A DNA stretch of 35,256 nt. Source: a virus. The notes beneath the pieces are model-generated. The model had not been told where the DNA came from and searched no databases. It saw nothing but the letters and a program-made list of their open reading frames with translations. Made by a program: the position numbers and the translations under genes. The DNA is taken from the IMG/VR virus record IMGVR_UViG_3300031716_000031. The stretch is one strand, 5' to 3'. This document shows positions 1-35,256 of the stretch, one piece after another (within the stretch, counting starts at the first letter, position 1; every line of letters begins with the position of its first letter).

Positions 1-127
1 TTCAGTGAACTCATAATCAGGATGAAGTACCCAATTCGATCGTAGATACTCTTTTGCGGAATTCAGTTTACGTAGCATGGGATTAAATCTGATTTGCGAC
101 CAAGTTTTATCGTATTTCATTTCCTAT
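1..127. repeat. Terminal direct repeat, left copy (identical to 35130..35256)
   Basis: Read by eye. ttcagtgaactcataatcagg...cgtatttcatttcctat occurs at both window ends. The left copy holds the first 120 nt (minus strand, ATG 120..118) of the ORF annotated at 35040..35249. Confidence 0.95.
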
Positions 128-465
128 TACCCCTCAAAGTCACCATTCTTAACCTTAGCCTGATAAGCAGGCCATAGGACTTGATCTGCATAGCGTTCTG
201 CTAGTTCTTGCAGGACTTCCTTAAGATGCTTGCTGTTAAGTTCTTTCCGCGCATCGCAGAAGTGGCATTGAGCCATCATCCAAAGCGCAAGAAAATCATA
301 AACATCCCCTGAGCCGGTTTGCTCTCCATCCCACACAAGAGCGTCATACATCCGTTTCGGTGTGCACCGAATCTCAATAGCTTCAGCAGCTACCCATTCT
401 TCCCTACCATTTTCTTTACCATCAGGAGGGTAGAGTTTGTTGTTAGGTACGATTGGTTCAAACAT
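127..465 (-). CDS. Hypothetical early protein (112 aa)
   Basis: This is the only long ORF here. Its stop TAA (129..127) is followed on the minus strand by AGGAA and the ATG (120..118) of the next gene. No motif recognised. Confidence 0.7.
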   Translation of the reverse strand: MFEPIVPNNKLYPPDGKENGREEWVAAEAIEIRCTPKRMYDALVWDGEQTGSGDVYDFLALWMMAQCHFCDARKELNSKHLKEVLQELAERYADQVLWPAYQAKVKNGDFEG

Positions 466-476
466 GGTTAATCCTT

Positions 477-626
477 TTAACGCTCAAATTCTTCATCTGA
501 AACTTGTTCAAGAACCCATTGCAAGGCGATCAATAGGCCGTCTTCATATGTCATTCCTGGATAGTTCGATCCTTCATGAATATTGATATCATCAAGTGCT
601 TCTTGAACTTCATCTTCTGATTTCAT
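477..626 (-). CDS. Hypothetical small acidic protein (49 aa, below ORF-track cutoff)
   Basis: Hand translation with ATG 626..624 and TAA 479..477 gives MKSEDEVQEALDDINIHEGSNYPGMTYEDGLLIALQWVLEQVSDEEFER. It fills the gap on the operon strand. Confidence 0.55.
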   Translation of the reverse strand: MKSEDEVQEALDDINIHEGSNYPGMTYEDGLLIALQWVLEQVSDEEFER

Positions 627-648
627 TTATCTTTCATCTCCATTGGAG

Positions 649-906
649 TTATTCGCCTTTCGCCGCGGCGATGATTGCATGGGTTTCAACAATCGCTGGG
701 CATTCTTTCGGGTCACAGCCCATGTCGCGCCAGAACTGCTCAACGAACAGAACATTTTCTTCCAGCGCTGCCAGCAATTGAGGCGCAGCATCACGAATAC
801 GATCCAGCTTCTGCGCTTCCAATTGCTCAGGCGTAAAAACGATCTGCTCGTGATCAGGAGCGAATTGGTTCGGGTTAAAAGTGCCAATGTGGTTTTGTGC
901 GCTCAT
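649..906 (-). CDS. Hypothetical early protein (85 aa)
   Basis: ATG 906 is preceded on the minus strand by ACAACGGAGATAGAA (SD GGAG). The overlapping track ORFs 596..781, 627..887 and 643..945 look like shadow frames. Confidence 0.7.
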   Translation of the reverse strand: MSAQNHIGTFNPNQFAPDHEQIVFTPEQLEAQKLDRIRDAAPQLLAALEENVLFVEQFWRDMGCDPKECPAIVETHAIIAAAKGE

Positions 907-930
907 TTCTATCTCCGTTGTTTGTTTGCT
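903..930 (-). repeat. Repeated translation-initiation cassette, copy 1 (pairs with 1090..1118)
   Basis: Plus strand TCATTTCTATCTCCGTTGTTTGTTTGCT. On the minus strand this is AGCAAACAAACAACGGAGATAGAAATGA, containing the SD and start of ORF 649..906. Confidence 0.85.
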
Positions 931-979
931 TCCGTACTACCTTAAGGTGATTCCTTAGACCTAGCGTGTGGATTTGTTT

Positions 980-1093
980 TTAAATCCACCAAGGAATAAT
1001 AGTGAATATCGCCATGGCCATGAGTGCAATAGTCACCACGACTTTTCCAGTGAGACTCATGTCAAAAAAAGTTTCATAATCGCGTGAATTCAT
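980..1093 (-). CDS. Small membrane protein (37 aa, below ORF-track cutoff)
   Basis: Hand translation gives MNSRDYETFFDMSLTGKVVVTIALMAMAIFTIIPWWI, with one C-terminal hydrophobic helix. ATG 1093..1091 sits behind the same GGAGATAGAA SD cassette as the neighbouring gene. Confidence 0.5.
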   Translation of the reverse strand: MNSRDYETFFDMSLTGKVVVTIALMAMAIFTIIPWWI

Positions 1094-1118
1094 TTCTATC
1101 TCCGTTGTGTTGTTTGCT
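1090..1118 (-). repeat. Repeated translation-initiation cassette, copy 2
   Basis: Plus strand TCATTTCTATCTCCGTTGTGTTGTTTGCT. It is identical to 903..930 apart from one inserted base. Confidence 0.85.
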
Positions 1119-1141
1119 GCGATGACTGAATTAAACGTGTA

Positions 1142-1315
1142 TTAGGCTGCTTCAGCGATTCGGTTATCGGATTTGCATTTGAATTCTGTTTTGCCATTTG
1201 ACAGGTCAATAACCTCAACCCAATCATTTGACTTTTCTTCCCACATCTCACAATTGTTTGCAAACATCATCCAGCCGGCTTCCGTTCCAGAGTGCCTACC
1301 AAAACATAAAAGCAT
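1142..1315 (-). CDS. Hypothetical protein (57 aa), first gene of the leftward arm
   Basis: The internal ATG at 1315..1313 is preceded by CAGGAGAAACAAA (SD AGGAGA). The track ORF 1142..1375 carries an unlikely 20-aa extension. Confidence 0.6.
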   Translation of the reverse strand: MLLCFGRHSGTEAGWMMFANNCEMWEEKSNDWVEVIDLSNGKTEFKCKSDNRIAEAA

Positions 1316-1459
1316 TTTGTTTCTCCTGATGTGTTGTGATCCGATGACTGAACTATAGCAGGATTTTGCAGGCACAACACAAATTCATCATGAAATATTT
1401 TGCTGTGCCGTATTGATAAGTTCAATGCACAATCATGCAGGATATGCTAACATGGATTC
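1316..1459. promoter_or_regulatory. Divergent intergenic control region between the two genome arms
   Basis: A 144-bp non-coding gap separates oppositely oriented first genes. It holds the inverted 8-mers GTGTTGTG (1331..1338) and CACAACAC (1373..1380), and the direct repeat GCAGGAT at 1358..1364 and 1437..1443. I could not place exact -35/-10 boxes. Confidence 0.5.
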
Positions 1460-1657
1460 ATGGCTAAGACACTAGAACAACAGGCTGACGACCTTAAACC
1501 GTTGGTGGCAGATTCCAACATCGCGGCGCTTGCGAGGGAATCTGGCTTATCTGAACGCTGGCTGCGGTACTTTGTCAGGAACAAGATACCCAATCCGGGT
1601 GTTCTGACATTAGATGCTGTGGCTAGTGCATTAAAACTAGCAGCAAAGAAAAAGTAG
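1460..1657 (+). CDS. Small helix-turn-helix DNA-binding protein (65 aa), Cro/regulator-like by position
   Basis: The segment IAALARESGLSERWLRYFV looks like an HTH. It is the first gene of the rightward arm, next to the divergent control region. Confidence 0.6.
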   Translation: MAKTLEQQADDLKPLVADSNIAALARESGLSERWLRYFVRNKIPNPGVLTLDAVASALKLAAKKK

Positions 1658-1803
1658 TGCTATGATGAATTCGCGCTGTGAGAAGCGTAATTGGAGGTCA
1701 GAAGTCGGTTCTTTTGGGCTGGTCTATCTGACCGTATTTGCCTGCAATGGGCGCGACCTCCCGGTAATCTCTCACCGGATAGGCCAGCGCCAAAAGGACT
1801 GAC

Positions 1804-2541
1804 ATGCAGTACCGCATAAAGAACTGGACTGAGTTCCAGCACTACAAAGATCGACTTCCCCCTTGGATCAAGCTCCATAACTCACTGCTTACGTCTGAAG
1901 CTTGGGTTATGACAGATGACGCCTCTAGAGCGTTATTGATTGCTTGCATGTTGCTAGCATCTCGCAACAATGCTAATGACGGGACGTTTAACGGTGAGCC
2001 AGAATACGTTAAGCGGTTTGCCTACCTGAATAAGACTCCAGACTTCAAGCCTCTGATTCAATACGGATTTATAGAGTTGGTGCATGACGCTAGCAACGTG
2101 CTAGCAAAATGCAACACAGAGGAGAGTAGAGGAGAGAAAGAGGAGAGCAAAGCAGAGGAGAATAACGCCGAGCAAGTCGGCTTGATATTCAATTTTTGGA
2201 AACAGACTTTGAACCACCCTAAAGCGGTCTTGGATGCAAAGCGTAAGAAGTTGATAGAGGCAAGGCTGAAAGATGGCTATCCGGCTAAGACCTTATGCAA
2301 TGCAATCTCTGGATGCTCACTTTCTCCCTATCACATGGGATTTAACGACTCAGGGACTAAGTACGATGGCCTTGATTTGATATTCAGGGACGCAGGGAAG
2401 GTTGATCAGTTCATCGGATATTTTGACAAGCCGCCAAAGCCTGTAGGAAACCAAGCACGGATTGAGTCAATTAACGAATCGTCAGCAGACCAATTCCTTA
2501 ACGGTGAAAACCCGTTCTCTGGTCACACGGTGGAGCATTAA
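1804..2541 (+). CDS. Replication initiator / replisome-organiser-like protein with a Phg_2220_C-like C-terminal domain
   Basis: The N-terminus KNWTEFQHYKDRLPPWIKLH is a recurrent phage replication-protein motif. The C-terminal part FWKQT...KRKKLIEARLKDGY...ISGCSLSPYHMGFNDSGTKYDGLDLIFR matches my memory of the conserved phage C-terminus family. An acidic linker carries DNA repeats. Confidence 0.6.
   Translation: MQYRIKNWTEFQHYKDRLPPWIKLHNSLLTSEAWVMTDDASRALLIACMLLASRNNANDGTFNGEPEYVKRFAYLNKTPDFKPLIQYGFIELVHDASNVLAKCNTEESRGEKEESKAEENNAEQVGLIFNFWKQTLNHPKAVLDAKRKKLIEARLKDGYPAKTLCNAISGCSLSPYHMGFNDSGTKYDGLDLIFRDAGKVDQFIGYFDKPPKPVGNQARIESINESSADQFLNGENPFSGHTVEH
2118..2162 (+). repeat. Four phased purine-rich direct repeats AGAGGAGA(G/A), iteron-like candidate origin
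   Basis: Copies lie at 2118..2126, 2128..2136, 2139..2147 and 2154..2162, spaced 10, 11 and 15 bp. They sit inside the linker of the initiator gene. An AT-rich stretch (gatattcaattttt, about 2184..2198) follows. Confidence 0.5.
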
Positions 2542-3198
2542 ATGATTGAGTCAGACAAAAAACAGTTCCTGAGCGTGATTAATGCCGTCATGTCGGTTTA
2601 TGGGAAAGAAGTTAGCCCGACAGGTCTTCAGGTTTGGTGGGCTGCTCTTGAAGAATATCCATTCAATGAAGTTACTCGCGCTTTCACTTCGTATGTAAAG
2701 TCTGCTGATTCTGGGACGTTTCCACCAAAACCTGCTGACATTATTCGGATGATTGATGGGACTGTCCAAGAAAAATCGGTCATGGCATGGAGCAAAGTCA
2801 TGGAAGGGATTCGTCATGCTGGGGCTTATAGATCAGTCTGTTTTGATGATCCTATTATCAATCTGGTGCTTCAAGACATGGGGGGTTGGCCGAAGATATG
2901 TGGAAGCACGGTTGATGAATCTCAGTTCTTATTTGCCGAGTTTAATAAAAAGTACATGGCCTATTCGGCCCGTGGCAAGGATATTAAGTACCCGGCAATC
3001 CTGATGGGTATATCCGAGGAACAAAACCGCATAGCGGGCTTTAAACCAACTCCTCCGATATTGATAGGTAATCCACAGAAGGCGCAGCTAGTCCTAGATA
3101 GCGGTTCTGACAAATCTCATGTGCAGATCACGAGCGGAAAGGTTGCAGACTTCCTGCTGAAGAATATTGATTTTAATATCAAAAAGGAAGCGAAATGA
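2542..3198 (+). CDS. Replication-associated protein, possible helicase-loader (G39P-like N-terminal region)
   Basis: The start abuts the initiator stop (TAA-ATG). WWAALEEYPFNEVTRAF...FPPKPADI resembles the N-terminal domain of phage helicase loader/inhibitor proteins. Its position is immediately after the initiator. Confidence 0.4.
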   Translation: MIESDKKQFLSVINAVMSVYGKEVSPTGLQVWWAALEEYPFNEVTRAFTSYVKSADSGTFPPKPADIIRMIDGTVQEKSVMAWSKVMEGIRHAGAYRSVCFDDPIINLVLQDMGGWPKICGSTVDESQFLFAEFNKKYMAYSARGKDIKYPAILMGISEEQNRIAGFKPTPPILIGNPQKAQLVLDSGSDKSHVQITSGKVADFLLKNIDFNIKKEAK

Positions 3199-3404
3199 TT
3201 GCTTGTATGGGAGGTGGATGCTCCAGTAGAGAAACCTGCTCTGACTACCAATCAGGATATGGATCAGGTATCCAAGAAGAGAAATACATCAGTATTGTTG
3301 AAAGGCTCTGTGGTAAGGAAGAAGAGCCTGCTTCAATTCAAAGAGTGGCTTGTAAGGAAAATGAGACTAAGGAGAAGAGTGATGGCAAAGACCGCAAAAT
3401 CTGA
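3195..3404 (+). CDS. Small Cys-rich protein (69 aa)
   Basis: ATGA start/stop overlap with the upstream gene (3195..3198). The N-terminus MIACMGGGCSSRETCSDYQ resembles a C-x-G-G-x-C-x-x-R-x-x-C-x-x-Y motif I have seen in small phage proteins. Confidence 0.45.
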   Translation: MIACMGGGCSSRETCSDYQSGYGSGIQEEKYISIVERLCGKEEEPASIQRVACKENETKEKSDGKDRKI

Positions 3405-3708
3405 TTCTATTGGCCTCCAGAAAGATAAATTAATTCTGGAGATTGATCGCATCAGGGTAAGGATTAAGCAACTTGCAAATACAGTTCCTGCGTATGTCAT
3501 GAATGGAGATGCGGTCATTGCTGCGCGTTGGATCGAACATGCTCAAGTTTCTTATTTCCGTCCTTACGCAAAGATCGCAAACAAGAAAAAATCTGTGGCT
3601 GAATTAGAGGAAATGTTAGAAGAAGAGCGTGAGCTAATCCGTTCACTGGAAAATCCACCGACGATTAACCATAGTGAATCCGTGACTATAAATGATCTAT
3701 TTTCGTAA
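3382..3708 (+). CDS. Hypothetical protein (108 aa)
   Basis: The internal ATG 3382 has a strong SD (AAGGAG 3369..3374, 7-nt spacer). The track ORF 3199..3708 is probably over-extended upstream. Confidence 0.55.
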   Translation: MAKTAKSDSIGLQKDKLILEIDRIRVRIKQLANTVPAYVMNGDAVIAARWIEHAQVSYFRPYAKIANKKKSVAELEEMLEEERELIRSLENPPTINHSESVTINDLFS

Positions 3709-3726
3709 ACATATGAGTCAAAATAA

Positions 3727-3882
3727 ATGAACTGGACTAAAACCAGCACTCATACCCTAAGATCAGGCGATTGGTTAATCGTAAAGTTCGACTGGGGTAG
3801 ATATGTTCTCTGGAACAAAGAAGACTTAATCGGTAAGTTCAAATCAGCAGAAGAAGCAAAAGAGGCTATACATGGACGATAA
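3727..3882 (+). CDS. Hypothetical protein (51 aa, below ORF-track cutoff)
   Basis: Hand translation gives MNWTKTSTHTLRSGDWLIVKFDWGRYVLWNKEDLIGKFKSAEEAKEAIHGR. It lies on the operon strand. The opposite-strand track ORFs here look spurious. Confidence 0.5.
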   Translation: MNWTKTSTHTLRSGDWLIVKFDWGRYVLWNKEDLIGKFKSAEEAKEAIHGR

Positions 3883-4048
3883 AGACCTAATGATTGTAGA
3901 GCTTGAAGTTGAAGTGAACCGACTTCAGGATTTGCTTGACCGACGCCCCGCAATGAACGAAGGGTTGTTCGAGGCCTATTCCGTCTGGACAGCCGAAGTC
4001 TATGCCAGTGATATTTCCTTCATCACCGAAGGTGAAACGGCTCACTAA
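3872..4048 (+). CDS. Hypothetical protein (58 aa, below ORF-track cutoff)
   Basis: Hand translation gives MDDKDLMIVELEVEVNRLQDLLDRRPAMNEGLFEAYSVWTAEVYASDISFITEGETAH. It ends in a TAATG overlap with the NinG-like start at 4048. Confidence 0.5.
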   Translation: MDDKDLMIVELEVEVNRLQDLLDRRPAMNEGLFEAYSVWTAEVYASDISFITEGETAH

Positions 4049-4683
4049 TGCCTAAATGTGCTATTTGCAGATCGACCTACAAAAAACTGAGCATGACCCA
4101 CAAGCTCTGCGGAAACGTCGAATGTGCGATTCAGTGGGCAGAACGAGAGCGAGAGAAGAAAGAACGCAAGGAAGCCCGTTTAGAGGCCCGGAGGCAGCTT
4201 GAAGAGAAGCGAGATCATAAGGATAAGCTAGAGAAGCTTAAAACCCGTAGTGAATGGATTCAAGAAGCCGAAATGTGGCGTAGACGGCGTAGACGGCTTG
4301 AAGAATTGGCGAAGGGTGAGGGATGTATTAGTTGCAAGCGTACTCAGGAAGAAGTCATGGGTATAGAAGGATGGAAGCCGGGTGGATGTTGGGATGCAGG
4401 ACACTTCCTAAGTAAGGGAGCACGACCAAATCTCAGACTAACCTTGAATAACATTTGGCTCCAATGTAAGTCATGTAACGCAGGCTCCGCGAAATATGCA
4501 AGGAAACAAGGAACGGTCAGTGCGGCATACAGGATTAACCTGATCGAGAAGATAGGAGTAGAGGCAGTAGAAACACTGGAAAACGATCATGAGCCTAGGC
4601 ATTGGACGATAGACGATCTAAAGGTCATGATTGCTGAAGACAAACTTGCAGTTAAAAACCTTAAATCCCGAGAAAACCTATGA
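4048..4683 (+). CDS. ninG: NinG/Rap-family recombination endonuclease
   Basis: An N-terminal Cys cluster (CAICRSTY...CGNVEC) is followed by a basic coiled region. Then comes CISCKR...WDAGHFLSKGARPNLRLTLNNIWLQCKSCN, the lambda NinG-type signature. Confidence 0.75.
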   Translation: MPKCAICRSTYKKLSMTHKLCGNVECAIQWAEREREKKERKEARLEARRQLEEKRDHKDKLEKLKTRSEWIQEAEMWRRRRRRLEELAKGEGCISCKRTQEEVMGIEGWKPGGCWDAGHFLSKGARPNLRLTLNNIWLQCKSCNAGSAKYARKQGTVSAAYRINLIEKIGVEAVETLENDHEPRHWTIDDLKVMIAEDKLAVKNLKSRENL

Positions 4684-4699
4684 ACGGAGAAACCACAAA

Positions 4700-4924
4700 A
4701 TGAGAGAATATGAGACATTCAACTTCACAATCAACGCATTAGAAGGGAAAAAGATATTGAACACCCAAGTAGACTATACAAACAAACTCAACAAGGAAGT
4801 GAACCTATTGTTGAAAGCCATCCATGAGTACCAGTTCAAACACCGTGAGAACGCAGATCAAACACTGATTAAGCAAGTATTAGACCATGTAACTAATGCT
4901 CGGCAACTTATTCAGGAGGATTAA
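4700..4924 (+). CDS. Hypothetical protein (74 aa)
   Basis: ATG 4700 is preceded by GGAGA (4686..4690). The track ORF 4631..4924 overlaps the NinG end. Confidence 0.55.
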   Translation: MREYETFNFTINALEGKKILNTQVDYTNKLNKEVNLLLKAIHEYQFKHRENADQTLIKQVLDHVTNARQLIQED

Positions 4925-4926
4925 GC

Positions 4927-5277
4927 ATGTTTAATTTTGGTAATGAGAAGAAAGACCAAAACATTGATTGGGAAACTCGTGTAAAAGAGCTTCAAGCGAA
5001 ATATCAAAAAGAATTGGATGCATTGACGGAAGAATTTCCCATCGGCAGTATATGGAATTGGCTCGGAATCGATATTGTTGTGAGTGAAATTGGGATAGAT
5101 CGTTCTGAGCGTTATTGTCACGGATTTATCATTCCTCCATATTACAAAGAACCTGCTGTTTCCTTTATTTGGCGTCAACATGGAGAAGAGAAGAAGGAAG
5201 TCTTCTACCCTAATAAACTAGAAATCCTTCGTTGTTATCAAAAACAACTAGCCAAGCGAGTATTGGAACCAGAATGA
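4927..5277 (+). CDS. Hypothetical protein (116 aa)
   Basis: The ORF is on the operon strand, tightly spaced after the previous stop. No motif recognised. Confidence 0.65.
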   Translation: MFNFGNEKKDQNIDWETRVKELQAKYQKELDALTEEFPIGSIWNWLGIDIVVSEIGIDRSERYCHGFIIPPYYKEPAVSFIWRQHGEEKKEVFYPNKLEILRCYQKQLAKRVLEPE

Positions 5278-5432
5278 CACCCAACAGCATAGACAAATAC
5301 CGAGCAGACACCCACAAACTAACTTCAATGTACAACTGGAAAACGAAAGTCTGTCAGTGTTGCAAGAAAACACGTAGCCCAGCACAATTCAAGAACTCAG
5401 AACGTTGTAATAGCTGTAGAGGGATAAAATAA
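5274..5432 (+). CDS. Small Cys-rich (zinc-binding-like) protein (52 aa)
   Basis: ATGA overlap with the upstream stop (5274..5277). Contains CQCC...CNSC. Confidence 0.5.
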   Translation: MTPNSIDKYRADTHKLTSMYNWKTKVCQCCKKTRSPAQFKNSERCNSCRGIK

Positions 5433-5526
5433 CCATCAACAATGATACAATCATATAAGATTAAATAAGTAACACCGACTAGACGGACTCTAGGTCGCCA
5501 TTAAGGCAGTGATAGTAGAGGTAGAT

Positions 5527-6090
5527 ATGTGGTTGTATTACACCTATGAGCTAATCGACCCCAGAGACAACAAGGTCTTTTATGTTGGTAAGGGTAAAGG
5601 CAACCGTATGCTTGCTCATGAGAAGGAAGCCAAGAAAGGCGTTGTTTCTCCTAAGTGCAATAAGATTCGTGAAATCCTAAAAGCACGCAAAGAGGTACTA
5701 AAGCGCCAAGTAGCCTTCTTTAATGAAGAACAAGCCGCTTATGACCATGAGACAGATATGATTTCTGCTTATGGGCTTAAGAATCTAACCAATATCATGC
5801 CTGGCGGCCAGAAGGCTTGGGATACGCGAGTAGAAAGCCGATCCAAGCAATCAGAACGTAAGGAATATCAATCCAATCTTGATATGTGGCTGAAGATTGT
5901 TGCTTACTCAGTTCATATAGCAAGAGGATGGAGGCCTAATACAAATGGCCGTCCATGGACTGATGCGATAGTTAATGCACTAAAGCGTGCCGGATACGAT
6001 GCCTTCTTGGATAAGGCATTGAAAGATTTCAAAAAAGATGATGTTGTTTCTGGTTTATTGAAGCGTGGCGTTAAGCTTACGTTTGTCTAA
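5527..6090 (+). CDS. GIY-YIG-family nuclease (free-standing homing-endonuclease-like)
   Basis: YTYELIDPRDNKVFYVGKGKGNRMLAHEKE matches the GIY...YVG...R...H core of the GIY-YIG fold. ATG 5527 has GAGG 6 nt upstream. The track start at 5509 is GTG. Confidence 0.65.
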   Translation: MWLYYTYELIDPRDNKVFYVGKGKGNRMLAHEKEAKKGVVSPKCNKIREILKARKEVLKRQVAFFNEEQAAYDHETDMISAYGLKNLTNIMPGGQKAWDTRVESRSKQSERKEYQSNLDMWLKIVAYSVHIARGWRPNTNGRPWTDAIVNALKRAGYDAFLDKALKDFKKDDVVSGLLKRGVKLTFV

Positions 6091-6113
6091 AGTAGAAATA
6101 GGTAGATAACATC

Positions 6114-6413
6114 ATGGCATTAGGACAAAAGACAGGCGGCAGAGTAGCTGGAACGCCAAACAAGGTCACGGCTGAGTTCCGTCAGACCATTACAGCTCTT
6201 CTAGAGAAGAACGCTGCAAATGTCGATAAATGGCTCCAGATGGTGGCTGAAGGCGATGGTGCAGACGTAAAGCCTGATCCGGGTAAGGCACTTGATCTGA
6301 TGGCTAAGTTAGCAGAGTTCGGCGCTCCTAAGCTTGCGCGTACTGAGCTTGTTGGCGATGCCGACAATCCTGTAACCATTGCTGAAGTGCGTCGTACCAT
6401 TGTCAATACTTGA
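6114..6413 (+). CDS. Putative small terminase subunit / DNA-packaging accessory protein (99 aa)
   Basis: It lies immediately upstream of, and overlapping, TerL. The N-terminal GGRVAGTPNKVT basic motif is common in small proteins preceding terminase genes. The call rests mainly on position. Confidence 0.4.
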   Translation: MALGQKTGGRVAGTPNKVTAEFRQTITALLEKNAANVDKWLQMVAEGDGADVKPDPGKALDLMAKLAEFGAPKLARTELVGDADNPVTIAEVRRTIVNT

Positions 6414-7635
6414 TATCCCAACTGCAAAAGTATTTGAGCCTCTTCTCCATGACGCAAGATATAAAGGCGTACATGGTGGAAGAGCGTCAGGTAAGACCCA
6501 CTTCTTTGGGGACTTGTGGCTTGATGAAAGTGTCCGACTTAAGCTTGACTTCGTATGTGTCCGAGAAACGCTTAAATCATTGGAGTTCTCAGTAAAGAAA
6601 CTCCTAGAAGAGAAAATCCAGAAATACAACGCTGGACTCTATTTCGAAGTACAAGATCGGCGTATCCTTTCTGCAAAAGGAGGCGTTACTATCTTTGAAG
6701 GCATGCAGAACCATACAGCCGATTCCATCAAGTCTCTAGAAGGCTTCGATAGAGCATGGTTTACAGAAGCACAGCGAGCTAGTGATAAGAGTCTCACATT
6801 ATTGAGGCCTACTATCCGTAAGCCAGGCTCTCAACTGTGGTTTGATTGGAACCCAGATGCTGAAGACGATCCTATCGATCTTCTATTACGAGGGGTGACA
6901 ATTCCAACAGGTGCAATCGTAATTCAAGCGAATTACACTGATAATCCTTGGCTGCCACAAGAAATGCTCGATGAGATGGAATACGACAAGCGTCGTGATC
7001 CAGATAAATATGCTCATGTATGGCTAGGAGGCTATCGAACCAATAGTGAAGCTAGAGTCTTCAAGAATTGGAGTATCGAAGAATTCGAGCGTCCCGCTGG
7101 AACGATATTCAGGTTTGGAGCAGACTGGGGATTCGCCAGTGATCCATCAGTATTAGTAAGAAGTTCTATTGAAGGAAACAGGCTTTACATAGACCATGAG
7201 GCTTATATGGTTGGATGTGAGATTGTTAATCTTCCCGAGTTGTTTATGTCGATTCCTGAGGCTGAGAAATGGCCTATTACAGCTGATTCTGCAAGACCTG
7301 AAACGATTAGCCATATGCAGAAACATGGCTTCCCTAAGATATTTGCTGCTATTAAAGGTGCCGGTTCATTAGAAGATGGTGTGGAATGGTTGAAGTCATT
7401 TGATATCGTCGTGCATCCTAGGTGTGTTCATACGATTGATGAACTCACCATGTATTCCTATAAGACAGACCCATTGACTGGGAAAGTACTTCCAATTCTA
7501 GAAGACAAGAAGAATCACGTCATAGATGCACTTAGATATGCCTGTGAAGGAGCTAGACGAGCCAAGAAGCCGACTAATAAAGAAAAGGCTGAAGAACGTT
7601 TCTCATACCAAGGAGTTGGCGGATGGATGGCTTAA
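6379..7635 (+). CDS. terL: Terminase large subunit (Terminase_3 / PBSX-like)
   Basis: The Walker A-like motif HGGRASGKTHFF is near the N-terminus, with a nuclease-domain-like C-terminal half (KKNHVIDALRYA). An alternative TTG start at 6409 overlaps the upstream TGA. Confidence 0.85.
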   Translation: MLKCVVPLSILDIPTAKVFEPLLHDARYKGVHGGRASGKTHFFGDLWLDESVRLKLDFVCVRETLKSLEFSVKKLLEEKIQKYNAGLYFEVQDRRILSAKGGVTIFEGMQNHTADSIKSLEGFDRAWFTEAQRASDKSLTLLRPTIRKPGSQLWFDWNPDAEDDPIDLLLRGVTIPTGAIVIQANYTDNPWLPQEMLDEMEYDKRRDPDKYAHVWLGGYRTNSEARVFKNWSIEEFERPAGTIFRFGADWGFASDPSVLVRSSIEGNRLYIDHEAYMVGCEIVNLPELFMSIPEAEKWPITADSARPETISHMQKHGFPKIFAAIKGAGSLEDGVEWLKSFDIVVHPRCVHTIDELTMYSYKTDPLTGKVLPILEDKKNHVIDALRYACEGARRAKKPTNKEKAEERFSYQGVGGWMA

Positions 7636-7991
7636 GCGAGATTGGCAGATATTGGATAAATGAGGGAACGACAGTTCAAGTCGTCATCAATCCTGAACTT
7701 CCATCACACCTAAGAGTAAGAGAGGTTGTTGCTTTATTCACAGAACCAGAGCAAAGAAACAAAGGATATGCCACCGAACTGATGAAAGAAGTTTGCGCAG
7801 AAGCAGATAAGTGTGCAATAGTGCTGATATTGAAACCTGAAAGGTACGGAAATACAGGCGGACATAAGAATCTGCAAGCTTTCTATCAGAAATTAGGATT
7901 TGTCAAAGTCCAGCAAAAGCCCGTCTTGATGGCAAGAGCCCCTGTATTCAATCCAGTACGCAAGATTATAGTGGAGTCGCTGAGTGGCTGA
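7623..7991 (+). CDS. Minimal GNAT-family N-acetyltransferase (122 aa)
   Basis: The motif A-like EQRNKGYATELMKEVCAEADK and motif B-like LQAFYQKLGFVKV are present. AGGAG lies 7 nt upstream of ATG 7623. The gene overlaps both the TerL end and the portal start. Confidence 0.6.
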   Translation: MDGLSEIGRYWINEGTTVQVVINPELPSHLRVREVVALFTEPEQRNKGYATELMKEVCAEADKCAIVLILKPERYGNTGGHKNLQAFYQKLGFVKVQQKPVLMARAPVFNPVRKIIVESLSG

Positions 7992-10167
7992 AGAAGATAC
8001 CAAGACAGATAGTGTAGTCGATATTGCCAAGCAAAGATTCATGCGGGCAAAGGCTGCTTATTCCTTGTCTCGTCAACTTGCGATTGATGACACTCGCTTT
8101 GCGCTTGGTGATTCGGATAATGGTTGGCAATGGCCCGAAGGTATCCGTCAGTCTCGTCAGATAGAGCAAAAAGTATGCCTGACAGTCAACATGACGGCCC
8201 AGCATGTTAACCAGACTGTCAATAACATGCGTCAGAATCGGCCTCAATGCCGAGTTCTCCCCGTAGATAGTGGATCAGACAAGAAGACTGCCGAGATTTT
8301 CGGTGGACTTATTCGCAATATTCAGACTTCTAGTAACGCAGATGATGCCCATGATGTGGCGGCGGAGCATTCTTGCATTGGTGGGGAAGGTTACTGGCGA
8401 ATCCTAACTGAATATGAGAATGAGCGTTCGTTTAACCAACGAATTGTCATTCAAATGCTGCCCAATCCTCAGCTTGTCTACGTTGACGACATGGCTAAGG
8501 AACTGGATAAGTCTGATGCTGAATGGGGAATGATCTTTGACGACATCTCCAAAGCCCAATGTAAGCGAGATTATCCAGAGGTAGACCCAACTTCATGGGT
8601 TGTCGATCCCGGTGGCTGGGTAAAGGAAGATACGGTACGGATCGCTGAGTACTATTACTGTACGTATATTCCAGACACGGCCATTCTTTTGGCGGATGGA
8701 ACGAATTATCTCAAGAGCGAGCTTCAAAAAGGCCAATACGAACAGGCTAAAGAATCTGGCCTGATTGTTGATGAGCGTGAAACCACTCGTAAAACATGGA
8801 AGTGGTGCAAGCTTGTTGGTGGTCATGATGAACCGTTAGAAGTCCGTGATTGGCCCGGTAAGTTCCTCCCTATTGTTTCTGCTGTGGGTAAACAGTTGAA
8901 TGTCGATGGGGAAGTTGTAACCAAGGGAATGGTTCGTGACCTGAAAGACCCGGCGCGAATGGTGAATTTCAGCTATTCCGAAGCCGTCCAGACCATTGCA
9001 CTCCAGAACAAGATTCCCTACATTGCTGCGGCTGAAGCAATTGAAGGGTATGAGAATGTCTGGAAGATGGCTAATACCACGAATCTTGCCGTTCTCCCTT
9101 ATAACGAGTGGGATGATGAAGGTCGCCACATTACGCCGCCTGCACGTCAGCAACCGAGTGTAATGCCTGCTGCGCAGGTTCAAATGCTTCAGCTTTCTAC
9201 AGACCAAATGCGTGCTGCGTCAGGTCAACAGAATGCCAACTTTGGAATTAAGTCAGAAGCCTCTAGTGGTGTTGGGATTCAACGCCTTAAAGCCCAAGGC
9301 GAGATTGCTACTTTCCACTTCCCGGATAATCAAGTGCGTGCGCTTCGATATGAAGCACGTATTCTTATCGATTTGATCCCAAAGGTCTACGACACGAAAC
9401 GCGTTGTGCGTATTCTCGGGATAGATGGTAAGGAAGAGAAGGTCGAAGTCAATCCTGACATGGAAAGTGCCTATCAGGAAGACTACACCGAGGAAGATGT
9501 TAAGAAGATTTTCAATCCTAACGTCGGTCAATACGATGTTGTTATCGATACTGGCCCAAGCTTCCAGACACAAAGGCAAGAATCGTTCCAGTTCATGACT
9601 GAGCTGGCAAAGACTGATCCGGGTTTCATGCAGAACTATGGCGATATTGTTTTCCGTGCATCGGATGTTCCTTATTCTGACCAATTGGCTAAACGTGCCG
9701 AGAAGTTGCTTCCGCCAGCACTTCAAGAGGCCAAGGGTCAACCACAGATTCCGCCTCAAGTACAGCAACAAGTCCAAGAAATGCAAGGACAAATCCAGCA
9801 AATGAGCACTGCACTTGAAAACGCTCATGTGGAAGTTACCCAACTGGAAGAAGAGAAAAAGAAATACGATGCTGAAATGGAAATCAAGCGGATTGAAGCC
9901 AATACCAAGGCTTATTCGGCGATTACAGATCGATTGAAGGTGCTTGGCCCATTGCTGACACCTGAAGAGGTGGCAGGATTGGCAGAAGAAACCAAGCGAG
10001 AAGCCATGGAACAACCTGATCCGGGTAATGCACCTTCAGAATCGATGGGCATTCCAGAACAAGAAATGCAAGAACAGAATGAGGCACCGATTCAGCCTCC
10101 TGTTATGAATCCACCACCCACGGAGCCACCACCACAATCGGCTCCACCACCAATTGAGGCTCAATGA
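7984..10167 (+). CDS. Portal protein, P22 gp1-like
   Basis: It resembles P22 portal as I recall it: MAEEDTK vs MADNENR, RIAEYYY vs IAEFYEV, and TGPSFQTQRQES vs VGPSFQSMKQQ. It has a long C-terminal coiled-coil (barrel-like) region and a Pro-rich tail. The start is GTG with GGAG upstream. Confidence 0.85.
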   Translation: MAEEDTKTDSVVDIAKQRFMRAKAAYSLSRQLAIDDTRFALGDSDNGWQWPEGIRQSRQIEQKVCLTVNMTAQHVNQTVNNMRQNRPQCRVLPVDSGSDKKTAEIFGGLIRNIQTSSNADDAHDVAAEHSCIGGEGYWRILTEYENERSFNQRIVIQMLPNPQLVYVDDMAKELDKSDAEWGMIFDDISKAQCKRDYPEVDPTSWVVDPGGWVKEDTVRIAEYYYCTYIPDTAILLADGTNYLKSELQKGQYEQAKESGLIVDERETTRKTWKWCKLVGGHDEPLEVRDWPGKFLPIVSAVGKQLNVDGEVVTKGMVRDLKDPARMVNFSYSEAVQTIALQNKIPYIAAAEAIEGYENVWKMANTTNLAVLPYNEWDDEGRHITPPARQQPSVMPAAQVQMLQLSTDQMRAASGQQNANFGIKSEASSGVGIQRLKAQGEIATFHFPDNQVRALRYEARILIDLIPKVYDTKRVVRILGIDGKEEKVEVNPDMESAYQEDYTEEDVKKIFNPNVGQYDVVIDTGPSFQTQRQESFQFMTELAKTDPGFMQNYGDIVFRASDVPYSDQLAKRAEKLLPPALQEAKGQPQIPPQVQQQVQEMQGQIQQMSTALENAHVEVTQLEEEKKKYDAEMEIKRIEANTKAYSAITDRLKVLGPLLTPEEVAGLAEETKREAMEQPDPGNAPSESMGIPEQEMQEQNEAPIQPPVMNPPPTEPPPQSAPPPIEAQ

Positions 10168-10982
10168 TGGCTATCCTAACTACAATCATCAAGTCGAATG
10201 TGTTTGACGAATATGGCCGACTGCTTCCTGTCGGTTCTGCCTATACCCCTTACAACGACGATTATGCAAAGTCACTCGTCCAAACCCTAAAGGCACTCGA
10301 TACCAATGGGGTATTGGGCTATCCAATCCCTACCATGGCGAATGTCTCAATGCCGTGGGGAAGTCGCCCTAATCCTCTCCTGAATATTGGTTCTCAGATT
10401 CGCTTCACCGATGTAGGGGGTGGAACTGGAAATGTGTCTGGCGGTTCGGTATTTGTTGCAAATGCTTTCCGCTGGAAGCCATTGAATGCAAGTATCGTGC
10501 TAGATTCAGTCGATACAGCCAATTCGGCGATTGCCAACACCACTGAGCAGAATCTAAATCCTAACCATGTGGTTATTCCCGCTGGTGTAGTTGGGAACTT
10601 TGATCGTCTGCGTTTATGGGTATCTCTTTCAAAGAATGGATCGGTTGATACTTCTTTGATCCAGATCAAATATGGCCCATTGGGTACGACTGCTGATCCA
10701 GTTCTCGCAACGATTACTACTCTCGCGACCACCAATCAGTCCTTGGGTTGCTTGCTTGAGTTCAAGCGTTTGTCTGCAACTACCATGCAAAAGCAAGGTA
10801 ATGCATCGACGGATGTGAGCTATAACGGCTCAAGTGGAGGTGCTTATCCCGGTGCGGTCACAGTGGCTAACATGGATACGAATCCCATGTATCTATCTAT
10901 CACTTCAACCATGACGACGGGTGCTGAAATCTGCACTTTGCAAGATTACACTCTTGAATTGTACGCAACGGATTCCCAATAA
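10164..10982 (+). CDS. Hypothetical late protein (272 aa) between portal and scaffold
   Basis: ATGA overlap with the portal stop. The sequence is Ser/Thr/Asn-rich and looks beta-rich. No motif recognised. Confidence 0.7.
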   Translation: MMAILTTIIKSNVFDEYGRLLPVGSAYTPYNDDYAKSLVQTLKALDTNGVLGYPIPTMANVSMPWGSRPNPLLNIGSQIRFTDVGGGTGNVSGGSVFVANAFRWKPLNASIVLDSVDTANSAIANTTEQNLNPNHVVIPAGVVGNFDRLRLWVSLSKNGSVDTSLIQIKYGPLGTTADPVLATITTLATTNQSLGCLLEFKRLSATTMQKQGNASTDVSYNGSSGGAYPGAVTVANMDTNPMYLSITSTMTTGAEICTLQDYTLELYATDSQ

Positions 10983-12277
10983 TGAAAAAGCTCATTCTCC
11001 CACTATTGCTATTGCCGAGTGTGGCAATCAGCGCTCCTTGGGACTTGAATGGTCAGCAATATGACCAGTTCGGAACCAGTATGATTAACCGTCTAATGCC
11101 ACTTCCTGCGAATGGTGCAAGCGGTATCTACATTTACAACAGTTCGCTCAATCTTCCTAAACTAGCAACAGTTGACTCTACGCTCAACATTTCGAGTGGA
11201 AGTGTCATTTCTGTATCGGCGAGTGCCCTTCCTGTGAATGCAGACTGGAATTCAGTCTCAGGTCTCTCACAGATTCTTAACAAGCCCACCATTCCTGCCT
11301 CCCAAGTCAATAGCGACTGGAATTCCGTGAGTGGGGTTTCTCAGGTATTAAATAAGCCGTCGATTGTGTCTGCTTTCACCAATGATGTCGGTTACATCAC
11401 TTCATCGGCTCTTTCTCCTTACGCTACGACTGCCTCAGTCACAAGTGGACTTGCTACCAAATTCAACACCCCAACCGGTACGACTGCGCAATACATCCGA
11501 GGTGAAGGATCGCTAGCAACATTTCCAACAAATGTATCTACATTTACCAATGATTCTGGTTATTTGACGAGCATTAATAGTTCACAAGTCACTACTGCAC
11601 TTGGATTCACCCCCTATAACTCGACGAATCCGTCTGCCTATATCAATCAGGCAGGCGCACGGACTGCTATTAGCCTGACGACGACGGGTTCGGGTGCGGC
11701 GACTTACAATAACGCTACGGGTATATTGAATGTTCCTACGCCTACGGCCACCGGTTCTGTCACCAGCGTTGGGATTAGTAGCTCTAACTTGACGGTGAGT
11801 GGTTCTCCCGTAACTTCCAGTGGAACAATCGCTGTCAGTCTCCCTAATACGGGAACAGCTTCTACTTACAGTGATGTAACTACAGATGCTCAAGGCCGCG
11901 TTATTTCTGGAACTATCCGCACCCAATCAAGTGCCACTCGATCATTTAATAGTGGATTTCAGATCAGCACTACTCGTGATTCACTAGCTTTCTATAGTGT
12001 TCAAATGACTGTCACTGCCTCAATTGCATCAGGTCAGGATGGAACTTTGTACCTTGATATTGCTTCTGATAGCGGATTTACAACAAATCTTCAAACATTA
12101 TCTGCCTCTCCCTGTAGCCAAGTCTATACACTTGCGATAGCATTACAAGGCGTTCAGAAATGTCCTTTGAACGTGTCAGGTTATATTCCTGCCAATTACT
12201 ATGCAAGGTTGCGAACTGTTAATACAACCGGAACGCCAACCTACACTTATTTGGCAGGACAGGAAGTTTTGTTTTAA
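10982..12277 (+). CDS. Signal-peptide-bearing, fibre-repeat protein (431 aa)
   Basis: TAATG overlap with the upstream gene. The N-terminus MKKLILPLLLLPSVAISA-PW looks like a Sec signal. There are tandem DWNSVSG(L/V)SQ(I/V)LNKP units and two FTND(V/S)GY(I/L)TS motifs of the kind seen in phage fibre proteins. The protein ends ...LAGQEVLF. Confidence 0.75.
   Translation: MKKLILPLLLLPSVAISAPWDLNGQQYDQFGTSMINRLMPLPANGASGIYIYNSSLNLPKLATVDSTLNISSGSVISVSASALPVNADWNSVSGLSQILNKPTIPASQVNSDWNSVSGVSQVLNKPSIVSAFTNDVGYITSSALSPYATTASVTSGLATKFNTPTGTTAQYIRGEGSLATFPTNVSTFTNDSGYLTSINSSQVTTALGFTPYNSTNPSAYINQAGARTAISLTTTGSGAATYNNATGILNVPTPTATGSVTSVGISSSNLTVSGSPVTSSGTIAVSLPNTGTASTYSDVTTDAQGRVISGTIRTQSSATRSFNSGFQISTTRDSLAFYSVQMTVTASIASGQDGTLYLDIASDSGFTTNLQTLSASPCSQVYTLAIALQGVQKCPLNVSGYIPANYYARLRTVNTTGTPTYTYLAGQEVLF
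11243..11386 (+). repeat. Tandem 72-nt (24-aa) coding repeat inside the fibre-repeat gene
   Basis: Unit 1 (11243..11314) encodes DWNSVSGLSQILNKPTIPASQVNS. Unit 2 (11315..11386) encodes DWNSVSGVSQVLNKPSIVSAFTND. Confidence 0.85.
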
Positions 12278-12288
12278 GCAGTACGTTA

Positions 12289-12319
12289 CCGGACGAATCC
12301 GGGCCTAGCCGAAAGGCTA
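12289..12319 (+). promoter_or_regulatory. Two adjacent RNA stem-loops upstream of the scaffold gene
   Basis: CCGGA-cgaa-TCCGG (12289..12302) and TAGCC-GAAA-GGCTA (12306..12319, GNRA loop). No U-tract follows. They lie in the 60-nt gap before ATG 12338. Confidence 0.45.
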
Positions 12320-12337
12320 CCTTAGAAGGAAAGCAAA

Positions 12338-13120
12338 ATGTCTGAAGAAATTCAGCCAAGCGCAGAAGTAACAACTGAAGTAGAAACTCCTGTAGTACAA
12401 CCTGAAGCGGAACAGGATACATCCGCGCCCCCAGCCGAAGGTACGGAGCCTGAGACGGGAGAGAAGGACACTCCGGCAGAGAAAACGTTTACTCAAAAAG
12501 AGTTGGACGAAATTCTCGCAAAGAAAACAGCGAAGCTTGCACGGCAACGCGATCAGGAACGGAATAAACGTGAGCAGGTAGAACGGGAAATTGCGAAAGC
12601 ATCACTCCCGCGAGATGAAGGAAAGCCAAATCCGGTGAATTACTCTGATCTAGAGCAATACACCAATGATGTGGCTAAATGGGCATTAGGACAACGGGAA
12701 AAAGAAGAGCAAGTCGTACAGCAGCATAAGTCAGCGTCTACATTTGAAGCAAAAGCACATGATATTCGTGCTGAACTTGAAGAAAGTGCAGATTTCGACG
12801 CAGTCAAGTATGACAAGCTTCCAATTTCTGAACCCATGGCACTTGCCATTGTGGACTCTGAGATTGGAGTAAAGCTAGCCCAGCATCTTTATGAACATCC
12901 TTCAGAAGCAGAGCGTATTTCGGCCTTACCGCCAGCACGACAAGCAGCAGAAATTGGCAAGTTGGAAGAAAAACTTTCAACTGCCGCAAAAACCAGTAAG
13001 ACCCCACCTCCAATTAATCCGATTGGAAAGGGTCAAGCGGTAACGAATAGACGCCTTGAAGACTTGCCTATGAATGAATATATTGCAGCGCGCAAGAAGA
13101 TGGGTAATACTCGCTACTGA
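12338..13120 (+). CDS. Scaffolding protein
   Basis: It is acidic, Glu/Lys-rich and predicted coiled-coil, and lies directly upstream of the coat gene, as in the P22 gene order 1-8-5. Confidence 0.7.
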   Translation: MSEEIQPSAEVTTEVETPVVQPEAEQDTSAPPAEGTEPETGEKDTPAEKTFTQKELDEILAKKTAKLARQRDQERNKREQVEREIAKASLPRDEGKPNPVNYSDLEQYTNDVAKWALGQREKEEQVVQQHKSASTFEAKAHDIRAELEESADFDAVKYDKLPISEPMALAIVDSEIGVKLAQHLYEHPSEAERISALPPARQAAEIGKLEEKLSTAAKTSKTPPPINPIGKGQAVTNRRLEDLPMNEYIAARKKMGNTRY

Positions 13121-13135
13121 AAATTTAACAGCTAA

Positions 13136-13170
13136 CGCCGTGAGGCGCAGCGCCGGGGCAAGACCCCGGC
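13136..13170 (+). promoter_or_regulatory. Two RNA stem-loops upstream of the major capsid gene
   Basis: CGCC-GTGA-GGCG (13136..13147, GNRA loop) and GCCGGGG-caaga-CCCCGGC (13152..13170, 7 GC pairs). No U-tract follows. Confidence 0.45.
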
Positions 13171-13189
13171 ATCGACCAAAGGACTTATC

Positions 13190-14401
13190 ATGTCTAACAC
13201 CCTGATTACCAGTTCCATCGTTGCAAAAGAAGTTCTTCCGATTCTGGAGAACATGTGCTCTTTCTCCCAAGGCGTCAATCGTGATTATGAACCTGAATTC
13301 GGTTCTAACATGGCCCGAGGTTATGAGACTGGATCGACCATCAACATTAAGCGTCCGTCGCGCTATAACTACCGTGCTGGCCGCGTAGCTGTTCCTCAAG
13401 CTTCGGTTGATACGACTGTCCCATTGGTTCTGTCTCAGGGCGGTTGCGATCTTAACTTCACGGCTTTCGAACGCACTCTCTCCATTAGCAATCCGCACAT
13501 TCAAAACAAGATTGCGGCTGCGGTTGCTACGGTTGCCAATGAAATTGACCGTCAAGGCCTCCAATTGGCCCACTATGCAACTTACAACACCTTGAACCCG
13601 ACGGGTGCTCTTCCGACTACTCAGTTCGGTGCAGTCCAAGCCATTACCGATAGCAATCGTCGTCTTGACGAAATGGCCGCTCCGCGTGATGATGCTCGCC
13701 GTTTCATTCTCGGCCCCGGTCTGAATGGTGCGTTGATTGGTGGTTTTTCTGGCATGTTCAATTCTTCGCAAATGCTGGATAAGCAATACAAGAATGGCGT
13801 CATGCAGAATGCCTTTGGTATCTCGCCTGATCTTGATCAGAATGTCGATATCCACACCAATGGTGCTGCAACTGCTACTAATATCAACGGTGCAGGTCAA
13901 ACGGGTTCGTCCGTGACCGTGGTTGCTGTGGCAGGCGGTACGCTGACTCGCGGTACGACCATTACTCTTCCGGGTGTGTTTGCTGTTAATCCGCAAACTC
14001 GTAACTCGACGGGTGTACTGGCTAACTTCGTGGTCACTGCTGACGTTGCCGCTGGAGCGACTTCGATTCCGATCAGCCCAGCTATCGTTACCTCTGGCCC
14101 TTATCAGAACGTCAGCGCCTCTCCGACCACCGGTCAACCATATGTGATCATCGGTGCTGCTTCGACCTCCTACAACTGCAACGTTGCCTTTCATCGTGAT
14201 GCATTCACGCTTGCCATGGTTCCAATGTGGGTTCCTGAAGGTCTCGGCGTCAAGGTCTCGCAACAAACGCACAACGGCTTCACGGTAAAGGTCACTGATA
14301 TCTATGACGGTGTCAATGACAATGCAATCATGCGTCTGGATGTGCTGTTTGGGTGGGCCGCCACTTATCCGGAACTTTCGGTTAAGTACCTGTCAGTATA
14401 A
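13190..14401 (+). CDS. Major capsid protein, P22 coat (gp5)-family-like
   Basis: The N-terminal pattern SSIVAKEVLPILENMCSFSQGVNRDYEPEF...GSTINIKRPSRY matches my recollection of the P22-coat family. Size (403 aa) and position after the scaffold also fit. Confidence 0.8.
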   Translation: MSNTLITSSIVAKEVLPILENMCSFSQGVNRDYEPEFGSNMARGYETGSTINIKRPSRYNYRAGRVAVPQASVDTTVPLVLSQGGCDLNFTAFERTLSISNPHIQNKIAAAVATVANEIDRQGLQLAHYATYNTLNPTGALPTTQFGAVQAITDSNRRLDEMAAPRDDARRFILGPGLNGALIGGFSGMFNSSQMLDKQYKNGVMQNAFGISPDLDQNVDIHTNGAATATNINGAGQTGSSVTVVAVAGGTLTRGTTITLPGVFAVNPQTRNSTGVLANFVVTADVAAGATSIPISPAIVTSGPYQNVSASPTTGQPYVIIGAASTSYNCNVAFHRDAFTLAMVPMWVPEGLGVKVSQQTHNGFTVKVTDIYDGVNDNAIMRLDVLFGWAATYPELSVKYLSV

Positions 14402-14411
14402 GCAAAGTATG

Positions 14412-14882
14412 TTACCTAGTGCAACCTTCGTGGATAAGCCTTTTTGCTCGCATAAAGGCCTCTGCGGCTTCTTCAACGGTGTCATATGTTCCGATGCGGA
14501 TGTTAGCTAAAAATTTTCCTTTTGGATTTCTGGTAACTCCGTACGGTAAATCATTTTCCTTACGTCTAATAGCATAACGATTCTGCATATTTACCGACAT
14601 AGAAACATCGCGAAGATTTGAAATTTTGTTATTGAGTTTGTCGCCGTCAATATGGTCAATTTGCCCACTGGGCCATACACCATATGTAATAAACCATGCA
14701 AGCCGATGGAGTTTTATCTGCTCTTTGTCTATTGTTGCTTTTTTATAACCATGCTGAATAGTTCCTACATCAGCACCTTCTTTGACTTTTCCTTGGCTTA
14801 CTTTCCAAGTGAAATTACCAGAGGATGGGTTATATGAAAGCAAATGGTTAGCACGCTCGGTAGTAAGTTTTGGAATTTTCAT
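14412..14882 (-). CDS. HNH (HNH_3) + AP2-domain homing endonuclease
   Basis: HRLAWFITYG...IDHIDGDKLNNKISNLRDVSMSVNMQN is the HNH_3 core. YGVTRNPKGKFLANIRIGTYDTVEEAAEAF is AP2-like. It is the only minus-strand gene in the late arm. ATG 14882 is preferred over the track start 14921. Confidence 0.8.
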   Translation of the reverse strand: MKIPKLTTERANHLLSYNPSSGNFTWKVSQGKVKEGADVGTIQHGYKKATIDKEQIKLHRLAWFITYGVWPSGQIDHIDGDKLNNKISNLRDVSMSVNMQNRYAIRRKENDLPYGVTRNPKGKFLANIRIGTYDTVEEAAEAFMRAKRLIHEGCTR

Positions 14883-14939
14883 TAGGTAATGTCCTTGTAT
14901 GTACAAAATATATTGTAGCACTTTTTAAAGGAAAGTATC

Positions 14940-15338
14940 ATGACTGTAATTCTTAATCGATCTTATCAAGGTTATCCGGCTGGTCAAGTTGTTGAACTCT
15001 CGACCGATGCGGAAAATGCTCTGATCGCCCAAGGTCTTGCTGCTACTGCTGCATCTACCGCAATTACCACAGGGAATGCCACTGCAAATGCCTTCACTGG
15101 TACAGCTGCTATTCCGGCAGGTTCGTCGTCTGTGGTGATTACCAATAGCTTCGTGGATACCAACAGTAAGGTTTTTGCCGTAGTGGCCCAAGCGACTGCT
15201 GACGGTACTTTGCTCCGTGTAGAACGTATCGTTTGTGCTGCCGGTTCTTTCACGATCTATGGTACAGCCAACGCAACCGCGACGACTTATGTAGATTGGG
15301 TTGTGATCAATCCGCAAGGTATGGTTATCCGCAACTAA
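14940..15338 (+). CDS. Putative head-associated small protein (132 aa)
   Basis: The N-terminus YQGYPAGQVVELSTDAENALIAQGLA resembles a motif common in small ORFs after capsid genes. The C-terminal half is Ala/Thr-rich and beta-like. Confidence 0.5.
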   Translation: MTVILNRSYQGYPAGQVVELSTDAENALIAQGLAATAASTAITTGNATANAFTGTAAIPAGSSSVVITNSFVDTNSKVFAVVAQATADGTLLRVERIVCAAGSFTIYGTANATATTYVDWVVINPQGMVIRN

Positions 15339-15345
15339 GTAGTTA

Positions 15346-15368
15346 CCCCGCTCTGTCATGGAGCGGGG
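15346..15368 (+). promoter_or_regulatory. Stem-loop after the capsid module (weak terminator or RNA-stability element)
   Basis: CCCCGCTC-tgtcatg-GAGCGGGG forms an 8-bp stem. It is followed by CTT only, so it is not a canonical intrinsic terminator. Confidence 0.4.
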
Positions 15369-15381
15369 CTTAAGGTAAGCC

Positions 15382-16086
15382 ATGACGACTGCCATTGATA
15401 TTATCAAGCGTTCTCTTCGTTCAATTAATGTCATTGGACGAATGGAAGCTCCTACTGCTGAAATGGCAGCCGATGCGCTTGATACATTGAATGATATGTT
15501 GGGGACATGGAGCAATGAAACGCTCCTTGTTTTCCAGAATACGCTCGTTAACTTTCCACTAGTTCCGGGTCAAAACAATTACACGATTGGTACGGGAGGA
15601 AATTTCAATATTCCTCGGCCAACTTCAATAGAAAGTGGGTATATCCACTGGAATAATGTTGATTATCCGCTTTCAATGATAAATACTGATCAATATGATG
15701 GTATTCCAGTAAAAAGTAGTCCAAATCAAATCCCCTATGCGATGTTGATTTATCCAGACTTCCCACTGACTACCATCAAATTGTTTCCGACGCCAAATGA
15801 TTCGACTGCGCAGCTTTTTCTAGAAATAAAGAACCCATTTACTGAATTTGTTAATCTCACGGATACAGTGGATATGCCACCGGGTTATGTAAATGCGCTG
15901 TATAGGAATTTATCTATGGAATTGGCCCCTGAATACGGAGTACAACTTAATCCTTCGATAAGTTTGATGGCGTCTAATTCTAAAAAGTGGTTGAAACGGA
16001 CGAATTACGAGACATTAATCATGGAATTGCCTGAAGAACTACCGACAGGTCGTGGGGCTTGGGATCAAAATGGGAACTATGTATGA
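15382..16086 (+). CDS. Head-to-tail adaptor, P22 gp4-like
   Basis: IIKRSLRSINVIGRMEAPTAEMAADALDTLNDMLGTW parallels P22 gp4 DLVRAALRKLGV...QDAVDDLEAMMAEW. NALYRNLSMELAPEYGV parallels AVFHNLACRIAPDYAL. Confidence 0.65.
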   Translation: MTTAIDIIKRSLRSINVIGRMEAPTAEMAADALDTLNDMLGTWSNETLLVFQNTLVNFPLVPGQNNYTIGTGGNFNIPRPTSIESGYIHWNNVDYPLSMINTDQYDGIPVKSSPNQIPYAMLIYPDFPLTTIKLFPTPNDSTAQLFLEIKNPFTEFVNLTDTVDMPPGYVNALYRNLSMELAPEYGVQLNPSISLMASNSKKWLKRTNYETLIMELPEELPTGRGAWDQNGNYV

Positions 16087-16652
16087 ATAATTTTCAGGTA
16101 TTGGCTACGGGTGTTGATGTATTACCGCTTTTGCTTGCAATTAAACGCCGACCTGAATTGTGGAAAGAAGATACTTACTTGAGGGATTATCCCCAAGGCC
16201 CATTTGGTGAGATTGAATCGATCATGCTTCGGTTTCCACCAAGAAGTGTGTATGAAACAGAAGAGGAATTAAAGAAAGCTCAAGTCACGATTGATCAGCA
16301 TGAAAATGTCGATCAACCTGCTTACAAGATTCTTCATGAAGCTCGACCATTAGTAATGGATTTGATGCATCGTGTGGGAGGAGAAAGGCTTGGGCGCGTG
16401 ATGATCAATAAAATTGCACCGGGTGGAAAGATTTACCCGCATGCAGACACTAAAGATCATTGCGAGTATTACACTCGATTTCACCTTGTACTATGGGGAA
16501 AACCGGGTGCTGTGATTCGGTGTGATAAAGAACAAATGGATATGAAAACTGGAGATTGTTTTTGGTTTAACAATGCACTTGAACACGAAGTTATCAATAA
16601 CTCGGGTGAAGAACGTATTTCGATGGTGATCGACATAAGGACTTCTCGATGA
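16083..16652 (+). CDS. Aspartyl/asparaginyl beta-hydroxylase-family (cupin, Fe(II)/2OG oxygenase-like) protein
   Basis: INKIAPGGKIYPHADTKDH...RFHLVL...GDCFWFNNALEHEVINNSGEERISMVIDI fits the Asp/Asn-hydroxylase family pattern, with H-x-D and a distal H. ATGA overlaps occur at both gene ends. Confidence 0.65.
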   Translation: MNNFQVLATGVDVLPLLLAIKRRPELWKEDTYLRDYPQGPFGEIESIMLRFPPRSVYETEEELKKAQVTIDQHENVDQPAYKILHEARPLVMDLMHRVGGERLGRVMINKIAPGGKIYPHADTKDHCEYYTRFHLVLWGKPGAVIRCDKEQMDMKTGDCFWFNNALEHEVINNSGEERISMVIDIRTSR

Positions 16653-17104
16653 TTACTTGCCATGTAGAGAGCTTTGAGGAACGTCTGGAAGAGCTTAAGA
16701 CGCTTTTGCCTGCTCACTATAAGGAATTGGCACTTAATCAAGACAAAGTCCCGCTATCGCCTCAATATCACGTTTATATTGAAAGAGAGCATCAAGGTAG
16801 TTTGTTGTTTGTCACACTGAGGGATTCCGGGGAAATGGTGGGTTATCTGATTGGATTCATCGCTCCCGGACTTCATTATCAAACCTGTCTTACATGTATC
16901 ACGGATATTTTTTATGTCCGACAAGATAAACGTGGTAGCCGCGCTGGTGTGAAATTGCTCAAGTTTGTTGAAGAAGAATTGAAGCGACGTGGCGTTCAGC
17001 GTTGGTTTATTGGATCAAAGAAACACAAGGATGCATCTCCATTATTTGAATACATGGGGATGAAAGAAGTAGAAACGACTCATAGCAAATGGATTGGGGA
17101 TTAA
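16649..17104 (+). CDS. GNAT-family N-acetyltransferase (151 aa)
   Basis: FYVRQDKRGSRAGVKLLKFVEEELKRRGVQRWF matches GNAT motif A (R-x-x-G-x-x-A/G followed by a helix). ATGA overlap with the hydroxylase gene. Confidence 0.65.
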   Translation: MITCHVESFEERLEELKTLLPAHYKELALNQDKVPLSPQYHVYIEREHQGSLLFVTLRDSGEMVGYLIGFIAPGLHYQTCLTCITDIFYVRQDKRGSRAGVKLLKFVEEELKRRGVQRWFIGSKKHKDASPLFEYMGMKEVETTHSKWIGD

Positions 17105-17105
17105 C

Positions 17106-18110
17106 ATGGTCGCTGCTGCTGTTGTCGGCTCAGCCGTCGTCGGAGGTGTAGTTTCATCTAATGCAGCCAGTAGTGCAGCAGATGCGCAAACGCAAGCTGC
17201 TAATCAAGCTGATGCTACCCAACGCTATATGTATGATCAAACGCGAGCAGACAATGCTCCGTTTCTTCAAACAGGAACTGCGGCCAATAGCAAGCTTGCG
17301 TATCTTCTTGGGATCGGTGGTTCACCTACAGGATCATATTCATCTTCCTCTACCTTAACTCCTAATGATCTTGTAGATACAAGTTCAGGAGACTGGAAGC
17401 CTAATGCTCAACTATATGCGACTGATCCAGCATATAAGTCAGCATGGGATAGTTTTATCGCTGGTCATATTGCTCAATTTGGTGATATGCCAAATTCTGC
17501 AAAAGGTTCTGATCTTGCCAAAACTATCTCTGCATTAAGTCAATCTGTTGATCTTAATTCCTACAATCAACAACAACAGAATCAAGTTTCCAATGATCCG
17601 AATTATGGATCATTGCTTAAATCATTCTCTGCCCAAGACTTGGCGAATGATCCTATCTATCAAAGTACCTATCAAAATGCGCTCGATACAGGAACCAAAG
17701 CTGCTAATCAACAAGCAAGTGCAACTGGTAGCTTGTTGTCTGGAAACACACTGAAAGCGCTCACAAGGTTTGGTGCAAATACCGCAGCAACCTATGGTAA
17801 TGATGCCTATAACCGTTACAATACCAATCAAACTAATACATATAACCGATTGGCTGGAGTAAGTGGTACAGGTCAAACGGCTGCTGCCCAAGTAGGCGCT
17901 TCTGGACAAAACACCGCTAATGCGATCAGTAATAACCAAACGGCACTCGGAAATGCACGGGGTGCCTCGGCGATTGCGCAAGGAAATGCATTCAACAATG
18001 CACTGAGTACGGGGGTTAATGCTTACCAGAATCAGTCATATTTGAATTCTCTGAATAGTGGATATCAACAAGCTCCTGCACCTGTGACTAACTTGGATAC
18101 TTATAGCTAA
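17106..18110 (+). CDS. Internal virion / ejection-type protein 1
   Basis: The N-terminus is hydrophobic and Gly/Ala/Val-rich (VAAAVVGSAVVGGVV). The rest is Q/N/A/T-rich low-complexity sequence, typical of podovirus ejection proteins. ATG follows TAA-C after the GNAT gene. Confidence 0.5.
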   Translation: MVAAAVVGSAVVGGVVSSNAASSAADAQTQAANQADATQRYMYDQTRADNAPFLQTGTAANSKLAYLLGIGGSPTGSYSSSSTLTPNDLVDTSSGDWKPNAQLYATDPAYKSAWDSFIAGHIAQFGDMPNSAKGSDLAKTISALSQSVDLNSYNQQQQNQVSNDPNYGSLLKSFSAQDLANDPIYQSTYQNALDTGTKAANQQASATGSLLSGNTLKALTRFGANTAATYGNDAYNRYNTNQTNTYNRLAGVSGTGQTAAAQVGASGQNTANAISNNQTALGNARGASAIAQGNAFNNALSTGVNAYQNQSYLNSLNSGYQQAPAPVTNLDTYS

Positions 18111-18112
18111 TC

Positions 18113-19315
18113 ATGCCTATCGACGCTTCCATTTATAGTCAAATCCGCCAACCGGATATTGAACAGCCAACGAATGCTTTGGCGAATATCACTCAACTGC
18201 AAAATGCTCAAACTCAAAATAAGCTGGGCAATCTTCAATTGCAGAATGCCACGGATGCTCTGACAGCACAAAACGCTCTCTCGGCTGCTTATCAGGCTGC
18301 TTATGATCCGACTACTGGACAGGTTGATAGCAAGAAATTGATGAGCACCTTGGCAACTTCCGGCCAAGGCTCACAACTACCTACCGTTCAGAAAACTTTG
18401 CTTGATCAAGCAAAGGCTCAACGAGAAGCCGACAAAGCAAAACTTGAAGGCGTTAAACAACACATAGAACTCCAAGGACAGCTTCTTGGTGGTGTAACTG
18501 ATCAGACCTCTTGGGATAACGCACTTCGTGTTGCTCAACAAAATGGAATTGATACCAGTCAATTTCCTACGACTTACAATCCTCAGGTCGTTAATCAACT
18601 TCGTTTGCGCGCTTTAAGTGCGAAAGATCAAGTTGATAATGAATGGAAGTCAAAAGGCTACGATCTTGATGTCAAAAAGTTTGATTATCAAAGACAAAAT
18701 GACGCGGCTAATCGTGCAGTTACTATTCGTGGTCAAGATAAACCTCAATACGATCCGACTACGGGTGCATTGATTGATATACGGACTGGAACTGCTAAGC
18801 CTGTTATTGGGCCGGATGGTCAACCTATTTCCGTTGGCGGAAAGGCTTTGACTGAAGATCAAGCCAAGGCCGCAGCATGGTTGGCTCAATCTGAAAACGC
18901 CTTTAAGAATATGCAGTCTGCTGTCAAACAATCTAAGAGTGCGTCTACACCGGGATTGGGTGATGCTGTGAGTTCTTTACCGTTGATGGATGCGGTTGGT
19001 AATTACATTACGCCAGAAGCTCGCCAAAAATATAAACAAGCTTCTAGTTCTCTCTCAGAAGCACTTCTTCGTGCTGCTACTGGTGCAGGGGTTAATGAAA
19101 GCGAAGCACGCCAAAAAATTGCCGAAATTACTCCACAATTTGGCGATTCAGATGCGGTTATCAAGCAAAAGATGGATTCAATTCCAGTCTATATTGAATC
19201 TCTCCGAGGTCGAGCTTCACCCAAGGGGGCTGCTAATGCTGAAAAGGCAGTCTCTAAAGCTGGTTCTCAAGATGCTTCCTCAAATATTGATGCATTGTTG
19301 AATAAATACAAATAA
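18113..19315 (+). CDS. Internal virion / ejection-type protein 2
   Basis: The N-terminal half is Q/N/A-rich and coiled-coil-like. It is tightly linked to the flanking genes (2-nt gaps). Confidence 0.45.
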   Translation: MPIDASIYSQIRQPDIEQPTNALANITQLQNAQTQNKLGNLQLQNATDALTAQNALSAAYQAAYDPTTGQVDSKKLMSTLATSGQGSQLPTVQKTLLDQAKAQREADKAKLEGVKQHIELQGQLLGGVTDQTSWDNALRVAQQNGIDTSQFPTTYNPQVVNQLRLRALSAKDQVDNEWKSKGYDLDVKKFDYQRQNDAANRAVTIRGQDKPQYDPTTGALIDIRTGTAKPVIGPDGQPISVGGKALTEDQAKAAAWLAQSENAFKNMQSAVKQSKSASTPGLGDAVSSLPLMDAVGNYITPEARQKYKQASSSLSEALLRAATGAGVNESEARQKIAEITPQFGDSDAVIKQKMDSIPVYIESLRGRASPKGAANAEKAVSKAGSQDASSNIDALLNKYK

Positions 19316-19317
19316 TC

Positions 19318-20994
19318 ATGGCTGATATTAATCAACTTCAGGATGCGCTTATCAAAGCTGATGCAGCTGGTAATACCGACGATGCACGCGCTTTGGCGGA
19401 TGAGATTCGCCGCCTGCGAAACATGAGTCCTACAGTCGAATCTCCAACGACTGAACCTTCTTTGTTGGATAGGATTAAACAGACCAATCGTGATATTGGT
19501 GGTGGATTTCTTAGAGGAGCAGCATCGATTGGATCGACGATCCTGCTGCCTGCTGACATGATCAATCAAAAGTTACGCGGAGAAGATTTCTTTTCTTTGA
19601 AAGATAATCTTCAACGTCGTGCTGATGTTGATCGTGGTCTTCAATTGATGGGATCGAATCCAGAATCTGGTGCTTATAAAAACGCGAAAGTTGATACAGA
19701 AATTTTAGGTACTTTGGGAGTGGGGCCAGCTATTGCAGCAGCTTCTAGAGCTATCCCTATAATTAGTGCATTAGCCGAATCTGCTCCAGTCATTCAACGA
19801 GGAATCAATGCTATTGAATCGGGTGGCATGAATATTGGTTCAGGTGGCTCAAATATTTGGAATGCACTGACTCGTTCAGCGGGCGGCGCGATTACTGGCG
19901 GTGCTTCTACAGGTCTAATTGAGCCTGATCAAGCTAAATCTGGCGCTATTATCGGGTCTATTCTTCCTTTAGCCCTTAAGAGTGCTGGTGTGGTGGGTAA
20001 TAGTGTAGGCTCTACTGTAGGAAATAAACCACTCGATCCTAATTTGCTAGCTGCTGCTAAAAGAGCTAGTGATCTTGGGTATGTCATCCCTCCCACTCAA
20101 GTCAATCCAACGATTAAAAATAGATTGTTGGAAGGCTTTGCCGGAAAGATTAGTACTGCACAGAATGCAAGTGCTAAAAATTCGGATGTAACAAATGCTT
20201 TGGCTGCGGCGTCGATTGGGCTTCCTACCGATACCAAGATCAATCCAGAAACGCTTGATGCTGTTAGAAAAGAAGCTGGAAAAGCATATGAGGCTGTTTC
20301 TAAATTACCAATTCAGACGGCCCAGAAGGCAGATACGTTGCTTAACAAACCAGCAATTGAAGAGATAAATCCTAAAGAAATGGTATTTGATCTTCGAAAT
20401 GCTCGAAATGACGCAACGGCTTGGTATAACTCTTACGCGAGAACTGCTGATCCTGATTCCTTAGCGAAAGCCCAAGCTGCAAAATCGTCTGCTGAGAAGA
20501 TTCAAAAGAGTCTGGAAGATTACGCGAAAAGTGTTGGACGTGACGATCTTATTCCAGCAATGGTAGATGCACGTCAATTGATTGCTAAGACTTATTCAAT
20601 TGAGAAGGCATTTAATCCAACGACTGGGACAGTCGATGCTAGGAAACTCGGAGCAATGCTAGAAAAGGGTAAACCTCTCAGTGGTGGTTTGAAGGATGCT
20701 GCTGAATTTGCAAACCGTTTTCCTAAGGCTGCTCAAACGCCTGAAAAAATGGGAAGTCTCCCGCAAGTCAGTCCTTTAGATTACATGGGTGCTGGAACTC
20801 TTTCAGGCGTTATGGGGAATCCGCTTGCAATGGCAGGCGTCCTTGCTCGGCCCGCAGCAAGAGCGGCAATTCTCTCTCGTCCAGTGCAGCGTGGATTAAC
20901 GAAACAGAATCCCAATAGGCTAACTGAAATCCTTGCTGATCCTGAGCTTCAAAAGCTATTTGTACGAAGCTCAACTGCTACTAGCGCCCAGTGA
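19318..20994 (+). CDS. Internal virion / ejection-type protein 3
   Basis: 558 aa, Ala/Gly-rich with hydrophobic stretches. It is third in a run of three, analogous to P22 gp7/gp20/gp16 by number and composition only. Confidence 0.45.
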   Translation: MADINQLQDALIKADAAGNTDDARALADEIRRLRNMSPTVESPTTEPSLLDRIKQTNRDIGGGFLRGAASIGSTILLPADMINQKLRGEDFFSLKDNLQRRADVDRGLQLMGSNPESGAYKNAKVDTEILGTLGVGPAIAAASRAIPIISALAESAPVIQRGINAIESGGMNIGSGGSNIWNALTRSAGGAITGGASTGLIEPDQAKSGAIIGSILPLALKSAGVVGNSVGSTVGNKPLDPNLLAAAKRASDLGYVIPPTQVNPTIKNRLLEGFAGKISTAQNASAKNSDVTNALAAASIGLPTDTKINPETLDAVRKEAGKAYEAVSKLPIQTAQKADTLLNKPAIEEINPKEMVFDLRNARNDATAWYNSYARTADPDSLAKAQAAKSSAEKIQKSLEDYAKSVGRDDLIPAMVDARQLIAKTYSIEKAFNPTTGTVDARKLGAMLEKGKPLSGGLKDAAEFANRFPKAAQTPEKMGSLPQVSPLDYMGAGTLSGVMGNPLAMAGVLARPAARAAILSRPVQRGLTKQNPNRLTEILADPELQKLFVRSSTATSAQ

Positions 20995-21087
20995 AACCTT
21001 TCCACATATTGTAGAAGAACGCGATCAGTACAAGAATAATCAATTTCCAGATCAAGAAATCAATATAGGTCATTTTATAAAAATACC

Positions 21088-22725
21088 ATGTCAATTATTA
21101 CCTTATTTGGGCTTGGACAGACTGGTAAATCTTTAGCAGTCACAGCCCAATCTCACCTTAATCTTTATTGTGAAGTCAATCCACAAGGTGATAAAGGTAC
21201 CACAACATTCTACGGAACCCCGGGGCTTATTCTATTCGAAAGTTTCGGTGAAACGCCAATTCGCGGAATTTTAGGCATAGGTGATCTTATTTATGTAGTC
21301 CATCGTGGGACTTTATGGAAGCTTGATAATTCCGGTGTAAAGACCATGTTGGGGACGCTTTTGACCTCAAGTGGGCGCGTTTCCATGACTTATAATGGAG
21401 TTCAACTCGCGATCACAGATGGAACTGGATATTACGTTTATGTCCTGACACAAACTCCACAACCTATTCAAAGCATCACTAATGTAGGTACGACGGCGAC
21501 ATTAAATACGACTTCACCTCATCTCAGATATACAGGTGAAACAGTCACTATTTCTGGAGCAACGCCTGCGGCTTATAACGGAACCTTCCAAATCACTGTT
21601 GTTGATGCGGATACTTTCACCTATACGATGCTGAGCAATCCGGGCGGAAACGCAACGGTAGTAGGTTCGTATACTGTTACTTCGTCTTTTATCACGGTGA
21701 CAAGCAATCTCATTGGAACTCCCATTGATATAACTTTTGGTGATGGATATGGGATTTTGGCTTATGCAAATGGTCAATTCCAGAAAACAAGTGCTTACGA
21801 CTTTACTACGCTTGATGCTCTCGATTTTGCCACGGCAGAATCAAATCCAGACGGTCTTGTAAGAGATTTGTATGATCATGGTGAGCTTATTCTTTTTGGA
21901 ACGAATACGGTTGAATTCTGGAGCAATACAGGGGGGCAGGATTTTCCCTACTCAAATCAACGTGGAACCACTCTTCAATATGGATTAGCGGCTAAATGGT
22001 CGCTTGTTCAATATAACGATTCAATCGCTGCACTTTTCAAGAATGCGATGGGTCAAGTTCAAGTCATGAGGATGGCTGGACACGCACTTCAAGTTATTAG
22101 CACGCCAGAAATTGACTACATCATCAATAAATATTCGACTAAATCGGATGCGACTGCCTACTGTTATATGTTGGGTGGTCATCCTATGCTTCAAATTAAT
22201 TTTCCCAGTCAACAGAAATCTTGGCTTTATGATGGCTTGACTCAGATGTGGTCGCCCCTTGAATCAGGGTTGAATGGAGATAGACATCGTGGAGAGATAA
22301 TTATTGATTACTTGAATAGTCCGCGTGTTACTGATTATTCAAATGGAAATATCTATACCTTGGATGCTGATACTTACACAGATAATGGTGTTCCCATTCC
22401 CCGTGAAATTGTCACAAAAACTGTTTACACGGGTCTGAACAAGAGAATTGCAGTCCATCGTTTAGGTGTTGATTGCCAAACAGGAAATGGATTGATCAAT
22501 GGTCAAGGTTCGAATCCACAAATCATGCTTCAGGTCTCTAAAGACTCAGGAAGAACATGGAGCAGCGAACTTTGGGTTTCGATGGGGAAAATTGGTGAAT
22601 ACGTTCGAAGAGCCTATTGGACGTGTTTGGGTTCTTCTTATTTCTGGACATTCAAGTTCAGAATAACCGATCCCGTTCCTGTCGTATTGACTTTTACTGA
22701 TGCAGATTCAGAGGTGAGAAATTGA
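21088..22725 (+). CDS. Tail hub / packaged-DNA stabilisation protein, P22 gp10-like, with an inserted domain
   Basis: The motifs parallel P22 gp10 as I recall it: SSGRVSMTYNG vs GSGRVSMAHG, AESNPDGLV vs AESQPDGII, and NTVEFWSNTGG vs STIEYFSLTGA. An extra segment at about aa 121..205 contains ETVTISGATPAAYNGTFQITVVDADTFTY. Confidence 0.65.
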   Translation: MSIITLFGLGQTGKSLAVTAQSHLNLYCEVNPQGDKGTTTFYGTPGLILFESFGETPIRGILGIGDLIYVVHRGTLWKLDNSGVKTMLGTLLTSSGRVSMTYNGVQLAITDGTGYYVYVLTQTPQPIQSITNVGTTATLNTTSPHLRYTGETVTISGATPAAYNGTFQITVVDADTFTYTMLSNPGGNATVVGSYTVTSSFITVTSNLIGTPIDITFGDGYGILAYANGQFQKTSAYDFTTLDALDFATAESNPDGLVRDLYDHGELILFGTNTVEFWSNTGGQDFPYSNQRGTTLQYGLAAKWSLVQYNDSIAALFKNAMGQVQVMRMAGHALQVISTPEIDYIINKYSTKSDATAYCYMLGGHPMLQINFPSQQKSWLYDGLTQMWSPLESGLNGDRHRGEIIIDYLNSPRVTDYSNGNIYTLDADTYTDNGVPIPREIVTKTVYTGLNKRIAVHRLGVDCQTGNGLINGQGSNPQIMLQVSKDSGRTWSSELWVSMGKIGEYVRRAYWTCLGSSYFWTFKFRITDPVPVVLTFTDADSEVRN

Positions 22726-23075
22726 ACAACGCACCTATTCAAGAAAACGTCGGTAATGGGTGGACGCCTGCATGGTCTGCATTCTTCACCCAATTGGTTA
22801 GAGCAATTGGATGGGTTAATAGCTGGTCGTATAAATTCACTCTAGATTTCGGGTCAATTCCTGCAAATTCTGAATCAGCTGGAATGAATGTAACTATCTC
22901 TGGAGTTAAACAGGGAGATTCAGTTAACATCACACCTTATACAAATACTGTTGGCATTTCATACAAGGGACTTGTTACTTCTGATAACAATGTGACAATC
23001 TATGCAATAAATCATACAAGTAATCCTATAAATCCAGCATCGATGCAATATAACATCATAGTCCTACAGAATTAA
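22722..23075 (+). CDS. Hypothetical virion-associated protein (117 aa)
   Basis: The TTG start overlaps the upstream TGA (22722..22725). The N-terminal WTPAWSAFFTQLVRAIG motif recurs in small tail-module proteins. Confidence 0.5.
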   Translation: MNNAPIQENVGNGWTPAWSAFFTQLVRAIGWVNSWSYKFTLDFGSIPANSESAGMNVTISGVKQGDSVNITPYTNTVGISYKGLVTSDNNVTIYAINHTSNPINPASMQYNIIVLQN

Positions 23076-23084
23076 AGGCCCATC

Positions 23085-24557
23085 ATGGCAAAACTTAGTC
23101 CAGTATTCAATGATCAGACTATCGACATCAACGGAAATCCGTTGAATGGTGGGAAGATTTTTACCTATGTGGCCGGTTCATCTACAAAAGTAGCAACTTA
23201 CACCGATGCTGCTGGAACTATTCCACAGACTAATCCAATCATTATTAATTCATTGGGTTATCCAACAAATGGCCCTATTTGGATTGCCGAAGGTACTCTA
23301 GTTAAATTTGTCCTTGCACCTCCTACTGATACCGACCCTCCCACTTCACCTATCAAGACAATTGACAATGTTCAAGGGGTCAATGATGCGAATGTTACTA
23401 TTAGTCAATGGACGCCATCGGGTTCATCTCCTACATATGTAAATGCTAATACGTTTACTCTTATTGGGGATCAAACGAGTGCATTTGAGGTGGGTCGTAG
23501 ACTTCAATTTACGACCTCTCTTGGGACAGTCTATGGGACGATCCTGACGTCTACCTACACGACGCTTACTACCGTGACAGTGCAGATGGATGGAAGCCAG
23601 ATTCTTGATTCTGGACTTTCATCTGTTAATTTATCTGTACTCACTACGAGTAATCCATCCTATCCAAATTTCCTAGATAATATCCTTAGGATTGTTAATA
23701 ATTTGGACAGGACGAAGAAGATTGCATTTGATGCCAGTGGAATCACAACTGGACAAACTAGAACACTTACTGTTCAAGATAAAAATGGGACAATTGCTCT
23801 CGTTTCAGATGTTCAACAGGTTCAAGGAACATTCAAAAATCTCAGAGCATCTTCCACTGGAACAAATGCATCTATCAGTGTTTCTGTAGATGAAATTGCA
23901 TTAGAAAATTCATCAAACCAATATCAAACGGTTCGATCTGTATCTTTAACGATCAATAGTGCAACAACTGGTGCAAATGGATTGGATACAGGGACGCTCG
24001 CTGCATCCACGCTTTATAACATGTTCGTTATATGGAATGGAACGACGGTTGCAGGACTTATTTCTTTATCTGCAACGGCACCCACCCTTCCAAGTGGTTA
24101 TACCTATTTTGCTCGCGTAGGTGCCATATTTACTGATGGAACTGCAAATAAGTATCCTTTAAGCTTTAGGCAATTTGGACGACAATCTCATTTAGTTATT
24201 GCAGCTGCTACAAATGTATTGGGTGCTCGATTGATGGCAAGCGGAGTTTCTGGAAATGTTGTAACTCCAACATGGGTGGCTGTTAGTACGGTTAGTTATA
24301 TTCCTCCGACTGCATCATCAATTCTTGTTGGCATGTTTGCAAATGCAGTCAGTGCGGTTGCTATCCTTGCACCAAATAATTCATATGGGCCAACCGGTAA
24401 TACAACTGCGCCTCCATTTACACAAATCAATGTAAGTAGTGGGGGTGGTGCTCCTATTAATTTTGGATGGATGCCGATTGAGTCCACGAATATTTATTGG
24501 GCGGCAAACAATGCAGCATCTTATTTATTCTGTCTTGGATGGGAGGATAACCTGTGA
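23085..24557 (+). CDS. Tail fibre / receptor-binding protein
   Basis: The N-terminus FNDQTIDINGNPLNGGKIFTYVAGSSTKVATYTDAAGTIPQTNPIIINSLGYP is a widespread tail-fibre/tailspike N-terminal anchor motif. The remainder is Ser/Thr/Asn-rich. Confidence 0.7.
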   Translation: MAKLSPVFNDQTIDINGNPLNGGKIFTYVAGSSTKVATYTDAAGTIPQTNPIIINSLGYPTNGPIWIAEGTLVKFVLAPPTDTDPPTSPIKTIDNVQGVNDANVTISQWTPSGSSPTYVNANTFTLIGDQTSAFEVGRRLQFTTSLGTVYGTILTSTYTTLTTVTVQMDGSQILDSGLSSVNLSVLTTSNPSYPNFLDNILRIVNNLDRTKKIAFDASGITTGQTRTLTVQDKNGTIALVSDVQQVQGTFKNLRASSTGTNASISVSVDEIALENSSNQYQTVRSVSLTINSATTGANGLDTGTLAASTLYNMFVIWNGTTVAGLISLSATAPTLPSGYTYFARVGAIFTDGTANKYPLSFRQFGRQSHLVIAAATNVLGARLMASGVSGNVVTPTWVAVSTVSYIPPTASSILVGMFANAVSAVAILAPNNSYGPTGNTTAPPFTQINVSSGGGAPINFGWMPIESTNIYWAANNAASYLFCLGWEDNL

Positions 24558-24853
24558 GTTATGCAATAAGAAATGATGGTTTAGGATGGCGTTCAGTGAG
24601 TGGGCCACAAGATGTTATGGCAGACGAAACCTATAGTGAGATAGAACCTGTTCTAGTTCCTACTAAATCTCAACGTCTGGCCGAACGAAACGCACAATAT
24701 GCTTCCGATATGTCTGCACTTCAATCTCAATGGCTCGCTGCTGCCGTTGAAGATGGAGATGCCGAAGTAGATCGAAAGACAGACGTTGAAGCTGATATCG
24801 CTGATACTAAATCTCAATATCTGGCCGATTTGGCCGCAATTAGGAATTCTTGA
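24554..24853 (+). CDS. Possible tail-fibre assembly/chaperone-like protein (99 aa)
   Basis: GTGA overlap with the fibre stop, with GGAGG upstream. It is acidic and contains an internal TKSQ(R/Y)LA(E/D) duplication. The call rests on position. Confidence 0.35.
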   Translation: MSYAIRNDGLGWRSVSGPQDVMADETYSEIEPVLVPTKSQRLAERNAQYASDMSALQSQWLAAAVEDGDAEVDRKTDVEADIADTKSQYLADLAAIRNS

Positions 24854-24855
24854 TC

Positions 24856-25029
24856 ATGGAACAAATTGCAGAACAGAATGTTGTTAATTCATCTACTCCA
24901 ATTATTCAACCTCAGGCAGTGACAAAACGCTGTCCTGTAGACGCTACACGTCTTGTTCAACAAACTGATCCTGATTTCGGCTTGTGTTGGGTATGCCCTA
25001 CGTGTGGATATATAGAACCGATCTTGTAA
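24856..25029 (+). CDS. Small zinc-ribbon-like protein (57 aa, below ORF-track cutoff)
   Basis: Hand translation gives MEQIAEQNVVNSSTPIIQPQAVTKRCPVDATRLVQQTDPDFGLCWVCPTCGYIEPIL, with C-P...C-x-x-C-x-x-C. Confidence 0.45.
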   Translation: MEQIAEQNVVNSSTPIIQPQAVTKRCPVDATRLVQQTDPDFGLCWVCPTCGYIEPIL

Positions 25030-25073
25030 ATTAAAAACATACAAATCTCTGATTAATACTATACCAATAAAAA

Positions 25074-25403
25074 ATGAATAGCATAGACCCTGCCGATATC
25101 ATTTCCCATCCGATTGCTCCCGGAATCATTGGGTCTTTGGTCGCATTAAAATTCGTTCCCGGAAACAATTGGTTGGAGAGAGCCTGTAATCTGGTAACAA
25201 GCTTTTCCATCGTTATCTATGGGTCTCCTGCGGTTAATTCATATTTCGATATCACAGCAGAAAGTATGAAGTCCTGTATGTGCTTTGCGATTGGACTGTT
25301 TGGTTTGAGTCTCGCAAAAGCTATTTTTACAGGTATTAGTGAGACCAAATTGGGGGCAATATTTTCCAGCATCATTACAAGCTGGTTCAGCCGTAAAGGT
25401 TAA
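25074..25403 (+). CDS. Holin-like membrane protein (109 aa, about 3 TM segments)
   Basis: The hydrophobic segments are GIIGSLVALKFV, LVTSFSIVIYGSPAV and CMCFAIGLFGLSLAKAIF. The C-terminus is charged. It is the first gene of the lysis cluster. Confidence 0.5.
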   Translation: MNSIDPADIISHPIAPGIIGSLVALKFVPGNNWLERACNLVTSFSIVIYGSPAVNSYFDITAESMKSCMCFAIGLFGLSLAKAIFTGISETKLGAIFSSIITSWFSRKG

Positions 25404-25405
25404 TC

Positions 25406-25696
25406 ATGGTAGATATGATTTTCTGTCTAATCCTGATTCTTGCAATTACTATCCTTATCATGTCTGAATCATTCAAAGATGGGATTATTGTAAAGACAGG
25501 TCTCATCTTGATTGCATTGGGATATATTGGAATTGTCTCTCAGATATATCAAGGAAATATGAATCTGTTGAAATCCGTTCACTGTATTGGATTTGGGATT
25601 CTTGTATGTATTTTTGGTGTGTTCATCAGAGGTTATATTCGCACTGATAAACAACGTCGTGTCTCTGATTACCTAGATAAGAGGGTTGTTAAATGA
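25406..25696 (+). CDS. Second membrane protein (96 aa, about 3 TM segments; holin/antiholin-like)
   Basis: The hydrophobic segments are IFCLILILAITILIM, GLILIALGYIGIV and IGFGILVCIFGVFI. The tail RTDKQRRVSDYLDKR is basic. Confidence 0.45.
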   Translation: MVDMIFCLILILAITILIMSESFKDGIIVKTGLILIALGYIGIVSQIYQGNMNLLKSVHCIGFGILVCIFGVFIRGYIRTDKQRRVSDYLDKRVVK

Positions 25697-26103
25697 AACT
25701 TGTATTGAATCGCGATGTAATCGGAGAAACCTTTACCCTAGGTTCTCTTACTGTCGATGATCAAAGGATTGGGTTTACTTGTGAAGACAAAGACCGTCAT
25801 CTAGAAGATGGTGGTGAAAAGGTCTATGGAGAAACCGCCATTCCTCGCGGAAGATACAAAGTCATCATCTCTTTCTCTCAACGTTTTAAAAAGCCCATGC
25901 CTGAAATATTGAATGTACCCGGCTTCGAAGGGATTCGTATTCATGGTGGAAATACTGATGCAGATACTCTCGGGTGTATTCTTCTCGGCGCACAAAGAAC
26001 AAGTAACGGAGTTGCTAATTGTGCTGCTGTTAATAACTCACTAATTTCCATGCTTGAGAAAGCAGAAGATATTGGTGATGAAGTTTGGCTAACGGTGGAA
26101 TAA
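25693..26103 (+). CDS. DUF5675-like protein, candidate non-canonical endolysin
   Basis: FTLGSLTVDD...FTCED...ETAIPRGRYKV...ILNVPGFEGIRIHGGNTDADTLGCILLG matches my memory of DUF5675. The H-G...GC motif resembles the YkuD L,D-transpeptidase catalytic signature. ATGA overlap with the upstream gene. Confidence 0.5.
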   Translation: MKLVLNRDVIGETFTLGSLTVDDQRIGFTCEDKDRHLEDGGEKVYGETAIPRGRYKVIISFSQRFKKPMPEILNVPGFEGIRIHGGNTDADTLGCILLGAQRTSNGVANCAAVNNSLISMLEKAEDIGDEVWLTVE

Positions 26104-26105
26104 TC

Positions 26106-26597
26106 ATGGATTGGACACAAACTCTTCCTGCTATTGGATCATTTCTAGGTGGGCCTGCAGGTGGTCTTGTAGGATCTGGAATTGAATGGCTAGCTTCTAA
26201 ATTTGGAGCCTCTGATAAGACTGTAGAAGGTATTAAACAAACTCTCTCTGGAATGACATCCGATCAACTGTTACAGGCAAAGCAGATCGATATTGATTTC
26301 CAGAAATTCTGTCTAGATAACGGAATCAAACTTCAACTTGCCCAAATCGCTGTGAATCAGGAAGAAGCAAAGTCTGAAAGTTTATTTATTGCTGGTGGCC
26401 GTCCAGCTTGTATTTGGATTGGTGCGTTCGCATTGGCTTATGCTTCTATCATCGAACCCATGGCACGATTCTTTGCTGTGGTGCTCTTTAAATACGCTGG
26501 AACATTCCCCACAATCGATACGGATATCACCATGCAAGTCCTGTTTGGACTACTTGGCTTGGGGGCTATGCGTTCGTTCGATAAAGCCAAGAAGTGA
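26106..26597 (+). CDS. GTA-type 3-TM holin family protein
   Basis: MDWTQTLP...QIAVNQEEAKSESLFIAGGRPACIWIGAFALAY resembles the GTA_holin_3TM signature (N..EA.s.s.F.aGWRP..GW). It is the last gene of the plus arm. Confidence 0.6.
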   Translation: MDWTQTLPAIGSFLGGPAGGLVGSGIEWLASKFGASDKTVEGIKQTLSGMTSDQLLQAKQIDIDFQKFCLDNGIKLQLAQIAVNQEEAKSESLFIAGGRPACIWIGAFALAYASIIEPMARFFAVVLFKYAGTFPTIDTDITMQVLFGLLGLGAMRSFDKAKK

Positions 26598-26741
26598 TTA
26601 TTTCTTCTTGCTTCCAGACGACTTAGATTGACGTTGAACAGAATAAGCGATTGCTACGGCTTGATCAGGTTTTTTGCCTGACTTAATCTCAGTCGCTACA
26701 TTCTTTTGGAATGCTTGCTTAGATTCTGATTTCTTCAACAT
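26598..26741 (-). CDS. Small basic protein (47 aa), DUF6496-like
   Basis: ATG 26741 has AAGGAG 6 nt upstream. [47 protein letters not shown] resembles the K..QAiAIA.S family. The track ORF extension to 26807 would run into the tRNA. Confidence 0.55.
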
Positions 26742-26756
26742 AACTATCTCCTTTAA

Positions 26757-26831
26757 TGGTATTGCCGACTGGAGTCGAACCAGTAACCAAGAAATTATGA
26801 GTTTCACGCTCTACCATTGAGCTACAGCAAT
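26757..26831 (-). tRNA. tRNA with CAU anticodon (Met, or Ile2 if lysidine-modified), CCA encoded
   Basis: Hand-folded sequence is ATTGCTG-TA-GCTC-AATGGTA-GAGC-G-TGAAA-CTCATAA-TTTCT-TGGTT-ACTGG-TTCGACT-CCAGT-CGGCAAT-A-CCA. The acceptor stem has 7 bp (one G-U). The T-loop is TTCGACT, with T33 and A37 flanking CAT. There are no initiator hallmarks. Confidence 0.85.
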
Positions 26832-26955
26832 AGGTTGTGGATAGCCGGTGCTGATCTCCGGCTTTAACATAGTCCCGGCAGCAGTGCGAACCGGTTGCCC
26901 TTTCAGCGCATCAGCCTGCGCATTCATCCACACGGCTGGCGACTGTAGCAGCTTA

Positions 26956-27111
26956 CTACAATTCGCTTTGTAGGCTATCTATGTACTTGCAATCGCCATG
27001 CGTGTGGATGCTAGTTTCTTTCCCACTAGCAAAGTCAGCGGACAAATAGTCTGCAATGGATGGATCAAAGTATAGACAATTCTGTTTGTTCAGAGCTACC
27101 TTTTTCACCAT
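26956..27111 (-). CDS. Doubtful small ORF (51 aa)
   Basis: This is the internal ATG of track ORF 26956..27192. It has no SD and overlaps the upstream gene by 47 nt. Confidence 0.25.
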   Translation of the reverse strand: MVKKVALNKQNCLYFDPSIADYLSADFASGKETSIHTHGDCKYIDSLQSEL

Positions 27112-27364
27112 CAATAATGTCAAAACGTTTTGCTTCTTGATAAACAATACTCGCTGGAAATACGAAACCGGGGTCTTGAAGATCAATTGCACGCCTACTG
27201 AATTCTTCCCTTGCTAATGCATAGCCTATATTATAGGCAATGGAGAAATTATCGAATACACCTTTTACATCAGAAGATGGATGATTCTTTCCATTAGGAT
27301 CAAGATCATCACTATATCGAGTTACAACGAAACGAGTAACAGGACGAATCTTATATTCAATCAT
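27065..27364 (-). CDS. Hypothetical protein (99 aa)
   Basis: A clean ORF with AAAGG upstream of ATG 27364. No motif recognised. Confidence 0.65.
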   Translation of the reverse strand: MIEYKIRPVTRFVVTRYSDDLDPNGKNHPSSDVKGVFDNFSIAYNIGYALAREEFSRRAIDLQDPGFVFPASIVYQEAKRFDIIDGEKGSSEQTELSIL

Positions 27365-27451
27365 TTTTTACCTTTCTGCATCCGCAGATGCATAGATATC
27401 CAAAATTGGACGAATTAAGTATAGATCAAACTAACGCTTATTTCAAAGCTC

Positions 27452-28150
27452 TTATTTCTGCTCCTTCTGCTTGTCGATGGCGGCGGAAACAATATTGCTT
27501 GCTAGGATAAGACCGTTTCTTTCCGCAGACTGATCCAGTCCATTCCCTGTGAGATGACCCTGCTTGATATGTGCATTAATCAAGTACAAACACTTTTGCA
27601 TCGAATCTCGCTCGGCCTGTTCGCGGAGGGCGGCGAGTTCAGCATCCCTCTGCGCCACTTCAGTGCGTAGGGCGGTGAGTTCGATTTGCAATTCATATTC
27701 TTCACGCGCTGTAGGTAGGTTTGCAATCAGCAGTCGCTTATTGGTTGCCCGAAGTTTTTCCGATTCCTGCGCATTTGCTTCAGCAAAAGCTTTCATGGCG
27801 CTGAATTGATTCTTGACCAATGACAATTCCTCCCGCACCTTGGCGAGTTCGGCTTGCAGCTCGGCGGTGACTTGAGTGGCGTCACGAAATTGATCTGCCC
27901 CCTGATTGGCGGGTGGGTGGGCATAGAGCAACGTTCCGTCTTCTGGCAACATCGTTATGTGCCAGCTTATGCAAGTGCCGCCCAGGCTTCTATCTATGTG
28001 TGCCACTGCCTCCCCATCCCGCTTGCTGGCAAGCTGGGCTTCGATGGCGCGGATTGCATTGATAAGGTCGGCTGCGTTCCCTTCAAGCTTCCCCGTCATC
28101 AACTCGCCAGAAATACCATGCTGACTCAAAATGTCAGAAATCTCAGTCAT
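27452..28150 (-). CDS. Ea22-like coiled-coil early protein (232 aa)
   Basis: The preferred start, ATG 28150, overlaps the upstream TGA (ATGA). GEAVAHI...DGTLLYAHPPANQG is followed by a long coiled-coil (AELQAELAKVREELSLVKNQ...). Confidence 0.6.
   Translation of the reverse strand: MTEISDILSQHGISGELMTGKLEGNAADLINAIRAIEAQLASKRDGEAVAHIDRSLGGTCISWHITMLPEDGTLLYAHPPANQGADQFRDATQVTAELQAELAKVREELSLVKNQFSAMKAFAEANAQESEKLRATNKRLLIANLPTAREEYELQIELTALRTEVAQRDAELAALREQAERDSMQKCLYLINAHIKQGHLTGNGLDQSAERNGLILASNIVSAAIDKQKEQK
27909..27922. repeat. GCGGGTGGGTGGGC repeat, copy 1 of 3 (encodes AHPPA on the minus strand)
   Basis: The same 14-mer occurs at 33672..33685 and 33768..33781. The extended match CCTGATTGGCGGGTGGGTGGGC is shared with 33664..33685. 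Confidence 0.9.
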
Positions 28151-28644
28151 TGATAACATTTGGCACCTTTTTTGCTGGCAAGAATGCAACGAGCGAACTC
28201 AATACGCTTTTGGATGAAGGCTGACGGGTCGGTAATAGACATCACCGTAAAATCGCAATCTTTGGCGATCTGATTAATCTCCGCATCCGGCATTCCTTCG
28301 GCTGCTGGCTGCTTTGATTTGCTACGAAGCTCGTCAATAACTCGCTGTAAAGTGCGGCGACAAACAACATCAAAGTCGATCCCTGCATCAACGTCTGCGG
28401 CAATACCTTCCAATTCGTGAGCTAGACTCAATGCACAGGCTGGCTGCTCGGCTGGCGGGGTGCGGCGGTTCCAGTCTGTGATTGCGGTAGCTCGTTTATC
28501 GTCGTAACGGCAATGCCAGCTACGTGATCGCAGCTCGCATAGATCACAATAAAAGCACGAATATCCGTGATCATCTGTATCCTCTAATACCTTCCCGCCG
28601 CAGCAAGGGCATGGCAACAGTTCTTCCTGCGTGGTGTTGGTCAT
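28147..28644 (-). CDS. Lar-family (restriction-alleviation-like) zinc-ribbon protein with C-terminal extension
   Basis: LLPCPCCGGKV...YSCFYCDLCELRS...ATAITDWNRR fits the Lar_restr_allev pattern (PCPFCGG...C..C...A...WN.R). ATGA overlaps at both ends. Confidence 0.6.
   Translation of the reverse strand: MTNTTQEELLPCPCCGGKVLEDTDDHGYSCFYCDLCELRSRSWHCRYDDKRATAITDWNRRTPPAEQPACALSLAHELEGIAADVDAGIDFDVVCRRTLQRVIDELRSKSKQPAAEGMPDAEINQIAKDCDFTVMSITDPSAFIQKRIEFARCILASKKGAKCYQ
28613..28641. repeat. Junction repeat J2, copy B (pairs with 34200..34228)
   Basis: GGCAACAGTTCTTCCTGCGTGGTGTTGGT versus GGCAACAGTTCTTCCTGCGTTGTGTTGGT, one mismatch. It encodes the shared N-terminus TNTTQEELLP. Confidence 0.9.
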
Positions 28645-28841
28645 TTCTTGTTTCTCCGTTTCTTGGCTGCGCGTTTGGCAGCGGCAGTGCCGGTAATGCG
28701 CTTTGTCACGCCACGCTCTTTTCTAAGTACAGCGTGGCCGGCGGTATCTATGGCGTAGCCGCGTATGACTTGTGGCTCTATCGCAAAAGTGGATGACGAT
28801 AAGCCGGCCACTGCAAGCGCAATTAGCTTCTTCTGCATCAC
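28641..28841 (-). CDS. Small secreted basic protein (66 aa) with signal peptide
   Basis: MMQKKLIALAVAGLSSSTFA-IEPQ has n-, h- and c-regions with an A-x-A-like TFA site. The C-terminal tail AAAKRAAKKRRNKK is basic. The SD GGGGAGAG lies in junction repeat J1. Confidence 0.6.
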   Translation of the reverse strand: MMQKKLIALAVAGLSSSTFAIEPQVIRGYAIDTAGHAVLRKERGVTKRITGTAAAKRAAKKRRNKK

Positions 28842-29078
28842 TTAACTCTCCCCGCCCGTTGGGGCTTTGGCTTTTGCAAAAAGCGCCTCCCTCGACACAA
28901 TTCTAAGCAGGCATTCCGCTTGAAGCTTGTCGCTGCGCGTAGGTAGATTCGCGTTCAGGTATCCGATGGCAAAACAATCGAAGCCTGCCTCGATTTCTTC
29001 TAAGGTGGCGGTAGGCAACGCATCAAAAAAATCTTTACCCATCTGCTTCAATCCAGACAGATCAGTGTAGATGCTCAT
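28842..29078 (-). CDS. Hypothetical protein (78 aa)
   Basis: ATG 29078 follows AAGGAGTGAGGG. The protein ends in the shared KAPTGGES tail. Confidence 0.6.
   Translation of the reverse strand: MSIYTDLSGLKQMGKDFFDALPTATLEEIEAGFDCFAIGYLNANLPTRSDKLQAECLLRIVSREALFAKAKAPTGGES
28846..28870. repeat. Junction repeat J1, copy B (pairs with 34437..34461)
   Basis: CTCTCCCCGCCCGTTGGGGCTTTGG versus CTCTCCCCACCCGTGGGGGCTTTGG, 2 mismatches in 25. It encodes ...KAPTGGES and provides the SD of the next gene. Confidence 0.9.
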
Positions 29079-29081
29079 CCC

Positions 29082-29402
29082 TCACTCCTTCGCCTCGGCG
29101 TCCGGGTTGGTGGTCAGGGTTCCGCACTCGGCTGAGTAGAGTAGAAATTTCTCGACCTTCGCCTTCTTGGCTTCGACCATTTCCCAAAAGTCTTCGATGA
29201 TGACGCCATCCGCATGCTCTTCCGAAAGCATCATCATCGCGGCGTACAGATCGGCGAATTCCTGCCATATGCGTTGGTAGTTGGTCAGCGCTTGTCCCGG
29301 CTGAATCTCATCCATGCCGAAACGTGCTGCTTTGCTGGCGCGCTGTGCAACCTCGCAACCTTCCTCACCAGCAATCCACAAAAGGTGATCTAGTCGCTTC
29401 AC
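29082..29402 (-). CDS. MazG-like nucleotide pyrophosphohydrolase (106 aa)
   Basis: IAGEEGCEVAQRASKAARFG (an EE..E...K..RfG metal-binding helix) and EFADLYAAMMML resemble all-alpha NTP-PPase/MazG motifs. The GTG start overlaps the upstream TGA. Confidence 0.5.
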   Translation of the reverse strand: MKRLDHLLWIAGEEGCEVAQRASKAARFGMDEIQPGQALTNYQRIWQEFADLYAAMMMLSEEHADGVIIEDFWEMVEAKKAKVEKFLLYSAECGTLTTNPDAEAKE

Positions 29403-30259
29403 GGCTTCACCTCCTGCCCTACGGTGCCCGGTACAGGGGCGACTTCGCCACGGCTAGCGTGCGAACGCAGATCGGCATCAATGAACGCATCTAATCCTTG
29501 GAAGCGCAGTACCGTTCCTTCCAGTAGATTCACTGATCCACATGGAGCAGCCCCAAGAACTTGCAGGCGACGATAACGTCGATCATTTCGTGCAACGTCA
29601 TCCGGCACCTGCCCAGCGGCAAGCTGCTCTGCCTTCACTACAGGTTCGCCATGCACAGCTAGATCGTCATCGACCTCCGTGTCGCCAAGGTAATGGCCGC
29701 CTTCATCGGGGTAGTCAGTGCAGTAGGCCAGCAAACCCTTCTTGTACTCGGCAACCGTCACCTCGGCGTCATACCCGCCGAAGAACCCGACAAGGCTATG
29801 TGCTTGCCGCAGCGTGATCTGTATGCTTTCATCCTTTGCCGGCACTCCCCCTGCCTTCACTACAGGCGCAGAGAGGAGGGCGCGGATAGCTTCGATAACA
29901 TCGTTAGCAGTGACTTGCGGCAAATGTGGGCTGTCACCTTCGATCATCGATTCACCCAATGCAGCACACTCCTCAATCGTCTCCGCTCTTACTTGCTCTG
30001 CATGGGTAGTGGCGGATTGAAGGGTGACTAACTCCACGATAGGATTCAAGCTATCGTGAGATTCCATGTGGCGTTTCCTATCCATCGAAACCCATGTCGA
30101 TAGCTGTCCGCGTTGATCTTCGGATTCAACAATCCAAGCCACAACCTGTAGCCCCTTCGGCTGCTCTTGGATTACATAAATCTTCATCTCTTGGGCCACA
30201 GTTTGCCCATGTCCTTTTTCACAGAGTTCGATCCAGCGATTTAATTGTTCTTTGTTCAT
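29399..30259 (-). CDS. Hypothetical early protein (286 aa), high-GC
   Basis: A long ORF with several antisense shadow ORFs, which is typical of high GC. ETIEECAAL...VIEAIRALL resembles Ea22-type accessory proteins. Confidence 0.65.
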   Translation of the reverse strand: MNKEQLNRWIELCEKGHGQTVAQEMKIYVIQEQPKGLQVVAWIVESEDQRGQLSTWVSMDRKRHMESHDSLNPIVELVTLQSATTHAEQVRAETIEECAALGESMIEGDSPHLPQVTANDVIEAIRALLSAPVVKAGGVPAKDESIQITLRQAHSLVGFFGGYDAEVTVAEYKKGLLAYCTDYPDEGGHYLGDTEVDDDLAVHGEPVVKAEQLAAGQVPDDVARNDRRYRRLQVLGAAPCGSVNLLEGTVLRFQGLDAFIDADLRSHASRGEVAPVPGTVGQEVKP

Positions 30260-30298
30260 TCACTCACTCCTTGTAGGTGGGGCGATAAAAGGCTTTGT

Positions 30299-30532
30299 TT
30301 ATTTGGCTTCTTGTTTAAACGCAGCTATCTCGGCTGTACCCTTAGCAAAAAGAGTAATCTTCACTGCCTTGCAATTTCCATAAGTGAAATGGCCCTCTGA
30401 TGAATAAATCACATCAGCCTCTAGACTATCTCCTCCTTTAGCAACTGCACTTAATAGCTTTTGCTCCCATTCGTCGGATGGGGTAATCACTAGCAGGCAT
30501 AAACCATTTTTGAATTCAAGTTTCGTATCCAT
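30299..30532 (-). CDS. Hypothetical protein (77 aa)
   Basis: A clean ORF on the operon strand. No motif recognised. Confidence 0.6.
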   Translation of the reverse strand: MDTKLEFKNGLCLLVITPSDEWEQKLLSAVAKGGDSLEADVIYSSEGHFTYGNCKAVKITLFAKGTAEIAAFKQEAK

Positions 30533-30576
30533 ACATCCTCCAAATCTGAGAGAGCCTTGTTCAAACCTTGGCCTAA

Positions 30577-30783
30577 TTAACCAAAAGATTTACAAACCAC
30601 ATACCCAATAAGAATACCCAAACAAACAGAAAACATTACTGAAACCATTACAAGACTAAATACTTGAGCTTCAGGAAAAGTGACTTCAAGTGGAAACTGA
30701 CTATGATTCTTCACTGCTAACCGAGCAGGACAAGTATCACTTTGCTGGCATTCTTGATTGCAGGGTGGACATGTTTTGTTCAT
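30577..30783 (-). CDS. Cys-rich, C-terminally membrane-anchored small protein (68 aa)
   Basis: ATG 30783 overlaps the upstream TGA (ATGA). MNKTCPPCNQECQQSDTCP is followed by the TM segment VFSLVMVSVMFSVCLGILIGYVV. Confidence 0.5.
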   Translation of the reverse strand: MNKTCPPCNQECQQSDTCPARLAVKNHSQFPLEVTFPEAQVFSLVMVSVMFSVCLGILIGYVVCKSFG

Positions 30784-31139
30784 GATTGATGATCCTCTAG
30801 AGCCTTGAGGGCTTGATACATCAGATGTGCAGAATGTCCATTTTCTTTGAAAAACCCAACTGCTTCCCACAATGCACAGAGCTTGAGAGCTAGTTCTGGG
30901 TTAAGGGTGCGAACATAACGCTCAGCAGCACCATGCGTAGCACCTACACCGTAGAACTGGACGCCAATTGCTTTGCCGTCATAGTTGCAATAATCGGCTT
31001 CTAAATCGACATATCCTTCACCATCACAGCACGGGCAATCAATAACTGCTTCACCGCTATACTTCTCTATCTGTTCTGCGGTGTCCAAGTTTTGCGGCGT
31101 AGCCTGTTCTGCAATCTGCTTGAGTTCTTCAGGTTTCAT
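30780..31139 (-). CDS. Ead/Ea22-like protein (119 aa)
   Basis: LKQIAEQATPQNL...CPCCDGEGYV...VQFYGVG...RYVRTLNPELALKL follows the Ea22-like pattern as I recall it. ATG 31139 has AAGGAA upstream. Confidence 0.5.
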   Translation of the reverse strand: MKPEELKQIAEQATPQNLDTAEQIEKYSGEAVIDCPCCDGEGYVDLEADYCNYDGKAIGVQFYGVGATHGAAERYVRTLNPELALKLCALWEAVGFFKENGHSAHLMYQALKALEDHQS

Positions 31140-31171
31140 CAAAATTCCTTCATTTGTCCTATGGTTTATAT

Positions 31172-31315
31172 CTAGGCCTTCTCAGCTTTACGCTTAATAG
31201 CCCGGTAAATAGTGGAACGTGCGATTCCTAGTTTCTTCGCAACCAGAGCAATCTTTTGCCCACCATCCACTAGTTTCATGGCCTTATCTACGATAGAGGA
31301 TTGACGATTTGTCAT
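31172..31315 (-). CDS. Small HTH DNA-binding protein (47 aa, below ORF-track cutoff)
   Basis: Hand translation gives MTNRQSSIVDKAMKLVDGGQKIALVAKKLGIARSTIYRAIKRKAEKA, a Hin/resolvase-type HTH. ATGA overlap with the HNH stop. Confidence 0.55.
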   Translation of the reverse strand: MTNRQSSIVDKAMKLVDGGQKIALVAKKLGIARSTIYRAIKRKAEKA

Positions 31316-31770
31316 GCTTGGCTCCTTGCGGTGAGGTAGGCTTCATTTGCCTCTTGAGCAGTCGAAAATGTTCCGAGATATCGTCCACGGAACTGCGCTT
31401 GCCACTTGCCGATAGACGAAATGAATGTTGTCCCTAATAGGGCTGGATCGCGACCTTTGTTGCAGTTATTTTCCTGACAAGTGGCCTTCCGCAGGTTTTC
31501 CCATCGGTTGTCGTCTCGATTGCGATTGACGTGATCGAGTTGATCTTCCGGGTATTCCCCAGTCATCAATGCCCAAGCCAATCGATGTGCTGCATAGTGC
31601 TTGTTATTTATGCCAACGCGGCGGTAGCCATCCTTACAGAGTTTGCCAGCGGGCACATCCATCCGGCGGCGACCCCCTCCAATGATCCAATAAAGATGCC
31701 CTGTTTGCGGCTCGTAACTCAGCATCATGCGTAACTCAGCAATGCTGAGTTCTTCTTCGATGTTCGTCAT
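31312..31770 (-). CDS. HNH (HNH_3) + AP2-domain homing endonuclease, second copy
   Basis: HRLAWALMTGEYPEDQLDHVNRNRDDNRWENLRKATCQENNCN plus GKWQAQFRGRYLGTFSTAQEANEAY. The preferred ATG 31770 overlaps the upstream TGA (ATGA). Confidence 0.8.
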   Translation of the reverse strand: MTNIEEELSIAELRMMLSYEPQTGHLYWIIGGGRRRMDVPAGKLCKDGYRRVGINNKHYAAHRLAWALMTGEYPEDQLDHVNRNRDDNRWENLRKATCQENNCNKGRDPALLGTTFISSIGKWQAQFRGRYLGTFSTAQEANEAYLTARSQA

Positions 31771-32132
31771 ACACTGCCTTTCGCGGCGTCGAGGACGGCG
31801 GCGATGACGGCTAGCTTGATGCAGCACGGGCAAGTAACAGCTCGTTCGTCATGCGAATACTGACCCATGTCACGCGGACGGGCACCGCATGTATGAGTAT
31901 GGTAATTGGGGAAATGCGTCACCTTTCCCGAGTTCAGGGCGTGGGCACGTTGAGTAGCAGCCGCCTTACCCTGAATGGAATAGGGGAAGTATTCAGGGCT
32001 GCGAATGCCTTGCACGTCCCACACGAAATATCCGTCGTGCGGATCGGTTTCGACGTCGCACACCGACACTTGGTAGCGTGCATCCTTGGGGATTGAATCC
32101 GCAAACCCCAGCGTATGTTGTGTATTTCTCAT
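31767..32132 (-). CDS. Hypothetical protein (121 aa)
   Basis: The ORF lies behind a GGAGGAACAAAC SD. The C-terminus contains THTCG...VTCPCC. No family recognised. Confidence 0.6.
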   Translation of the reverse strand: MRNTQHTLGFADSIPKDARYQVSVCDVETDPHDGYFVWDVQGIRSPEYFPYSIQGKAAATQRAHALNSGKVTHFPNYHTHTCGARPRDMGQYSHDERAVTCPCCIKLAVIAAVLDAAKGSV

Positions 32133-32164
32133 GTTTGTTCCTCCGTTTGTGTTATCGACAATTC

Positions 32165-32193
32165 ATAGTAGCAATAAGCAACACATAACGCAA
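32165..32193 (-). promoter_or_regulatory. Candidate sigma70-type promoter (minus strand)
   Basis: On the minus strand, TTGCGT (32193..32188), a 17-nt spacer and TACTAT (32170..32165) lie in a 96-bp intergenic gap. Confidence 0.35.
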
Positions 32194-32228
32194 CAGTTAT
32201 TTACATGAAACTTTTTAATACGCGGCAT

Positions 32229-32600
32229 TTAGTCTATTTCTATGCCTCGTTCAGCACAGAAAGCATGGATAAGCTCTACCAGATCGGAGAACTCTTTTTT
32301 GGTCATTTTGCTGGTCGATAATCCTAGGACAACAGATCCACCGTCTATTCCGGGAACGGCCTTTTGCTTCTTTAAAGAAGCGCTGAAAATATGTTTCCAT
32401 GATTCAGCATCGAGCTTCTCTCCATACCACTCTACTTTTTCACTGACGCAGCTTAGAAGCTTCCATAGAAGGGCGTTTTGCTCCAGTGTCCGAGTAGCCT
32501 CACCAACCTTCACCGCAAAACCATCAGGAGCCGTTCTAACCGCCTCCAAAGCCCTGTTACGGGCCTCGGAGTGAATTAGAATATAGGTCTTCGTAGACAT
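32229..32600 (-). CDS. ninB: NinB/Orf-family recombination mediator
   Basis: ATRTLEQNALLWKLLSCVSEKVEWYGEKLDAESWKHIF matches the NinB pattern R.l.QN...W..l.dis..v.w.G..l....WK. Confidence 0.75.
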   Translation of the reverse strand: MSTKTYILIHSEARNRALEAVRTAPDGFAVKVGEATRTLEQNALLWKLLSCVSEKVEWYGEKLDAESWKHIFSASLKKQKAVPGIDGGSVVLGLSTSKMTKKEFSDLVELIHAFCAERGIEID

Positions 32601-32920
32601 TAGAATGGCACTTCGATGTCATCGTGATCGTCTTTATTTGACTTATGGTTTGAATCTCTATTGTCTCGGCTCTTAGGCTGTTTTTCCTTAGCTAGCACTA
32701 GAACCTCGTCATTGAACCGATCTGACCCTTGACAGTGATTCCACCACTTTCCAGTCTTTTCATTCTTTTGGGCTGGATAGGAAACAAACTCACCTTTACC
32801 AGTCGTAACGATACGACAACCACGGATGGTCATGAAAGGAGTCGATCCTTCTTTAGAAGCCATGTGGAGGTTAAAAGATGGATATTTCCCATCAAACCAC
32901 TCAACAGATAGATGAACCAT
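32600..32920 (-). CDS. Putative ssDNA-binding protein, non-canonical (106 aa) with SSB-type acidic C-terminal tip
   Basis: It lies between ERF and NinB. The C-terminus DDHDDIEVPF resembles the SSB DDDIPF tip. The core FMTIRGCRIVTTGKGEFVSYPAQKNEKTGKWW looks SpoVG-like rather than like an OB-fold SSB. Confidence 0.5.
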   Translation of the reverse strand: MVHLSVEWFDGKYPSFNLHMASKEGSTPFMTIRGCRIVTTGKGEFVSYPAQKNEKTGKWWNHCQGSDRFNDEVLVLAKEKQPKSRDNRDSNHKSNKDDHDDIEVPF

Positions 32921-32922
32921 GA

Positions 32923-33510
32923 TTAATCCTTCGTTTTAAGAGATTCGCCGTACTTCCTGATAGCGGTACGGACATTGCTGGGCATCTTCCCCCATTCATC
33001 GGCTTGACGTTCTTGATCTGGCGTCCCGTCTTCATGAATCAACAGCGTCTTTTTCTGCGTCCATTTCGCATATTCATGGGCCGCTTCTTCGTCTGTCAAA
33101 GTTGGAAGTCGTACAGCTTTTTCCTTCTCTTCCTTGATAGGTTCGCTAGAATCGATAGGATCATGCTCGACAATTTCCAGAGCAGCTACCCATAGATATC
33201 GCCTGAGATAAGTTTGAACTGCTCCCAAGTTCTGAACGTCATGACAGCCCTTTAGAGCGGCTGAAGACATAGGAGATGTAATCAGACATTTCGTGTTGTC
33301 TCCAATGTCTGTAATGGTCATTGTCGCCAGTTCATGAGTGAAGGAAATCACTCCCGAGAGACCAAACTCATTGAATATCTGCAACGCAGGGACGAGAAAA
33401 TCACCTAGCTCAAAGTAGTAATACCCTGCGAACTTATTGTGCCCGGTCTTCTTTATTTCTGTTGAGTGAAACTTGATTCTGGCTTGGTTTAACTTCGCTA
33501 ATACTGTCAT
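32923..33510 (-). CDS. erf: ERF-family single-strand annealing protein
   Basis: KKTGHNKFAGYYYFELGDFLVPALQIFNEFGL and NLGAVQTYLRRYLWVAALEI fit the ERF pattern. The second ATG (33510) has better SD spacing (GGAGA) than 33516. Confidence 0.75.
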   Translation of the reverse strand: MTVLAKLNQARIKFHSTEIKKTGHNKFAGYYYFELGDFLVPALQIFNEFGLSGVISFTHELATMTITDIGDNTKCLITSPMSSAALKGCHDVQNLGAVQTYLRRYLWVAALEIVEHDPIDSSEPIKEEKEKAVRLPTLTDEEAAHEYAKWTQKKTLLIHEDGTPDQERQADEWGKMPSNVRTAIRKYGESLKTKD

Positions 33511-33634
33511 CTTCATTCTCCGTTTTATCGATTAAGTTTTCAAACTGCTCTCGTCCAACTTGATTCCACCACATCAACTCACTGTCATCCATACCCCATT
33601 CCTTTGCTGTTACTTTTAATATACGTTCAATCAA
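33434..33634 (-). CDS. Hypothetical protein (66 aa), overlaps the ERF start
   Basis: The TTG start at 33634 follows AAGGAAAG. The 3' 77 nt overlap the erf gene in another frame. Confidence 0.4.
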   Translation of the reverse strand: MIERILKVTAKEWGMDDSELMWWNQVGREQFENLIDKTENEDDSISEVKPSQNQVSLNRNKEDRAQ

Positions 33635-33643
33635 CTTCTTTCC

Positions 33644-34237
33644 TTATTTTATTTCTTGTTGTCCCTGATTGGCGGGTGGGTGGGCGTCCATCGCTGTGCA
33701 GCGTCTGACTGATGAGCAGTAGTTTGGCGTGTCGCAACAATTCTGATGCACTGCCTCCCCCTCCCTAGCGGGTGGGTGGGCGTAGAGCTTCGTGCCGTAA
33801 TCTAAAAAGCGCCAGCGTCCATCGATCTCGCGCACGGTCTGCTGACCCATTACTGGGCATTCGACTATCTCGGCTACTGCCTCCCTATCCATCGCAGCTT
33901 GCTCGCGTAGAGAATTGATTTCTGCTTGACACTGCATACCGATTGCGTACGCCTTCTCCCATTCCTGCTTTTGGGCGGTCAGCATGAGCTTGAGTTCGTA
34001 AATCTCCGCATCCTTCGCATTCCGCTCGGCTGCTGGCTGCTCGGATGGCGTGGGCTCTCGATGGATTACAAGATGATTCCAAGCTGCATAAAAAGCATCG
34101 TACATGTCTTGAGTGTGCGTGTAATAGTATTGGTCTGGCTGAAAGTCGCAGCGCTTCAGATTTGCGTGCGGGAAACATTTCTCAAACATCGCTTGGCACG
34201 GCAACAGTTCTTCCTGCGTTGTGTTGGTGGTGGTCAT
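33644..34237 (-). CDS. Ea22-like coiled-coil protein (197 aa), paralogous in parts to 27452..28644
   Basis: The preferred ATG 34237 comes just after the upstream TGA. It has the N-terminus MTTTNTTQEELLPC, a coiled-coil, then REAVAEI...GTKLYAHPPAREG and a terminal AHPPANQG. Confidence 0.6.
   Translation of the reverse strand: MTTTNTTQEELLPCQAMFEKCFPHANLKRCDFQPDQYYYTHTQDMYDAFYAAWNHLVIHREPTPSEQPAAERNAKDAEIYELKLMLTAQKQEWEKAYAIGMQCQAEINSLREQAAMDREAVAEIVECPVMGQQTVREIDGRWRFLDYGTKLYAHPPAREGEAVHQNCCDTPNYCSSVRRCTAMDAHPPANQGQQEIK
33672..33685. repeat. GCGGGTGGGTGGGC repeat, copy 2 of 3
   Basis: Exact 14-mer. The flanks match copy 1 on the left side (CCTGATTG). Confidence 0.9.
33768..33781. repeat. GCGGGTGGGTGGGC repeat, copy 3 of 3
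   Basis: Exact 14-mer. The right flank GTAGAGC resembles copy 1's ATAGAGC. Confidence 0.9.
34200..34228. repeat. Junction repeat J2, copy A
   Basis: See 28613..28641. Copy A has an extra GGTGGT (two Thr codons) before the ATG. Confidence 0.9.
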
Positions 34238-34238
34238 T

Positions 34239-34430
34239 TCAGTATTCCAAATCGACAATAAATTCGTGAGAACAATTCGGGCAAACGACCTCTACCCCTT
34301 TCTTTTGTTCGCACGCCTCAAGTTTTCTGCCGCCCCAAAAATCGTCAGCGTCAAGAAGATCGACAAACTCGCCGCAACTCGGGCAATCGCAATTAAGCGA
34401 CAAATTCCATTGGGCAGATATAGTTCTCAC
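34239..34430 (-). CDS. Small zinc-ribbon protein (63 aa)
   Basis: The GTG start at 34430 overlaps the upstream TGA and follows GGGGAGAGCGGGAA. Contains CDCPSC...CPNC. The track ORF extension to 34511 is unlikely. Confidence 0.5.
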   Translation of the reverse strand: MRTISAQWNLSLNCDCPSCGEFVDLLDADDFWGGRKLEACEQKKGVEVVCPNCSHEFIVDLEY

Positions 34431-34642
34431 TTCCCGCTCTCCCCACCCGTGGGGGCTTTGGTTATCTGTACCTTGATTGCGCGGCCGCCCTTTCGATAAA
34501 TCTTGCGCCAAGGTTCACCCATCATTGCTTCGGCCTCTTTGATTACCGCTTTGCGAGTCCAGCCAACAATCGCGCAAATGTATGGCTGACCAGTTGCCCA
34601 ACTGAATGCCCATCCGGGGGCTTCGATCTTGTCCATGTTCAC
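34427..34642 (-). CDS. Hypothetical protein (71 aa)
   Basis: ATG 34642 follows GGAAGGGGTGAAC. It ends in the shared KAPTGGESGK tail. Confidence 0.6.
   Translation of the reverse strand: MNMDKIEAPGWAFSWATGQPYICAIVGWTRKAVIKEAEAMMGEPWRKIYRKGGRAIKVQITKAPTGGESGK
34437..34461. repeat. Junction repeat J1, copy A
   Basis: See 28846..28870. Confidence 0.9.
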
Positions 34643-34651
34643 CCCTTCCTA

Positions 34652-34801
34652 TCAGCGGTAGAAGCCGAGTTTAAACAAGAAGCCAGATAGCCTTGATTTG
34701 ATCTTCATCCACTTACTCATAGGCATCCTAGACTTCCATCCTTTAGAAGAGATAAAACACTTCATCGTATGGATTTGGGCTTGGTGAGAATAGAGTTGCA
34801 T
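34652..34801 (-). CDS. Doubtful small basic ORF (49 aa, below ORF-track cutoff)
   Basis: Hand translation gives MQLYSHQAQIHTMKCFISSKGWKSRMPMSKWMKIKSRLSGFLFKLGFYR. It fills a 160-nt gap on the operon strand, but no clear SD is present. Confidence 0.3.
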   Translation of the reverse strand: MQLYSHQAQIHTMKCFISSKGWKSRMPMSKWMKIKSRLSGFLFKLGFYR

Positions 34802-34803
34802 GA

Positions 34804-35040
34804 TTATTTCATTCCTTGGTAAGCCTTGTGTGCTCGCTCAAGTTCCTCGGCTTGAAAGCCCGGTGTAAATTTACCAGTATCAACAAAATACCAATGCCCT
34901 ACATAGTTTCTATGGATATCTCGGCGTTCAGTTCTTTTCCACCATAAAAATCCTGTTTCTACTGAAACGCTTGCGTAATACCCTAGATTTAATGGAGAAC
35001 TACCGACGGTCTTTTCCATGAAGAATTTACTCAATTTCAT
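34804..35040 (-). CDS. Hypothetical protein (78 aa)
   Basis: TAATG overlap with the upstream gene at 35040. No motif recognised. Confidence 0.6.
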   Translation of the reverse strand: MKLSKFFMEKTVGSSPLNLGYYASVSVETGFLWWKRTERRDIHRNYVGHWYFVDTGKFTPGFQAEELERAHKAYQGMK

Positions 35041-35249
35041 TAGATTCTTCCTCCAAGCTTGGCCTGAAATTTCACATCAAACAACACTCGTGATTGACTG
35101 TCAGCATCGAATTCACTATTCCGATGTCGTTCAGTGAACTCATAATCAGGATGAAGTACCCAATTCGATCGTAGATACTCTTTTGCGGAATTCAGTTTAC
35201 GTAGCATGGGATTAAATCTGATTTGCGACCAAGTTTTATCGTATTTCAT
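35040..35249 (-). CDS. Hypothetical protein (69 aa), spans the repeat at the window end
   Basis: Full ORF. Its 5' 120 nt are duplicated at 1..120. In the circular molecule the upstream neighbour is ORF 127..465. Confidence 0.65.
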   Translation of the reverse strand: MKYDKTWSQIRFNPMLRKLNSAKEYLRSNWVLHPDYEFTERHRNSEFDADSQSRVLFDVKFQAKLGGRI

Positions 35250-35256
35250 TTCCTAT
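35130..35256. repeat. Terminal direct repeat, right copy (identical to 1..127)
   Basis: Base-by-base comparison of the two ends. Confidence 0.95.

Follow-up and report, generated by a model that had tools for sequence, protein, structure and literature searches.

A predicted Fe(II)/2-oxoglutarate oxygenase paired with a GNAT-fold protein in the IVP-A slot of a P22-type phage operon: a candidate maturation factor for ejection proteins

Analysis of a 35,256-nt virus record, IMGVR_UViG_3300031716_000031 (hereafter the window; one strand, with positions counted from its first letter), revealed that an Fe(II)/2-oxoglutarate (2OG) oxygenase gene (HYD, gene A) and a GNAT-type acetyltransferase gene (GNAT, gene B) stand joined in its virion operon. 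Our preferred reading, to which we assign a probability of about one half, is that the two enzymes together serve as a factor for maturation or assembly of the DNA ejection proteins. GNAT fills an already known slot, IVP-A, occupied by T7 gp13, P22 gp14 and VpV262 ORF-S. The oxygenase as IVP-A partner is the new part of the finding and appears undescribed; in the literature that we searched there was no description of an oxygenase at the IVP-A slot, nor of an oxygenase–GNAT pair as a unit.

The IVP-A gene (T7 gene 13, P22 gene 14) has lacked a mechanism for decades, and little is understood of how ejection proteins stay soluble and how they are loaded and primed. Our results hint that the slot is enzymatic, because here it holds a canonical acetyltransferase joined to an intact Fe/2OG oxygenase, both under much stronger selection than the capsid. 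The clade that holds a canonical acetyltransferase in this slot is very large and diverse: clustering at 90% identity gives more than 1,400 clusters for the clade of the window, and 88 for the P22 gp14 family. If the pair does place covalent marks on ejection proteins, the phage DNA ejectosome would gain its first described enzymatic step of post-translational maturation, and the IVP-A slot a biochemical function. Finding such a modification would extend ejectosome assembly by a chemical layer and provide a phage enzyme pair with a defined protein substrate.

Organization of the locus and the IVP-A slot

PHROG matches gave the order of the virion operon as portal, scaffold, major head protein, Ad3 adaptor, HYD, GNAT, phrog_598, two ORFs and Hc3, in line with the first-pass annotation, which had placed the pair between a gp4-like adaptor and the first ejection gene of a P22-type operon. 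In a close relative, the Pfam families P22_portal, P22_CoatProtein and Phage_stabilise were matched in the identical order. All features described here are on the + strand. The head-to-tail adaptor gene (P22 gp4/Ad3 type, 15382..16086) matched phrog_12985 (2.4e-51) and phrog_637, 'head-tail adaptor Ad3' (2e-13), Ad3 being the annotation of P22 gene 4. It is followed by HYD (16083..16652, 189 aa) through an ATGA stop/start overlap at 16083..16086, with the HYD ATG set inside the adaptor TGA, and HYD is followed by GNAT (16649..17104, 151 aa, phrog_1249) through a second ATGA overlap at 16649..16652. The junction between GNAT and the first ejection-protein gene is a TAA-C-ATG, which spans 17102..17108 because the ATG of the ejection gene lies at 17106. 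All three junctions, as previously noted, can be read in the raw sequence. The mechanical ORF call had started HYD at a TTG at position 16059; 40/40 aligned homologs start at an M-N-F that matches 16083.

Downstream of the pair, the gene for ejection protein 1 (P22 gp7/IVP-B type, 17106..18110), the putative client, matched phrog_598, 'DNA ejection', at 3.8e-27, and P22 gp7 itself matched phrog_598 at 2e-95. The next two genes were assigned by synteny: ejection protein 2 (gp20/IVP-C position, 18113..19315) by its size and position, which are those of P22 gene 20, and ejection protein 3 (gp16/IVP-D position, 19318..20994) by its position, which is that of P22 gene 16. Neither had a family match. 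A relative carries a 385-aa ORF at the position of ejection protein 2. The tail hub gene (P22 gp10/Hc3, 21088..22725; phrog_578 'head closure Hc3', 7.8e-97), whose ortholog in a relative matches PF11134 Phage_stabilise, forms the 3' boundary of the HYD–GNAT–ejection block in the gene order of the window. No convincing internal promoter or terminator was found on the + strand between 15382 and 21000, matches to promoter consensus being weak and no more frequent than expected from shuffled sequence, and PADLOC returned no defence or anti-defence match. Searched by megablast, 50,697 phage genomes gave no match to the region, and relatives were found only at the protein level.

Hardies et al. 2016 (PMC4819975) described IVP-A (T7 gp13) as an acetyltransferase-family, non-structural gene that many podophages carry in just this place, the slot is likewise a published one in PMC6775973, and IVPA is homologous to P22 gene 14 (PMC10386132), which abuts gene 7. 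On these grounds we conclude that GNAT fills the known IVP-A slot. The earlier assertion that no P22-type cluster has enzymes at this position was therefore mistaken as far as GNAT is concerned, since an IVP-A acetyltransferase is known there (PMC4819975, PMC10386132). Named acetyltransferase-family IVP-A genes are VpV262 ORF-S and SIO1 pc40. In T7-like phages, to which this literature is confined, IVP-A is needed for infectious particles and is non-structural (PMC4819975, PMC4517105); T7 virions reportedly do not retain it (PMC4819975), and the virion proteome of phiPsa17 showed no gp13 (PMC4517105). Like P22 gp14, GNAT has 151 aa, and as P22 gene 14 abuts gene 7, the GNAT gene lies directly 5' of the gp7-like gene. 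The same arrangement, a small gene directly 5' of IVP-B/gp7, is present in PfAn1, L096 and VpV262 and in the Zobellviridae.

At the sequence level, GNAT is homologous to VpV262-type IVP-A: the GNAT family HMM matched VpV262 ORF-S at 6e-19, hhalign gave 97.8% (E = 9.5e-13), and a Foldseek search of BFVD with the GNAT model retrieved VpV262 Q8LT55 at 6e-10. The same database yielded a fold-level match (1e-5, TM 0.53–0.59) to the 132-aa 'host specificity protein A' of Citrobacter phage CR8, which is likely to be a homolog of gp13. GNAT scores above the Pfam thresholds for GNATs, while T7 gp13 and P22 gp14 match only their own families, PF11090 and PF11039. The P22 gp14 family is DUF2824, 'head morphogenesis'. 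Comparison of GNAT with these two families by BLASTP and hhalign gave nothing significant (shallow-profile hhalign, E = 0.27 and 0.39), nor did local hhalign between a GNAT profile widened to 32 sequences and a gp14 profile of 19 sequences. A bridge from GNAT to T7 gp13 through PHROGs was rejected, the weak match being to phrog_2746 while T7 gp13 is phrog_308, and the published link between acetyltransferase-type IVP-A and the T7 gp13 class rests on HHpred (PMC4819975). We make no claim of sequence homology to gp14 or gp13 themselves. Unlike the GNAT of the window, the IVP-A genes of T7, P22, VpV262 and the Zobellviridae have no 2OG oxygenase partner.

Folds and catalytic signatures of HYD and GNAT

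The first-pass annotation had assigned gene A to the Asp/Asn beta-hydroxylase-family cupins, gene B to the GNATs, and had proposed a structure search on predicted models as a check. The ORF translations contain each of the peptides that it quoted (IYPHADTKDH, FNNALEHEVINNSGEERISMVIDI, RGSRAGVKLLKFVEEELKRRGV), and both assignments were borne out by Pfam, AF2 modelling and Foldseek. HYD matched PF05118 Asp_Arg_Hydrox with 59.5 bits (cutoff 22.6) and Cupin_2 with 28.1 bits (cutoff 27.2), and PF05118 is the precomputed Pfam family of all listed HYD homologs. The candidate H-x-D...H iron triad is intact (H120, D122 and H168) and is accompanied by a 2OG-binding Arg, R178, which lies about 10 residues past the distal His and aligns with the AspH Arg in the strand 'ssfRLIFIVDV'. 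These four residues are invariant in 41 sequences, including homologs at 31–51% identity. The AF2 model had a pLDDT of 83.6 (88–96 in the C-terminal beta core), and against the PDB it retrieved many 2OG oxygenases of the double-stranded beta-helix (DSBH) type at probability 1.0, with proline hydroxylases and AspH among the matches that had E-values between 7e-9 and 1e-6. No transmembrane segment was found in HYD (maximum 19-residue hydropathy, 1.36). HYD is thus, on sequence and model evidence, a soluble Fe(II)/2OG-dependent oxygenase with an intact catalytic signature and predicted turnover. Both genes are real; with more than 1,400 homolog clusters for each, neither HYD nor GNAT is a chance ORF.

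Comparison with characterized oxygenases separated HYD from each of them. It aligned to the oxygenase domain of AspH (E = 9e-6), sharing its C-terminal DSBH core. However, HYD has a classical H-x-D with Asp122 where AspH shows a Gly in the alignment (an atypical two-His H-x-G site), and it is a single 189-aa domain without the TPR domain or membrane anchor. The missing TPR and the Asp122 versus Gly difference rule out an AspH ortholog, that is, an EGF-domain Asp/Asn hydroxylase. Likewise, HYD lacks the membrane anchor of LpxO and OlsC, and its NCBIfam scores (LpxO 20 bits, cutoff 500; OlsC 16 bits, cutoff 450) were so far under the cutoffs that it was rejected as an equivalent of either; the earlier suggestion of an LpxO-like action on lipid A did not hold. 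An N-terminal segment, W27-KEDTYLRDYPQGPF-41, nearly invariant and predicted to be flexible, distinguishes HYD from the PF05118 family members AspH, LpxO and OlsC. The best fold matches were prolyl hydroxylases, namely L-proline cis-4-hydroxylase (4p7w), proline 3-hydroxylase (1e5r), the Pseudomonas EF-Tu prolyl hydroxylase (4iw3) and PBCV-1 vCPH (5c5t), at 7e-9 to 4e-6, and the nearest solved oxygenase acts on free L-proline. As TM values were just 0.5–0.6 and sequence identity 14–19%, the substrate class is not transferable from these enzymes to HYD.

GNAT exceeded the cutoffs of PF00583 (31.7 bits, cutoff 20.7) and PF13673 (27.1 bits, cutoff 23.6). Its AF2 model (pLDDT 91.8) matched CoA-bound GNATs with TM values of 0.70–0.75 and with the CoA site superposed, the best matches being RimI, Ard1/Naa, HP0935 and aminoglycoside AAC(3)-I; among the nearest solved GNATs many are protein N-terminal acetyltransferases (RimI, Ard1, Naa60, NatC). 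The CoA loop in the window reads R95-G-S-R-A-G100, in which R95 and G100 are invariant while the central Gly of the Q/R-x-x-G-x-G/A motif A is not conserved, and motif B has Phe133 in place of the usual Tyr. Six polar residues, H23, E26, H76, Y77, D86 and K124, are invariant across clades at 26–77% identity, and they differ from those of characterized N-terminal, lysine and aminoglycoside acetyltransferases. The NCBIfam profile of RimI was matched weakly (19 bits, cutoff 86), and GNAT was rejected as a RimI equivalent on this score. By sequence and model, GNAT is a canonical GNAT-fold acetyltransferase for which catalysis is predicted.

Coupling, fusion and conservation of the pair

The first-pass annotation had noted tight coupling of the two genes and had suggested a survey of their co-occurrence in related phages. 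In this survey HYD lay directly upstream of GNAT for 22/22 GNATs at 70% identity or more, the two genes were adjacent in every locus with enough DNA, and the 4-base ATGA overlap between them was present in 62 of 79 related loci, which upholds the coupling. Moreover, natural HYD–GNAT fusion proteins were found in several separate 50%-identity clusters. The pair occurs in phages of Burkholderiales, Acinetobacter and Xanthomonadales hosts, and prophages of Massilia, Undibacterium, Janthinobacterium, Acinetobacter sp. ANC 4173 and Burkholderia are further sources of it. The pairwise-identity matrices of HYD and GNAT were correlated at r = 0.59, as compared with 0.29–0.43 against the tail hub or capsid.

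Both enzymes were far more conserved than the structural proteins around them, with median identities to the window of 67% for HYD and 69% for GNAT, as compared with 34% for the major capsid protein, 34% for the portal, 33% for the adaptor, 29% for Hc3 and 35% for ejection protein 1. At fourfold-degenerate sites, identity for the pair was 0.23–0.24, at or below chance. Since synonymous sites are saturated, HYD and GNAT are under strong purifying selection, and recent transfer of a cassette was rejected as the cause of their high conservation.

The pair also moves with the ejection genes, which it accompanies where the tail hub is upstream (51 loci) and where it is downstream (9 loci). In the window and in the cultured Pseudomonas phage PfAn1, which has the pair at 48%/51% identity, it immediately precedes the phrog_598 gp7 homolog, as does the fusion gene in L096, and in MW202665, a phage with HYD only, HYD is directly 5' of a 'DNA ejection' protein. 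The exception is Limnohabitans phage DC33, in which the pair lies between terminase and portal, away from the ejection genes; its authors list the pair as AMG. Relatives of GNAT occur without the oxygenase in 14/14 MW202796-like loci, in the Zobellviridae and in L121. HYD may well be a clade-specific partner of GNAT, with the pair forming one unit of the ejection-protein module.

Ejection proteins as candidate clients and alternative explanations

According to our preferred reading, HYD and GNAT would be co-translated and would form a complex late in infection, and this complex would act on ejection proteins soon after their synthesis, with the gp7-like first one as the likeliest client, either ahead of procapsid loading or in the course of it. 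HYD would use O2 and 2-oxoglutarate for side-chain hydroxylation, and GNAT would transfer an acetyl group from acetyl-CoA to an amine, for which the conserved Val/Ala N-terminus is one candidate. Ejection proteins treated in this way would be fit for packaging, or for insertion into a membrane at a later stage. The ejection proteins are a plausible target by position, and in the literature that we searched there was no experimental study of covalent modification of podophage ejection proteins.

Ejection protein 1 of the window begins with M-V-A-A-A-V-V-G. The N-terminal motif MVAA[AVI] was present in 46 of 68 unique HYD+ loci as compared with 0 of 11 HYD− loci, a correlation confounded by common ancestry, and in HYD+ phages it is kept at the protein level while its codons vary. 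Comparison of HYD+ with HYD− phages found no HYD+-specific conserved Asp, Asn or Lys in the gp7-like protein, which counts against our reading; its conserved positions are only Gly, Ala, Pro and Gln, common to the HYD− relatives, and its amino-acid composition is alike in the two clades. That the pair installs both hydroxylation and acetylation on the gp7-like protein, possibly at the M-V-A-A-A N-terminus, and that these marks are required for procapsid loading or for later refolding into an outer-membrane pore, is put forward only tentatively. The activity of related GNATs without an oxygenase in MW202796-like loci, the Zobellviridae and L121 also speaks against the two-enzyme reading.

Conservation is far higher in the enzymes than in their proposed clients, so a conserved host or small-molecule substrate is possible instead. 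The pair would then act on an amino acid, a polyamine, an envelope lipid or sugar, or a host protein, as an auxiliary metabolic or host-modifying module (the LpxO-like idea included) whose place in the late operon provides timing and dosage only. High conservation across host groups while phage structural proteins diverge is consistent with this explanation, as are the location of the DC33 pair away from the ejection genes and its listing as AMG. The structural matches fit as well, with free-proline hydroxylases, the nearest solved oxygenase among them, and a nucleoside-antibiotic hydroxylase on the side of HYD and small-molecule acetyltransferases among the best matches of GNAT; the weak NCBIfam similarity of HYD to LpxO and OlsC points the same way. 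However, those LpxO and OlsC scores and the lack of a membrane anchor argue against an envelope lipid substrate, the pair stays directly 5' of the gp7 homolog through gene-order change and fusion, GNAT is a member of a family, IVP-A, that takes part in T7 morphogenesis, and late, translationally coupled expression fits virion assembly better than host reprogramming. We consider a host or metabolite target rather unlikely.

It is also conceivable, though improbable, that GNAT assists the assembly of ejection proteins as a chaperone or scaffold without catalysis, as T7 gp13 and P22 gp14 may do, with HYD alone catalytic or both proteins serving mainly as binding modules. T7 gp13 and P22 gp14 no longer match the GNAT Pfam models and yet function, and the variable central Gly of motif A and Phe133 of motif B in GNAT would be in keeping with lost catalysis. 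In contrast, GNAT scores above the Pfam GNAT cutoffs, R95, G100 and the invariant polar set are kept across GNAT clades, and all four catalytic residues of its partner HYD are invariant.

Packaging of HYD and GNAT in the capsid, followed by ejection with the DNA and action on host targets at the start of infection, would agree with the embedding of their genes among those for ejected proteins, and podophage internal proteins can carry enzymatic domains, such as the transglycosylase annotated in the PfAn1 ejection block. We regard such a role as very unlikely, as IVP-A is reportedly not kept in T7 virions (PMC4819975) and gp13 went undetected in those of phiPsa17 (PMC4517105). Furthermore, an O2/Fe/2OG-dependent enzyme unfolded through a narrow tail channel would be an unlikely effector, and no packaging signal is evident in HYD or GNAT. 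Finally, hydroxylation and subsequent acylation of phage DNA bases around packaging, for which AlkB and ALKBH5 among the HYD fold matches (about 1e-5) and the ability of GNAT-fold enzymes to modify DNA (Mu Mom) could be cited, is hardly credible, given that the genes lie outside the replication module, the pair has no nucleic-acid-binding domain, GNAT is of the IVP-A family, and AlkB scores two to three orders of magnitude worse than hydroxylases of amino acids and proteins.

Gene order and folds of the two enzymes

The oxygenase gene (HYD, 189 aa) spans 16083..16652 (+), as defined from the sequence and from homolog starts, and the acetyltransferase gene (GNAT, 151 aa) spans 16649..17104 (+), as read from the sequence. 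The HYD start codon lies inside the adaptor stop in an ATGA at 16083-16086, the two enzyme genes overlap in a second ATGA at 16649-16652, and a single base separates the GNAT TAA from the next start at 17106; the ATGA overlaps and the TAA-C-ATG junction reported in the first-pass annotation were thus both found in the raw sequence. A mechanical ORF list opened HYD at TTG 16059, while the Met of 16083 was the start in 40/40 aligned homologs. Both genes are real, as is their coupling. By PHROG and Pfam annotation, the late genes run from terminase through a small GNAT-like ORF, P22-type portal, scaffold, P22-type coat and Ad3 (gp4-type) adaptor to HYD, GNAT, a phrog_598 'DNA ejection' protein, two further large ORFs and a gp10-type hub. 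Since this order is P22-type and P22 gp7 itself is phrog_598, the pair had been correctly placed in a P22-type virion operon, before the first ejection gene.

Three other genes of the window were recorded. The small GNAT-like ORF (7623..7991, +, 122 aa; PF13508 8e-9, phrog_1249 5e-7) lies between the large terminase and portal genes, overlaps both and has a conserved counterpart in a close relative (L137, 1827-2186); BLASTP found no similarity between it and the GNAT at 16649. In Limnohabitans phage DC33, the same terminase-portal slot holds the HYD-GNAT pair (L002, 7986-9058). An HNH homing-endonuclease gene (14412..14921, −; phrog_99, 6.6e-46) between the coat gene and a 132-aa ORF looks like a recent mobile insertion into the late operon, and is absent from the otherwise collinear L137 (coat end 8246, next ORF start 8276). 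A homing-endonuclease-like ORF (5509..6090, +; phrog_5356 1e-21, phrog_314 7e-7) is found shortly before the large terminase gene.

The cupin-oxygenase fold proposed for HYD was borne out by Pfam matches to PF05118 Asp_Arg_Hydrox (59.5 bits, cutoff 22.6) and Cupin_2, by an AF2 model with a confident beta core (pLDDT 83.6) and by structure search. H120, D122, H168 and R178 were invariant across 41 aligned sequences, among them homologs of 31-51% identity; the candidate H-x-D...H iron triad accordingly held, and the alignment identifies H120/D122/H168 as the predicted classical 2-His-1-carboxylate triad and R178 as the putative 2-oxoglutarate-binding arginine. Aligned human AspH carries its arginine in the same strand, with Gly at the position of HYD Asp122. 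The model matched free-proline hydroxylases, AspH, a nucleoside-antibiotic hydroxylase and protein prolyl hydroxylases, with AlkB weaker, all at TM ~0.5-0.6; the fold is certain, the substrate class is not. Assignment as LpxO or OlsC was rejected (LpxO 20 bits, cutoff 500; OlsC 16 bits, cutoff 450; no membrane segment). The GNAT fold was likewise supported by PF00583 and PF13673, both above cutoff, by phrog_1249 'acetyltransferase' and by a predicted structure (pLDDT 91.8), on which CoA-bound GNATs, many of them protein N-terminal acetyltransferases, superposed at TM 0.70-0.75.

The acetyltransferase and the IVP-A slot

The first-pass annotation knew of no P22-type cluster with enzymes at this position, a claim that fails for GNAT because an acetyltransferase-family gene is already known there. 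T7 gene 13 and P22 gene 14 (151 aa, abutting gene 7) occupy the same position. [quoted passage not shown] 2016, PMC4819975). In a T7-like virion proteome, all structural homologs except gp13 were detected (PMC4517105). The GNAT family profile matched VpV262 ORF-S (E = 6e-19; hhalign 97.8%), and the VpV262 protein was the second-ranked Foldseek hit of the GNAT model (6e-10). A further hit was the 132-aa 'host specificity protein A' of Citrobacter phage CR8 (1e-5), which from its size and name is probably a gp13 homolog. Zobellviridae Vibrio phages, MW202796 and an oyster-associated phage have related GNATs lacking the oxygenase, encoded at the equivalent place: a gene for the tail tube or hub precedes them, and the internal virion proteins follow. 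GNAT belongs to this known slot and family. Direct comparison of the shallow profiles of GNAT with P22 gp14 and T7 gp13 was not significant, and homology to these two is drawn from the literature.

P22 gp14 (L095, 8911..9366) has the length of the window GNAT, also starts M-I-T and has in common with it a local T-x-x-x-C-x-T...F...R-x-x-R-x-G pattern near the presumed CoA loop; BLASTP gave E = 2.1, not significant by itself.

The oxygenase partner and its conservation

The new part is the oxygenase. Of the undescribed module proposed earlier, the oxygenase-GNAT unit stands, as an undescribed variant of the known IVP-A slot, while GNAT alone does not. Homologs of each enzyme form >1,400 clusters, mostly from contigs of 30-43 kb, and prophage copies occur in Oxalobacteraceae, Burkholderia, Acinetobacter and Dokdonella; the pair is present in just two of ~50,700 deposited phage genomes, PfAn1 and DC33. 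In the co-occurrence survey that had been suggested, GNAT followed HYD in every sufficiently long locus (75 IMG/VR loci found through HYD), and in the reverse direction HYD was directly upstream of 22/22 GNATs at ≥70% identity, and absent beside one GNAT at 60% identity and in 14/14 of the MW202796-like clade. The overlap was 4 bases in 62/79 loci. Profile search of 1.84 billion representatives recovered many 336-385-aa proteins, of which the examined ones were HYD-linker-GNAT fusions with the same GNAT family motifs; one fusion gene lies downstream of a gp10-type hub and is followed directly by a phrog_598 gene, then by two more large ORFs. In the HYD-only phage MW202665, HYD is directly 5' of a 'DNA ejection' protein. 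The hub is upstream of the pair in 51 loci and downstream of the ejection genes in 9, the latter being the order of the window; in either order the pair remains beside the ejection genes, DC33 (pair between terminase and portal) being the exception.

Across 87 loci, the enzymes had median identities to the window of 67% (HYD) and 69% (GNAT); the corresponding values were 35% (gp7-like protein), 34% (coat), 34% (portal), 33% (adaptor) and 29% (hub). Because fourfold-degenerate third positions were 23-24% identical, at or below chance, these values point to old divergence under strong purifying selection, and recent cassette spread was rejected as their source. HYD and GNAT correlated at r = 0.59 in their pairwise-identity matrices, better than either did with hub or coat (0.29-0.43).

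The P22 gp14 family comprised 88 clusters at 90% identity in a 5.8-billion-protein collection, nearly all Enterobacterales, making the oxygenase-bearing clade the more diverse in environmental data. Beside the fusion, on the opposite strand (L096, 120..2942; L098, 3710..6532), are a Cupin_1/Cupin_2 protein, a PfkB-family kinase and a 518-aa ORF, with a CTP_transf_like nucleotidyltransferase further on in L096 (10308..10778); taken together, these genes might make up a pathway for sugar nucleotides or modification. Among P0259, P0272, P0289, P0292 and P0333, the HYD domain is also fused to a second cupin domain (~300 aa) or lies within 580-965-aa proteins with two PF05118-like stretches.

Proposed role of the pair

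The best-supported reading is that HYD-GNAT is a two-enzyme version of IVP-A, which would serve in maturing or assembling the ejection proteins; with the conservation of the pair and its fusions, the old question of IVP-A can be put in testable biochemical terms. The main rival reading, in which the substrate is a conserved host molecule or a conserved small molecule, would account for the much higher conservation of the enzymes than of their presumed clients; we consider it unlikely. A non-catalytic chaperone, an ejected effector and DNA modification are less likely.

A target residue was sought in the gp7-like proteins (window 17106..18110, +). No HYD-specific Asp, Asn or Lys was found in them, whose common conserved positions were Gly, Ala, Pro and Gln only. 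Their extreme N-terminus read M-V-A-A-(A/V/I), encoded by varying codons, in 46/68 unique loci with HYD (61/68 for a looser pattern) and in 0/11 loci without it, and the P22 record gives the gp7 N-terminus as processed. As a hypothesis, this N-terminus may lead to the enzyme target, the correlation being confounded by ancestry. In phages with HYD, the hydrophobic start M-V-A-A-A-V-V-G-S-A-V-V-G-G (window 17106..17150, +, and its equivalent in L004-L120) is the best-conserved part of a protein otherwise ~35% identical, and in some loci the apparent start is a GTG one codon later.
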